From an uncultured bacterium (GTDB taxonomy: Bacteria; Chlamydiota; Chlamydiia; Chlamydiales; FEN-1388): a stretch of DNA of 64,000 bases. The notes beneath the pieces were generated by a model that saw only the letters and a program-made list of their open reading frames with translations, had not been told where the DNA came from and did no database searches. The translations under genes were made by a program, and so were the position numbers. Position 1 is the first letter of the stretch; each line of letters opens with the position of its first letter. This document shows positions 1-64,000 of this stretch, one piece after another. The stretch is from the NCBI GenBank assembly GCA_964409235.1, contig CAYPCN010000001.1:157520-221519 (forward strand), read 5' to 3'.

Positions 1-1
1 C

Positions 2-271
2 GCGCAATGCGTAGCATTAGCAAAAGAGCAGGGAAAACCGGTCATTTTTAAAGCATCCGCTGCTGGATTAGGCGTGTTTGGCAACGATCCAAAAGTAGTA
101 GCAGCAGCATTTTATCAAGCAGCTACTGAATATCAGGACGAACTAAAAGCGAACAATGTGCAGGTTAGGTTTCAAATATTCCGCAAAGATGAGAAGGCAG
201 ATGACCGTGCAACAGCGTTTGCCAACGCATTAGGGTTAAAGCAGTTGGATCGGGATAGAGTGAGCCTATGA
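2..271 (+). CDS. C-terminal fragment of a macrodomain/PARG-like (TIGR02452/DUF2263-type) protein; the 5' end lies outside the window
   Basis: Frame 2 is open from base 2 to the stop at 269-271. The tail ...KPVIFKASAAGLGVFGNDPKVVAAAFYQA... resembles the G-x-FGNDP...VA..F motif I recall for that family. This rests on recall only. Confidence 0.3.
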   Translation, partial: AQCVALAKEQGKPVIFKASAAGLGVFGNDPKVVAAAFYQAATEYQDELKANNVQVRFQIFRKDEKADDRATAFANALGLKQLDRDRVSL

Positions 272-485
272 TAGATTTGTAGAGCCAATTGCACTGCCGT
301 TTTGAGGATTGCTACTTCAACCCCTGCTTGAAACATAAGTGTTGTACCCGAATTTTTACCATATTCAGTTCTCTTCCATGCGGTTATGTCGCAACTGTCA
401 AACTCGGGGAGCCTTGTCAGAGAGATCGTGAGCAGTAGAAGGACTCCCATAGCCGGCCGATTCGGAGTGAAGAGAACAGCTACGC

Positions 486-1919
486 TCAGTCAATATCTGT
501 GGAAAGAGCCAGTGTGTTGAGCCCCTCTTGATCTAGGCTAACGGCTGTAGCCAGTGCGGACAGATCGCGGTCAAGAGTGGTGGACGAGGGGTGGGATGCG
601 GCTTTTCGCTTCTGGTCCTTGCCGCGCATTGTCAGCAGAAAGGGGACCCCCTGAAAATCATAGGTCGAGCGCAGCTGGTTCACGAGATACCGATGGTATC
701 CTGCATCCATGAGGTGCGGCGCGTTCACAAAGAGGACAAAGCGGGGAGGATGAACATCGACCTGGGCCATGTAATAGATGCGCAATCGCCGTTCGCCAAT
801 CATCGGCGGATGATACTGCCGCATCCATTCCATGAGCGACTTGTTGAGCTTGTGTGTGGCAACCCGCTGATCAAGAGAGGCAAGAACGGTGTCAATGAGC
901 GGAAAGACCTTCTCCACATTCCGCCCTGTTTTCGCCGAAAGACATACTTTCGGGCAGTGCGCTAAAAAGGGAACCTCATGCTCCAGTCCCTTGAGAGCGT
1001 GTTCCATGCGAACGTTTTTCACAAGGTCCCATTTATTCAACGCAAGCGCACACCCCTTCCCTTGAGCTTCAATAGCACGAGCGATTTTCTTCTCTTCCGA
1101 GGTGACACCCTGCTCGCAGTTCACGACGAGGAGGCATACATCGGCACGTTCGATGGCATGTTCCGTGCGGATGGCCGCAAACTTCTCTACAACAGCATGC
1201 TCCTTAGGTTTGCGTTTGATGCCCGCTGTGTCGATCATCGTATAGGTCTGGGCCTTATGGGTGATCAGAGAATCGATGCTATCTCGTGTTGTGCCCGCTA
1301 TGGGGCTGACAATGCACCGATCCGAGCCTACGAGAGCGTTGAGCAGCATCGACTTCCCAACATTGGGCCGCCCGATGATGGCCACCTTGGGATGGCTCTC
1401 CTCAAGAGGCGAGGACGGCTGCTCGGGAATGCGTTCCAGAAGCGCTAACAGCAGTTCGGCGATCTGATAGCGGTGCGTGGCTGATGTAGGGACCATCGGC
1501 TGAATGCCAAGGCAGGAAAAAAGATAGATGCGGTCGAGGTGCGAGGTATTGTCCATTTTGTTGACGGCCAGGACAACAGGCTTCTTGGTGCGCCGAAGGA
1601 TTTTTGCGACCTCAAGGTCAAGAGACTGCGGCCCCGCCGTCCCATCGACGACGAGGATGAGGCCCTCGGCTTCTTCAATGGCGATTTCGGCCTGACGAGT
1701 GATCTCCTCCCCAAACAATGGGTCGCTAGAGAGCATCCCCCCAGTATCAACCACCTCAAAGGATCGACCAAAAAGGTCGCTCGTACCATACATCCGATCT
1801 CGAGTCACACCCTCTTCTTCATCCACAATAGCCACTCGCTTTTTTACTATGCAGTTGAAGAGAGCAGATTTGCCGACATTAGGGCGGCCAATAATAGCGA
1901 TTTTTGGAAGAGGAGGCAT
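486..1919 (-). CDS. der: Ribosome-associated GTPase Der/EngA, with two tandem GTPase domains plus a KH-like C-terminal domain
   Basis: There are two P-loops (GRPNVGKS twice), each followed by DTGG/DTAG and NKxD motifs (NKMD, NKWD). Length is 477 aa, including a roughly 40-aa C-terminal tail. Confidence 0.95.
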   Translation of the reverse strand: MPPLPKIAIIGRPNVGKSALFNCIVKKRVAIVDEEEGVTRDRMYGTSDLFGRSFEVVDTGGMLSSDPLFGEEITRQAEIAIEEAEGLILVVDGTAGPQSLDLEVAKILRRTKKPVVLAVNKMDNTSHLDRIYLFSCLGIQPMVPTSATHRYQIAELLLALLERIPEQPSSPLEESHPKVAIIGRPNVGKSMLLNALVGSDRCIVSPIAGTTRDSIDSLITHKAQTYTMIDTAGIKRKPKEHAVVEKFAAIRTEHAIERADVCLLVVNCEQGVTSEEKKIARAIEAQGKGCALALNKWDLVKNVRMEHALKGLEHEVPFLAHCPKVCLSAKTGRNVEKVFPLIDTVLASLDQRVATHKLNKSLMEWMRQYHPPMIGERRLRIYYMAQVDVHPPRFVLFVNAPHLMDAGYHRYLVNQLRSTYDFQGVPFLLTMRGKDQKRKAASHPSSTTLDRDLSALATAVSLDQEGLNTLALSTDID

Positions 1920-2061
1920 AATTTTAATTCTTTAAAGAAAGGACGAGTATAGATTGGTAATACATTTTTTGCCATTGCATTCAAGGCTTCGGCTTCCGCG
2001 CGATGATTCGTTCGGGATAGAAAGCGCGGAAGCCAAACGCCAAAGCGAGGGGCCGGCGTGT

Positions 2062-3717
2062 TCACGATCTACATGATATGTCACATCCGGTCTTTGCTAC
2101 CGGCAGCTTCCCTGTGGGACGGAACGACCCACACAGAGCGTCGAGAGCTGCTTGTTCAGCGCCAGGCATCTTTTCATAGGCAACGAGAGCTGAGGTGATG
2201 GGCTGGGGCAGCAATGCAAGCGCATACGGTGAGCCAAAGATCACATAGCGAAGCGTGCATCCAGAGGAGTACAGTTTCTGCAGGCCTTTGATCAAGGCTG
2301 GTGTAATGCCAAACGAAACAGGGGCCCGCTCTAGGTCGCAAAGCACCACGAGAAGCTCTTTTTTTGTTCCAAGAGCGCGGAGCACGCCATCGATCTCTTC
2401 GTGGCGAGGAGCTTTCGAAATCGCCGCAAGAGCGCTGTCTGGGTAGCGTACTATGAGATTGCGGACCATTGAACAGAGAGGAGTGGATCCTACGTGAAGG
2501 ATGAGCGTTGATTCAGGGGAAAACGTCCATCGCTCTCCGACATTTGTCAGGGCCTGTTGGTACAGCGTATGGCTCAGACGGAGTACCGCTTCAAGGCACA
2601 GAGAGGAACTTTCTTTAGGACGTTGATACCGACATTGCAATTCGAAGACCCTCCGTGCATGGGCGTCGATCTCTGCTGCAGAAAGGCGCTGCTCTTGGAC
2701 GGCATTGACAATAGCATCGAAGCACTGCTCATACTGGTCACTGAGTATACACAGGTCGTTGCCAGCCCGTACGGCGCGCACTGCTGTCTCGGGGAGCGGC
2801 GTTGTGCCACGAGCTCCAGCCATGATGAGATCGTCGCTGAGTACAACCGTCGTCTCTTGGCATGGGAGGGTATGGCGAAGGATGGTTTGGCACCAAAATG
2901 TGGATAGAGAAGCAGGCGTGTCTCGGCTTTCCGTCTTTGGGAGAGCGATATGCGCTGTCATCACGCAATCGACATCGCATTCGAGCGCTTTCCTGAAAGG
3001 AAGTAGCTCCACGTGTTCGAGCTCTGCCATGGAAGATTCAACAACTGGCAATTCTGTGTGCGAGTCTTTAGAGGTATTCCCATGTCCTGGGAAGTGCTTA
3101 ACACACGTGGCAATCCCATGCCGATGAAGTGTGCGTATGACGATGGCAATCTTGCGCGACACGTCTCTAGGGTTGTCTCCGAAAGAGCGGTCGTGGATGA
3201 TCGGGTTGTTGGGATTGCTGTTGACATCAGCGACAGGCCCTAAAAAGAGGGTGAGCCCCACCTCTTTGGCACTAGCGGCCAGAGCCTCGGCCCATTTCTC
3301 TACGAGCGCATCGTCGTCAATAGCGCCGATGCAAAGAGCCTTGGGCAGCTCAACAGTACCGTAATGACGCATGGAAAGACCCCATTCGAGGTCTTGGGCA
3401 AATACCAGAGGGGCTTTAGCAAGCGAAGAGAGGTAGAGAATTCGTTCTTTAAGGCCTGTTGGCGTCCACGCCCCTTTGAAGAGTACTCCGCCAACTCTCT
3501 TTGTCGAGACGAGATCGTCCACCTCTTGGACAGCCTCTGCGAAGCCTATGTTCGGTCGTTCACACCTGAGCCTCTCTTCATCGCCGTAGTCCGCAATCAT
3601 AAAGAGCATGGGTACCTTTTCTTCTAGAGGAAGAAGAGAGGGATCCGCCTCTAGGGAGTGTAGCTGGCAGAATGCCAAAAGCGCAAAAAGAAGTGGATAC
3701 ATAAACACGCCCCCCAA
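2062..3717 (-). CDS. Glycoside hydrolase family 3 beta-N-acetylhexosaminidase (NagZ-like), exported, with an extra C-terminal domain
   Basis: It carries the KHFPGHGNTSKDSH motif typical of GH3/NagZ and a hydrophobic N-terminal signal-like segment (YPLLFALLAFCQLHSLEA). The start may instead be the Met at 3702. Confidence 0.8.
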   Translation of the reverse strand: MGGVFMYPLLFALLAFCQLHSLEADPSLLPLEEKVPMLFMIADYGDEERLRCERPNIGFAEAVQEVDDLVSTKRVGGVLFKGAWTPTGLKERILYLSSLAKAPLVFAQDLEWGLSMRHYGTVELPKALCIGAIDDDALVEKWAEALAASAKEVGLTLFLGPVADVNSNPNNPIIHDRSFGDNPRDVSRKIAIVIRTLHRHGIATCVKHFPGHGNTSKDSHTELPVVESSMAELEHVELLPFRKALECDVDCVMTAHIALPKTESRDTPASLSTFWCQTILRHTLPCQETTVVLSDDLIMAGARGTTPLPETAVRAVRAGNDLCILSDQYEQCFDAIVNAVQEQRLSAAEIDAHARRVFELQCRYQRPKESSSLCLEAVLRLSHTLYQQALTNVGERWTFSPESTLILHVGSTPLCSMVRNLIVRYPDSALAAISKAPRHEEIDGVLRALGTKKELLVVLCDLERAPVSFGITPALIKGLQKLYSSGCTLRYVIFGSPYALALLPQPITSALVAYEKMPGAEQAALDALCGSFRPTGKLPVAKTGCDISCRS

Positions 3718-3776
3718 AAAAGCTTATCGTAAAAAAGGAAGATCAAGGGATCATAGAGAAAAATGCGTTATTTTGT

Positions 3777-5633
3777 ATGAGATATTTTTTTTCACAACTG
3801 CTATCTGGGCCTGATGCCCTGTCTTTTGATGGGCTGATCAAAGATGCACAGGGGTATACCCTGTCGAAGGCCCGTCGCGACCTTGCAGCTGCCATCTCCG
3901 TGGCACTGCTGTCGATACCGCAGGCGTTGGCGTACTCTATCGTGGTAGGCGTTCCTCCCATCGCTGGGATTATTTCAATGGTCTTGGGAACGGCTATCGC
4001 CTCTCTGGTGACTTCGTCGAGTCATCTCGTCATTGGTCCGAATAATGCGACCTGCCTTTTGGTGCAGGTGGCAACGACAGAAATCTTCCAGAAATTTTAT
4101 CTGGGAACAGAGGGGGCGGTGCGCACAGAACTGTCCTTTGAGCTTCTCACTGTGATGACGCTGCTCATAGGCATCACGCAAGTGGTGGCCTCGCTGTTTA
4201 AACTCGGGCGCCTGATCCAATTTGTCAGCCATGCGGTCGTCGTCGGCTATATTGCCGGGACGGCGATGGCGCTCATCGTCAGCCAGCTCTTTCCCCTGAT
4301 GGGACTACGGTGCCCTGACGATCTGGAGACCCTCTATCAGAAGGCGTTGTATCTGATTGCCCATCTGTACGAGGTTCCTTTGGTGACGGTTGCCGTGGGA
4401 GGGGCTTCGCTTGCCCTCCTTGTTGTGCTCCGCCGCTGTCGGTGGCCCCTGCTCGCCACATTGGCGATGCTGGTGGTGATGACCTCGTCTGTTGCTCTGC
4501 TGAGAGTCCTCCCACTGCCTGAGGAGTGGGGCTCTACGGTCCAGCTGATTGCCGTTGGAGACATCTCGATGTCGTCGCTGGTATGGAAGCCCCCCATCGT
4601 TGACCTGCGGATGCTCAACGCCATGCTGCCCATTGCCTTTGCGATCGCACTCATCGGCATGCTGGAGGCCAATGCGATCGCCAAGTCTATTTCTGCGAGG
4701 ACAGGACAGCGGCTCAACGGCAATCAAGAGGTGTTTGCCCTCGGCTGCTCGAATTTCTTCCTCTCGTTTTTTGGGGGGCTGCCCTGTTCAGGAAGCGCGT
4801 CGCGGAGCAGCATGAATGTGGAGATAGGAGCTGCCACTCGCTTTGCGGCCTTCTATAGCGGTCTGATCGTCGTCGTATTGGTATTCTGCCTGGGACCGAT
4901 GATTTCCATGATTCCCAAAGCTTCGCTGGCAGCGCTGCTCATTGCTGCCGCCTTTCGCATTGTGGACCTTTCTCAAGTACGCCTTTGCTGGAAGGCAACG
5001 CGTTCTGATGCCCTGGTGCTGGTCGTCACCTTTCTCTCGTGTTTGTTCTTTAGCCTGCCATTGGCATTCTACATGGGTGTGGCCCTGTCGATCATCCTGT
5101 ATTTGCGGAAAGCGGCCACCCCTCGCGTCGTCGAATATATCTACCATGAATCTACAGGAGAGATTCGCCAGGCAACAGAAGAAGCAAAGCTCTTCCCATA
5201 CGCTATTCGGCTGATCAATGTCGAAGGGGAGCTCTTTTTTGGGGCGACGGACCTATTTCAGTATGCGCTTCGAGCCATTGCCGAAGATGACATCGCCACA
5301 AGGGTGATCCTCCTTCGCTTGAAACACGTCCATGATTTAGACGCTACGACGGCGCTGGCTCTCCGTCAATTGAAGGACTACCTCCAGCAAAGTGGGCGCA
5401 GCCTCGTCATCTGTAGCGTCCCTCCGCATGTCCTCGAGCTGCTGGAAAATGTGGGGCTGATCGACGACCTTGGTCGAGACAATGTCATCCTCTTTGACAG
5501 CCGAGCCCCTCATGCTTGGCTCGAGCAATCTTTGCAACGCGCACGCTACCTGCTGCGCCATGGGGTCACAAAAGAGGGTGAGGACGCGCTCATTCCCGAA
5601 AGAATCCCGGTCGCGGAACAGGATCCCATTTGA
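3777..5633 (+). CDS. SulP-family anion (sulfate/bicarbonate) permease with a C-terminal STAS domain
   Basis: The 618-aa product has about 10-12 hydrophobic segments and the SulP-like N-terminus (DLAAAISVALLSIPQALAYSIVVG). The C-terminal part (YAIRLINVEGELFFGATD...LRLKHVHDLDATTALAL) is STAS-like. Confidence 0.9.
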   Translation: MRYFFSQLLSGPDALSFDGLIKDAQGYTLSKARRDLAAAISVALLSIPQALAYSIVVGVPPIAGIISMVLGTAIASLVTSSSHLVIGPNNATCLLVQVATTEIFQKFYLGTEGAVRTELSFELLTVMTLLIGITQVVASLFKLGRLIQFVSHAVVVGYIAGTAMALIVSQLFPLMGLRCPDDLETLYQKALYLIAHLYEVPLVTVAVGGASLALLVVLRRCRWPLLATLAMLVVMTSSVALLRVLPLPEEWGSTVQLIAVGDISMSSLVWKPPIVDLRMLNAMLPIAFAIALIGMLEANAIAKSISARTGQRLNGNQEVFALGCSNFFLSFFGGLPCSGSASRSSMNVEIGAATRFAAFYSGLIVVVLVFCLGPMISMIPKASLAALLIAAAFRIVDLSQVRLCWKATRSDALVLVVTFLSCLFFSLPLAFYMGVALSIILYLRKAATPRVVEYIYHESTGEIRQATEEAKLFPYAIRLINVEGELFFGATDLFQYALRAIAEDDIATRVILLRLKHVHDLDATTALALRQLKDYLQQSGRSLVICSVPPHVLELLENVGLIDDLGRDNVILFDSRAPHAWLEQSLQRARYLLRHGVTKEGEDALIPERIPVAEQDPI

Positions 5634-5988
5634 GGTACCCACACCGCAGCTTCTTCGTCCGATACACCCACTCTTCGTTGTTTTCGCGGAGGAGGCGGTC
5701 GCATCCGAGGATAAAGCCCTGCCCTGCTCCCCAATAGAGGATCGCGCGACGCATGTATTCGGAGCTGCTCGGGACAAAATGGCTGCGCGGGCCATCGGCT
5801 TCAGAAAGCCATTGCTGGTGAAAGCAGATCAGGTACAGGCCTGGAGAATAGGAGACCGTAGGAGGGGTGCGCCGCGGAGGTTGCACCAATGAGGCGTCGG
5901 CACCCCACGGCTCTTCAGCGTAGGTCCATACTGCGAAAAGGCTACAGAGAGCCACGGAGATGGATATCCGCACCGCTGTGGTTACCAT
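5590..5988 (-). CDS. YidD-like (DUF37) paralogue with an N-terminal signal peptide and no conserved cysteines
   Basis: Residues LICFHQQWLSEADGPRSHFVPSSSEYMRRAILYWGAGQGFILGCDRLLRE align with the YidD core (YQxxISPxxGxxCRFxPTCSxYxxxAixxxGxxkGxxLxxxRLxRC), but the Cys positions read S, S and E. The N-terminus VRISISVALCSLFAVWTYAEE looks like a signal peptide. The gene overlaps the upstream gene by 7 nt. Confidence 0.5.
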   Translation of the reverse strand: MVTTAVRISISVALCSLFAVWTYAEEPWGADASLVQPPRRTPPTVSYSPGLYLICFHQQWLSEADGPRSHFVPSSSEYMRRAILYWGAGQGFILGCDRLLRENNEEWVYRTKKLRCGYLKWDPVPRPGFFRE

Positions 5989-6944
5989 TGGTACCGCACC
6001 TGTTGCAAGGGGAACAGCTTGTAGCGCTCCAGGTAGGGCTTAGCGATCTGCTCTCGCAGTCGTTGATTGTACAGATCGGCCGCCAGGCCGGCACCAGTAA
6101 TGCCGCCAAGGTACCAGCCGCCTTCAAACCCTCCGGCGATGATAGCGGCGGCCTGCTGATGAGCCGCGAACAGCTGGACAGTAGCAACGATGAAGAGGGT
6201 ATTCATGGCCAATGCCGTTGCTGCGGTCTGATACTGGCGGACATAGAAGTAACCACTTCCTGGGAGAAGAGCATTGAGGAGACAGGCTGTTGTTGGGTCC
6301 TTTCGGCTCCGAAGGTAGGCTGCTGCAATGGCAATGGCATCGTCGCTCTCCTGCGTACCGACGCGAGCTGCCAGCGCTGGCGCTGCAGACAGCGACCCGT
6401 CATCATTCAAGGCGATCGTCTGGAATAGCGGCAACCTCGTGCGAAGGAGATCGTCAGCGGGAAGAACATTGATAAGGCGGGACGCTTCGTCGAGGCGATT
6501 GAGGTGGGAATACGCTTCGTACAGGAGGCTGATACAGTCTCTTGCGAGATCTGGATCTGTAATGCGAACGGAAGTCTGCACTTTTTCCCACAGGTCGACG
6601 GCCTCTTGGGATTTTCTTCCGAGAGTGTAGGTGAGGAGTAAGGCGTGGATGAGCTGTGCGGTGTGGGGCGGAGACGCGTCGCCGAGGAGAAAGCGCGACC
6701 GATGGAAGCAGGTGATAGCTCGGTAATAATCCCCTTCTCGGGCAAAACATCGACCGAGATGGTACTCTTGCCCCCATTGGGAGAGACTCTCTTCCTCCGT
6801 TAATGCTGGAGGAGGGGTGGGGAGCTTGCTGATCTCCTCTGGAAAGACAATGGTCGAAAGAGGTAGTGGGGGCTCCGTGGGCATTTTCACGCAGCTCACC
6901 GCTACGAACGGTGCGAGACAGACGAAGAGGAAGAGCTTGAACAT
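5982..6944 (-). CDS. TPR-containing membrane (lipo)protein with two C-terminal TM helices
   Basis: The N-terminus MFKLFLFVCLAPFVAVSC has a possible, non-canonical lipobox. The central part is TPR-like helical repeats (YHLGRCFAREGDYYRAITCFHRS...). The C-terminus has an LLPGSGYFYVRQY... two-TM module. The gene starts 52 nt downstream of the secretin gene. Confidence 0.6.
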   Translation of the reverse strand: MFKLFLFVCLAPFVAVSCVKMPTEPPLPLSTIVFPEEISKLPTPPPALTEEESLSQWGQEYHLGRCFAREGDYYRAITCFHRSRFLLGDASPPHTAQLIHALLLTYTLGRKSQEAVDLWEKVQTSVRITDPDLARDCISLLYEAYSHLNRLDEASRLINVLPADDLLRTRLPLFQTIALNDDGSLSAAPALAARVGTQESDDAIAIAAAYLRSRKDPTTACLLNALLPGSGYFYVRQYQTAATALAMNTLFIVATVQLFAAHQQAAAIIAGGFEGGWYLGGITGAGLAADLYNQRLREQIAKPYLERYKLFPLQQVRYQW

Positions 6945-6996
6945 AGGAGTACGCTTACGCTACTGACTTGCTCCCGAGGAGTGCTCATAGAGCACT

Positions 6997-9483
6997 CTAC
7001 GGGAACATGTTAGGTTCGATGTTGAGAATCGCCTTCAAGTCATCAATTTGCTTTGCCCATCCTTGTTCGTTGACTCGAGATTTTTCTTTCAGAACCTGCT
7101 CTTGGCGTTTTGTGATTTCGTCGACGTCTTCTTCGGTGTCGATGATGATAGGCCGGATGAAAATCATTAAATTTCGCTTGCCGCCCGACTGGGTCTTTGC
7201 TCCGAAGAGGTTGCCGATGATCGGCAACGAGCCTAGACACGGAATCCGATTGCTAACGATATTTTGGCTCTCTTGAATAAGCCCTGAGAGAACCAAAAAG
7301 TGGTCGGATGGCATGTGAACGCGGGTGATGGTCCTCGACTCATTGACAGTAGCAGGAGGAGCTTCTGTTCCTCCTTGGTTGGTCACCTCTTGCTGGTCAA
7401 CGCGGCTGACTCGTTGCTCAATGATCAGGGTTACTGTTTCTCTGGAGCTGATGAGGGGGGTGACCTTCAGTAAGATTCCCGTTTCTACGGTATTGTAATT
7501 GGTGGCGACGATTGCCGATGGCGATCCTGATGTTGAGTTCGCAATGGACTGTCCCTTGATCGGCGTTTGCTGCCCGACAAAGACTTCGGCGGGGATGTTG
7601 TGCTCTGTCAAAATTTTGGGGTTGAAGACAATGTGCGTCTCTTGATCGCTCTGGAGTGCTTGGACAAGGGCTCCTGTGGAGCGGAACCCATGGCCCATAA
7701 ATTTAATCTTCCTCCCCAAAGCTCCTGCCGAAAGCCCTCCAGGAGCCGGTGGTGGGATAATTTGTACGGGAGTAGATTGCTGGACACTATTGAAAGCCGA
7801 GATGAAGGGCGGAGCGTCGGGGTTGATAAAGCCAAGTTGAGACCCAAAGTTCCTCCGCTGAATTCTTCCAGCCCACTCAACGCTAAACTGCAGGGCATTT
7901 GTCAGTGTGGTCTCGAGCACGAGCGCTTCGATAAACACTTGGCGGACTGGAATGTCGATCTGATTAATAAGGCTTTTGACCTTGTCAAGACTGGCCGGCG
8001 TGCCTGTGAAGACAATGGTATTGTTGTCGTCAACGGGCTGTAAGCTGTTCAGGGTGACGATGAGATCAGATTGAGAGATTTCTGGGTTGACAGCTGCGCC
8101 GGGTTGAGGGCCACCTGCTTGGCCTCCTCCTGTGAGGCTGGTGGCAATGGCCCGCAATGCCATCGCCACTTCTTCACTCTTCCGGTATTGCAGGCGATAG
8201 ATCAAAAATTGCGTGGATTCAACCGTGCCGATGGGAAGGCCCGTGTCAAAAAGCTTCTTCCGCTGCGCTACGCGGAGGGCTGCTCTTGCCTCTTGAACTG
8301 TCATCTTGTCCAGCTGAGATCGATCAAGCCCTTGCTCGAATAACAGTCGCTTGAGTTCGTCTACGCTCAATGCTTCGAGTTCCTGCTCTGTCCTCGAGGA
8401 CTGTTCACGACGCTGTTTTTCGCGAGCCTTGGCAGCTGCTTCTGGATCAAATTTCATATTGTCGAGGAGGCCGGACTGAGAGATATTTAAATCGATGGCC
8501 TGCATGATCGAAAGACTTTTTTCGATGAGAAAGGGCGTGGAAACAATGAATACACTGTTTGACCCGGCATGGGGGACGAGGATCAGCGGTTTGTTGGCTG
8601 CCAATGGCGTGACGACGCGTTCTGCCAGAGCGACAAGAGTGGCGGGAGAGGTGTTGATGGCAACGTACTGCCCGATCTCGAGGCCGCCGGAAGGGAGGTC
8701 CATCTTCTTGATGATGCTGGCGATGCGAATGAGGTTTTCGGTCACGTCGCTGGCGACGATGGTAGAATCACCAAGAGCTTCGACGATCGCGCCTTCTGTC
8801 ACCATGGTTTTGACAATGATGGCGCATTGGTCTGCTGGGATGTTTTGGAGGACGAAGACTTGCGTGGCAATCTGTGGGCCATCGATGCCTTCGTGCTCTC
8901 GGGCAAGGCGTCCGGCCCCTTTGACAGCTGGATTGGTATGAATTAAAAAGGCCTCCCCCTCTTCAAGGACCGAATAGCCGTGAGCGCGCAAGCTCTGCAG
9001 CACCAATGCCATGACAGCTTCTAAGGTGTTAGGAGTGTCGGAAATGGTGGTGACGGTGAACTGGAGTTCTTGGGGGTTGTAGATGAAATTTTTGCCTGTC
9101 AGCCGGCTGACGTATTTGAGAACCTCGGTGATGCTGACATTGTTAAAGTTGATGACAGGCCCCTCGCCAAAGGCTCTGGAAGGGGAAGATCCTTGGGCCT
9201 GCTGCGCGGGCTGTGTGGATGGTGCGACCGCCTCTGTGGCTGCCCTTTCGCGCGCCGCTCGTTCGCGCTGCTCTTGCTCCTTTCTCTCTTTGATCTCTTT
9301 GCGTAACTTAGGGGTGCCTCTCTCTTCTGTGAGAGACTCATACGTGGATCGAGAGGGCGCTGGCGAAGAAGGCACGTCTGATGGGGGAGGGGTGAGGAGT
9401 CGTGGCTGATCTTCAGCACCAAGGTGGGGAAGAGTACAGCATGCAACTGAGCACAAGCATGAGAGAAAGAAGGGCTTGTTCAT
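6997..9483 (-). CDS. sctC: T3SS outer-membrane secretin SctC (chlamydial CdsC type) with a long charged N-terminal extension
   Basis: It has a signal peptide and an N0-like segment (INFNNVSITEVLKYVSRLTGKNFIY). The C-terminal secretin domain ends ...GLIQESQNIVSNRIPCLGSLPIIGNLFGAKTQSGGKRNLMIFIRPIII. Its position after pkn5 matches the chlamydial cluster. Confidence 0.92.
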   Translation of the reverse strand: MNKPFFLSCLCSVACCTLPHLGAEDQPRLLTPPPSDVPSSPAPSRSTYESLTEERGTPKLRKEIKERKEQEQRERAARERAATEAVAPSTQPAQQAQGSSPSRAFGEGPVINFNNVSITEVLKYVSRLTGKNFIYNPQELQFTVTTISDTPNTLEAVMALVLQSLRAHGYSVLEEGEAFLIHTNPAVKGAGRLAREHEGIDGPQIATQVFVLQNIPADQCAIIVKTMVTEGAIVEALGDSTIVASDVTENLIRIASIIKKMDLPSGGLEIGQYVAINTSPATLVALAERVVTPLAANKPLILVPHAGSNSVFIVSTPFLIEKSLSIMQAIDLNISQSGLLDNMKFDPEAAAKAREKQRREQSSRTEQELEALSVDELKRLLFEQGLDRSQLDKMTVQEARAALRVAQRKKLFDTGLPIGTVESTQFLIYRLQYRKSEEVAMALRAIATSLTGGGQAGGPQPGAAVNPEISQSDLIVTLNSLQPVDDNNTIVFTGTPASLDKVKSLINQIDIPVRQVFIEALVLETTLTNALQFSVEWAGRIQRRNFGSQLGFINPDAPPFISAFNSVQQSTPVQIIPPPAPGGLSAGALGRKIKFMGHGFRSTGALVQALQSDQETHIVFNPKILTEHNIPAEVFVGQQTPIKGQSIANSTSGSPSAIVATNYNTVETGILLKVTPLISSRETVTLIIEQRVSRVDQQEVTNQGGTEAPPATVNESRTITRVHMPSDHFLVLSGLIQESQNIVSNRIPCLGSLPIIGNLFGAKTQSGGKRNLMIFIRPIIIDTEEDVDEITKRQEQVLKEKSRVNEQGWAKQIDDLKAILNIEPNMFP

Positions 9484-9560
9484 CGTCCGTTGTGTTCCTC
9501 ATTTCAAATCTGGATTGGCATTCTTTTATCCCATCACGCCCTATTTATTTTCCATTTTTT

Positions 9561-9712
9561 CGAACAGATTCTACCAATGCGGACCTGTATACATGGCCGC
9601 GACTTGCCATTCCAAATGCGGCCTATCGATCTACATTGAGAAGCGCGATGCTACATTTTCGGGAACTGCGGCTGTACAGTTTCAAGAATATGCTGCACAT
9701 TGCACATGGCTC
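9561..9712 (+). repeat. Degenerate copy (F) of the dispersed intergenic arm/core repeat family, in the pkn5-cdsC spacer
   Basis: It shares cgaacagattctac with 41969-41983. It has a GCGATG(c)TACATTTTCGGGA core-like segment, and arms gccattccaaatgcgg (9606-9621) and gcacattgcacatggc (9695-9710) that are roughly reverse-complementary. Confidence 0.35.
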
Positions 9713-9751
9713 ACGCGGCTTCGATGCCGCATGCCAGCCTCGCTCACGAAC

Positions 9752-11347
9752 CTAAAAGCTGGATGCTGGAGAGATGTTTTTGGCCTCGTGCAGCTCATTG
9801 GTGGCGTTGACGGCGATGAGGCAGGCTGGGTAGTCGTCAACAATGCAATCGCCCCGTAGACGGAGCTTTTGGAGGATTGTGCTGGTTTGCTTCTCGCACG
9901 GCAGGTGGCGAGAGGAATGAATGGCTTCGGTCAGCATGACGTTCAGGGGGACCATCGGGGTTGAGGCGAACTCTAGCAATGTGGATGATGTCGTGCCAAT
10001 AATAAAAAATCGATCTTGAGGGGTACACATTCCCTCAACAGTGGGCTGATCTCCATTTTTGCGCTGTATGTGTCGCGTGGCTGTCTGTGTCGTCTGAAAC
10101 AATGCTCCCCATCCCTCTTGTTTCCACTGAAACTTCTGTGCGGTTGGGTTGAGCGCCAGAAATGAGTACCGAAAGCCAAGCCTTTGGTCTGCCGCTCGTT
10201 GAAACATCAACGAGATAAGGTCGGAAGCAGGGAGCTCGGGGTATTCGGCTCGAACGGCTTGGAACAGGGTATGGAGGCAGTAGGTGTCAATGATCCCTGG
10301 AGCACCTCGATTATCGCCCTTAGCAATGAGGATGACATTCTCTCCCCGTTGGGAAAAAAATTGGAAATAGAGAGCGTTTAACCCAACGCCGTACGACAGC
10401 GTGGCCCCGATGTCGGGGGTGTTCTGGGGAATCAGGCTCGTCAAGAGCGATTTTTGGAGGGCTTCGAGCTGTGAAAAGAGCTCAAAAAAGTAATCTGCTC
10501 CTTGGCGGTCTTTTTGCAGAGAACCAGAATGAATATAGTCGGAGATAGCAGTGATCAGCTCGCTGATATCACGGTATCGGTCCTCCGGCTTGGGCTGCAG
10601 AGCAGTATGGAGAATGGGCTGTAAGCCTCGCGGGGCTAATGTCAGTATGACACGACCATGGGTGATTTTTCCCATGACCAACTCATAGGCGATAATACCG
10701 ATCGAATAGATGTCGGATTGGATAGAGGAGTTTCTGGGGTTTTCCTGAGCTTCGGGGCTCATGTACACCGGTGTCCCAATAAATCGCTTGCTGGTAGCTC
10801 CCGCAGACTCTCCTCCGTCGCTGATCAGTCGGGCAATGCCGAAGTCAATGACTTTGACCTGATTTTGGTCGGTCACCAGAATGTTTTCTGGCTTCAGATC
10901 TCCGTGGATGACTCCATGGGTATGGAGATGACCGATGGCGTAGCAGATTTGCAGAAGAACCTCGAGCGCGCGCTTTAAGGGGAGCGGATTATGCTGAAGA
11001 ATTCTGCGCAGTGAGGTTCCTCGCACGAGTTCCATGGCGATGTAGACACCACCTTCCCACTCTCCGTATTCGTAGAGCTTTACAATGTTTGGGTGGTCTG
11101 ACATCGCAATGATTCGGCCTTCGTTGATAAACTGCCGGACCAGACTCGGCTCCGAGAGGAATCGCGGGAGGAGGACTTTGATGGCGATTTGATCGTGCGT
11201 CCGAGGGTCTGTCGCCAGGTAGATGGTGCTCATCCCTCCCTGGGAGTAGATGCCGTCGATGTGAAATCGACCGATATACTCTGGCATAGGAGGCGCCTGA
11301 GGGCTCTCTCCTTTCTCTGATGTGGGAGCTGGGGCAGGTTCAGGCAT
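9752..11347 (-). CDS. pkn5: T3SS-associated Ser/Thr protein kinase (Pkn5-like) with an uncharacterised C-terminal domain of about 250 aa
   Basis: Hanks kinase motifs are present: IAIKVL (Lys), HGVIHGDLKPENILV, DFGIA and TPVYMSPE. I prefer the ATG at 11347 because it forms an ATGCCTGA overlap with the cdsQ stop. The longest ORF would start at 11464. Confidence 0.85.
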   Translation of the reverse strand: MPEPAPAPTSEKGESPQAPPMPEYIGRFHIDGIYSQGGMSTIYLATDPRTHDQIAIKVLLPRFLSEPSLVRQFINEGRIIAMSDHPNIVKLYEYGEWEGGVYIAMELVRGTSLRRILQHNPLPLKRALEVLLQICYAIGHLHTHGVIHGDLKPENILVTDQNQVKVIDFGIARLISDGGESAGATSKRFIGTPVYMSPEAQENPRNSSIQSDIYSIGIIAYELVMGKITHGRVILTLAPRGLQPILHTALQPKPEDRYRDISELITAISDYIHSGSLQKDRQGADYFFELFSQLEALQKSLLTSLIPQNTPDIGATLSYGVGLNALYFQFFSQRGENVILIAKGDNRGAPGIIDTYCLHTLFQAVRAEYPELPASDLISLMFQRAADQRLGFRYSFLALNPTAQKFQWKQEGWGALFQTTQTATRHIQRKNGDQPTVEGMCTPQDRFFIIGTTSSTLLEFASTPMVPLNVMLTEAIHSSRHLPCEKQTSTILQKLRLRGDCIVDDYPACLIAVNATNELHEAKNISPASSF

Positions 11348-12671
11348 GGGATGGCGCTGTCTGCTGGAAGACGGTCTGCGTGATTCGGACTCCAACATTG
11401 TCTCCAATGCGAACGAGCTCGCCCCGGCCAACAATCTTGCCGTTGACCATGAGCATAACGCCATTTTCAGGGCGTATGTCGAGGTCGAGGAGATTCCCTG
11501 GCTGGAGGGAGGTGAGCTGGTCGATGGACATGGAGAGCTCTGTCAGCTCGACGACGACGGTCATCGGCAGCTGTTTGATATTGATGGGTTCTTGGGCCAA
11601 TCCCGTTGGCGCTGTGCTTTTTGCCTCTTCTTCTGTCATCTCCGGCAGTTCTTCTTCGGCTTCTTCGCCCTCAAAGGGATTTTCATCCGAAGGATCTTGG
11701 AGAGACTCTGGAGCGTTTGAGGTTTTCGACTGGCGGTGAGGAGCTGGTGGATCCTCTTCTGGAGCAACATCTTGCTGCGGTCTGTCTTTTTTCATAGCCA
11801 TGGAAAGACCTCCGAGGGGAAGAAATGCTTCGTGCTGAAGTGGCATCTCCAAGATTTTGAGGCCGCCCTCTTGCAATTTTGCTCGGAAGAGGGGATGCCC
11901 GTTGTACGTCACATACACCCTCGCCTTTGGGGAGCCGGGGATGAAAAACGGATGGTCGAGCATCAGAAAATCGCCATTGTGGAGTCCGGCCATCTCTTCT
12001 GGAGTCAAGAACGTTCTCCCTGCTTCAACGGCGACGAGTGCATCGAGTTGTGCCGCCGATGGTGCACTCTTGGGCTCTTCGCCCATTCTGAACGTCCTCC
12101 AGGAATCGAGAAACTCCGAAGGGATAAGAAGGCGAGCGAGAGAATGCTCTCCTTCGAGCTGAAGTGAGATGTCTTGGCACAAGCATCCCGCGCTTTCCGT
12201 TTCTTGTCGCGTTGTGAGGCGAGGGGCAATATTCTTCAGCGAGGAGATCCCCTGGGCGCAGGCTACGAGTTGTGTCGTAAAGAAGAGGACGAATTGGTCA
12301 AAGAAGGAGGGATCGTGTTTGAGAAGTTCTACCATGTCGATGTTGAGAATGCCTGCCATGAGCCGTTGGAGATCGCTTTGACTGATGAGCAGGAGAATCT
12401 GTCCACTGATGCCGGGAAAGGCAAGGGCAATGGGAAGGTAGGGGGCGACGATCCCTTTGAAGAGGTCGTCTTTGGCTTTCCATTCCAAGGGACCTGGCGA
12501 GAGAGACAGGTCTTTACCGAACGCCTTTTTGAATTCAGCGCTAAACTCTTCCCATGGGAAAGAAAAAGTTTGATCAATCAGAGGACGTCTGTCGAGCGCA
12601 AATAGCTCTCTTGAATACCTCTGAAGGTGTGAGAAGAGGTCGGACACCTCTGTTGCTTGTGCCGCTGTCAC
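11340..12671 (-). CDS. sctQ: T3SS cytoplasmic sorting-platform/C-ring protein SctQ (CdsQ)
   Basis: The C-terminus is a SpoA/FliN-type domain (LPMTVVVELTELSMSIDQLTSLQPGNLLDLDIRPENGVMLMVNGKIVGRGELVRIGDNVGVRI), preceded by an acidic Pro/Glu-rich linker. Position is immediately upstream of pkn5. Confidence 0.85.
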   Translation of the reverse strand: MTAAQATEVSDLFSHLQRYSRELFALDRRPLIDQTFSFPWEEFSAEFKKAFGKDLSLSPGPLEWKAKDDLFKGIVAPYLPIALAFPGISGQILLLISQSDLQRLMAGILNIDMVELLKHDPSFFDQFVLFFTTQLVACAQGISSLKNIAPRLTTRQETESAGCLCQDISLQLEGEHSLARLLIPSEFLDSWRTFRMGEEPKSAPSAAQLDALVAVEAGRTFLTPEEMAGLHNGDFLMLDHPFFIPGSPKARVYVTYNGHPLFRAKLQEGGLKILEMPLQHEAFLPLGGLSMAMKKDRPQQDVAPEEDPPAPHRQSKTSNAPESLQDPSDENPFEGEEAEEELPEMTEEEAKSTAPTGLAQEPINIKQLPMTVVVELTELSMSIDQLTSLQPGNLLDLDIRPENGVMLMVNGKIVGRGELVRIGDNVGVRITQTVFQQTAPSHA

Positions 12672-12867
12672 TGGTACTCTCTACACGTTTAATTTCTCTC
12701 TCTCCTTATGCACGTCTTGCCGTGCTTTCCGCTCTCTTCGAGCGAATCTCGTGCGACTGCTCGCTGGAGTGTATCAGAAAGCTTTGTGGTACAAAAGTGC
12801 ATACGACGAATTCCTCACGAAAAGGGAGAGCCCCCTTTTCGCTACCTGTCCCGTTCATACCATACAT

Positions 12868-12960
12868 CAGGCGATATCCGCCAACGAGAATTTTCGTGAG
12901 CCACTGGCGGTGTTTCTTTTGGAGGACAGAGTAGGCTCTTTGTCCCTGTTTGCGATCCTG
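12868..12960 (+). repeat. Degenerate copy (E) of the dispersed repeat family, in the ABC permease-cdsQ spacer
   Basis: gagccactggcggtgtttcttttggagg (12898-12925) resembles the 5' arm plus core gagccattcgcgatgtggatttttagagg. It is preceded by caggcgatatccgccaacgag, which resembles the 3'-arm motif. Confidence 0.35.
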
Positions 12961-13015
12961 TATTTCGAGGTATCAACGGTTCGTTGGATACAATGCGGTG
13001 GCCCAAGCTGTTGCC

Positions 13016-13798
13016 TCACTCAAGTCGAGCTAAGCCTTTAGCGCGGCTTTTTTCAAACATGTACGTGAACAGAGAATAGGCCAAGAAAAGATAGAGCACA
13101 TTCAGCGACATGCTGCAGAAGAAATATGAACGGGGGAAGCCCCCTGATGTCAAAATATTTCGCATGCCCTCGAAGATGTAGGTGGTAGGAAGGCACCATC
13201 CGATCGCTTGCGCCCAAGGGGGGAGGACATCAAGGGGGTAGAAGACAGCGCTGAAAGGAGCAAAGATAAAGGCGACCATCCAGGCCAATGCTTCCATTTG
13301 CTGACCCCAGTAGATAACGCAGCTTGAAGCGAGGAACCCAAGCGTCCAACCGAAGACAACGAGCGAAGCAGCGAAAGGCAGGAACGCCCAGCCAACGGAA
13401 AAGACATTCAGCGAGTACAGCAGGTAGACGACGAGCGATCCGAAGGCAATGGTAATCCCGAGTTTGAAGAGGCAGATGAGAAGGACTCCACAACTCCATT
13501 CAGAGATTTTCAAAGGCGTTGAGAAGAGGTTCACAAGGTTGCGATTCCAAAATTCTTGCAAAAGGTTGACGGAGATGTCCACCGACCCTCTCCACGTCAC
13601 CTGCCAAAAGACGAGTCCCGTCATCAGCATCAAGGGGAGCTGCGGGATATTCTGCTGACGCTGAATCCATACCGAGGTGAGTCCCCAGAGGAGAATGTCG
13701 ACAAGCGGCCAATAGAAAAGGTCGGAGAGGAAGTGAGACCCACGAAAAAGCGTCCTGAAATATCGGAAGAAAACTCCTTGAATACGGCTGAAACTCAT
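13016..13798 (-). CDS. ABC-2 type transporter permease
   Basis: The 260-aa product has about 6 TM segments. It overlaps the upstream ATPase gene by 4 nt. Its size and topology are typical of ABC-2 permeases. Confidence 0.75.
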   Translation of the reverse strand: MSFSRIQGVFFRYFRTLFRGSHFLSDLFYWPLVDILLWGLTSVWIQRQQNIPQLPLMLMTGLVFWQVTWRGSVDISVNLLQEFWNRNLVNLFSTPLKISEWSCGVLLICLFKLGITIAFGSLVVYLLYSLNVFSVGWAFLPFAASLVVFGWTLGFLASSCVIYWGQQMEALAWMVAFIFAPFSAVFYPLDVLPPWAQAIGWCLPTTYIFEGMRNILTSGGFPRSYFFCSMSLNVLYLFLAYSLFTYMFEKSRAKGLARLE

Positions 13799-14724
13799 AG
13801 CGACTTCCTTGCAACATGGAGGAAGTACTCTTCAAGAGACGGCTCCTCAATTTTGATGCTGGCATAGGTGATGCCTGATGTCCCAATATCGTTTAAGAAG
13901 AGAGGGATGTCCGGCTCTTTCACTGAAATTTCTATGGATCTATGGTCGATGGTATAGGGGAAGCTCTTTTTCTCGGCCAATGCTACGGTGCGCTTCATAC
14001 CATCGATGATGAGCAGCCTGATGCGAAAGGCGGAGACTGTTAAGGCAAGGGTTTGCGGAACGTCATCAGCGATGATCTTTCCATTCTTCAGGAAGATGAC
14101 CCGGTCACACAGCTCGGCAGCTTCTTCCATCTTATGTGAGGTGAATACAATGGAGCACTGTACCTCGTTGCGCTGCTCAACGATAAAGTCGCAGATGTCG
14201 TTGGCCATATCGGGATCTAGCGAGGCTGTTGGCTCGTCCAAAAGAACGATTTTTGGTTGGATGAAGAAGGCTTTTGCAATCATCAGTCGAGTAGTTTGGC
14301 CTGCGGATAACGACGAGATGCGGGCATTGCGCATTTCCTGGAGGCCAAAGCGCTCCAGAAGTGGTTCGAACCTCTCTTCACTTTCTTTGGGCCGCAGCCC
14401 ATACAGTCGTCCGAAAACGGAAAGGCTTTCCGCAACAGTCAGCAACCAAGGAAGGCTGGTATACGCGCTGGCAAAAGAGATGTGCTGAAGAACGTCGGAG
14501 CGATGCCTGGTAAAGTCCTTGCCGAAGTATTCAATCGATCCATCAGTGTGCAGCAGAGTTCCGAGTAGCATCTGCATGGTCGTTGTCTTTCCGGATCCAT
14601 TAGGTCCTAAAAAACCGAGAATCTCGGATTTCCGAAGGTCAAAAGAGATACTGTCAACAGCGACGCGTTCTTTATTTCCGGGGTATACTTTGCGGAGGTT
14701 TTTAACTGAAAGTACGGTAGACAT
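13795..14724 (-). CDS. ABC transporter ATP-binding protein (ABC-2/DrrA-like export type)
   Basis: It has Walker A GPNGSGKTT, the signature LSAGQ, Walker B VLLDEPTASLD and an H-loop TSH. Confidence 0.92.
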   Translation of the reverse strand: MSTVLSVKNLRKVYPGNKERVAVDSISFDLRKSEILGFLGPNGSGKTTTMQMLLGTLLHTDGSIEYFGKDFTRHRSDVLQHISFASAYTSLPWLLTVAESLSVFGRLYGLRPKESEERFEPLLERFGLQEMRNARISSLSAGQTTRLMIAKAFFIQPKIVLLDEPTASLDPDMANDICDFIVEQRNEVQCSIVFTSHKMEEAAELCDRVIFLKNGKIIADDVPQTLALTVSAFRIRLLIIDGMKRTVALAEKKSFPYTIDHRSIEISVKEPDIPLFLNDIGTSGITYASIKIEEPSLEEYFLHVARKSL

Positions 14725-15003
14725 AAGAAATTACAAAAGTTAGGGCCAATATTAAGACATAAATTGATGGATATTGTCAAAAACTGTGTGCGGCTTGCAG
14801 CAACTCCCGGAAATTCCGATTGCTCTTTTTGCCGAAGGAGCAACGAGTGCCGTACATCACTCTTGGATTGTGTATTCGGAGCGTCTTTTCAATGGTCCTA
14901 AGAATGCCTGCGGTTCAATAGAGCTCTTAAAGAGTTGGGAATTGCGCTTATTACGTGGTTCCCGGAGGCTCGATGTCAATCCTCGTCTGCAGAGTAGCCA
15001 GGG

Positions 15004-15600
15004 TCATCCTCGTCTGACGAGAGGACGGCGTTGCCGGTGTCTAAAGGCGAGGGGGGGTGCTAACGTTTGAAGGCGTCTCGAGCGTTGTTTGGAGATATCG
15101 AGCAAGAGTTGTGGACGTGGGGGGTTGAAGGCTCTCGATGCATCTTCGTCTGAGGAGGATTCTTCAGATGATTCTTCATTGGATAGATCAGACTCTAGTC
15201 GCAATACCGCCGATCGAAATTGGGCTAATGCCGGATGTTGTGTACGATACCGGCTCTCGACCTTTTCGAGCTTCCTTGCTATGAAACAGATAACGGCACC
15301 ATCATCATCGTAGTGTCGCTTCGGACGAAAGAAATCCAAAAGTTTCGTCCACCAGCTTCTTTTGTTCTTTTGGCTACGTATTTCTATGTTCTTCAATTGC
15401 AAGCTATTACCTGTATATGCGAAGGCCAACTTCTCCCTAAAATAGGAGAGAACGTCACCCTCTTCCCAGAAGTCAAGGCTTGTCAAAGCCACGTCTTGCA
15501 CCTTCCTATTCAGAGCAGAGCTAATTATCTTCTGAAAATCCTTGGATAATTTGAGAAGCGTGGGCAAATCTTCTTGAGGAAGAGGGTCCATCGTAGTCAC
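15004..15600 (-). CDS. Hypothetical protein with an acidic Ser/Glu patch and a basic tail, inserted between cdsP and the ABC genes
   Basis: This 198-aa ORF has no recognisable motif. It contains SNEESSEESSSDEDAS and a C-terminal Arg-rich tail. Coding status is inferred from its length and strand context. Confidence 0.45.
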   Translation of the reverse strand: MTTMDPLPQEDLPTLLKLSKDFQKIISSALNRKVQDVALTSLDFWEEGDVLSYFREKLAFAYTGNSLQLKNIEIRSQKNKRSWWTKLLDFFRPKRHYDDDGAVICFIARKLEKVESRYRTQHPALAQFRSAVLRLESDLSNEESSEESSSDEDASRAFNPPRPQLLLDISKQRSRRLQTLAPPLAFRHRQRRPLVRRG

Positions 15601-15736
15601 TCACTCCTCTGAGCGCAGAGACTGTCTTCGAAATAGGCCAAGCATGTCAGTACGGTACTGGTACCCACAGAGACGTCGGAATGGGCTCGAGGGCCAAGAT
15701 CTATCTCTGACGTCGAGCCCAACTCTACCGTGACGA

Positions 15737-16825
15737 TCACCGGGCGCCATGGCCTTGTCCGCCGAAACCTCCACCTTTGCCGCCTTCTTCTTCGCCAGCA
15801 GATTCTTCGCGACGCCGTTCCTCTCTCGTCGGCTCAGCGGTGGCAAGAGGTGCGACGGTGGGCTGCTGCGGAGTGGCAATGACGAACACGTTCTGAATGG
15901 TATATCCCCGCTCAATGAGCGTCTGTTTGAGCTGTTGCTGATTGGCAACAGCTTCGACCACGCGCTGGGCATCTGGCGAGAGGTTTTCAAAGGTGATGTT
16001 AAACTGTTGCGGTGCAGAGGAGTATTCTGTGATCGTCAGCGTAGCCCCTTCGAAGAGAGGTGGATGCTTAATCGTAATCATCGTGCGTACTTCGTGCTTA
16101 GTGACAAAAGTCGTAATGGCATCAGTCGCTTGACGGATCACCTCGAATAACGCTTGGCGTTCCGCTGCCTGTGGGCTTTCAGCCTTTCTCGGTCCTCCCA
16201 CCTGTGTCGGCGTCATCGTCGGCTGGACCATCCCTGGAACGACTCGTCCGGGGACAGGAGCTTCCTCTTCCCGCTGTTTGCCCATCAGTTTTTGGAAGGC
16301 CTCTGTGCCCTCTTCGCTAGGGGCTGGCGTCACGCCCTCCTGAGGCGATGGTCTGGCCATGCCAATGCCTTTCTCAGCTTGTGCGGCTGCGCGCGGTTCG
16401 GCCATCGGCTGCTTCGACGCGCTTGCCGTCGTCGGCCCTGGGGGTGCCATAGGAGCGGCCGGCATAGCGCTGACTTCAGGCATCGGCCCCTTGCCTTTCC
16501 CGCCTTTCTCTTTCTCCTCTCCTTCTTCTGATGAAGATTCAGTAGAGGAGCCCTCGTCCTTCATGGCTTTTGCCTTGGCTAGATGGAAGAGACCCAACTC
16601 TTTGACAGGGGGTTCTTCCTCCTCTTCTGGGGCGACTTCTTCGCCCGTCTCAGGGGTCGATTTTTCGGCCTTTTTTTGTGTTTTCTTTTCAAGAGCCCCA
16701 AGGAATTGGCCCTGTTGGGAAGGAGAGACCTTCTCAGCCGTAGGCCGCTTCACTTGTTGCTCACGAGATATCTCTTCGTCGCCCTCTGGGCTAACGGGTT
16801 GGATATTGCGTGGTGTGTTTGTCAT
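15737..16825 (-). CDS. sctP: T3SS needle-length/substrate-specificity-switch protein SctP (CdsP-like)
   Basis: The N-terminal two thirds are Pro/Glu/Ala/Lys-rich and low-complexity. The C-terminus is T3S4/FliK-like (FEGATLTITEYSSAPQQFNITFENLSPDAQRVVEAVANQQQLKQTLIERGYTIQNVFV). It sits after the sctO-like gene. Confidence 0.6.
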   Translation of the reverse strand: MTNTPRNIQPVSPEGDEEISREQQVKRPTAEKVSPSQQGQFLGALEKKTQKKAEKSTPETGEEVAPEEEEEPPVKELGLFHLAKAKAMKDEGSSTESSSEEGEEKEKGGKGKGPMPEVSAMPAAPMAPPGPTTASASKQPMAEPRAAAQAEKGIGMARPSPQEGVTPAPSEEGTEAFQKLMGKQREEEAPVPGRVVPGMVQPTMTPTQVGGPRKAESPQAAERQALFEVIRQATDAITTFVTKHEVRTMITIKHPPLFEGATLTITEYSSAPQQFNITFENLSPDAQRVVEAVANQQQLKQTLIERGYTIQNVFVIATPQQPTVAPLATAEPTREERRREESAGEEEGGKGGGFGGQGHGAR

Positions 16826-16865
16826 ACGTTCCCTCCCTTAGCGAGCGTGCAAGGTGTCCCTCGTT

Positions 16866-17435
16866 TCACTCCTGTTCTTGCACACTCAAGCTTGATTTTT
16901 TTGACCGCCGTCGTGGACGACGCTCTTCTTCTCTCTCCTGAATCATCTTCGTGAGAAACATCGTAGAGCCAAGCTCATCTTCAATCCGCGTCTCAATGAC
17001 TTGCATTTCTTTTTTCATTTCCTTCTCCCACTCTTTTCTGTGGGTGATAATCTTGTCTCGCTCCTTTTCTCGTTCCTTTAACTGATTTTTCGCTATTTGT
17101 AAATTCTTTTCGGCAAGCTCTACTTGTTGTTTTTGTTCTCTTACCTTTTTTTCTTCTATAGCCAGTTTTTCTTGCACTACTTTTATATATATCTTACTTC
17201 TATCTATTTTATCACTCGTTGTTCCTTCATCCATCAGCTGTCGAAGCTGGTCTGTCTTTGCCTTCAAGTGCTCTTTTACTTTATCTCGCTCTGCCTCTCG
17301 TTCTTTGAGTTTTTGCTGTTCTATTTCGAGGAGCTTCTGCTTTTCCTTCACCACCATTTCTGCGAGTTCTACTCGATGGTGCTTTACGTCGAGCACTTCC
17401 GCAAGTGGGTAGGCAGGCATGTTTTCTATCGTCAC
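16866..17435 (-). CDS. sctO: T3SS stalk protein SctO (CdsO/YscO/FliJ-like coiled coil)
   Basis: The 189-aa product is an almost entirely charged Lys/Glu/Gln-rich coiled coil. It lies immediately downstream of the ATPase gene. Confidence 0.65.
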   Translation of the reverse strand: MTIENMPAYPLAEVLDVKHHRVELAEMVVKEKQKLLEIEQQKLKEREAERDKVKEHLKAKTDQLRQLMDEGTTSDKIDRSKIYIKVVQEKLAIEEKKVREQKQQVELAEKNLQIAKNQLKEREKERDKIITHRKEWEKEMKKEMQVIETRIEDELGSTMFLTKMIQEREEERRPRRRSKKSSLSVQEQE

Positions 17436-17446
17436 GGACCATCACT

Positions 17447-18808
17447 CTATTTGAAGAGAGCTTTGAGTTGCTGCTGGGTCTCTTGCCACGTCGATTTTTC
17501 GTCGATTGCCTGCCGTAAGAATCGATTTACCTTGTCCACATAATCGATGGCAAAATCGACGTTTTTGTCAGAGCCTCGTTTATACTCTCCAATCTTGATC
17601 AGCAGTTCATTTTTCTTGTACGTCGCCATCACTTCTCGCACCTTCCCTATCAGCTGCTGGTGGTCTTTGGTGGTAATTGACGTCAGTACCCGGCTTACGG
17701 AGGAGAGAACGTCGACAGCTGGGTAGTGGTATTGTCGCGCCAAATCCGCCGAGAGGATGATGTGTCCATCAAGAATAGATCGCACCTCATCGGCCACAGG
17801 TTCGTTCATGTCGTCGCCAGCAACCAGGATGGTATAAAAGGCGGTGATTGATCCAATGTCTGAGTTTCCGGAGCGTTCGAGAAGGCGGGGGAGCGTGGAG
17901 AAGACGGAGGGCGTATACCCTCCTCGTGCCGGGGGTTCGCCGGCCGCTAGCCCTACTTCGCGAATAGCGCGTGCAAAGCGCGTCACAGAATCCATCATGA
18001 GAATGACTGACTTCCCTTGGTCGCGAAAGTACTCAGCAATAGCCGTGGCTGTGTATGCGCCGTTGAGACGTAGCTGTGAAGCTTGGTCTGACGTAGAAAT
18101 GACGAGGACGGACCTCTTCAGCCCTTCTGGGCCAAGATCCTTTTCGATGAACTCGCGAAGCTCGCGGCCCCGTTCTCCCACGAGACCGATGACGTTGACG
18201 TCCGCCACCGCGTTGCGCGCGATCATCCCCATCAATGTCGACTTCCCTCCACCAGCTGCAGCAAAAACCCCTACCCGCTGGCCGAGGCCGACGCACAAGA
18301 CGCCGTCAAATACGCGAATGCCGACAGAAATGGGCTCTTTGATAATCTTCCGTTTCGTCGGATCAGGGGGGGCGCGTATTATAGGGATAATGTCGTCGGC
18401 GATGAGCGGACCTTTCGTGGCCTCATCCAATGGGCGTCCTAAAGCGTCAAGGATGCGCCCTAAGATGTTGGGCCCTACTCGCACGCTCAATGGCCGGTGG
18501 GTAGGGATCACCTCTGACGAGGGGCCTATGCCTTTCATCTCGCCAAGCGGCGACAGGATCACCTCCTCACTGGTGAACCCTACCACCTCGCACATGAGGG
18601 GCTCTATGCCCTCTCGTTTTACAAGGCAAATCTCCCCAACCTTCACATTTGGGACGACCGCTCGAATGATCATCCCCACGGTTTCAGTGATGCGCCCGCT
18701 CACCGTCGTCATCTCGATTTCATCGAGGTGTTGCATCACACTCTCGAAATCAATCGGCGTTGAGCCAGTGACAGCAGGTGGTTCTTGTGATTCTCCCATA
18801 CGTTCCAC
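17447..18808 (-). CDS. sctN: T3SS ATPase SctN (CdsN)
   Basis: It has Walker A AAGGGKSTL, Walker B ILMMDSVTRFA and an F1/FliI-like layout. Length is 453 aa. Confidence 0.95.
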   Translation of the reverse strand: MERMGESQEPPAVTGSTPIDFESVMQHLDEIEMTTVSGRITETVGMIIRAVVPNVKVGEICLVKREGIEPLMCEVVGFTSEEVILSPLGEMKGIGPSSEVIPTHRPLSVRVGPNILGRILDALGRPLDEATKGPLIADDIIPIIRAPPDPTKRKIIKEPISVGIRVFDGVLCVGLGQRVGVFAAAGGGKSTLMGMIARNAVADVNVIGLVGERGRELREFIEKDLGPEGLKRSVLVISTSDQASQLRLNGAYTATAIAEYFRDQGKSVILMMDSVTRFARAIREVGLAAGEPPARGGYTPSVFSTLPRLLERSGNSDIGSITAFYTILVAGDDMNEPVADEVRSILDGHIILSADLARQYHYPAVDVLSSVSRVLTSITTKDHQQLIGKVREVMATYKKNELLIKIGEYKRGSDKNVDFAIDYVDKVNRFLRQAIDEKSTWQETQQQLKALFK

Positions 18809-18858
18809 ACGCGAACTCGTTCACGGTTTCAACAAGAGCCACATCATACGTGGCTCTG

Positions 18859-19569
18859 TTAGATCTGGATGTTCATGAGCGTCTTGGTCGATTCAAGCGC
18901 TTTATTCAGGGTAGCGGTGAAAAATTCGAGTTCTGTTTGGATGAATCCAAGTTTGACTTGAACAGCGAGAAGCGTTTCAGGACTCAGCCGTTGCTCACCC
19001 ATCTTCAGACCTTTGATCTCATCGACAAAGCTTCCTAACTTTTTGTCGCTCTCGGTCAAGAAACTCAAAAACCGAACAGCAGGGGATCGTTCCTGTGGAA
19101 TCAGCGACCCAATTTCAACACCTGTTGTGAGCGATGTGACGTCGCGAAGCCCACGGTCGATGTGTTCAAGATGACCGGAGATGGAGGTAACATCTGTTGG
19201 ATTGAGGTTTTCTACGACGGTCGGATGTCGTTCCATTTCGTCCAGCAGAACGGCTCGGGGGCGTTCCAGCTGCCGCCTGAGATCAGCGGCTTGGTCGGCG
19301 AGCTGTTTCGGCGTTGGCGTGACTTTAGGAGGTTCGGCTTTGACCTGAGTGGCAATCTCCATGAGAGATGGCTTTTTCGCCTCTGCACTCACAGGTTCTT
19401 GGGCTGCAGGGATATCTCTCCGCTCAATTTTTGACGGATCAGCACGAGCCACTGCCTCTTCGAATTTTACCTTCGAAGGGCCTTCACCACTTTCAGCGGG
19501 CAATGACGCACGGCTTCCTTCAGATCCTGAAATGGGCTCGATTCTTTTATACTCTTCGTGTGATGGCAT
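18859..19569 (-). CDS. T3SS-cluster protein at the CT668 position, with an SctI (inner rod)-like C-terminus
   Basis: The 236-aa product has a Pro/Glu-rich N-terminal half. The C-terminal helix TLLAVQVKLGFIQTELEFFTATLNKALESTKTLMNIQI resembles the LLxxQxxLxxxxxExELxxKxxxKxxxxxxTLxxxQ ending I recall for YscI/PrgJ-type proteins. Confidence 0.55.
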   Translation of the reverse strand: MPSHEEYKRIEPISGSEGSRASLPAESGEGPSKVKFEEAVARADPSKIERRDIPAAQEPVSAEAKKPSLMEIATQVKAEPPKVTPTPKQLADQAADLRRQLERPRAVLLDEMERHPTVVENLNPTDVTSISGHLEHIDRGLRDVTSLTTGVEIGSLIPQERSPAVRFLSFLTESDKKLGSFVDEIKGLKMGEQRLSPETLLAVQVKLGFIQTELEFFTATLNKALESTKTLMNIQI

Positions 19570-19614
19570 AAGTACTCACGCGATTATGGATTATACATTC
19601 TCCCTTCCTCCTCC

Positions 19615-20052
19615 CTATAGCGGGGCTTTCAACGGAGGAAGCGACTTTGTTCCCAAGTCTTTTTTCAGCCAATCAAGGCATACATCTGTAAGATTCTTGA
19701 TCGTTGGATCGTCGCACGCTGCTCTTGCCTCAAGAAGTAGCTGTTCGCCGCGTTTCTTCTTGTCTTGCGATAGCAAGTACGCCACGCCCAGCAATGCTTG
19801 AGCAAGATGGTGCTCTGGATCCTTCTTCAAGATCGTTTCAAAAATGGTTGCGGCCTCAGTTACATGAAGCTTGTTGAGCGCAATGTACCCGAGACCAAGC
19901 TGCGAGGCTGGGTTATCAGGGTTAAGGACTTCCGCGGCTTTGAAGAGCCGCCGCGCGGCTATCTCATCCAGCTGTTTGACCGCTACAAATCCTGCCTCTA
20001 TAAAGAGAGAGTAGTCCTCGTTAAAGAACTCAAGAAGGCTCTCCTCGTCCAT
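19615..20052 (-). CDS. TPR needle-subunit co-chaperone (CdsG/YscG-like)
   Basis: This 145-aa all-helical TPR protein (AARRLFKAAEVLNPDNPASQLGLGYIALNKLHVTEAATIFETILKKDPEH) lies immediately downstream of the needle gene. A GGGAGG SD sits upstream. Confidence 0.55.
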   Translation of the reverse strand: MDEESLLEFFNEDYSLFIEAGFVAVKQLDEIAARRLFKAAEVLNPDNPASQLGLGYIALNKLHVTEAATIFETILKKDPEHHLAQALLGVAYLLSQDKKKRGEQLLLEARAACDDPTIKNLTDVCLDWLKKDLGTKSLPPLKAPL

Positions 20053-20208
20053 TGAATCCTCCCACTGCTTCTTTTACCCCAATAACCTAGCCTTTTCGCA
20101 CAGTCGCTGGAATGGAAGAGAAAACATCTCTTCCCCAGCGTCGTATACTTCCCGGGTGATACACATCGTACCACACCACCAACTCGAATGGAACGACCAG
20201 GAGTGTCA

Positions 20209-20511
20209 TTACCCCTTGACGTTTCTTGCCATAGAGTTGATCGAAGTATTCATTGCCGAGATCACAGAAGTCGACATTTCGGAGAACTGCTGCAATTTGT
20301 TCATTGCCATTTGCAGGTCAAACATGTCGCCAATGCTCATGGCGCTACCTTTTGACCGTATACCGGCAATTTTCGACTTTGCTAATGCAGTCAAGCGTTC
20401 TATTTCGTCAACCAGAACTTTGTAATCTACGGCGGACTTTTGTGTGACCAGGGTTGATAAGGCGGCGCCTTTCAGCGTTGCCCAACTTCCTGGTTCGAAA
20501 GCGCTACTCAT
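20209..20511 (-). CDS. sctF: T3SS needle filament protein SctF (CdsF)
   Basis: The C-terminal half DMFDLQMAMNKLQQFSEMSTSVISAMNTSINSMARNVKG has the MxiH/YscF-type helix-turn-helix pattern. I prefer the ATG at 20511 because an AGGAGG lies 7 nt upstream. The longest ORF starts at 20553. Confidence 0.8.
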   Translation of the reverse strand: MSSAFEPGSWATLKGAALSTLVTQKSAVDYKVLVDEIERLTALAKSKIAGIRSKGSAMSIGDMFDLQMAMNKLQQFSEMSTSVISAMNTSINSMARNVKG

Positions 20512-20652
20512 TGATTTCCTCCTCCCTTTTTGCTCGTGTGTTTCGACGAGCAATACGGTAGGTCATATTGTACATAGGAACAATCTACGACGTCTGCGCC
20601 TTTTCTTAAAGAGCCGCAGCAGTACGTCAGGAGAGCCATTCTCCCTTCGTTA

Positions 20653-20907
20653 TTAACTTCGCTTCTTTTTCGGCTCCTGGGTAGCCCTGCCCAATACGAT
20701 GGCAAGAGCATGATACCCATTCAGCAAGATCCCAATTTGATCAAACTCTTCTTTCTTGCTCCCCTTATGGAGGATATCCTTGACCCGTTGAATGCGCGAT
20801 TCAATTCGTTTTGCCAACTCTCGTCGCGTCTCTTCACTACCAAGTTCTTTTTCCAGATCGAAAACGAAGGTCTTTTCTTCCTTCGGCTTTTTCTCCATAC
20901 CGAACAT
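20653..20907 (-). CDS. Small needle co-chaperone (CdsE/YscE-like)
   Basis: This 84-aa charged helical protein lies between sctD and sctF, as in the chlamydial cdsD-E-F-G order. Confidence 0.5.
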   Translation of the reverse strand: MFGMEKKPKEEKTFVFDLEKELGSEETRRELAKRIESRIQRVKDILHKGSKKEEFDQIGILLNGYHALAIVLGRATQEPKKKRS

Positions 20908-20987
20908 ACGACATCCCTCATTCGCGCTTTTTCTGGGCCAAACCCTGTCAGGAGCCTCTTCTCTCCCTAAGAGTATTGTAGCCTAGA

Positions 20988-22841
20988 TTACCGATTAAAA
21001 TCAATTTTGTACTTGCTCCCGTTCCTCTCCAAATAGACCGTCGTTGGAGTAATATCTGTGATGTACATTCCATCGAGCGTATCCCCCGGCCCTAAAATTC
21101 TCCCGCTAATGACGACCGAGACCTTGTCCCCTGCCTTAGAGTAGCCGGTCACTCGATATTTCGGAGATAGGTCAATCACGGCTTCTCGCTGTCCAGCTTC
21201 AGAAACTGGCGTTTGGACCGACCGAATGCCAGGTAATGAGCGAAAGAGAGCGACGAGTTTTTGAAATCTCTCTCTTGTTCCAGCCCCAATAGTCCCCGTT
21301 AGTGTCAAATCTCCCCCAGAAATGCTAGGGGTAACCCCTCGAAATCCTGCTTCATTGAGTTCTCTGGAGACCTGCAGTAACAGTTCTTCTTCGACCACGA
21401 CCCTTCGTTCCAAAAGATCAACATAGGCAAAATTTTGCGAAATATAGTCAAAGAGTTCTTCCGCCTGTGCCCGAGTTCGTAAAAATCCAGAAAGAACGTA
21501 GCGCCCTGCCGTTGGAGAGGTGATGGAAATCCCCCTCCAATTCGGATTTTTTGTGATGATCTGATTGATTTCTCTCCACACCAGCTCATCAATGACGACA
21601 TTGGTGTAGTCGATATGGCTGATGAACTGTATCCGCTGCAACATATCAAGCATTTTGCTTCTGTCGGCCATTGTGAGCACATGTCCGACGAGCAATAGCC
21701 GTTTATTAGTGGGATTGTAGCTGTAGCGAATAGCTGGAAATTCACTCAGCGCTTGTGAAATTTGTGCCTCAGGATCAACGATGGTAGGCGTGGCAACCTC
21801 TTCGGTGCGAAAGAGAAGCGCGCCCCCAATGCCAATCACCATGATCAGTCCAGTGACAATGGCAAGGATGACAAGCGAGCTGATCGCTCTTGAAAGCTTT
21901 GCCTGCAGGCGTTCTTCTTCTTTTACCCGATCGACTTCTGACTGCAGGGGAGCAAAGACCGCTTGCTGGATAGGTCCTAATCCCGCAGCGCCCCCTTTTT
22001 GCGGTTCTTCACCAAGTTTTACTGCCGCTCCCTCTTCTTTTTTCTCGAGCCCAGGGCCGGCAACAATCGTCGTTCGCTCGGCCTCTCGGTCGATGAGCAT
22101 AAAGGTTGTCGTCCCCATTGAGACGAGAACATTGCCCGCCAAGGCCTTTTTGTCGATTTTCTCTCCGTCAACAAAGGTCCCATTTCGGCTTTGGAGATCT
22201 TCCAGTATGGCGTTGTCTTTTGCGTCAATAGATAATTTTGCGTGTTTTCGGGAGACGCTGAGATCTTGAAAAACGATGTCGCAAGTCTGTGTGTCTGTGC
22301 CGATGATGTAACTCGACCCGCCATGCATGGCGAATTCAGCCCCTGTATTAGGGCCTGAAAGCACCTTTAATAACCATCGGCCTTCTGTGTCAAGGAGGTC
22401 AAAATCAATATAGGCCACTTCGGGCGTTGGCTCTTCAGGGGAGGGCTGTTCAGCAACCTCTTCACGAGGTGGCTCAGTAGGAACTTCCTCGGGCACGGGC
22501 TCTTCTTGGGGAGGAGGCGGTATGGCGCTCTCCTCTGAAGGAGGCTCTTCAGCACCCTCGGATGAAGCCTCTTCTTCGAGAGAGCGGGGCTGTTCGTGCG
22601 CAGGCTCTGCTTCTGGCTCTTCGGAGGAAGAAGATGCGTCGGCCGAACTCTCTTCTGAGGGAGGCTCTTCAGCAGCCTCGGATGGAGCTTCTTCTTCGAG
22701 AGAACGGGGCTGTTCGTGCGCAGGCTCTGCTTCTGGCTCTTCAGCGGAAGACAATACGTCGGCCGAGGGGGACTCAGAGTATGGAGTTTCCTCTTCTAAA
22801 GCGTCTTCTGGCATTTCTGTTTGTCGTTCTTCGTCAACCAT
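20988..22841 (-). CDS. sctD: T3SS inner-membrane ring protein SctD (CdsD) with a cytoplasmic FHA domain and an acidic repeat N-terminus
   Basis: It has an FHA-like segment (LSGPNTGAEFAMHGGSSYIIGTDTQTCDIVFQDLSVSRKHAKLSI...LEDLQSRNGTFVDGEKI), a single TM (AISSLVILAIVTGLIMVIGIGGALLF) and a periplasmic domain of about 270 aa. Confidence 0.85.
   Translation of the reverse strand: MVDEERQTEMPEDALEEETPYSESPSADVLSSAEEPEAEPAHEQPRSLEEEAPSEAAEEPPSEESSADASSSSEEPEAEPAHEQPRSLEEEASSEGAEEPPSEESAIPPPPQEEPVPEEVPTEPPREEVAEQPSPEEPTPEVAYIDFDLLDTEGRWLLKVLSGPNTGAEFAMHGGSSYIIGTDTQTCDIVFQDLSVSRKHAKLSIDAKDNAILEDLQSRNGTFVDGEKIDKKALAGNVLVSMGTTTFMLIDREAERTTIVAGPGLEKKEEGAAVKLGEEPQKGGAAGLGPIQQAVFAPLQSEVDRVKEEERLQAKLSRAISSLVILAIVTGLIMVIGIGGALLFRTEEVATPTIVDPEAQISQALSEFPAIRYSYNPTNKRLLLVGHVLTMADRSKMLDMLQRIQFISHIDYTNVVIDELVWREINQIITKNPNWRGISITSPTAGRYVLSGFLRTRAQAEELFDYISQNFAYVDLLERRVVVEEELLLQVSRELNEAGFRGVTPSISGGDLTLTGTIGAGTRERFQKLVALFRSLPGIRSVQTPVSEAGQREAVIDLSPKYRVTGYSKAGDKVSVVISGRILGPGDTLDGMYITDITPTTVYLERNGSKYKIDFNR
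22531..22757. repeat. Tandem direct duplication (period 120 bp, about 1.9 copies) inside the 5' part of sctD
   Basis: 22541-22646 and 22661-22766 differ at about 9 of 106 positions by manual comparison. The duplication encodes a duplicated 40-aa acidic unit (EEPEAEPAHEQPRSLEEEA.SE.AEEPPSEES). Confidence 0.9.
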
Positions 22842-23116
22842 TCGTCTGCCTTGTTTCCGTGCCTATTCACGACTTTATATGGTCGCGAGCATCCCCTTGC
22901 CCAATCTTCAAAGAGCCTCTCCTACAGGAGAAGGCATTTCAGATGGGCTTATCGTAACCATACAATTCGGGCCATTTTTGTACTAAAATTTTTAACATTT
23001 GCGGATCTTGTACGTGGTGAAGGATCTCGTCCGGCTCCTCCCACGCGCGGTTCTCAGTGCTGCTTTCACTACACTCTCAATGCAAAAGTATGCATTTTTT
23101 GAATAATCTCGCCAAG

Positions 23117-23210
23117 CAAAAGGCCGTATATCGAGCTATCCCAAAACCGATGAAGTCCATATGCACTGACATATGGGCGAGGAGGTTTTGGGAAAGGCAC
23201 ATCGCAGTTT
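23117..23210 (+). repeat. Degenerate copy (D) of the dispersed repeat family, in the chaperone-sctD spacer
   Basis: caaaaggccgtatatcgagctatcc and ggaggttttgggaaaggcacatcgca match the 3'-arm motif (AAAAGGCAyATCGCA) and the GGTTTTGGG core segment of copies A and B. Confidence 0.4.
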
Positions 23211-23237
23211 CCGGAAATTCAGCTGAGGATGGAGCGG

Positions 23238-23621
23238 TTAGACGGTCGTTGCTTCCACTTTCCAAAATGCGACGGTGTTGACGAAATCTTCGATAGCATC
23301 TCGAAATTCTCGGTACCCTCGGATAGTCGGGATTGCGGCAGTGAGGACAATGCGCTTCCCCTCTTGATCCAATCCAAGACAGGCTCGCTTTGTTGCCTGC
23401 CCTAAAAAATTTCCCCGCAAGAGTTTCTGAAAAACTGCTTCGCGATGCTCTTCGGGGACTTCTCCGAGGGTTGCTGACAATTCAAGGCCAGGAGGAGCGT
23501 CTGTCAGTGTGATCGCCGTTCCCTCGAAATCCAGAGAAATCGTCGTCAGCTCTCGCGGTATTGCTCCCGCGCCTTCGACATTGAGCTCCTTGAGCAGCTT
23601 CACGATATGATCATAGAACAC
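23238..23621 (-). CDS. Class I (CesT/SycE-fold) T3S chaperone, at the Scc4 (CT663) position upstream of cdsD
   Basis: The 127-aa acidic protein has the pattern ...ISLDFEGTAITLTD....LELSATLGEVPEEHREAVFQKLLRGNFLGQATKRACLGLDQEGKRIVL, typical of CesT-family chaperones. It uses a GTG start with a GGAGG 5 nt upstream. Confidence 0.6.
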   Translation of the reverse strand: MFYDHIVKLLKELNVEGAGAIPRELTTISLDFEGTAITLTDAPPGLELSATLGEVPEEHREAVFQKLLRGNFLGQATKRACLGLDQEGKRIVLTAAIPTIRGYREFRDAIEDFVNTVAFWKVEATTV

Positions 23622-23673
23622 AATGGCCTCCTCCTCGCGCTCTTTCTACCGTACCTCATGAAGAGATCTTTGT

Positions 23674-24654
23674 CTACCCACGTTGTTCCCACGCTTGACC
23701 GTAGGTGCGGATAGCGGTCGTCATCTGTTCGAGCAAGGCCTGAATCGTTTTTGGGATGTCCGTCTCCGCAGATTTTGCTAACATAGAGACGCTTTGAGAC
23801 ACGATGTCCATCAGCTTGTTCAAAAGCTCGCCAGTGGCCCGCTGTATGGCTGCTTCAACGTCGAGGTCCGCCAATTCTGTATGCATCTTGGCTTCATTGA
23901 GGCTTCTCATGGCTTGTACCATGCCATCAAGAGAGGACTGGAGAGGCCGCATCTTTGCGTCGACTTCCGTTGTAATCTGTTGCCGTATCATAGGAGGAAG
24001 CGGCTTGTCTTTCAGCTCGGGGTTGCTATCCACTAATCGCTGTTCAACTCTCTTCATCTCAATTTGGGTGGCGACCATCATCGTGATGGAAATAGCCATC
24101 TGTCCTATGGCAAGGCCGGCGTCAGCAGCTGCCTTCGCCGCTTGTGCCAGCTCTTTCTCTCTTTCGATTTTTCCGGCCTCTACTGTGGCTGAGAAGGCTG
24201 CGCTCGCCATATCTTTCATGACTAAGGCAAGCTTGGCTTTATACAGGTTTTCCGCAAGCTGTATTTTCGAAAGCAGTCCAATGACGTTGGACGTCATGAT
24301 GAAGAGGGCGAGGACGGCACTGCAGTTCAGCCACGCGTTTTTGGTCGCTCCAATAGGAAATCGATGGCTTCCGCCCGCATCTCCTACCATCTGCCCCAAC
24401 TTATCTAAGAAGTTCTGGACCAACTTCTGATCCGGTGGCGAGAGACTTGGGGCAATCATATCTGTCGCCGTTTGTTTAAGGAAGGCGATTTCCTCTGTGG
24501 TCAGGTAGCCCTTTTTCATCATTGTATCGGTCAATTGCTGGAGGTTGGCCAGTCCTAATTGACGTTCTGACGATACTTGGGCGAACTCCTGCAAGAACCC
24601 AGTAATATCGCCTCCTGGTGGGGGGGTATTTCCCCCTACATGTTCCATGCTCAT
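23674..24654 (-). CDS. copD: Minor hydrophobic T3SS translocator (SctB; CopD/YopD-like)
   Basis: The 326-aa product has one or two hydrophobic segments (NAWLNCSAVLALFIMTSNVIGLL; LAIGQMAISITMMVATQI) and a C-terminal amphipathic helix. A GAGGAGG SD is present. It lies directly after the major translocator gene. Confidence 0.6.
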   Translation of the reverse strand: MSMEHVGGNTPPPGGDITGFLQEFAQVSSERQLGLANLQQLTDTMMKKGYLTTEEIAFLKQTATDMIAPSLSPPDQKLVQNFLDKLGQMVGDAGGSHRFPIGATKNAWLNCSAVLALFIMTSNVIGLLSKIQLAENLYKAKLALVMKDMASAAFSATVEAGKIEREKELAQAAKAAADAGLAIGQMAISITMMVATQIEMKRVEQRLVDSNPELKDKPLPPMIRQQITTEVDAKMRPLQSSLDGMVQAMRSLNEAKMHTELADLDVEAAIQRATGELLNKLMDIVSQSVSMLAKSAETDIPKTIQALLEQMTTAIRTYGQAWEQRG

Positions 24655-24695
24655 GGCCTTTTTCCTCCTCTAAAAACCCGCGTCGTACGCGGCTC

Positions 24696-27600
24696 TTACA
24701 TGCCTGCTCTTGTTGACATTTCACTGACTCGCATTCCGGCATCTTTAATGAAGTCAGAAACCAGTTGGAGAAGCCGTGTCCAGTTCTCGAACGATTCTTG
24801 AGCGCTTTCCGTAATCTTGGTAATCGTTTCTGTTTGGTCGATCCCTCCAAGACGCATGAACATTTGCGACACAGCTTGCAGCATGGCCTGGTCTTCAGCG
24901 AGTACACTAAGAAGCCTATGGAAATATTCCTCTTTTTTCGCCGCCTCATACTGCATGGCTGCTGCGGTTATTTGAAGGGCAAATCGCGTCAGTCGTAATT
25001 GTTCAGTGACAAAGAGCAATCTGTTGATGAGTTTTTCCATTCCTGTGAGTCCCTTTCCAAACTTCCCGACTGCCAGCAGCTCTTCGTAATGGTCGAGGAT
25101 ATTTAGCACCAGGTTTTTAAATCCTTTCCCAATCGTGAGAAGAGTTGCTCTCAGCGATTGGAGGCCGCCGGCTAGCCCTGTAAGCATTCGTGCTTCGCCA
25201 ATGACAGTAGCGGTTGCTTGTGAGCGCGAGGTGTCTGCCACAGCCTTGACCCATTTGTTGGCTTCTCGCTGCGCAGTCTCCTGTGCGTTTTTCGCATTTT
25301 TTTGAATGATCGCGACTTTTGCTGGGTCTACCCGCTGAAAAAGGCTCTTGCCGACTTTTGCCAAAGAACTGGGGAATTTTTTCAAAGAGATGAGGTACTT
25401 CTGCGTTGCTTTGCCAATATCTTCCATCACCTCTTTCATATACTTGAGGAATTGCTTGATCGCCGTTGTGATTTTTGTAGGGATCTTTGACAATGCCGCG
25501 CCCGCCGTGCGAGCCGCCTGAGCAATCGCGGTTCCGAATGATTTTGTTGCTGCTGCCGGAGCTTTTGGTTTTGCTGCTGTCGCCGCCGCTGCTCCTCCTT
25601 TTGGTCCCACCTTACTTATAGCGAATGCCAACATGAACATACAGACGAGAGTCATCACCAACGCAAAGGTGTTGGCTTTACTGTCGTCTTTGTAGAGCAC
25701 TTTGCCCAGTGCCGTGAGAGCCTTGGTGAGCAACCCGCTTGACAAGAGGCAGTTCATCGCAATTGTCATACTCTGTTGAACGATCGCTCTGGCTCCCATT
25801 GTTGTAAATAGCTTGGCAAACGTTTTCGCCATGGTCGTCAGAATCTGACTGACAACTGCTTTGATGGTTAGTTGCACAGCGGTCTTGGCTACTGTCTTGA
25901 TGGCGATGACAGCAGCGTAGGTGCCTGCTGAGACGATGATGACGACGAGGTTCAAGAGAATTTCAAAGGCCATGGAAATAGCGGAGATGGCCATGTCGTT
26001 TGTGACGCCCATCGCTTCACACACCATCTTCCACATGCCCGTTCCCTTGGCCCACTGGCATGCAGCATCAGCGACAACAACGACGAGCACAACAGTCGAG
26101 GTGATGGTTGCAGCTACAAGAGCGACGAGCCCCTTTCCTGCTGCAATCACAGCGAGAAACCCTGGCGCAGCAGCGCCGCCCGATGCGACTGTCGCAACGA
26201 TAAGAGCGACGCAGACAGCGACCATAATCACCGCCAAGAGAATGCTTAGCAACGGCCCGAGCACTCTCCAGAGTTTTGCCTTTGCAATCGCATTAACGTT
26301 TTTCTCGTATGAGATCATCACCTTCTGGAGACTGGTGGTGTAGGTCTTTTGCGCGATTTGGAGCTCATTTTCGATGCCGGCAATCTTTGCTTCTGCTAAT
26401 TCTTGCGTGAATTCCGACTCCATTCTCACCATGAGACAACGAATATTAGCGAGATAGACCAAGGCACTAATGAGTGCTTGGATATACGTCATGGCGATCT
26501 GTCGCGTCGGAGTATTGAGGCTTTTGTCAGAGGAGACCTTCGTCAAAAAGGTGAGCGATTTTTCGATGGTAGCGGGATCTTTTGCACTCAAATCGCCGAT
26601 GAGCTTGACGTGGTTAATGGAGGCTGTTTGGTCGGCGAGGATGGGGACGAGCGTTGTCAGCAATTGGGCCTTGACCTCTGCCGAGATGATGCCTGCCGCT
26701 TGTGCGGCATCAAGGCCCTGAGAAAAGAGTTCGGTGAGCGCTTCTTGATCAACAGATTGGAGGGTTTCCATCTGTTCGGGATTCAATGCACACAAGAACG
26801 AGGTGAGAGCGTCGATCGTGCCGATGAGGTCTTTGTTCGTCACTCCTGACGGCAGCGTCATCGTGCTGGCAATCGTTGACAAGAGCATGCCGACTTGTTG
26901 CCGATCTCCGCTCACAAGGGCTAGGAACTCCGGACTTGGCGTTTGTAACGAGGTCGCTTTCTGGAAGTTAGCGCTTGCCAATGAGGTACAAATATTCAAA
27001 AGCGCTAGAGAGAGCTTACTCTTGTCATCCGCTGTCATCGAGGTGTCCGTGCTCATGTCCACGGTTTCCATAAAGACGGGGATCATCAGCCCTGGGACCG
27101 TGAGGTTGAGGACGAGAGCACCCCCTTCTTCATTGGCACCAGCGATCCCTGTGGCGATCACCTCTAACTTCGAAATAAACAGCGCTTCTTGGGTTGGAGA
27201 TAGGTCGAGAGAGGAAAGATTGGCCATGTCAATGAGCCGCTGTTTGATGGTCCCAATGTCGTCCGAGCGAATGTCGTTGAGCAGCGCCTGCGTTTCAAAA
27301 GAGAGGGAAGGGAGTCCTGCTGATACGGCCACAGCCATCGTTTCAAGCCAAGCGAAAAAGGCAGCGTTGGCGCTGGTCTCATAGATGTCGACCTGACGTT
27401 CTTCTACGCCCTCTCGTTCTCCGATAGCGGTGTTCTCTCCGAAGGTGTATTCTCCTAATATGGTCTCTGGGGAAATAAGTCCCTCTTCGATGAGGGCCTG
27501 GCGCAGTGCTTCCTCTCGGTAGGCGAGCGTCGTAAGAATCGACTCTCCAAGGGATGGACCAGAGAGCGTGTCCAAAGGTTGTTCTTTCATCGTGCCGATC

Positions 27601-27899
27601 AGAATGTTCACGATCGTCGTCGCAAACTGCATCGACCAGAGGCCGAGCCCTGCGAACGCGGGCTCATCGAGCTTTGGATCGCTCGTCTTCACGCTGACCT
27701 TGCTTTGAGCCCCGCCAATACCTTCTTGTGATGGAGGAGGGGCGAAGAGGGTGTCTTTGGGAACAACAACAGCTGTTCCCCCTGGCCCCAGCGTCACCTC
27801 TCTTTGGTCTGCTGTTTTTTGGAGAAAGGTCGAAAAATCCCACGGAGCACTTTCATGCGATCCTGGTTGCGGCTTTGGTGGCACTGAAAATCCACTCAT
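24696..27899 (-). CDS. copB: Major hydrophobic T3SS translocator (SctE; CopB/YopB-like) with a long N-terminal extension
   Basis: A long hydrophobic hairpin region (WRVLGPLLSILLAVIMVAVCVALIVATVASGG...VVLVVVVADAACQW...ILLNLVVIIVSAGTYAAVIAI) is flanked by coiled-coil-like segments. I prefer the ATG at 27899 (AAGGAG 6 nt upstream). The longest ORF starts at 27932. Confidence 0.7.
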   Translation of the reverse strand: MSGFSVPPKPQPGSHESAPWDFSTFLQKTADQREVTLGPGGTAVVVPKDTLFAPPPSQEGIGGAQSKVSVKTSDPKLDEPAFAGLGLWSMQFATTIVNILIGTMKEQPLDTLSGPSLGESILTTLAYREEALRQALIEEGLISPETILGEYTFGENTAIGEREGVEERQVDIYETSANAAFFAWLETMAVAVSAGLPSLSFETQALLNDIRSDDIGTIKQRLIDMANLSSLDLSPTQEALFISKLEVIATGIAGANEEGGALVLNLTVPGLMIPVFMETVDMSTDTSMTADDKSKLSLALLNICTSLASANFQKATSLQTPSPEFLALVSGDRQQVGMLLSTIASTMTLPSGVTNKDLIGTIDALTSFLCALNPEQMETLQSVDQEALTELFSQGLDAAQAAGIISAEVKAQLLTTLVPILADQTASINHVKLIGDLSAKDPATIEKSLTFLTKVSSDKSLNTPTRQIAMTYIQALISALVYLANIRCLMVRMESEFTQELAEAKIAGIENELQIAQKTYTTSLQKVMISYEKNVNAIAKAKLWRVLGPLLSILLAVIMVAVCVALIVATVASGGAAAPGFLAVIAAGKGLVALVAATITSTVVLVVVVADAACQWAKGTGMWKMVCEAMGVTNDMAISAISMAFEILLNLVVIIVSAGTYAAVIAIKTVAKTAVQLTIKAVVSQILTTMAKTFAKLFTTMGARAIVQQSMTIAMNCLLSSGLLTKALTALGKVLYKDDSKANTFALVMTLVCMFMLAFAISKVGPKGGAAAATAAKPKAPAAATKSFGTAIAQAARTAGAALSKIPTKITTAIKQFLKYMKEVMEDIGKATQKYLISLKKFPSSLAKVGKSLFQRVDPAKVAIIQKNAKNAQETAQREANKWVKAVADTSRSQATATVIGEARMLTGLAGGLQSLRATLLTIGKGFKNLVLNILDHYEELLAVGKFGKGLTGMEKLINRLLFVTEQLRLTRFALQITAAAMQYEAAKKEEYFHRLLSVLAEDQAMLQAVSQMFMRLGGIDQTETITKITESAQESFENWTRLLQLVSDFIKDAGMRVSEMSTRAGM

Positions 27900-27988
27900 A
27901 CCGTTCTCCTTCTCGCGCACATGCTTCTCCATCGGCCGACTTCGATGGTCGGCTTATTGCGAGGAACACGTGCCGTTGACACTTCAGG

Positions 27989-35559: not shown

Positions 35560-37920
35560 TTACCGTGCGTTAATATTCGAAGCAATGGTCTGTAGCAGTT
35601 GGTTTAACGCGTTTAACATACTTGTCGCTGATTGATAAAATTGCTGGTACACGAACATGACCTGTTGAAGTTGCTGGCGTTGAGTGTCGTTCAGCGCTTG
35701 AGCGGCGGTGATAGCGTTATTCAAGTGCGTTTGATATTTCGCTTCGTTCTGATTTTGGAAGTTTTGGACCCACGTTTCGATCTTTCCAGCTCCTTGGAAG
35801 TCGAGGAGCACGCGTTGTAACTCTGTGACAACCGACGAACCAACTTGCGGATCCACATATTGCTGTGCTTTTTCGATCAGCGTTTGCAGGTTCTCGATGA
35901 TCTGGGCTATCCCACCCGTACCATTGAACTGCCCAGATATGACGTCGATGAATGCCTGAGGCGCGGTGCCAGCAGTCGTGACAGTTCTATAGTCGGCGTT
36001 ACGTACGACAAGCCCGTATTCACTTTGTACGGCAGAATCTGTGGGATCCTTCCCGTCCGCCTGGATCTCAAGAATGCGGATATAGTCGGCTTGGTCCTGT
36101 GCTGTGAGCCCATAGGTCGACGCGACTGCGGCTGGAATAGTGGGATCTGTCTTGCTCAGCAGCCCTGCGCTCTGAAGGTTTAAGAGAACTTCTACGGAAT
36201 TTGCTCCTAACAACGGAGTCATGGTGTCGGGTTTGCTGACAAGGCCGTATTGCTGGAGAGCAGAGATGAGATTTGCGTAATTATCGGCCGTAACTGCTAG
36301 GTTGACACCTGCGGCTTCCATTTGTTGGAAGACGGCGGAGATGTGCTTGATTTCGGCAAGCCCTGGATATCGAGAAGGGTAGTCATCATAATACGTTGCT
36401 AATTGGCTCATTATGTCACGGTTCAAACACATGGCAAGCATGGCTTTTGTGCGCGTGTCAGAGCTCGGAAGGCCTGCCATAGCACCAATGGCCTCATGCA
36501 TACCGCAATAGAATGCATAGTACTGGTCACCTATAAGCTCTAGAGATGCTTTCTGTTCAACTGGATCGCCATCCGTGCGACAGAGTCCAAACAGCTTGAG
36601 GGCCCATAAGGCATTCCCCTCATAGGGTTGAGTCGCTGTAAACCACTTATACAGTGGGTCGTTCACAGGAGGGTCAGTAGGTAGCGTGGGGATGTCTGTA
36701 CCGGCATCAAGATACGTCTGCATTGCGGTATAAAAATCGGTCAGCCCATACTTGAACATATAGAAATTTAACTCGAGAGGCGAATCGTTCGCGTGCCCCG
36801 ACACTAGGAGTTTTGCAAAGTTCGCGTATAGGTGCTGGTCGTATAGTGTCAGGCGATACTTGGAAATGATTTCATCTGGAATTGTCGCAGCGCTTGGGTC
36901 GAGGATTGGAGGGCCCTGTGAAGAGTCTGTCAAGGCGCGAAAGAGCTCGAACCTCTGTTCATCCGTGGTGATAAATCCATATTGCGCTTTTACCAAAATG
37001 TCATTTGGGTCCAACCCTTGGTTTTGGATTTGCAAGAGAGTAATGTATTTGAAAAGTTGCTCGTCAGTAAACTTCGGCGTTGTTCCTAAGACTTGGTCAC
37101 CGAACGTCTGCTTTTCAAAGACGGCGTAGTTTGGGGAGGTGGAGTTCAAGTGCTGCAAGTTCATGAGGAAGTGCTCTGGGTCTTTCTGGTTCATCAGGTC
37201 TTGGAGTGCGTTGAGGTAGGAGAGGATCTGCTGGTTTAAATTTACGGCCGTCTGGAGCTCGTTCATCTGACCATACAGAATTTCGTTGCCGCTCGCGACG
37301 TAGTCGACCATGAGCAGCTGTTGGATCGATTGGGATTGCGTGGAGTAGTCGCCGGCAATAACGGCATTCGCTGCGGCCGCCATGGCCGTAGAGAGCACAG
37401 ACCGAAGGTTGTAGATCGGCGTTGGGGATAGGTCATCATTGCGAATGGTGGTAAGAAGATCTTCCCATCCCGCAGGAGGCTGTGTCGCGCCAAGGGGATT
37501 CAGGCCAGCTGCGCCCATCGTGCGGATCAGGGTGTCGAGCCCCTGAGCCATATACCGACTCATCGTCGAAAGCGTGGTGAATGGGCATGCTAATGGATTT
37601 TCCTGTTGCGCGCCGTGTTCATCGACGTATTTATATCGCGACCAGATGTTCAAAGCGACAAGCGCCTCTCGCACCTTCTCAAACACTTCCTCGGCCGTCA
37701 GCGCTTCGCCAACACCACCCTCCGGCGTCCAAGAACGCCCATCCAAAAGCGCATATTGGATGATCGACATTTGTTGTAGGTAGTACGCTTGGGCTTCTCG
37801 GGTGATTTCAAAATCAAAAACCCTCTGTTCCGTTACTGGAGGGGAACTAGGGTCTAGTTGTGTAAGGAAGGTCACCATGGTCTGGTTTGACGCCTGTACA
37901 CCAGAAGTAGATGCACTCAT
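35560..37920 (-). CDS. Uncharacterised large protein (786 aa), first gene of the cluster; it has an internal repeat of about 40 aa and a Q-rich C-terminal helix
   Basis: A GAGGAG SD is present and there is no signal peptide or TM. The internal repeat is FTDEQLFKYITLLQIQNQGLDPNDILVKAQYGFI (aa 284-317) versus LTAQDQADYIRILEIQADGKDPTDSAVQSEYGLV (aa 604-637). The C-terminus reads ...QQVMFVYQQFYQSATSMLNALNQLLQTIASNINAR. Confidence 0.8.
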   Translation of the reverse strand: MSASTSGVQASNQTMVTFLTQLDPSSPPVTEQRVFDFEITREAQAYYLQQMSIIQYALLDGRSWTPEGGVGEALTAEEVFEKVREALVALNIWSRYKYVDEHGAQQENPLACPFTTLSTMSRYMAQGLDTLIRTMGAAGLNPLGATQPPAGWEDLLTTIRNDDLSPTPIYNLRSVLSTAMAAAANAVIAGDYSTQSQSIQQLLMVDYVASGNEILYGQMNELQTAVNLNQQILSYLNALQDLMNQKDPEHFLMNLQHLNSTSPNYAVFEKQTFGDQVLGTTPKFTDEQLFKYITLLQIQNQGLDPNDILVKAQYGFITTDEQRFELFRALTDSSQGPPILDPSAATIPDEIISKYRLTLYDQHLYANFAKLLVSGHANDSPLELNFYMFKYGLTDFYTAMQTYLDAGTDIPTLPTDPPVNDPLYKWFTATQPYEGNALWALKLFGLCRTDGDPVEQKASLELIGDQYYAFYCGMHEAIGAMAGLPSSDTRTKAMLAMCLNRDIMSQLATYYDDYPSRYPGLAEIKHISAVFQQMEAAGVNLAVTADNYANLISALQQYGLVSKPDTMTPLLGANSVEVLLNLQSAGLLSKTDPTIPAAVASTYGLTAQDQADYIRILEIQADGKDPTDSAVQSEYGLVVRNADYRTVTTAGTAPQAFIDVISGQFNGTGGIAQIIENLQTLIEKAQQYVDPQVGSSVVTELQRVLLDFQGAGKIETWVQNFQNQNEAKYQTHLNNAITAAQALNDTQRQQLQQVMFVYQQFYQSATSMLNALNQLLQTIASNINAR

Positions 37921-38071
37921 AGTCGATCTCCTCTAGGTAAGAAGCGCTCGCTTCCTTCGGGATTGCTCCCAGGGAGTGGCACTCAGCTATTTGCGCATGC
38001 TCAGGCCCATCGATCGAACCGACTGCAAGGTCCCAGAAACATGCTCGCTCTTTCCTTGCCCTCTACTTGGT

Positions 38072-38100
38072 ATTATAGTATATTAAAAGTTTTATAACAA
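38072..38100 (-). promoter_or_regulatory. Near-consensus sigma70/sigma66-type promoter facing the four-gene cluster
   Basis: On the minus strand it reads TTGTTA - 17 nt - TATAAT (plus-strand taacaa at 38095-38100 and attata at 38072-38077). It lies in an AT-rich spacer about 150 nt upstream of the ATG at 37920. Confidence 0.55.
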
Positions 38101-38220
38101 ACGGCTGGATCAAAAAAAGGCTTGGCGTTTTGGCCGTTTCAATTTGGCCCGGTTTTTTCGTCAAGGCCAATCGCACAAGTTATAATGAACGTGTTGACAG
38201 CAAATCGGATGTATGCCGCC

Positions 38221-39447
38221 CTATGCCGATTTGTCGCGGACGACCTTTGGCTGGTTTCCATCGAGGATGACGTCTTTGTCGATCACGATTTCTCGGATTG
38301 AAGGATCGGTGGGAACGTCAAACATGAGGTTCTGCATCGTTGCCTCTAGGATCATCCGCAGAGCGCGGGCACCTGTACCAGCGTCGTGGGCACGTTGGGC
38401 GATTGCCTGCAGGGCGTCTTCGGTGAAGTCAAGATGTACATTTTCAAGCGCAAAGAGGGCTTGAAACTGCTTCACTACCGCGTTCTTCGGCTGGACGAGA
38501 ATGGTGACCAAATCATCAACCGTCAGCTCATTGCAATTGGCGATGCAGTTAAAGCGACCAACGAACTCAGGGATCATGCCAAACTGAATGAAATCTTCTG
38601 GCTCGACCTTGGCAAGTAGCTTGTCATGCTCGTGAATGGCAGCAGTCCCAGAGACGTTAAACCCGATGGTCGATCGGCCGAGACGCCGCGCGATCATCTT
38701 GTCAAGCCCAACAAAGGCGCCTCCAGCAATGAAGAGGATATGGTCAGTGTTGATCTTGATATATTCTTGGTTCGGGTGTTTCCTGCCCCCTTTAGGAGGA
38801 ATGTTCGCTATCGTCCCTTCGACGATTTTAAGGAGCGCCTGTTGAACGCCTTCCCCGGAGACATCTCGGGTAATCGATACATTTGAAGTGGTGCGATGGA
38901 TCTTATCGATCTCGTCAATGTAGATGATGCCGCGTTCAGCACGTTCAACATCGAAGTCGGCATTTTGCAGCAGGCGAAGGATGATGTTCTCAACGTCCTC
39001 GCCAACATATCCAGCCTCAGTCAGCGTCGTCGCATCGGAGATGGCAAAGGGGACGTCGAGCAGTCGAGCCAGGGTTTTGGCGATCAAGGTCTTCCCAGAG
39101 CCAGTGGGGCCAAAGAGAAGGACGTTGGACTTGTTGAATTCAACGTCTTTCGCCTTTGCCGCTTCTGAAATTCTCTTGTAGTGATTGTAGACCGCAACAG
39201 AGATCGTCTTCTTTGCGGCCTCTTGGCCGATAATGTACTCGTCGAGTTTTTCTTTTATCTCTTTGGGCTTGAGGATTTTTAGCTCGTGCTTCTGACCACT
39301 CGGCGCTTTCGGACGTTTTTCAAGAATGCCGCTGCAGAGATCAACGCATCGTTCGCAAATGTACGCGTTAGGGCCGGCAATGAGTTTCTCTACGGCCTCT
39401 TCAGGGCGTCCGCAGAACGAACAGCTTGCTGTTTCTTTTGTAAACAC
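38221..39447 (-). CDS. clpX: ATP-dependent Clp protease ATP-binding subunit ClpX
   Basis: It has the N-terminal zinc ribbon CSFCGR...YICERC, Walker [18 protein letters not shown] and the ClpX-type IGF-loop region. Confidence 0.97.
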
Positions 39448-39463
39448 AGTCGTAACGTATTGG

Positions 39464-40093
39464 TTATGAAGGCGAGCCTTCTTTTTTCTTAGGGAGTAAT
39501 ACAGAATCTGTCAGGCCATAGGCAACAGACTCTTCAGCGCTCATGAAAAAATCGCGCTCAGTATCCTCGAGAATTTTCTCGAGAGGTTGCTTGCAGCTGT
39601 CGGCCAAAATTTGCGCGAGGCGCCGTTTCATATAAATAATTTCTTTTGCCTGACGTTCGACATCCGCTGAGGTGCCGCCGATGCCGCCCCATGGCTGGTG
39701 GATCATCATGCGGCTGTTGGGCAGGGCAAATCGCTTGCCAGGAGTTCCAGCTGCAAGGAGGAGAGAGCCCATTGAAGCTGCCTGTCCAATGCAGTAGGTG
39801 TTAACGGCGCAGCCAAGAGAGGCCATAGTGTCGTAGATGGCAAGGCCTGCCGTCACTCCGCCACCAGGGCTGTTGATGTAGAGATGAATGTCTTTCTTTG
39901 GGTCTTCCATTTTTAAGAACAGAAGCTGAGCAACGACCACATTGGCCACGTGATCGTTGATCTCGGTGCCGAGGAAGATGATTCGGTCCTTGAGCAGCCG
40001 AGAGTAGATGTCCATCACTCGTTCGCCGCGAGCCGTATCTTCGATGACGTACGGCGTAAGAGAGGAAGAAAGAAGATGTTTATGCATAGTCAC
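39464..40093 (-). CDS. clpP: ATP-dependent Clp protease proteolytic subunit ClpP
   Basis: The Ser-His-Asp context is present: [16 protein letters not shown] and [17 protein letters not shown]. Confidence 0.97.
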
Positions 40094-40172
40094 AGCCCAC
40101 AGTCAAATGAGTACTAGCCTTTTAGCATACCAGATCCAAATTTTTGGTGACAGGGCGATGGAAGTTACTGGC

Positions 40173-41540
40173 TCAGTGGCTCTCGTGCTGGCACGAACAC
40201 CCTTCTTCATGGCACAGGCAGGGATCAATGTCGGGCGTCTGCAGTTGTTCACGGCGCGGCGGTGTCACGCCAAGCCGCTGTTCGATACAGTAATCCTCAC
40301 ACTGGCGGACGATGATGTTCGCAAACAGACGATCGAAAACCTCTTCCTCGCGTAATTTCGGGTACAGCACAGACTGCGAGGCATGGATTTTCGTCGCTTG
40401 GTAGTTCAGCTCGTCCATCAGCTCGGCATTGGTGTAGGAAGGTTTGACCTTCGGAAACAATGGCTGCAGGAGGAGGAAACAGGTGAAGTAGCGCTTGACC
40501 TCGTCCAGAAACTTCTTCCGCATCGCCTCTTTGTCGACTGAGCCCTTCGCTTCTTCCGATAGGGAGTCCCAATACGGTCGAAAGCGAGCTTCTGTCTCGC
40601 CCTCGACAAGCGATTGCGGGAGGTCAAAAGCGTATAGGCGGATGAGCTCGTTTCTGACCTGCCGGCGCATTTTCTCCTGCGCCACGCGTTTTGCCTCATA
40701 TTCCAATGATACGCGAATATTCCGCTTAAGATCGGCAATCGTTTCTGCCCCCATCTTCTTTGCGAAGTCGTCATTCTCTTCCGGTACAAGACATTCGAAT
40801 ATTTGGAGGATCTTCACAGTAGCCGACGACGGGGACTTCTCTGGTGATGGTGCCGGCAGCGAGCATTCCTTTGTCTCTTCTACGTTCATCCCTATGATGA
40901 GAGAGTAGAGCCATTCTGGGATGAGACCGTGGTGGACGAAAAACTCGCCAACTTGAGGGGCATCGGCATTTGCCGCCGAGATCGCGACTTTGACGGCATT
41001 GCCATCGGCAACAGGCTGACCTTCAATAGGCCGCTTCTCGCACCCTAAAAAGCGCAGACGCGTATACAATTCCTCGACGTCCTGCTCTGAGGGGAGTTTG
41101 ACCGGTATTTCTTCAATGTTCAGACTGCTAATATCAACTGTTGGAATGTGGGGGGCGGCTTCGTATTCGAAGTGGATCTCTGCGCCGGTGTCTCGAGAAC
41201 AAGAGCGAAGCGAAGACTTGCGGATGCTGTTCTTCGTAAATGGTTGACGCCCTACGAGGTCAACCGCTTCAGTAAAGGCTGTCATGGTCACAATGGTCTG
41301 CGTCCGACTCATGACCTGAGGCTCAAAGTGTTTGTGGAGCAGCTCTTCAGGGACATGTCCCTTGCGAAAGCCGGGAAGAGAGATGTCTTTTCGGACTTCT
41401 TTTACGGCCTTTTGGTAGGCGGCTTGGACAGCTTCTGGTTTGACTGTAACCTCCATCTCTATGACGCACCCTGGCCGGTAGGCGCTCTGTACCGAGATAG
41501 TGTCGCTTGAGAAATGCCGGTCTGAACGTTCTTCACTCAT
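40173..41540 (-). CDS. tig: Trigger factor
   Basis: The N-terminal ribosome-binding signature is LPGFRKGHVPEELL. The 455-aa length and the conserved tig-clpP-clpX order also fit. Confidence 0.9.
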   Translation of the reverse strand: MSEERSDRHFSSDTISVQSAYRPGCVIEMEVTVKPEAVQAAYQKAVKEVRKDISLPGFRKGHVPEELLHKHFEPQVMSRTQTIVTMTAFTEAVDLVGRQPFTKNSIRKSSLRSCSRDTGAEIHFEYEAAPHIPTVDISSLNIEEIPVKLPSEQDVEELYTRLRFLGCEKRPIEGQPVADGNAVKVAISAANADAPQVGEFFVHHGLIPEWLYSLIIGMNVEETKECSLPAPSPEKSPSSATVKILQIFECLVPEENDDFAKKMGAETIADLKRNIRVSLEYEAKRVAQEKMRRQVRNELIRLYAFDLPQSLVEGETEARFRPYWDSLSEEAKGSVDKEAMRKKFLDEVKRYFTCFLLLQPLFPKVKPSYTNAELMDELNYQATKIHASQSVLYPKLREEEVFDRLFANIIVRQCEDYCIEQRLGVTPPRREQLQTPDIDPCLCHEEGCSCQHESH

Positions 41541-41587
41541 TGAAAAATCTCACGGAAATAGTTGCACAGGAAGAACCAATTCGATCA

Positions 41588-41659
41588 AGCGGGCGATGGG
41601 GATTGAACCCACGACACTCACGTTGGCAACGTGATGCTCTACCACTGAGCTACGCCCGC
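41588..41659 (-). tRNA. tRNA-Gly (anticodon GCC)
   Basis: A manual cloverleaf fits: acceptor GCGGGCG/CGCCCGC, D arm GCTC-AGTGGTA-GAGC, anticodon arm TCACG-TTGCCAA-CGTGA and T arm GTGGG-TTCAATC-CCCAT. No CCA is encoded. Confidence 0.95.
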
Positions 41660-41661
41660 AA

Positions 41662-41734
<73 letters not shown>

Positions 41735-41983
41735 GTACGAATACCCATCAAGGGACACTGCGTAATGCAAAAAGCGTACAAGGAGAGCGCAAATTTCTGC
41801 AACGGTATACACGCGATGTCTCGTACCAAAGTTTTATCTCTCTCGACAAAGGAACAATGTCGTTCCTGCCAAGAAAAAACGGGTCATGATCGATCGAAAA
41901 CGAGACTGCAGTTCAGAATCTTGCTTGGTGTACCTTCTCCTCTGAAACCCTGGGTTGACCATCCACCTCGAAACAGATTCTAC

Positions 41984-42016
41984 TCTATCTTCCTCAAGGC
42001 ACATCGCAAATGGCTC
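41984..42016 (+). repeat. Orphan 3'-arm module of the dispersed repeat family
   Basis: ctctatcttcctcaaggcacatcgcaaatggctc is a direct repeat of 42206-42237 (ctctatccttcaaaaggcatatcgcaacggctc). It is also complementary to the 5' arm at 42133-42150. Confidence 0.55.
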
Positions 42017-42132
42017 AAAAAGGATGCTCCCAAAAAAAATCATGATTCTGCTTGCAGAAAATCAAAAAGTTTTGCGAATAACGCTGCAGTGATCAAAGCA
42101 ATCACGAGCCTCGTGCGCTCTTGGATCCTCAA

Positions 42133-42238
42133 GAGCCATTCGCGATGTGGATTTTTAGAGGGGAAGTGGAAGGTTTTGGGTAGATTCGGCCAAAAAGATC
42201 CCAACTCTATCCTTCAAAAGGCATATCGCAACGGCTCC
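42133..42238 (+). repeat. Dispersed intergenic repeat, copy A (5' arm + conserved core + 3' arm)
   Basis: The 5' arm plus core gagccattcgcgatgtggatttttagaggggaagtggaaggttttggg recurs at 51426 and 59159. The 3' arm aaaaggcatatcgcaacggctc can pair with the 5' arm (about 15 bp, including G-U pairs, one mismatch and one bulge). Confidence 0.7.
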
Positions 42239-42432
42239 TCAAGATTTCCTGCGCTCTAGGCGGTCCTTGGGAGCGATAAGCACATGGTGCGTGTTCACGC
42301 CATCTCAGAAGTGGGAGGGCAAAGAGGGGGCAGTTTCTGAAGGATTGACAAGAAGGAGATTGTCCACCTCGGTCAACTGGCTTTCAGAGCCGAGAGCTGC
42401 GAACGCGTACAAACGATGAGTGGAGAAGAGAA

Positions 42433-45400
42433 ATGGAAGCTGTGTCAGAGTCCGTCCTGAACTTTCGCAAGATGCGCCACGATTTTTGTCCGGCTGTCTT
42501 GAAGGAAGGGAAAGCGCTGTTCGAAAAAGGGTCATGCATAGGGGCAAAAATCGCCTCGTTCTCTGCTCAGCAGTTTGTCATTGAAGCAGAGGTGACGGGC
42601 CATTTTCAAGATACTCATTCATGCTCTATTGAAGTAGATCGTGTAGAGTCTGTGGTGATGTACTCGACCTGCGACTGCACGCAAGGCGTGGATTGCCTCC
42701 ACCTTGCCTGCCTGCTATTTTTCCTCGAAGCGCACTTCCATTCCATGCTCCTCACATACCTTGGAAACATACGCGAGAACTCCTCTGCAGACCCAGCAAT
42801 CGTCGAAGTAGAGAGAAAGGTGCACGCAAGAGCTCGCAAAGAACAAGAACGGCAGCTGATAGCAGATTACTCAAAGGCAGGGGAGTGGATGGGGCGGACG
42901 TCGCTGTTCCACGAAGCACATGCGAAAATAGAGACCGGCGAACTCTTGATTGCCATCGGTCCTTGGAATGGGTTGAACAACCGCCTGACAGAAATCCAGC
43001 TTGCTGTCAAGCTGACCGGCCGCCCTAAGCCTGTGTGTATCCAGCAGCCAAAGGCGTTCCTCCTCGCCCTCCAGCAGCTTGAGCCCCTGATCTTGGGAAG
43101 CCAACGCGTCGTACTCGATGACTCCTCATTCGGAGAGGGATGCGTGCCGCTCATCGATTTTTTCAGGCGCGAGTTTGAATACCATGACAAGGCGGATAAG
43201 ACCACCAAAGCTGGATTTTTGTCCCAGACAGCGGTGTTCTCTCTTCTCAGTCGGGCAGCAACGCTCCTGAAAAACCCTCAACAGGCGCGCATCTGCCTGT
43301 TCATGGGGTCGTTCGACCGCCCTCTACAAGTCTCTTCGACATATGTGCGTCCTCATTTTTCAGTGGAAATGCTGCATGAGACCGAGCGGAGGCTCGTCAT
43401 CAAACCAAGTTTTATGCTGCCAAAAGGAATGCTGCCGCTTGCCGACGTCAAACTCATTGTGGCCTCGCCACCAGGAGTGCTGTCAGAAGATATCTACTAT
43501 CCTCTTGACCCTCAGTTTTCCCTTCGACAGGCCATAGACCTTGCAGAAGTGGATCACTATGTCATCCCAGAAGCCCTGTTCCCAACCTTTGTTGCATATG
43601 CGCTCCCTCATCTGCAAAAAATAGGAGAGGTCCACTTGCCTGAAGCGTTCGAACAGATTCGTCAGGCGTTGTACCTCGTCGATCCTACGGCCGTATGTGA
43701 AGCCGACCTCCACGATGGGGAGCTGAGCGTTCAGCTTGCGTTCCGATACGGAGATGTCGAGCTTCCCGAGGTGCGCAAAGAACACTCGCTCGAAGAGATC
43801 AGCGCCCTCTCGCAAGGCACGTGTGAAGTGCCAAGAAACCTCATGAAGGAGTTGCTCTTAAGCCAGGAACTGCTATGGGGGCTTGCCCCCGATGACAAAG
43901 AGGGCCGCTATACGACGAAATCGGAAAAGAGAATCATCGACTTTGTCAGCGAGACGTTGCCATCGTTGAAAGAGCGAGTCGAGTGGAAGCTCAGCGATGG
44001 GATGCAGCGATGCTTCTGCTTCGACGAATCCAAGCTCTGCCTGACTTTTTCCGAGGGAAATCGGCATGGCATCGTGCGATGTCGGCTGCAAGCATCAGGG
44101 CCTCTGGCAGGCCTTGACGTGGCCAAGGTGCTCGACGCTGCTCGATTTCGGCGTTCCTATATTGAATTAGGGACCTCAGAAAAAGGAGTGTTCAGCAAGA
44201 AGCTTCTCATCCTCCCGCAGGACGAGATCGAAGCGCTCAGCCTATTGATCGAAGATTTTGCCATTCCTTCTTTGAAGAATCATGAGGAGTGGACCCTGCC
44301 GCTGTGGAGCATCGTCGGCATCGCAGAGGGCGCGACGATCGCCAAACAGGTCACAATAGCATGCAACAAAAAGATCCAAGAGCTGCAGGCAACGCTTTTC
44401 GATCCAAAAGAGACAGCCCAAACGCCCATTGCGGCCCGTTTCAAAAGCGTGTTACACCCCTATCAGCGCGATGGCGTTCGGTGGCTGCGCCGGCTGCGGG
44501 AATTCGGGTTAGGAGGGATCCTTGCCGATGACATGGGGCTTGGAAAGACGGTTCAGGCGATCTGTGCGCTTTCTGAGATCCATTGCTCAGGCAACAAAGT
44601 GCCACCTTCGCTCATCGTCTGCCCCACGTCACTGGTCGACAATTGGAAAGAAGAGATCAATCGCTTTGAACCCAACTTAAAAGTCGTGACCTTTGTGGGT
44701 GCACCCGGAGAGCGACGAAAGCTCCTAAGCCAGAAGAGCGGTGTCGACGTCTATGTCACGTCGTATGGATTAATCCAGCGAGATCTCGAGCTCTTCGAGC
44801 CTCTTCCATTTTCCTACGTCATCCTTGATGAGGCGCAGGCGATTAAAAACCGAGAGACGCGCAATGCCCGCTCTGTCAAACGTCTTAACGCTGACTACCG
44901 ACTTGTGCTTACTGGAACTCCTATTGAAAACTCTCTTGAAGATTTGTGGAGCTTGTTCGACTTCCTCATGCCGGGGTTCCTGTGGTCTCATGATCGATTT
45001 TTGCAAACGTGTGTGCGCGCTTCAGGGAAGGAGACCGCCTTTGAGATGCTCAAAAATCGAGTGGCGCCATTTGTACTGCGGCGCATGAAGCAGGACGTCC
45101 TCGACGACCTGCCGTCGATCTCGCATATTATCTACCACTGCTATCTCCATGATGAGCAGCAGGAGATGTACCACATGGCGGCGAAACGGGCCAAAGAGGA
45201 GTTGCTCGACCTGGTCGAACGCCAAGGGTTTGAGAAAGCTCACCTCCATGTCTTAGCGACGCTGACCCGCCTTAAGCAAATCTGCTGCCACCCCTCGCTT
45301 GTCCACAAAGAGGAGTCAGCCGTTGTCCGCTCAGCAAAATATGAGATGCTCCAGGATCTGTTGGAAGTCCTCATCGGTAGTGGTCATAAGACGGTTATCT

Positions 45401-45840
45401 TTAGCCAGTACACAAAAATGTTGGGCATTATCAAAGAGGATTTCGTCCAGAAAAAGACCCCCCATCTCTATCTGGATGGTGCGACAAAAAATCGGTTGAG
45501 CCTTGTGAAGCAGTTCAATGAAGATCCGTCCATCCCCGTCTTTTTGGTCTCCCTCCGCGCTGGAGGGAATGGCTTAAACTTGGTAGGCGCCGATAGCGTC
45601 ATCCATTACGACATGTGGTGGAATCCCGCAGTAGAAAATCAGGCTACTGACAGGGTGTGGCGCATGGGGCAAAAACTCAAAGTGTCGTCCTATAAGTTGA
45701 TCACGAAGGGCACGATTGAGGAGAAGATCATCGAGCTCCAAGAGAAGAAGAGAGATCTGATCTCTGGCATTGTTGAATCCGACGAAGACGTGCTATCAAA
45801 GCTGACATGGGAAGATGTTCTTGGGCTGCTGAAGACCTGA
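42433..45840 (+). CDS. SNF2/Rad54-family helicase with an N-terminal SWIM zinc finger
   Basis: The SWIM motif is CDCTQGVDCLHLACLLFFL. The helicase motifs are LADDMGLGKT, DEAQAIKN, LTGTPIEN and the C-terminal QATDRVWRMGQ. Its position between tig and mreB matches what I recall for Chlamydia. Confidence 0.92.
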   Translation: MEAVSESVLNFRKMRHDFCPAVLKEGKALFEKGSCIGAKIASFSAQQFVIEAEVTGHFQDTHSCSIEVDRVESVVMYSTCDCTQGVDCLHLACLLFFLEAHFHSMLLTYLGNIRENSSADPAIVEVERKVHARARKEQERQLIADYSKAGEWMGRTSLFHEAHAKIETGELLIAIGPWNGLNNRLTEIQLAVKLTGRPKPVCIQQPKAFLLALQQLEPLILGSQRVVLDDSSFGEGCVPLIDFFRREFEYHDKADKTTKAGFLSQTAVFSLLSRAATLLKNPQQARICLFMGSFDRPLQVSSTYVRPHFSVEMLHETERRLVIKPSFMLPKGMLPLADVKLIVASPPGVLSEDIYYPLDPQFSLRQAIDLAEVDHYVIPEALFPTFVAYALPHLQKIGEVHLPEAFEQIRQALYLVDPTAVCEADLHDGELSVQLAFRYGDVELPEVRKEHSLEEISALSQGTCEVPRNLMKELLLSQELLWGLAPDDKEGRYTTKSEKRIIDFVSETLPSLKERVEWKLSDGMQRCFCFDESKLCLTFSEGNRHGIVRCRLQASGPLAGLDVAKVLDAARFRRSYIELGTSEKGVFSKKLLILPQDEIEALSLLIEDFAIPSLKNHEEWTLPLWSIVGIAEGATIAKQVTIACNKKIQELQATLFDPKETAQTPIAARFKSVLHPYQRDGVRWLRRLREFGLGGILADDMGLGKTVQAICALSEIHCSGNKVPPSLIVCPTSLVDNWKEEINRFEPNLKVVTFVGAPGERRKLLSQKSGVDVYVTSYGLIQRDLELFEPLPFSYVILDEAQAIKNRETRNARSVKRLNADYRLVLTGTPIENSLEDLWSLFDFLMPGFLWSHDRFLQTCVRASGKETAFEMLKNRVAPFVLRRMKQDVLDDLPSISHIIYHCYLHDEQQEMYHMAAKRAKEELLDLVERQGFEKAHLHVLATLTRLKQICCHPSLVHKEESAVVRSAKYEMLQDLLEVLIGSGHKTVIFSQYTKMLGIIKEDFVQKKTPHLYLDGATKNRLSLVKQFNEDPSIPVFLVSLRAGGNGLNLVGADSVIHYDMWWNPAVENQATDRVWRMGQKLKVSSYKLITKGTIEEKIIELQEKKRDLISGIVESDEDVLSKLTWEDVLGLLKT

Positions 45841-45933
45841 ACTGGGGTCCGAAGATCCTTGCAAAATGGCGAGAAGAACAGATAAAGTGGACTTTACATC
45901 GCAGATGGCTTCTGTACCAACGTGGTGATATGT

Positions 45934-47019
45934 ATGACTGCTCACTCTTTTTTTGCAGATCTCTATCGTCTTTCTTCCCGTAAGATCGCTCGCTTCAAAG
46001 GTGTTTTCTCCAGTGACATAGGCATCGATCTTGGCACGGCAAACACACTTGTTTTTGTGCGCGGCAGGGGGGTCGTCTTGGCTGAGCCTTCTGTGGTCGC
46101 TGTGGACCCGCTGACGAATGAAGTGCTCGCCGTTGGCCATAGAGCTAAGGCCATGCTTGGCAAGACGCCGAGGAAGATCCATGCTGTCCGCCCTATGAAA
46201 GATGGGGTTATTGCCGACTTTGAAATCGCCGAGGGTATGCTCAAAGTGCTTATTCGGCGCGTAACACCAGCGAGGAGCCTATTCCGCCCTCGCATTCTCA
46301 TCGCCGTGCCCTCAGGGATTACCGGTGTAGAGAAGCGAGCCGTGGAAGACTCTGCTCTCCATGCCGGCGCTCAAGAAGTGCTGCTCATAGAAGAGCCAAT
46401 GGCGGCTGCGATCGGCGTTGACCTCCCTGTCCATGAGCCGTCGGCGAGTATGATTATCGACATCGGCGGCGGAACGACAGAAATTGCGATCATCTCGCTC
46501 GGCGGTATCGTCGAATCTCGGTCGATCCGCATTGCTGGCGATGAATTCGACGAGTGCATCATCAACTACATGCGCCGGACCTACAACCTGATGGTCGGCC
46601 CGCGCTCTGCCGAAGAGATTAAAATTGCAATTGGCTCTGCCTATCCTCTCGGCGAGCATGAGCTGGAGATGGAAGTCAAAGGTCGGGATCAGGTCTCGGG
46701 GCTTCCTGTCACCCGGAGAATCAATTCCGTTGAAATTCGCGAGTGCTTGGGAGAGCCCATCCAACAGGTGATCGATGCTGTGAAATTGACTCTCGAGAAG
46801 TGCCCACCGGAATTGGCGGCCGACCTCGTAGAGCGCGGCATGGTGATAGCCGGCGGTGGCGCCCTTATTCGCGGACTGGACAAAGCGCTCAATAAAGAGA
46901 CGGGAATTCCAGTGATCATTGCCCCAAACCCCCTATTAGCTGTATGTCTTGGGACAGGAAAGGCGCTGGAGTATCTCGATAAATTCAAAAAGCGGCGGAG
47001 CCTAGTCGGCATGCCCTAG
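45934..47019 (+). CDS. mreB: Rod-shape/division actin homologue MreB
   Basis: [25 protein letters not shown] and the overall actin-fold motifs are present. The first ATG is at 45934; the ORF track starts at a GTG at 45922. Confidence 0.95.
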
Positions 47020-47060
47020 CGCTACAATGCGATCCAACGTGAAAGGAAGGGGGGGTAGCC

Positions 47061-48842
47061 ATGGCAAAGAGTGTGATATCAGGACAGCTCAAAAAATGGG
47101 TGGAAGAGACCGCGGCGCTCACGCAACCCGATGCGATCGTCGTTGTCGATGGCTCTCAAGAGCAAGAACAAGAACTCTACCGCCTTCTTGTGCAAAACAA
47201 GACCTTCATCCCTCTCAATCCTCAAAAGCGGCCTCATAGTTTTTTGGCATGGTCAAATCCAGATGATGTGGCTCGCGTAGAAGATCGAACGTTCATCTGC
47301 ACAGAAAAAAAGGAAGATGCGGGGCCGACCAACAATTGGTTGCCGCCTGCCGAATGCAAAGAACGCCTCCAGTCGCTCTTCTCTGGCTGTATGCGGGGCA
47401 GGACGATGTACGTAGTCCCCTACTGCATGGGGCCTATGAAATCTCCGTACGCCCGCATTGGGGTGGAAATCACAGACTCGCCATACGTCGTTGTGAACTT
47501 GTTGATCATGACGAGGGTCTCCCCAGAGGTGGTCCAAGAGGCATGCTCTCAGCCGCTTGTTCAGTGTGTGCATTCTGTCGGGATGCCGTTGCTGCCTGGG
47601 CACAAGGATGTTTCATGGCCGTGCAATCCCAAGGAGACCATCATCGCCCATTTCCCAGAGACGATGGAGGTGTGGTCGTTCGGAAGCGGCTATGGCGGCA
47701 ATGCGCTGTTGAGTAAGAAGAGCCATGCTCTTCGCCTTGCCTCGTGGATGGCACGAGAGCAAGGATGGCTGGCAGAACATATGCTCATCCTTGGCGTGAC
47801 CAATCCTGAAGGGAAGAAACGGTATATCGCGGCTTCGTTCCCTAGCCAGTGTGGGAAGACCAATCTGGCCATGTTGGAATCGCAGCTGCCGGGATGGAAA
47901 GCAGAATGCGTGGGAGACGATATTGCGTGGATGTTTTGGAATGCCAATGGCGAGCTGAGAGCCGTGAACCCCGAATTCGGAAGCTTTGGCGTGGCGCCAG
48001 GGACGTCGGTCACAACGAATAAAAACGCCATCGGCACCCTCAAAGGACATTGTATCTTCACCAATGTCGGCCTTACACCTGATGGCGATGTGTGGTGGGA
48101 AGGGCTTACCGATACTCCTCCCGAAGGGTTGACGACGTGGAGAGGAGAGCCATATGTTGCTGGCAGTGGTAAGAGCGCGGCGCATCCCAATGCACGGTTT
48201 ACAGCGCCCCTTCGCCAGTGTCCTTCTCTTGATCCAGCGTGGGACGACCCTGAGGGCGTGCCGATCAGCGCTATTATTTTTGGCGGCCGCCGCCAATCTC
48301 TCGTCCCTCTCGTCCGCGAGGCGGTGTCGTGGCAACAGGGCATCTTTGACGGTGCGGCGATGACGTCTGAGACGACAGCGGCAGCGAAAGGAGTGGTTGG
48401 CAAGGTCCGCCACGATCCGTTTGCCATGCTGCCGTTTTGTGGGTATAACATGGGAGACTACTTTGGACACTGGTTGTCAATGGAGAAGCCAGGGCGCCAT
48501 CTTCCCAAAATTTTTTACGTCAATTGGTTCCTCAAAAACAACGATGGCAAGTTTGTCTGGCCAGGGTTTGCCGAGAATATGCGGGTGTTGGCGTGGATCT
48601 TCAACCGCCTCGAGGGAACGGCACAGGCTGTTCAGACGCCGGTAGGCTTGATACCAGAGAAGCGCGCTCTGGACCTGCCGCCGGGAACAACCTATGCTTC
48701 ACTCTTTCCCTTTGATCGCGATGGTTGGAAGAAAGAGATGGAAGATTTGCGAGAGTATTTTGCCGCTTTTGGCGACCGCTTGCCAGCAGCTTTGGCAGAT
48801 GAGCTTGAGGCTATTGACAAGGCTGTTGATCGTTTCTTATGA
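47061..48842 (+). CDS. pckG: GTP-dependent phosphoenolpyruvate carboxykinase
   Basis: The kinase-1a P-loop context is FPSQCGKTNLAML, and GDDIAWM is present. Length is 593 aa, and it is adjacent to mreB. Confidence 0.95.
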   Translation: MAKSVISGQLKKWVEETAALTQPDAIVVVDGSQEQEQELYRLLVQNKTFIPLNPQKRPHSFLAWSNPDDVARVEDRTFICTEKKEDAGPTNNWLPPAECKERLQSLFSGCMRGRTMYVVPYCMGPMKSPYARIGVEITDSPYVVVNLLIMTRVSPEVVQEACSQPLVQCVHSVGMPLLPGHKDVSWPCNPKETIIAHFPETMEVWSFGSGYGGNALLSKKSHALRLASWMAREQGWLAEHMLILGVTNPEGKKRYIAASFPSQCGKTNLAMLESQLPGWKAECVGDDIAWMFWNANGELRAVNPEFGSFGVAPGTSVTTNKNAIGTLKGHCIFTNVGLTPDGDVWWEGLTDTPPEGLTTWRGEPYVAGSGKSAAHPNARFTAPLRQCPSLDPAWDDPEGVPISAIIFGGRRQSLVPLVREAVSWQQGIFDGAAMTSETTAAAKGVVGKVRHDPFAMLPFCGYNMGDYFGHWLSMEKPGRHLPKIFYVNWFLKNNDGKFVWPGFAENMRVLAWIFNRLEGTAQAVQTPVGLIPEKRALDLPPGTTYASLFPFDRDGWKKEMEDLREYFAAFGDRLPAALADELEAIDKAVDRFL

Positions 48843-50173
48843 CCTATACCGCAGACGTCCGACTCGACCATATGGGAGTACAGGCACTCATGCCACATCG
48901 ACATGGGGTGGCCTCCTGGTACTCTTGGATTCTCCTCATGAGTCTGTCCGTGAATGTGGCTGTGATCGCATTTCTCGTTTTCCAGATGCGGGAGGGCGAG
49001 ATGTGGTTTGAGGTGGCCACAAAAGAGCCCGTTGCTGCTCCACTTCCTACTACCGCGCGTTCAGAATCGCTAAAATCGGAGATATCCTACCTTTTTGCGA
49101 AGAGCGATGAAGAGGTGATTGCAGCCCTTGAGAATGAAACCGTTGTCGCCAATGGCTATCGCCTTCAAGAGCTGGCGGTGGCCGTTCTCCTCGCCCGCGG
49201 GTATCAAGTGGAAGATCCTCTGCGTCCTCTAGGTGCCTGGCCCCAGCCATTGTCGGCATTTTCATGGACAGATGCCGATGGGAAACATGTGGTCATCAAG
49301 CTGTTTTCGCACCTAGGCGCTCGCGAGATTCAGGCTGTCAGAGCGTTTATTTGTGAGACCGCTGTCCCCTTTACAGCTGAGGGGATAGTGCGAAAGATGA
49401 GCCAGGGCCACGACTCCGTGCTGATGAAAAATGCTCTCGTCCGCACTGATGAATGGATGACCTTTTCCCGTCTGTTCAGCGCTCTCCCCGAAGAAGAACG
49501 GTTGTCCTTGGCCAAAGATGTGGGCGGAGAGCCGTTCTCAGCGGTTGTAGCGTGGGGTCTCTCGCACACAGACCCAAAAGACGTTGGCCCGTTTATCGCC
49601 TCTGTATTCTCGAGATATCCGTCGCCATGTCTTGCTGAGCTGGTTGCCTCCACATATGCTGATGTAGTCGTCTTCCAGGCGTCTGATGAGACGGCGCTCC
49701 TGTTGTTTTCGCATCTCCCTCCGCAGAGTGAGGCGGGCGTACGCCTGGCGATGCGGTTGCTGCATGGCCAACGGAAGCTGCCAGTATGGCAGGCGTCACA
49801 GGCGTATTTGGCACGGGCAGCGAGCATGCCAACACTCTGCTCAATGAGGCGTGAGGAAGTTTTGGCGTGGCTCCAGCAGGTTGCCAGGCCAGTACGGGAA
49901 TCCCCACCGCCCACACCACAACGCGAAGCTCCGGCGGCTGTCCCTGCTCCAAAACCGGCTCCGATGGCCACTCCTTCGACGCCGGTGGCGCAGGTCTCAA
50001 AGCGCGTAGCGGCACGGCAGCTGCAGCCGTATCGTACCTATGTAGTGCGGAAAGGGGATACGCTGTGGTCCATTGCCAAACGGTTTAACGTCGATGTCGA
50101 AAAACTCAAATATCTCAATGGACTCAAAGGCACGACGTTGACACCGGGTAAAGTGCTGAGAATTCCTCATTAG
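48839..50173 (+). CDS. Membrane-anchored protein with a C-terminal LysM peptidoglycan-binding domain
   Basis: It has an N-terminal TM (WYSWILLMSLSVNVAVIAFLVF), a Pro/Ala-rich linker and a terminal LysM (YVVRKGDTLWSIAKRFNVDVEKLKYLNGLKGTTLTPGKVLRIP). The start overlaps the pckG stop (ATGA). Confidence 0.8.
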   Translation: MTYTADVRLDHMGVQALMPHRHGVASWYSWILLMSLSVNVAVIAFLVFQMREGEMWFEVATKEPVAAPLPTTARSESLKSEISYLFAKSDEEVIAALENETVVANGYRLQELAVAVLLARGYQVEDPLRPLGAWPQPLSAFSWTDADGKHVVIKLFSHLGAREIQAVRAFICETAVPFTAEGIVRKMSQGHDSVLMKNALVRTDEWMTFSRLFSALPEEERLSLAKDVGGEPFSAVVAWGLSHTDPKDVGPFIASVFSRYPSPCLAELVASTYADVVVFQASDETALLLFSHLPPQSEAGVRLAMRLLHGQRKLPVWQASQAYLARAASMPTLCSMRREEVLAWLQQVARPVRESPPPTPQREAPAAVPAPKPAPMATPSTPVAQVSKRVAARQLQPYRTYVVRKGDTLWSIAKRFNVDVEKLKYLNGLKGTTLTPGKVLRIPH

Positions 50174-50193
50174 AAGTGTAGTGCCGGGAGCTG

Positions 50194-50538
50194 CTATGCG
50201 CTTTGTGACTCGTCGCGAAGGACTGGTCGGTGCTCGTCACAGCAGCATTGAGAGGGGGCGTGCGGGACCAGATCGATCCCCCCCCGACACCATCCAGAGC
50301 ATTTGGCAATCCGTTTGACGATGAGCCATACGGCTTTTGGGAGGGAGTGGACGGTCAACGCTTCTATAGCGTAGGTAGAGCAGCTTGGGTAAAATCGGCA
50401 ACAAGGGCCGATGACTGGCCTGATAGCCGTCTGATAGAGCCTGATGAAGGCAAACAGCACTCTCTTCACGATTTGAGTACAAAATCTCTGAGAAGAGAGA
50501 GTATCACTTCGATGAAGATGAGGATGATGATAATCCAT
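50194..50538 (-). CDS. yidD: Membrane protein insertion efficiency factor YidD (canonical)
   Basis: The core LYQTAIRPVIGPCCRFYPSCSTYAIEALTVHSLPKAVWLIVKRIAKCSGW has all conserved Cys. The true start is probably downstream of the ORF-track start, because that start overlaps the upstream gene by 73 nt. Confidence 0.85.
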   Translation of the reverse strand: MDYHHPHLHRSDTLSSQRFCTQIVKRVLFAFIRLYQTAIRPVIGPCCRFYPSCSTYAIEALTVHSLPKAVWLIVKRIAKCSGWCRGGIDLVPHAPSQCCCDEHRPVLRDESQSA

Positions 50539-51284
50539 TCCAGCCGACTTGCATGTTGATGGTTGAGTTCATTTCCTAAGACCTCAAAGAGGTCGTGGAT
50601 AATATCGAGCCGGCGATTTAATACTTCAACCCGGGTTTCAAGGTCAAGATGGGTGGCGATCAGCGTGTATAGATGCTCTACCTCTGAGTGTTCCCAAAAG
50701 TATTCTGGGATATCAAGAACGTCGAAATGGAGGTTGATAGAGCTGCGCTCGATGAAGAGTTCTCCCATCTTCTTCTGGATTTCTTTTTTTGAGAGCGGAA
50801 TGCGGCCGAAACGAGAAAGCTGCTCTGGAATCGACCGCGTTGTATCGATCGTTTTTTTGACAATCCCCTCGAAAACAGCGAGCTTGACAGATTGCGCCAG
50901 GCCATGGGAGAAGGCGAGTTTGACATTCAGGTGCTGAGAGGGTAGGACAATCTGGTCGTCGATGACAGCTCCCTGTTGGCCATAGCAATAGCCGACGATT
51001 TCTCTTTCGGGACTGTCATAGGCCCCCTCTTCATACATCTTCAGCGTAGAGAGAACTTCTTGTTCTTCCTCTGCCGTAAGTCCCCACATGACGACAGTGC
51101 CATAGCCAAAGATAAAGGATCCCGCCTCAGCGCCGTCTTTATCGCTTCCAAAACGCACGTAGAGAACATCGCGGAACGAAGAGACTTGATGGTGTGAACG
51201 AAAGGCTTTGACGAGCTCTTTAGTGGGGTAGGAGGTTGCCGTCGAATACGACACACATCGAGAACTATTGTGATATTGATCCAT
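50466..51284 (-). CDS. RMD1/Sif2-family (DUF155) protein with a C-terminal TM helix
   Basis: The DUF155-like core is GSFIFGYGTVVMWGL...EE...L, ...LAQSVKLAVFE... and LFIERSSINL...DIPEYFWE...LE..Y. The terminal TM is LEWIIIILIFIEVILSLL. I prefer the ATG at 51284; the longest ORF starts at 51422. Confidence 0.7.
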   Translation of the reverse strand: MDQYHNSSRCVSYSTATSYPTKELVKAFRSHHQVSSFRDVLYVRFGSDKDGAEAGSFIFGYGTVVMWGLTAEEEQEVLSTLKMYEEGAYDSPEREIVGYCYGQQGAVIDDQIVLPSQHLNVKLAFSHGLAQSVKLAVFEGIVKKTIDTTRSIPEQLSRFGRIPLSKKEIQKKMGELFIERSSINLHFDVLDIPEYFWEHSEVEHLYTLIATHLDLETRVEVLNRRLDIIHDLFEVLGNELNHQHASRLEWIIIILIFIEVILSLLRDFVLKS

Positions 51285-51425
51285 GAGAAAACTCTTTGAT
51301 AGAAAGAGCAATACTATCAGTAAAAATCTTTTCAGGCTAGGTTTGTTCTGCTCAGTAGTGTTCCCTCCCCCTCGATCAATCGTCAGAGAGATGCCGGGGG
51401 AGAGCGAAACGCACGGCAACAACGT

Positions 51426-51537
51426 GGGCCATGTGCGATGTGGATTTTTAGAGGGGAGGAGGGAGAGTTTTGGATCGAGCTACCACAAAACCGACGAAGC
51501 CCATCAAAAAGATCCTAGGGCGTATCGCAAGTGGCTT
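51426..51537 (+). repeat. Dispersed intergenic repeat, copy B
   Basis: gggccatgtgcgatgtggatttttagaggggaggagggagagttttgg is followed by the 3' arm agggcgtatcgcaagtggctt. The arms can form about 16 pairs with one mismatch. It lies 69 nt upstream of tRNA-Leu. Confidence 0.7.
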
Positions 51538-51605
51538 GGTGAGTTTGTCATTGAAGGCAATATAAACAGAGCGATATAGTCATTTCTCTTCGGGTTTCTG
51601 CATAT

Positions 51606-51689
51606 GCGAAAGTGGCGGAATTGGTATACGCGCTACTTTGAGGTGGTAGTGAGGGTGACCTCGTGGGGGTTCAAGTCCCCCCTTTCGCA
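51606..51689 (+). tRNA. tRNA-Leu (anticodon GAG), class II with a long variable arm
   Basis: A manual cloverleaf fits: acceptor GCGAAAG/CTTTCGC, anticodon arm CTACT-TTGAGGT-GGTAG, variable arm TGAGGGTGACCTCGT and T arm GGGGG-TTCAAGT-CCCCC. Confidence 0.95.
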
Positions 51690-51727
51690 GTCCATTCCAT
51701 TCTACACCGTCTGGTTGCACGCGCCGC

Positions 51728-51763
51728 CTCTATCCTCCAAAAGGCACATCGCTCCAAGGACTC
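51728..51763 (+). repeat. Orphan 3'-arm module of the dispersed repeat family, just downstream of tRNA-Leu
   Basis: ctctatcctccaaaaggcacatcgctccaaggactc closely matches 41984-42016 and 42206-42237. Confidence 0.5.
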
Positions 51764-51790
51764 GTCGGCCATCGTCTCAGCTGGCGACAG

Positions 51791-52405
51791 TCATGGCGCA
51801 TGATGGGCAGCACTCCGGGCTTGAATTCCAATTGTTTCCATGGCGGCAGTGAATAGATCTTCGGGAATAGCTACGCGCCGCCACGATGCTTCATTGGCTT
51901 GCAGCAGCTGCTGCGCTATTGCTTTGCTGTCTTCGGAGAGTCGGGGAAGCACGGCGAGCGATTGCGGAGCAATGCCCTCCTGTTCAAAAAACGTCAACGC
52001 CAGCAGGAGGGGCGCTGCCTTCCAGTCATCAAACGAAGGAAGGAGCTCCATGAGCGAGCAGAGAAGGTGCCATACCTCTGGTGATGGCGCCTGCATGGGC
52101 AGGCATGTTTCGACGATCGCGCGGAGATAGAGAGCTCCTTTCGCGGCCTGAGGGTGAGAACGCAATTCTGAAAAGGTATCGAGGATGTCGACGTCGCGTC
52201 CTACAGCAAAGTCGTTGGGATGGGGGATGATCGTGGTGTGGATACGGCAAAAGGGGCTGAACGACGTTCCTCGTCTAGGGACCGCAGAGAAGATAACTCT
52301 CCCTAGCTGGTCTGAAAAGCCATGGAGAATCCATGTTCGCCCACGGCCGGGAATAGCGCGGAACACGAGGATGTCAAGAGCTTGAGAATGGTTCACAAAA
52401 AGCAT
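51791..52405 (-). CDS. recO: DNA repair protein RecO-like
   Basis: The 204-aa product has an N-terminal OB-like segment (ALDILVFRAIPGRGRTWILHGFSDQLGRVIFSA) and then a helical part with a RecO-like pattern (LYLRAIVETCLPMQAPSPEVWHLL...LLLALTFFEQEGIAP). It is shorter than a typical RecO. This rests on recall only. Confidence 0.5.
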   Translation of the reverse strand: MLFVNHSQALDILVFRAIPGRGRTWILHGFSDQLGRVIFSAVPRRGTSFSPFCRIHTTIIPHPNDFAVGRDVDILDTFSELRSHPQAAKGALYLRAIVETCLPMQAPSPEVWHLLCSLMELLPSFDDWKAAPLLLALTFFEQEGIAPQSLAVLPRLSEDSKAIAQQLLQANEASWRRVAIPEDLFTAAMETIGIQARSAAHHAP

Positions 52406-52447
52406 GACCAGATGGTACCATGCCTATTTGATTTCTTGCTCAGACAA

Positions 52448-52521
52448 GCACCGATAGCTCAATCGGATAGAGTACCTGGCTTCGAACCAGGTGGTTGGAG
52501 GTTCGAGCCCTCTTCGGTGCG
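52448..52521 (+). tRNA. tRNA-Arg (anticodon UCG)
   Basis: A manual cloverleaf fits: acceptor GCACCGA/TCGGTGC, anticodon arm CCTGG-CTTCGAA-CCAGG and T arm GGAGG-TTCGAGC-CCTCT. Confidence 0.95.
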
Positions 52522-52535
52522 ACGTGTGCGATACT

Positions 52536-53582
52536 ATGACGTTGTTCCATCCTTTGAGGTGTACCGCCTCTGAATTTGCTAGTGGCCTGCAGGATCATTG
52601 CGGCCGCGGCTATGAGCAGGCTCTTGCCCTCTATCAATGCTTCGTTCGTGAAGGGAAGGTACGCTGTGACCTTCCTCAGTTTCGAAACTGCCCTCGGCTC
52701 TATGACCAAATGGTCCAAGCGACCAATCTTCACGTCGACCCAGTGACGCTCGTGCAAAACAGTGAGCGCGCGACCAAATTCCTGATGGAAACGCACGACG
52801 GATATCTCATCGAGTCAGTCATCATGTCAATGCACAGCCGACGTACCTTATGCATCTCATCGCAGATTGGCTGCCGGATGGGCTGCTCCTTTTGCCACAC
52901 AGGACAGATGGGCTGGAGGAGGAATCTAGCCGCAGAAGAGATCGTCGCGCAGCTGTTTGCGGCGCGCCATGTCCTTCGCTCTCCTATTCACAATGTCGTT
53001 TTTATGGGGATGGGAGAGCCGTTCGACAACTACGACGCCATGATGCAGGCCGCCCGTGTGATGGCCGATCCTCGCGCCTTTGGCATCGGACGTCGGCGCA
53101 TGACGATTTCTACAAGCGGTGAGCTGTGTGGCATCGAGCGCTTCGCCAAAGAACGAGGAGAGACTCCCAATCTTGCGGTGTCCATAGGCGGGCCTACGGA
53201 TGCCATTCGCACTCGCCTCATGCCCAGACGCCGTACCGAATCTCTCACAGACTTGTACAGAGTGATGCACGACTACTGCGGTCGAAAGAAACAGCAGATT
53301 CTCATCTCGTACGTTCTTCTCCAAGATATCAATGATTCTCTTGAGTGTGCAGAGCAGCTGACCTTGTTCCTCCAAGGGCTTGGCGTTCGCGTCAACGTCA
53401 TCCCCTACAATGCATCTCCCGGTAGTCGGTATGCGTGCCCATCGCCGTCCACAATTCAGGCGTTTGTCGAGTGTCTCAGGAAATGTGGCCTTCCCGTCTT
53501 CCTACGCCATGAGCGAGGTGCCTCTATTCAGGCTGCCTGCGGGCAGCTGGGGCACCCATCCCAGAGCCGTTCCATCGCGTGA
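52536..53582 (+). CDS. rlmN: Radical-SAM 23S rRNA/tRNA adenine-C2 methyltransferase RlmN
   Basis: The radical-SAM cluster motif CRMGCSFC, GMGEP and the C-terminal catalytic Cys context AACGQL are present. I chose the ATG at 52536 because the longer ORF would overlap tRNA-Arg. Confidence 0.9.
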   Translation: MTLFHPLRCTASEFASGLQDHCGRGYEQALALYQCFVREGKVRCDLPQFRNCPRLYDQMVQATNLHVDPVTLVQNSERATKFLMETHDGYLIESVIMSMHSRRTLCISSQIGCRMGCSFCHTGQMGWRRNLAAEEIVAQLFAARHVLRSPIHNVVFMGMGEPFDNYDAMMQAARVMADPRAFGIGRRRMTISTSGELCGIERFAKERGETPNLAVSIGGPTDAIRTRLMPRRRTESLTDLYRVMHDYCGRKKQQILISYVLLQDINDSLECAEQLTLFLQGLGVRVNVIPYNASPGSRYACPSPSTIQAFVECLRKCGLPVFLRHERGASIQAACGQLGHPSQSRSIA

Positions 53583-53602
53583 CTGCTCCGGATGGAGCTA
53601 TT

Positions 53603-53842
53603 CTATGCATCTTGTTTTGTTGTGGTGTTCATACATCGGCAGTGGGGGCAGCGGTGGAACTGCGTGTATGATTCCACGAGGTAGGACGAGGAGCAGTACT
53701 CGCATTTGACGTGGACTGTCGTGAGCTTCACAATCTCCCGCCGCTTGGCTTTATGGGAGTGGCGAAGCCAAGTGACGAGGAGCAAAAGGAGGAGGCCGCC
53801 GACGTAGAGCATGCATGCTGTTTCTGGAGCGATTTCAATCAT
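53603..53842 (-). CDS. Small membrane protein with a C-terminal zinc-ribbon-like CxxC...CxxC
   Basis: The 79-aa product has one TM (MLYVGGLLLLLLVTWL) followed by CEYC-x16-CPHC. It overlaps the upstream gene by 8 nt. Confidence 0.4.
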   Translation of the reverse strand: MIEIAPETACMLYVGGLLLLLLVTWLRHSHKAKRREIVKLTTVHVKCEYCSSSYLVESYTQFHRCPHCRCMNTTTKQDA

Positions 53843-54656
53843 GGGGATTGTCCATGTCTAAAAGAGTGCTGATAGTATCAAATGTCCCTGCAAACTGTAT
53901 CGAGACAATTCCTGAAATCAGCTGCTGAGCAGCGCCTAGCGTTGGGCGAAAGCGTAGACATTGTATCAGATGGAGGGCAACACCTTGAAGGCGTTTGTCC
54001 GTCAGCTCTCGCACACATGTTGCTCGAGCAATTTCTCCTGTGGATGGCATGACCTCGACTTTGAATTCTACCCGAGGGTGTGTTTCAGAGAATAAGGGGG
54101 TGCAAAATACCGTTTCAAAGGACGCCTTGCAAAATACCTGAGAGCCATCTTCAATCAGCTCGAGGGTGCGCAGAGCGTCGTGCAGCGTGACCGTTAATGG
54201 GTAGACCCTCGATAGATGGCGGGAAGGGCTGAGCTCATCAGAGAAGCTCCACGGGAGCGTATAGATAGGGAGCACCTCCCTCTTCTGAGGTTGTGAAGAA
54301 TGGCTGATGGAAAAATTCGCAGCATAGTCGCTCTTCACGGCGAAAAGCGCCGTGCTGAGCGAGGAGTGCGACAGATGCAGTTCTCGTGCAACACGAACGC
54401 GGGGGTCCTCATCGATGGATCGCATATCAGCAAGCACGGCAACGGCGCTCTCCTCACTGTCCAAGAAGACCGTGGGCGTGGGAGTTTTGAGAGGGATTTC
54501 GATGAGGGCGATGCGAATGTGGAAGACGACTACCATGAGGCCGTGGATGAGAATGGAATAGAGCAAGGCACGCATGAAGAGGCGCTTAGAAGGTGCTGTC
54601 TTCTGTCGCCATACGATAGAAACAGTATGTGATGGATGGCGCTTGAGACGAAGCAT
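53835..54656 (-). CDS. TonB/TolA-like energy-transducer candidate (membrane-anchored)
   Basis: The N-terminal anchor ALLYSILIHGLMVVVF has the S..H pattern seen in TonB/TolA anchors. It lies directly downstream of the exbB/exbD-like genes. I recognised no C-terminal motif. Confidence 0.4.
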   Translation of the reverse strand: MLRLKRHPSHTVSIVWRQKTAPSKRLFMRALLYSILIHGLMVVVFHIRIALIEIPLKTPTPTVFLDSEESAVAVLADMRSIDEDPRVRVARELHLSHSSLSTALFAVKSDYAANFSISHSSQPQKREVLPIYTLPWSFSDELSPSRHLSRVYPLTVTLHDALRTLELIEDGSQVFCKASFETVFCTPLFSETHPRVEFKVEVMPSTGEIARATCVRELTDKRLQGVALHLIQCLRFRPTLGAAQQLISGIVSIQFAGTFDTISTLLDMDNPHD

Positions 54657-54657
54657 G

Positions 54658-55113
54658 TCACGCGACCCCAGTGCCAGAGTGTTCTTTACTCTCTTCGGTT
54701 CGGTATGCCAAACGGACTCGTGGCGCAGCTTTTACAACTTCTGAGAAGAGCCGCAGGAACATCTCATAATCTACTCGTCGGTCGATACTTAGGACGACGG
54801 TGGGCAGGGTATTATGATGCGCCTGTTGCCAGTTTGTGATGTGACGTTGGAGGACGTCTCGTACCGACATCAAGTCGACAATTTCTTTTCGAGAGCCGAC
54901 ATAAATGACCTGGTCCTTATCGACGATGACAGCAAGCTGAGAAAGCTTGGCTTCATCGGCACTGGAGATTTGAGGGTTTTGAATCATCAGCGATTTCAAC
55001 GGCAGCGTGTCGGAGGTGATCAAGAAAAAAATAAGCATCAAAAAGATCACGTCGACTAATGGCGTTAAGTCAATGAGGTTGAAGCATGGCTTAAGACGTG
55101 TAGCACATTTCAT
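54658..55113 (-). CDS. Biopolymer transport protein ExbD/TolR
   Basis: The 151-aa product has the N-terminal pattern INLTPLVDVIFLMLIFFLI, typical of ExbD/TolR. Confidence 0.85.
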   Translation of the reverse strand: MKCATRLKPCFNLIDLTPLVDVIFLMLIFFLITSDTLPLKSLMIQNPQISSADEAKLSQLAVIVDKDQVIYVGSRKEIVDLMSVRDVLQRHITNWQQAHHNTLPTVVLSIDRRVDYEMFLRLFSEVVKAAPRVRLAYRTEESKEHSGTGVA

Positions 55114-55778
55114 GATCTGGCGTTGCTGCCTCTTGCAGGGAAGGTGAGAAGATCGATGACCTCGGCGGCGGTCGCTTGAATCTCAACGGTGATTCCCTCA
55201 ATGCGGCTGACGATATAGTTGTAGGCGAGGACAGCGGGAATGGCGACGACGAGACCCGCAGCCGTCGTGACCAATGCATATTCCATGGCCGCTCCGATCT
55301 GCGTAGAAGAGATTTCGACGAGGCTGCTCATCCTCATCTCCCCAAACGCCCTGATGAAGCCAAGGACAGTTCCAAGGAGGCCGATCAGAGGCGCAATGTG
55401 GGCGATGATGGAGAGGACCCGAGCGTTTTTCTCCATTTTCGCCACTTCGATCATTCCGCGGAGCTCCATGGCCTGTTCGATGTAGTCCTGACCTCGTTCG
55501 TGTTGTGAGATCCCAGCTCGGATGATGTTGGATACAGCTCCGGGCCGCTTTTCACAAAGGGCAACAGCTTCAGCGATGTCACCGCGTTCGATCGTGCTCC
55601 GAAGCTCAATGAGGAGAGCGTCGGTATCGATATCGACTTTACCGAGGTACATGAGTCTCTCGATAAAAATGGCGATGCCAATGAGAGAACAGAGGCCAAT
55701 GACCACAAGGACCAGGTTGCACTGAGCAATCCACTCTCCAAGGATCGAAAACAGATTCCATGAGCTAGTTGGTTCCAT
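55110..55778 (-). CDS. MotA/TolQ/ExbB proton-channel protein
   Basis: It has three TM segments, and the conserved C-terminal half reads IAPLIGLLGTVLGFIRAF...AMEYALVTTAAGLVVAIPAVLAYN. Confidence 0.9.
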   Translation of the reverse strand: MEPTSSWNLFSILGEWIAQCNLVLVVIGLCSLIGIAIFIERLMYLGKVDIDTDALLIELRSTIERGDIAEAVALCEKRPGAVSNIIRAGISQHERGQDYIEQAMELRGMIEVAKMEKNARVLSIIAHIAPLIGLLGTVLGFIRAFGEMRMSSLVEISSTQIGAAMEYALVTTAAGLVVAIPAVLAYNYIVSRIEGITVEIQATAAEVIDLLTFPARGSNARS

Positions 55779-58650
55779 ACAGTTCTCGTAGTTTGCGATC
55801 CGCCACAGCCCCCCATTCCCCCCCTTTCGCGGCGACAGATTCTAGCTGGCGTACGGCGAGATCTGTTCGATGCAACGAAAGATATAGATCAGCTCGTAAG
55901 ATCATGGCCTTGACCCGAAGAGAAGAGGCATACGGTCCATTGATCACCCAGGCAAGCAGGGCCATGGCCTTGTCAGGGCGGTGCAACTCTCGTAAGCATA
56001 GGCTTTTTTCCATTGCGATTTCAAGGGAGACCTCGACATCTTCGCACATCGCTCGTTCCTGAAGATGAGAGAGAAGCTCCATCGCTTCTGCGGATTTATT
56101 TGACTCCCGAAGTATTTTGGCCAGATACAACACGGACCGAACCCCGTGGCGGGAGGCATACCACGACTCAGGGAACTCCTTGGCCTTTGATATCGCTAAA
56201 GGTATGTTTCGGCGAAATGTCTCGGCATAGAGGTCCGCCGTCAGAGAAGAGCATAGAGACGTATGGACAAACGCGGGGCTAATGACTTGGCTGTCAGGAG
56301 GGATGGTGGCCTGAAAGTCCGATAGATCCTTGCGCAAGGTATACGCGGCCTCTTCGAGCAGAGAGGGCAGCTCGTTGAATGCTGAATCAGTCGTAATATA
56401 TCGTTCGAAGAGCTCAATCTGCTCGTGCTCAATGGCGAAGATCAGCCCCCAGGCGACACACAGTGCCTCGGGATCGCTAAGAGTCTCTAAGCTTTCAAGC
56501 GCATAGGATCGGCATGCAAGGAAGGCCTTTGCAGCGCTTTCGACGCGCTCTTTAATCACACTCGGCTCTTTGGATTTATATGCTTCGACGACGAGATTGC
56601 GAGCTTCGGACCTGGCGATAAGGGCAAGACCAAAGGGGGGGATGGCATTTTTCTGGTCAAGAGGCAGCTGCTGCCGAGTTTCAAAGAGATGGAGCATGAG
56701 CATGAGCGTATGAACGTCGTGTTGCTCTCTGTCAAAGAGATGCTGGATGAGCATGATCCTTTCATCGGCCAACGTTGGGACTTCATCGAACGCAAAGATG
56801 CACGAGAGCATCGCCTGGGGCAGAGGAGGATATGAAGGATACCCTGTCATGAGGTCGCGGAGGAGCTCATCAGCTTCAGCCCATTGACCGGTATGGAGGG
56901 CTAGGTCGATCAGGCAGTGCATCAGCTGGGGATGTGTATCTTCAAGCCCGGGTGTGGTGAGGCATTCGTGTAATGAAGATAACGCCTGCTCAGAGGAGAG
57001 TTCGTCCGCCATGGCTTGCTGATAGAGCGATAGAGCTGCGACATAGCGGGCACAAGGGGCGATAGGGCCGTCGTCGCCCTCTTCAGATGGCAGATCTAAT
57101 CCCGAGGATCGCATCTCTGGTATTCCCAGCCATGTGGCAAACATGCGGTCGCACAGAGAAAGGGCCTCTAGATTGCACAGCCCTTCTTGAGGAGGAGCTG
57201 CTGTGTGAGCAGCACGCAAAATAGTAAAGAACGCCTGGTTGTAAGGCCTCTCAGAGGCAGCGACCTTTGTCAGAATATTTTGGACGGAGATGAGTGCAGA
57301 GGTGTCTTGTGTCAGTCGAAAGATCAGGAGGTGAAACGCTCCAACTCTCAGGAGCGTCTCTGGATGCGATGATAAGGCACAGAGAGGAACGAGCTGGCGA
57401 GCCATCTGCAGAGCGCAGAGCGGTTGATTGGAGATGGCTAACAGCACCATTCGCTCAAAGCCGCAGTTCGCCAGAAGGTGGTATGCCGCCTCGCGCCACG
57501 GAGCGTCAAAAGCCGTTGCTGGCTTGGAAAGGCCGACGATGAGTTCCTGCATGGCCACGGGGAGGTTATGTTCGAGGGCGGCATGAAACCCTTGGAGGAT
57601 ATGGAAAATATTGTCGCTGCTTTTGATGTTGTCGCGCAGTACGGTCACGCATTCCGATAGGAGTGCGGAGGAATGTACCTGCAGAGCCTCGTGGGCTTTC
57701 CATAATAGGAGGGCTGGCGTGGGAGTAGTGTCTTCGTTGATGGGGGAGCACCACAAGTGACGATCAAGAACAGGGCGTTTGAAATAGGGAGAAGAGAAGT
57801 ATTGGTGGAACCATTGGTAGGCTGCTGCGCTATTGCGGAGGTTGTGATGAGCGGACGCAATGAGAAAGAGCCTACGCGTCACCAGTGGCTGGTCGGCAGG
57901 ATTGAGACAGAGCATGTCATCCCACGTGGTGAGCAAGGAGATGACCTCGTGGAAATTGCCAAGGCAAAAATGTACCTCTGCAATGCGCAGAAGAAGTTTT
58001 TGGCGAATTTTCTTCTTTTCGAGTGAAGAGGACTGAAAAGGAATGCGTTGCTGCTGCAGCGCAGCCGTGACTGTTTGGTACAGAGAGAGAGCCTCTTCCC
58101 ATTTTCCCGTTTCTGTCAGATGATTCCCTTGACGGAGCAGACAGCTCACATATTCATCTCGGAATCTCAAGATATCGGCGAGAGCATTTTTTTCTTCGAG
58201 AGAGAGGTGGGAGCAGGACGATTTGATCATTTTTGCCAGGAGGTGGTCTGCTTCGGCAAATCGATGTTGTTGCACAAAGGACCTGGCCAGTGCTGTCTTC
58301 AACGGTACCTGGAAGCGATGTAACGCATCCTTTTTGGCATAGGAAAGCAGCAGATGCTCCTGTTCTTTGTACTTTTCTAGTCGTTCCAAGCCCTTTGACA
58401 GAAGCAGCAGGATTTGGACCTGGGCTTGTGGTTCTAGCCGATGAAATGAAGACTCCTTGAGGATTGCCTTCAGGCTGTCTACAGCCGATTTCAGGGCTTT
58501 TTCGTCATGACCTTCGATCGCCTCTTTCGCTTGGAGAGCCGTTCTAATGGCTCGTGACGACAGCATAGGCCCTTCTGCCTTGAGTAGTATAGTGAAAACA
58601 AGGCAGAGAAAGCAGGCGATGGAACATACACAAATTGCAGAACGTGTCAT
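55765..58650 (-). CDS. Large TPR/helical-repeat protein with an N-terminal signal/anchor, first gene of the Tol/Exb-like operon
   Basis: The roughly 960-aa all-helical repeat protein overlaps the tolQ-like start by 14 nt. I prefer the Met at 58650 (MTRSAICVCSIACFLCLVFTILLKA, signal-like). The longest ORF (start 58836) would overlap the hctA start. Confidence 0.7.
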   Translation of the reverse strand: MTRSAICVCSIACFLCLVFTILLKAEGPMLSSRAIRTALQAKEAIEGHDEKALKSAVDSLKAILKESSFHRLEPQAQVQILLLLSKGLERLEKYKEQEHLLLSYAKKDALHRFQVPLKTALARSFVQQHRFAEADHLLAKMIKSSCSHLSLEEKNALADILRFRDEYVSCLLRQGNHLTETGKWEEALSLYQTVTAALQQQRIPFQSSSLEKKKIRQKLLLRIAEVHFCLGNFHEVISLLTTWDDMLCLNPADQPLVTRRLFLIASAHHNLRNSAAAYQWFHQYFSSPYFKRPVLDRHLWCSPINEDTTPTPALLLWKAHEALQVHSSALLSECVTVLRDNIKSSDNIFHILQGFHAALEHNLPVAMQELIVGLSKPATAFDAPWREAAYHLLANCGFERMVLLAISNQPLCALQMARQLVPLCALSSHPETLLRVGAFHLLIFRLTQDTSALISVQNILTKVAASERPYNQAFFTILRAAHTAAPPQEGLCNLEALSLCDRMFATWLGIPEMRSSGLDLPSEEGDDGPIAPCARYVAALSLYQQAMADELSSEQALSSLHECLTTPGLEDTHPQLMHCLIDLALHTGQWAEADELLRDLMTGYPSYPPLPQAMLSCIFAFDEVPTLADERIMLIQHLFDREQHDVHTLMLMLHLFETRQQLPLDQKNAIPPFGLALIARSEARNLVVEAYKSKEPSVIKERVESAAKAFLACRSYALESLETLSDPEALCVAWGLIFAIEHEQIELFERYITTDSAFNELPSLLEEAAYTLRKDLSDFQATIPPDSQVISPAFVHTSLCSSLTADLYAETFRRNIPLAISKAKEFPESWYASRHGVRSVLYLAKILRESNKSAEAMELLSHLQERAMCEDVEVSLEIAMEKSLCLRELHRPDKAMALLAWVINGPYASSLRVKAMILRADLYLSLHRTDLAVRQLESVAAKGGEWGAVADRKLRELYGTN

Positions 58651-58824
58651 GGCCTCACTCACGAGATTTTTGATGATACGGTCTGATCCACCATCTTGGC
58701 AAGCGGTCTGCACACCTACCTCAGATCGAAAATTCGCGAAAAAAGTTGAAAAATCTGTTGCAGAATATAGCGAACGTTGACTAACAATCAGATACAGATC
58801 CAAAAACATAGAAGGAGACTCTGT

Positions 58825-59097
58825 ATGTCCTTTCAAGACACCATCAAGGAGATTCGCTCATTGCTCGCAGGGCTGACGATCGATATTGAGAAAGCAGCCA
58901 ATGGGAACAAAGCTGCTTCTCAACGCGTCCGAACGGGCACAATCAAACTCGAAAAGGCTGCCAAACGATATCGCAAAGAGTCGATTAAAGCTGAAAAGTC
59001 GGGAAGCTTCAAAAAGCCCTCAGCGAAAAAGGCTTCAAAAGCAAAGCCAGCCAAAAAAGCAAAAGTGGCTCCAAAACACTCAGGGAAAAGACGCTAG
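58825..59097 (+). CDS. hctA: Chlamydial histone H1-like nucleoid protein Hc1
   Basis: GNKAASQRVRTGTIKLEKAAKRYRKESIKAEK closely matches the Hc1 core I recall (GNKAAAQRVRTESIKLEKIAKVYRKESIKAEK). It has a Lys/Ala-rich tail and a GAAGGAG SD upstream of the ATG at 58825. Confidence 0.9.
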   Translation: MSFQDTIKEIRSLLAGLTIDIEKAANGNKAASQRVRTGTIKLEKAAKRYRKESIKAEKSGSFKKPSAKKASKAKPAKKAKVAPKHSGKRR

Positions 59098-59158
59098 TCT
59101 GTGACAGGAGTGCTCTTTTGTTCCCCTAGCATAGGGGCCATGTAAGGAAAAGAGCTTT

Positions 59159-59323
59159 GAGCCATTTGTGATGTGGATTTTCAGAGGGAGGATGAAGATT
59201 TTTCGATTGGTTTTTCCCAGCCTGACGAACCTCATATTCTCTGAGGTATGTGGGAGGGATGGGTTGGGAAGCACCGGTCAAGAAGATTCATCTTTTTCTT
59301 AAAAGGCGCATTGCAAATGGCTT
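59159..59323 (+). repeat. Dispersed intergenic repeat, copy C (between hctA and the rumA-like gene)
   Basis: gagccatttgtgatgtggattttcagagggagg is followed by the 3' arm aaaaggcgcattgcaaatggctt. The arms can form 17 contiguous pairs, about five of them G-U wobbles, with a loop of about 126 nt. Confidence 0.7.
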
Positions 59324-59346
59324 TGTTGTTGTAAACGGATGCCTGT

Positions 59347-60759
59347 ATGACGCCACTGCACATTACCGACTGGGATGCGAGAGGACGAGGCGTTGGCGAA
59401 TATCTTCGCCACGATGGTCGGTGCGTCCAAGTGGCTGCCCCAGGATCTATCGTCGGCGAAACCATTGAGGTCCTCTCCCTTTCGAAAAATGCAAAAGGTC
59501 GTCCTAAATGGGTAGCGCGTGAGTTCTCTCTATCGGCGCCATCACCGCATCGGACGACACCTCGTTGTCCTCATGTTGGTGAGTGCGGAGGATGCGCCTG
59601 GCAGCACATGGTATATGCGCAGCAGTTGGCAGAGAAGCACGACATGGTGCGCCGCCTTTTTGCGCCCATGTGCGCCACTCGCCCTATCATCGGCTGCGAT
59701 GAGCCATGGTACTATCGCAACAAGATGGAATTCTCCTTTTCACAAGACTTGGAGGGGCATCGCTTTCTCGGTCTGTTTCATGCCAATCGTCGGCGCTGCG
59801 TACTCGACCTTGACGTGTGCTTGTTGGCTGGGAACTGGATGGTGCCGACCTTGCATGCTATTAGAGAGTGGTGGCATGCTTCTTCTTTGACGGCGTACCG
59901 TCCATCGTCAAATAGTGGGTCTCTCATCTGTGTGACGATGCGAGAGAGCGCGACGCTAGGCGATAGAATGGTCATTCTCACGGTATCGGGAAATCCTGAC
60001 TATGCCTTGAAGAGGCGTCAGCTGAATGATTTCGTGGCGGCGGTTCGCGCAGCGGCGATGCCAGCACATGGAGAGCTCTCCGTGGTCCTCCGCATCCGGC
60101 AAATTGCCAAAAACATGCCAACGCAGATATACGAGATGATGCTTGCAGGTCCAGACCATATCAGAGAGCGACTCGATGTGCAGACGCAACCAGGGACGAC
60201 GCGCTCTCTGGAGTTTCACATCAGTCCCCAAGCGTTTTTTCAGCCAAACACGCTGCAGGCCATTCAGATCTACTCTCAAGCGTTGCAAATGGCGGATATC
60301 GATTCGAATGACGTCGTGTTTGATCTGTACTGTGGCATTGGCGTTTTTGGCATGTTTGCCGCGTTGGAAGGACGTGCCGCCGTTGGCATCGAGCTCTCGA
60401 GAGATTCTGCCTATGATGCCAAGACTAATGCTCAGCGACTTGGAATTGCCAACTATGCTATTCACTGTGGCGACGTGGCGGCAGTGGTCGCCCAGATGAA
60501 GAAAGAGGGATCTTTTGAGCGGCCATCGACGGTCATTGTCGACCCTCCTCGAGCTGGGTTGATGCCGCAGGCGATTGATGAGATCGTCTCGTTAGAGCCC
60601 TCGACAATTGCGTATGTTTCATGCAATCCTCATACGCAGGTGAAGGATGCGGTACAGCTCATGGAACGAGGCTGGACTCCCGCTATAGCCCAGCCTGTCG
60701 ATCAATTTCCGCATACCATGCACGTGGAAAATATTCTCCTGCTGACGCGAGGGGTGTGA
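59347..60759 (+). CDS. 23S rRNA (uracil-C5)-methyltransferase, RumA/RlmD family (TRAM + 4Fe-4S + SAM methyltransferase)
   Basis: The cluster motif is CPHVGECGGCAWQH. The SAM motif is VFDLYCGIGVFG, followed by the C-terminal DPPRAG and YVSCNP. Confidence 0.85.
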   Translation: MTPLHITDWDARGRGVGEYLRHDGRCVQVAAPGSIVGETIEVLSLSKNAKGRPKWVAREFSLSAPSPHRTTPRCPHVGECGGCAWQHMVYAQQLAEKHDMVRRLFAPMCATRPIIGCDEPWYYRNKMEFSFSQDLEGHRFLGLFHANRRRCVLDLDVCLLAGNWMVPTLHAIREWWHASSLTAYRPSSNSGSLICVTMRESATLGDRMVILTVSGNPDYALKRRQLNDFVAAVRAAAMPAHGELSVVLRIRQIAKNMPTQIYEMMLAGPDHIRERLDVQTQPGTTRSLEFHISPQAFFQPNTLQAIQIYSQALQMADIDSNDVVFDLYCGIGVFGMFAALEGRAAVGIELSRDSAYDAKTNAQRLGIANYAIHCGDVAAVVAQMKKEGSFERPSTVIVDPPRAGLMPQAIDEIVSLEPSTIAYVSCNPHTQVKDAVQLMERGWTPAIAQPVDQFPHTMHVENILLLTRGV

Positions 60760-60770
60760 GCATCTATTCT

Positions 60771-61880
60771 ATGTCTGGTCTCAGATTCTCTGTCCATACA
60801 CGATCTCAGAGTTCAAAAGCTCGTCTTGGCCTCCTTGAGACAGCCCATGGATCGATACAAACGCCTATGTTTATGCCTGTCGGCACCCGAGGTACTGTCA
60901 AAACGTTGACAGAGCGAGAGGTGAAAGAAGTCGGGGCACAGATCATCCTTGGGAACACCTATCATCTGATGCTCCGGCCAGGGGCGGCGCTTATTGAGCG
61001 GGCAGGAGGGCTACACTCGTTCATAGGGTGGGATCGCCCTATTCTGACCGATTCTGGAGGATTTCAAGTATACTCCCTCGCCCGTCTTCGAAAGATGACG
61101 GACGAGGGAGTCCATTTCAAATCGCACATCGACGGAGCGAGCTATTTCTTAGGGCCTAAGGAGAGCATGGCGATTCAGAAGTCGCTTGGTGCGGATATCG
61201 TCATGTGTTTTGACGAGTGTCCTCCGAGCGATGCTCCGATGGAAAAGATTGAAGAGGCTGTCGCGCGAACAGTGGCATGGGCGGAAGTGTGCCGTGATAT
61301 GCCTCTGGGCGACCATCAATCTCTTTTTGGCATAGTTCAGGGTGGGGTCATTCCAGAGCTACGCCAATCGTGTGCTGAAGCGATGTGTCGGTTTGATTTT
61401 GCAGGGTATGCTATTGGTGGGCTGTCAGTGGGCGAGAGCGCGGCCGAGATGTATGCGACGATAGAGGCTACAGAGCCGTTTCTCCCTGCTGAGAAGCCTC
61501 GCTATTTAATGGGTGTTGGCACTCCGCGGAACCTTTTGGAAGGCGTTCTTCGTGGGATAGATTTGTTTGACTGCGTGATGCCGACGAGGAATGCCCGCCG
61601 GGGGACGGCCTTTACATGGCAGGGGAAAATCTCAATAAAGTCAGCGAGGTATGCAGAGGATTTTTCTCCTTTGGACCCAGAGCTCCATTCCTATCCTTCC
61701 CGGTTTTCAAAGGCGTATATCCGGCATCTTTTCAATGTGAATGAGATGACGGGGATGGCCTTGGTGTCGATGCAGAACCTGGCTTTCTATCTCGATTTCA
61801 TGCGCCAGCTCCGAGAGTCGATTGCTACCGATACCCTTGACGCTTTTCAAAAGAAGGTAGATGCTTGTTATCCTGAATAA
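60771..61880 (+). CDS. tgt: tRNA-guanine transglycosylase (Tgt), with the zinc-site ligands substituted
   Basis: TPMFMPVGTRGTVK, ILTDSGGFQV, FDECPP, GYAIGGLSVGE, YLMGVGTP and DLFDCVMPTRNAR are all present. The CxCxxC...H zinc site reads L-x-S-x-x-S...Q. I chose the ATG at 60771. Confidence 0.93.
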   Translation: MSGLRFSVHTRSQSSKARLGLLETAHGSIQTPMFMPVGTRGTVKTLTEREVKEVGAQIILGNTYHLMLRPGAALIERAGGLHSFIGWDRPILTDSGGFQVYSLARLRKMTDEGVHFKSHIDGASYFLGPKESMAIQKSLGADIVMCFDECPPSDAPMEKIEEAVARTVAWAEVCRDMPLGDHQSLFGIVQGGVIPELRQSCAEAMCRFDFAGYAIGGLSVGESAAEMYATIEATEPFLPAEKPRYLMGVGTPRNLLEGVLRGIDLFDCVMPTRNARRGTAFTWQGKISIKSARYAEDFSPLDPELHSYPSRFSKAYIRHLFNVNEMTGMALVSMQNLAFYLDFMRQLRESIATDTLDAFQKKVDACYPE

Positions 61881-61946
61881 CTCACTCGTACTATGGGTTC
61901 TCTGAGCACGTACGATGAGTGAATAACACTTTTTCTTGAGGTACCA

Positions 61947-62303
61947 ATGTTTCTATTGCTGGCTGATAGTCCCCCGCCACAAGCTCCAATTCCTGATGGA
62001 GGGATCGAGCAAACCTTTGTCATGATTGGAATAGCGGTGCTCTTCTTTTACTTTATCTTGTGGCGTCCAGAATCAAAGCGGCGTAAACAAATGGAGGCGA
62101 AGCGCCAGGGGCTTAAGAAAGGCGATCGCGTCGTCGTTGCTGGCGGCATTCTCGGCGAAGTTTTCAAAGTACAGACAGACACATTGATTCTTCGCCTGGC
62201 AGACGGCGCTAAGATGGAAGTGCTAAAAGTGGCGATTCAAGATGTGCAGCCAGCGTCTGAGAGTGCCGAGAAGAGCGAGCCTTCAGTGCCTCCACAGGCG
62301 TAA
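61947..62303 (+). CDS. yajC: Preprotein translocase subunit YajC
   Basis: It has a single TM followed by RPESKRRKQMEAKRQGLKKGDRVVVAGGILGEV. The conserved tgt-yajC adjacency also fits. Confidence 0.85.
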   Translation: MFLLLADSPPPQAPIPDGGIEQTFVMIGIAVLFFYFILWRPESKRRKQMEAKRQGLKKGDRVVVAGGILGEVFKVQTDTLILRLADGAKMEVLKVAIQDVQPASESAEKSEPSVPPQA

Positions 62304-62306
62304 CAC

Positions 62307-63227
62307 TTGATGATGAAACATATTAAAGCGCTTGTATACACCATTCTTGTGGCCTGTGTTGCCATCTCTGGGCATCTGTTTGCAGGGGATGACTCCGTGC
62401 GAGAGAGTGTCGACGTGGTTGTCTTTTCGTACAACCGGCCAATGCAGCTCTATGCTTTTTTAGAGTCGTTATTTTTGCATGCATCGGGGTATCACCGTGT
62501 GACGGTTGTCTATCGCGTTGATAACGATCGGTACTTGAAAAGCTATCAGCAAGTGCAGGCCGCATTTCCTTCTGTCGTGTTTTCGTTGCAATCGCGATCT
62601 CCAGCCAAGGATTTTAAACGATTAACATTGGAAGCCGCCTTTGGGCCATCTAGCGAGGCGCAGTATGTGATGTTTGCCGTTGACGACATTGTCGTGACCA
62701 GGCCGTTTAATTTCCGGGAGTGCACCCAAGCTCTAGAGGCATATGACGGCTATGGGTTTTTCCTGCGGTTAGGGCTGAATATCACCTACTGCTATATGTT
62801 GGCGATCCCTTCTCCGGTCCCTCCGCACACGATGTGTGAAGGCAGGTTTTTGAAATGGGCTTTTTCGCAGGGAGTTGGAGATTGGCGATATCCGAACAAT
62901 ACAGACATGACGGTGTATCGGAAACACGATGTACAACCCATGCTTTCGGCCATCCTCTTCACCTCTCCCAATACCATGGAAGGACGATGGGAGGGCCTTT
63001 CTTCAAGGGGAACTTTTGGGTTGAGTTATCTCACTTCGATGATGGTCAACCTACCATACAACAAGGTGAATCAGTCAACGAATCGGTATAACAGCGGGCG
63101 AGAGATATCTGCAGAAGCCTTCCTTGAACTCTTTGAAAATGGCATGAAGATCGATATCGAGAGCTTGCGAAATTGTCCGAATGACTCTCCTCATTTTGAT
63201 TGCGATCTTCCTCTGACGCATCGCTGA
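62307..63227 (+). CDS. Signal-anchored hypothetical protein, possibly a GT-A-fold glycosyltransferase
   Basis: It has an N-terminal hydrophobic anchor. VVVFSYNRPMQLYAFLESL resembles the start of GT-A glycosyltransferases, and FAVDD is a possible DxD. The functional call is weak. Confidence 0.4.
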   Translation: MMMKHIKALVYTILVACVAISGHLFAGDDSVRESVDVVVFSYNRPMQLYAFLESLFLHASGYHRVTVVYRVDNDRYLKSYQQVQAAFPSVVFSLQSRSPAKDFKRLTLEAAFGPSSEAQYVMFAVDDIVVTRPFNFRECTQALEAYDGYGFFLRLGLNITYCYMLAIPSPVPPHTMCEGRFLKWAFSQGVGDWRYPNNTDMTVYRKHDVQPMLSAILFTSPNTMEGRWEGLSSRGTFGLSYLTSMMVNLPYNKVNQSTNRYNSGREISAEAFLELFENGMKIDIESLRNCPNDSPHFDCDLPLTHR

Positions 63228-63242
63228 GAGCCGTGCCGCTAG

Positions 63243-64000
63243 TTAATGCGAAGGGAATAATTGATCAAGAGGCTCATACGGCTTCAAGGAGCGGATATAC
63301 GCATCAGTGGCCATTTGTACGAGTCGCCGATTGCTGTCTGACAGAGGATTTGTCCAGTTATAGATATACATAATCCGGTCGATGTATCGAATGTGGTGTG
63401 GCGATGCCATTTCAAGCATTGGGAGCATAATGGCTACGTCATAGGCTATGTCAAAGAACTTTCCGTCCACCATGCAATCTTCTTTTTTGATCTTGTGGAA
63501 AAGGGCAGCGTAAAATGTCCGCAAGTGGGATGTGACCCATGATGGATAGCGACGGACGAGGACCTTCTTCAGCACGTCTTCAGGGAGCGGCGCACCTACT
63601 CCTCTCTGCCCTCCTGGATCACATTGAAAAGAACCATACGTGAGCCAAACGTTGGGATCTGCGTAGGCATCGGCGAGCGTCTGTAAAACGCCGTCGTCAG
63701 AGAGCCAGTCATCGCCATCGAGGGAGACGATGATTCGATCGGGAGCTACTTGATGAATAGCATGGTATAAATTCGCCATGGCTCCACGGCGCTCTGTGTT
63801 GTGGACAACGGTGCACTTCTGCTCCATCCATTGGCGTTGAATATAAGCGTCAACGAGGTCCCCTGTGCCATCTGTGGAGCAGTCGTCGATGTAGTAGATC
63901 GTCCAATGGGGGTACGTCTGGCAAAAGACAGACGCGAGATTCTTCTCCCGACTTTGACAGTTGAGCCTTTCTTGATCTCTTTCTCGAGAGAGAACCGGAC
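63243..64000 (-). CDS. Family 2 glycosyltransferase; the N-terminus runs off the window end
   Basis: The reading frame stays open upstream of the Met at 63827, through ...FCQTYPHWTIYYIDDCSTDGTGDLVDAYI..., to the window edge. A DGDD (DxD) motif follows downstream. Confidence 0.8.
   Translation of the reverse strand, partial: PVLSRERDQERLNCQSREKNLASVFCQTYPHWTIYYIDDCSTDGTGDLVDAYIQRQWMEQKCTVVHNTERRGAMANLYHAIHQVAPDRIIVSLDGDDWLSDDGVLQTLADAYADPNVWLTYGSFQCDPGGQRGVGAPLPEDVLKKVLVRRYPSWVTSHLRTFYAALFHKIKKEDCMVDGKFFDIAYDVAIMLPMLEMASPHHIRYIDRIMYIYNWTNPLSDSNRRLVQMATDAYIRSLKPYEPLDQLFPSH

Follow-up and report, generated by a model that had tools for sequence, protein, structure and literature searches.

The window, the whole 64,000-nucleotide stretch of DNA analysed here, corresponds to C1:157520-221519 of a 1.46-Mb assembly in 54 contigs with 51% GC, and copies and fragments of one short repeat are scattered through it. 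A tRNA-Gly(GCC) and tRNA-Gly(CCC) pair on the minus strand at 41588-41734 (ARAGORN, Rfam) provides the context of the first locus and lies outside the element. Copy A is found at 42133-42237 on the plus strand. It is a 105-nt short-form MITE whose central module is deleted, recovered by nhmmer with an E-value of 3.8e-25 and aligned to the long consensus of the family; its right terminal inverted repeat (TIR) has a 1-nt deletion, and the ORFs that run over it are short, spurious frames only. The pentamer CTCAA stands immediately to its left (42128-42132) and again to its right (42238-42242), and is read as a target-site duplication (TSD) from the sequence itself and from the 5-bp TSD signal seen across the family. 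Between the tRNA genes and copy A, the plus-strand segment at ~41953-42016 is what is left of an older MITE copy, an orphan right half consisting of the right subterminal region and a complete right TIR. Here nhmmer matches 41969-42014 (E 1.4e-7), with 41 of 46 positions identical to consensus 122-168 (score 36, shuffle maximum 15).

The second locus surrounds tRNA-Leu(GAG) (51605-51690, plus strand; ARAGORN, Rfam), with a tRNA-Arg gene further along at 52448-52521 (plus strand; ARAGORN). Just upstream of tRNA-Leu, copy B occupies 51427-51538 on the plus strand and was defined by nhmmer and alignment as a long-form MITE with internal deletions of consensus 80-121 and 134-147, its aligned columns being 90% identical; a promoter-like site at 51551-51580 sits between this copy and the tRNA gene. 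On the other side of tRNA-Leu, an orphan right subterminal fragment at 51727-51752 (plus strand), in which the TIR is truncated after CACATCGC, is identical to consensus 134-159 at 25 of 25 positions (nhmmer E 1.9e-4; score 25, shuffle maximum 13). The third locus harbours copy C (59159-59323, plus strand), a long-form MITE of 165 nt that has diverged and lies between hctA-like and rumA-like genes. Copies A, B and C have a common 5' core, GAGCCATtyGyGATGTGGATTTTyAGAGGG, and a common 3' end, ...GGCryATyGCAA(r)yGGCTy, the first 17 nt in reverse complement. One 23-nt stretch of the core is repeated exactly: it is found twice in the window, where 0.00 are expected. A sequence-only reading of the window had already recognised these three copies, their 3' module and both orphan 3' arms, all of which are real, and the pairing that it described between the arms holds at 15 of 17 positions in A and at all 17 in C.

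Degenerate copies had also been placed in three T3SS spacers, and two of these stand. At 23129-23207 (plus strand) the long-form central module (consensus 48-111) is joined to part of a right TIR, the left arm being lost (score 53, shuffle maximum 16), and at 12897-12941 (minus strand) there is a reversed solo right arm (score 30, shuffle maximum 14; nhmmer E 1.3e-4). The third, at 9561-9712, has to be dropped, since its score of 15 does not reach even the best shuffled value, 16. A weak left-arm remnant at 24656-24695 (minus strand, also reversed; score 18, shuffle maximum 15; nhmmer E 0.023) was absent from the earlier list. The tig-tRNA-Gly-SNF2 and hctA-rumA synteny shared with relatives, and the T3SS, fit a chlamydia-like host.

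The genome-wide search for further copies that had been suggested reveals a large family. BLASTN followed by three nhmmer rounds over the whole 1.46-Mb assembly gave 174 non-overlapping nhmmer hits, which resolve into 89 complete elements and ~60 solo halves. The family totals 15.2 kb and so makes up 1.04% of the genome. It accounts for ~8.5% of the DNA left over when crude gene calls are removed; the calls, on which all context statistics are based, took the longest ORFs of 100 aa or more that do not overlap. In a genome that is 88% coding, 79 of the 89 complete copies are intergenic. Divergent spacers are favoured: copies are present in 26% of them, in 16% of tandem and in 12% of convergent spacers, as defined by gene calls that miss hctA, so that copy C is wrongly counted as a divergent-spacer copy. 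Promoter scans disclosed no consensus promoter in or at the copies, and in the surroundings of A, B and C neither promoter nor terminator scans turned up a signal that could be assigned to the elements.

The elements are non-coding, full-length imperfect palindromes of 79-170 nt that cluster at ~80-105 and 150-167 nt; 166 nt is the commonest length, and the master form has ~166-168 nt. The TIRs are 17 nt long (GAGCCATTTGCGATGTG ... CACATCGCAAATGGCTC) and the 168-nt long consensus reads GAGCCATTTGCGATGTG GATTTTTAGAGGAGAAGAGGGAGATTTTTGG [ATCGAGCTACCCCAAAACCGACGAAGCCCATATGCCCTGACATATGGGTGAGGAGGTTTTGG] GTAGATTCGGCCAAAAAGATCCTACTCTATCCTCCAAAAGG CACATCGCAAATGGCTC. Over 75 copies, 1013 of 1275 TIR pair positions are Watson-Crick, and a hairpin can be formed from the whole element by one strand (-96 kcal/mol) as well as by the other (-86 kcal/mol). 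The short forms are devoid of the central part. Their deletion end-points vary from copy to copy, as expected because a long palindrome is unstable, and several of the deletions fall between TTTTGG direct repeats. This anatomy also accounts for the variable spacing of 66-126 nt that had been noted between the arms in the window, since A is a short form, B a twice-deleted long form and C a diverged long form.

How did the copies spread? We compared the k-mers flanking the 75 elements with both ends placeable, using shuffled right flanks as control. Per-position identity reaches 59% at k = 5 and offset 0, in contrast to 27% (maximum 31%) in the shuffles, and 18 of the 75 elements have exact 5-bp TSDs where 0.36 are expected; among the same elements there is no signal at any other length or offset. 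The duplicated pentamers have no fixed sequence and are AT-rich (32% GC, compared with 51% for the genome). The 75 complete elements whose orientation was assigned, via identity to the long consensus, divide into 37 plus and 38 minus. The sequence-only reading had gained the impression that all copies share one orientation, because its window sample was small, and even there the segments at 12897-12941 and 24656-24695 run the other way. The 5-bp TSD and a matching insertion sequence (IS), described below, demonstrate spread of the copies as DNA. In anatomy, copy number, TSD and occurrence in both orientations, all of them observed directly in this genome, the repeat has the attributes of a MITE: a size under ~300 bp, absence of coding capacity, TIRs, a TSD of fixed length, dispersal in both orientations and ends shared with an IS.

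The parent was sought by scanning metagenome contigs for the TIR 17-mer. One contig, L189 (Ga0079037_100137758), carries at 81-1866 an element of 1786 bp; its 17-nt TIRs are perfect, and it contains an ORF of 466 aa, which matches DDE_Tnp_1 (1.3e-17) and DUF772 (4e-7) in Pfam, and IS1182 (5.9e-34), IS5 (1e-13) and IS982 (1.7e-7) in NCBIfam. Six more contigs (L165, L195, L188, L155, L167 and L136) encode transposases that are 52-90% identical, and the elements on L165, L167 and L195 are complete at 1746-1970 bp, with 17-nt TIRs identical to those of L189 and a DDE transposase ORF in each. The GC content of the IS copies ranges from 47 to 65%, and the copy on L195 has the direct repeat TGACTC at its ends. 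The match to the MITEs extends past the TIR: ~35 nt are shared between the right end of the IS, ...CATCCAAAAAAGAGGCACATCGCAAATGGCTC, and that of the MITE, ...ATCCTCCAAAAGGCACATCGCAAATGGCTC. Moreover, both MITE arms are closer to the right end of the IS than to its left end. This resemblance fits an inverted duplication of one IS end, and we infer that both MITE arms were derived from the IS right end in this manner.

IS1182 is the best-matching family of the L189 transposase by 20 orders of magnitude. Members of the IS1182 family are 1.3-2 kb long, and the architecture of the family is seen here in a single DDE ORF, a length of 1746-1970 bp, 17-nt TIRs and the 5-bp TSD present on the MITEs. 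Direct repeats of 2-60 bp are on record for the family (PMC7335449). Against NF033551, the IS1182 model, the ORF obtains 117.8 bits, below the equivalog cut-off of 270, and aligns with model positions 251-480 only. Judged by its sequence, the parent IS is best described as IS1182-like and not as a curated member, the family label being approximate because the score is below the cut-off and only the catalytic half is covered. Derivation of the MITEs from an IS982-family element instead is highly improbable. The transposase does belong to the DDE_Tnp_1 superfamily and does have the weak IS982 match, but this amounts to 31 bits, set against a cut-off of 130 for NF033520 and the score of 118 for IS1182. 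IS982 members are ~1 kb in length, whereas the parent IS spans 1.75-1.97 kb with a transposase of 466 aa. In addition, the end signature of IS982, 5'-AC(N)6T(N)5TT (PMC7335449), does not occur in GAGCCATTTGCGATGTG, and the TIR begins GAGCC.

The ends shared with a DDE transposon also bear on a second class of mobile repeat. Being abundant, palindromic and intergenic, the family could be thought of as REP/BIME-like, with a RAYT (IS200/IS605-type Y1) transposase, or as a repeat of the Correia/NEMIS or ERIC type, and the ~105- and 166-nt length classes recall the two size classes of Correia elements. However, besides those ends, the elements have a 5-bp TSD and measure 80-168 nt instead of 20-40 nt, and the Y1 transposase domain PF01797 has 0 hits in this genome while control genomes are positive. 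The consensus is also without a match in 28 of the 30 related genomes compared. We consider an origin of this type extremely improbable.

The assembled genome lacks the transposase. A tblastn search of it for a transposase homologue returned none (E > 2), with the proviso that an IS may be collapsed at contig ends of the 54-contig assembly. TIR pairs lying 1-4 kb apart in this genome do not enclose a transposase. Seven pairs with a spacing of 1.4-2.3 kb, C21:6012-8054 among them, were considered as full IS copies and discarded, as they contain host genes only, such as dnaA, htrA, mutS, rpsB-tsf and a transporter. The DDE_Tnp_1 transposases that the genome does possess, of the IS5 family on C30 and C53 and of the IS1634 family at the end of C1, together with a pseudogene on C3, were rejected as parents, their ends being unlike the MITE TIR. 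The flanks of the IS copies on L195, L155 and L165 have no close match in this genome, and the flanking genes include no close chlamydial match. A plasmid collection compared with the transposase yielded distant matches only, at 24-29% identity, one of them annotated as IS1182.

The position of the window copies beside tRNA genes raises a different question. Two of the three full copies adjoin such genes, as the sequence-only reading had pointed out, and it had entertained the idea that the arms are decayed att sites or integration scars left by integrative elements. Across the genome the association weakens to a mild enrichment: 15 of 49 tRNA-adjacent spacers contain copies, as do 103 of the 609 remaining spacers (odds ratio 2.2, p = 0.03). 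Spacers that are long and permissive may be all that lies behind this modest excess. A repeated tRNA 3' end is not found in the window, where the best off-target matches are 11-17 nt with E >= 0.05. The arms align to MITE halves, and ~130 other loci lie away from tRNAs. Among the explanations weighed here, integration scars are the least probable, with a likelihood close to nil.

The sequence-only reading had leaned towards a family of plus-strand structured sRNAs, in which each copy would be transcribed and its hairpin would be under selection at the RNA level. Folding lends this some colour, as the plus strand folds somewhat better (mean difference -4.7 kcal/mol), in 52 of 75 copies and in the consensus. 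Both strands fold, however; copy A gives -37.4 kcal/mol and its opposite strand -31.9, with z -3.6 on either, and copy B has a z of -1.7. Rfam at gathering score identifies four tRNAs only in the window, and there is no match at E <= 1 over 41900-42300. A more specific argument had been drawn from changes between copies that are compatible with wobble pairing on the plus strand. A plus-strand RNA under selection should accept G.U and not A.C, which can be followed by counting C>T plus A>G changes versus G>A plus T>C. By this measure the remark was right for its sample, because B and C are the two most skewed copies of the genome, with 8:0 (p = 0.008) and 18:3 (p = 0.0015) in favour of G.U-compatible transitions, but neither value survives correction for 75 tests. 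Regional GC skew on the plus strand is positive (0.07-0.10), and an excess of C>T is thus predicted without selection.

The family as a whole behaves differently from these two copies. G.U-type and A.C-type mismatches number 176 and 155 over all stems (p = 0.27), 103 and 94 outside the TIRs, and 69 and 51 when counted in mRNA sense (p = 0.12); within the TIRs they number 75 and 76 under the orientation given by the short-form HMM. The near equality of the two classes genome-wide gives no support to a plus-strand RNA family. Copies in co-directional spacers provide a hint only, and one that depends on crude gene calls: the plus strand of the element is the gene strand in 22 cases against 10 (p = 0.05), and G.U outnumbers A.C by 44 to 27 (p = 0.057). 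Double changes that keep pairing are more frequent than expected (27 versus 15.8), but 10 of the 27 are a T/G subfamily polymorphism at TIR position 8, whose two sides pair, in the G-C combination, no more than by chance; covariation beyond that polymorphism is not seen. With complete elements lying equally in both orientations, and with a TSD and an IS that speak for spread as DNA, an sRNA family is very unlikely.

Is there any copy for which an RNA role deserves attention? Copy C begins 61 nt past the stop codon of the Hc1/HctA-like histone gene and ends 23 nt before the rumA-like gene, both on the plus strand. It is only ~73-76% like the consensus (~25% diverged), and its plus-strand hairpin is near-perfect, folding at -76.9 kcal/mol (z -7.8) with 15 G.U pairs, compared with -45.1 kcal/mol for the minus strand. 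Its transitions are those counted above, 18:3 for changes that preserve pairs, with the same p-value, which does not withstand the multiple-test correction. As a counterpoint to simple decay, the hairpin of this copy is better than predicted. When the flanks of copy C are joined without the element, they spell out a hairpin, GCUCUUUU..AAAAGAGC, and then UUUGUUGUUGU, so the MITE may have split the intrinsic terminator of the hctA-like gene. At the corresponding position the same-genus genome G001 has a classical terminator, a 19-bp stem with U8, and no MITE. The pattern of copy C may be what selection on a transcribed plus-strand hairpin would produce; equally, the skew of copies C and B may stem from regional, strand-biased C>T mutation, in keeping with the positive GC skew of the plus strand in this region. 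The two hints from co-directional spacers, 22 against 10 and 44 against 27, are weaker and lean in the direction of selection. We regard it as rather unlikely that a few copies, copy C being the clearest candidate, now function as RNA hairpins; copy C would then stand in for the split terminator or stabilise the 3' end. If true, copy C serving as the hctA terminator would be a tidy case of MITE co-option next to a developmental gene.

The distribution of the family in relatives speaks to its age. Thirty related genomes were compared, and a search with the consensus found no copy in the same-genus G001 or in 28 other relatives. G003, from another genus of the same family, has ~5 elements of ~165 nt, with interiors 73-76% identical to the consensus and TIRs that have co-varied to GAGGTATTCCCGTTGTG / CACAACGGGAATACCTC. 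Of the 401 chlamydial genomes searched, 7 have homologues of the transposase, and one of the chlamydial genomes, G385, contains a 1773-bp IS with related ends, GAGCTAATTGCGATGTC. The copies in the present genome have a median identity of 89% to the consensus and no pair of long copies exceeds 90%, which indicates that the burst is old. Two orthologous sites in relatives are without copies: the tig-tRNA-Gly-SNF2 spacer, syntenic in 11 relatives including the same-genus genome, and the hctA-rumA spacer in 4 relatives, again including the same-genus genome, both of them too diverged to display a clean empty site.

The same end reappears in another phylum. In two Planctomycetota MAGs (JBMCUM01 and JBDREM01) the end GAGCCATTTGCGATGTG, 15-17 nt identical, is present at 82 and 58 sites. 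These elements resemble the MITE family in being short palindromes (~55-220 nt) with the same TIR, but their interiors are unrelated and GC-rich. The 17-mer scan of genome contigs otherwise gave mostly chance hits, and at the MAG loci inspected no transposase stands beside the TIR. A 38%-identical transposase in one Planctomycetota MAG was set aside as a parent, since it is without the TIR. The recurrence of this end in Planctomycetota MITEs, combined with the 47-65% GC of the IS copies, points to one IS lineage that has travelled widely and produced MITEs repeatedly; from their sequences, the Planctomycetota elements imply independent MITE births from that lineage.

Based on these observations, we conclude, with a probability of roughly 0.9, that the segments, whether copies or decayed halves, belong to a single MITE family that was mobilised in trans by an IS1182-like IS and is now decaying. 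Of the possibilities raised by the sequence-only reading, that of a REP/MITE-like mobile element is borne out in its MITE form by the TIRs, the 5-bp TSD, ~150 loci in both orientations and a metagenome IS with identical ends. A protein-binding role, also raised there, applies in a narrow sense only, the arms presumably being the ends to which the transposase binds. In the mechanism that we envisage, the DDE transposase of an IS1182-like element with the same ends would act in trans on the MITEs, inserting them by cut-and-paste into AT-rich 5-bp targets that would thereby be duplicated. Both the mobilisation in trans by a transposase of the L189 type and the cut-and-paste chemistry are what we infer from the shared ends and the TSD. 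Heterogeneous central deletions of the ~166-168-nt master would generate the shorter forms. Subsequently the transposase would have been lost from the genome, leaving the family unable to move and decaying where it stands, mainly in intergenic DNA, a view we take because the assembled genome is without the transposase. The orphan arms would be the residue of older copies after deletion. The repeats are ordinary mobile DNA, neither an sRNA family nor the scar of integration at tRNA genes.

The proposed family has counterparts elsewhere. The IS1182-family (ISMac2) MITEs of Methanosarcina acetivorans are 160-169 bp long with IR of 25-26 and DR of 0-4 (PMC3852290). Like these, the present family consists of ~160-bp non-coding elements in many copies, with TIRs, a short target duplication and the ends of an autonomous IS of IS1182/IS5 type. 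It differs in its chlamydia-like host, the 17-nt TIR, the 5-bp TSD and a palindrome that extends over the whole element; unlike the ISMac2 MITEs, it has no autonomous partner in the genome, and its putative transposase is distantly IS1182-like, below the NCBIfam cut-off. Correia/NEMIS elements of Neisseria are similarly abundant intergenic palindromic MITEs with full-length and internally deleted classes, situated near genes and able to be co-transcribed. They have 26-bp TIRs and a TA duplication, are restricted to Neisseria, and have documented RNase III and promoter effects; no parent IS is known for them. In contrast, the family described here combines 17-nt TIRs and a variable, AT-rich 5-bp TSD with copy-specific deletions and an identified parent IS type. 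RUP of Streptococcus pneumoniae (IS630-Spn1) and ERIC/IRU of enterobacteria are imperfect palindromes of ~100-130 bp located in spacers and presumably moved in trans by the transposase of an IS. In this they resemble the present family, but their sequence, TSD and IS family are unrelated to it.

What does the finding mean for these bacteria? The MITE family is real, abundant and old, and its parent, as far as sequence allows it to be classed, is of IS1182-like type. As our literature search found no account of MITEs in Chlamydiota, a named family whose parent IS can be typed would be a modest addition for this phylum. In practical terms, a single MITE mask can be applied to ~150 loci, or roughly 8.5% of the non-coding DNA of this reduced genome, which spares chasing these loci as sRNAs, operators or att sites. 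An intracellular lineage that later became isolated would be expected to go through such a history, a burst of transposition and then the loss of the transposase.

Behind the Hc1/HctA-like gene (58777-59097), copy C of the palindromic MITE family, which retains 15 G.U pairs and shows a transition skew of 18:3, may split the intrinsic terminator of that gene within the region 59098-59346. Once joined, the flanks of the copy yield a hairpin followed by UUUGUUGUUGU, and the equivalent place in the same-genus genome carries a 19-bp stem and U8 without the MITE. The gene for tRNA-Leu(GAG) lies between two MITE pieces (51427-51752): copy B precedes it and a truncated fragment of a right arm follows it, so this spacer has been hit at least twice; between copy B and the tRNA gene is a promoter-like site at 51551-51580.

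The spacer between tRNA-Gly and the SNF2-like helicase gene is diverged from that of the same-genus genome, except for a near-identical 40-nt block, CTTGCAGAAAATCAAAAAGTTTTGCGAATAACGCTGCAG, at 42052-42090. This block may serve the helicase gene as a promoter or as a regulatory site. Copy A is placed between the block and the start codon at 42433 and may therefore sit within the 5' UTR of the helicase gene. A similar motif, TTGCAGAAATT, faces the tRNA-Gly genes at ~41790-41805.

Which transposases accompany these elements? The source genome has an IS1634-family ORF, cut by a contig end just beyond the window (C1:221560-222721), an IS5-family element with the TIR GGCGTTGTTGCGTAAATC, present as one intact and one partial copy (C30:173-1129 and C53), and a transposase pseudogene (C3:88974-89465). 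The MITE ends recur in none of them. At C30:1250-1266 a MITE arm immediately adjoins the IS5 copy. Among plasmid matches to the IS1182-like transposase whose element shares the MITE ends, by far the closest is an unannotated stretch of an Enterococcus faecalis plasmid record (LR962052.1, 15399-15920), with 58% identity to the C-terminal 176 aa.

The same 15-17-nt TIR occurs at 82 and 58 sites in two Planctomycetota MAGs, JBMCUM01 (contigs L012, L016, L027, L102) and JBDREM01 (L034, L063, L078, L092, L106), many of them at contig ends. There the TIRs enclose palindromic, GC-rich MITEs of ~55-220 nt, whose interiors, unlike their termini, are unrelated to those of the chlamydial family. Relatives of the chlamydial MITE, ~165 nt long, are present in G003 (contigs L002, L004, L006), which belongs to another genus within the host's taxonomic family. 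Both of their TIRs are altered together, to GAGGTATTCCCGTTGTG / CACAACGGGAATACCTC, and this joint change suggests that their partner is a different but related transposase.
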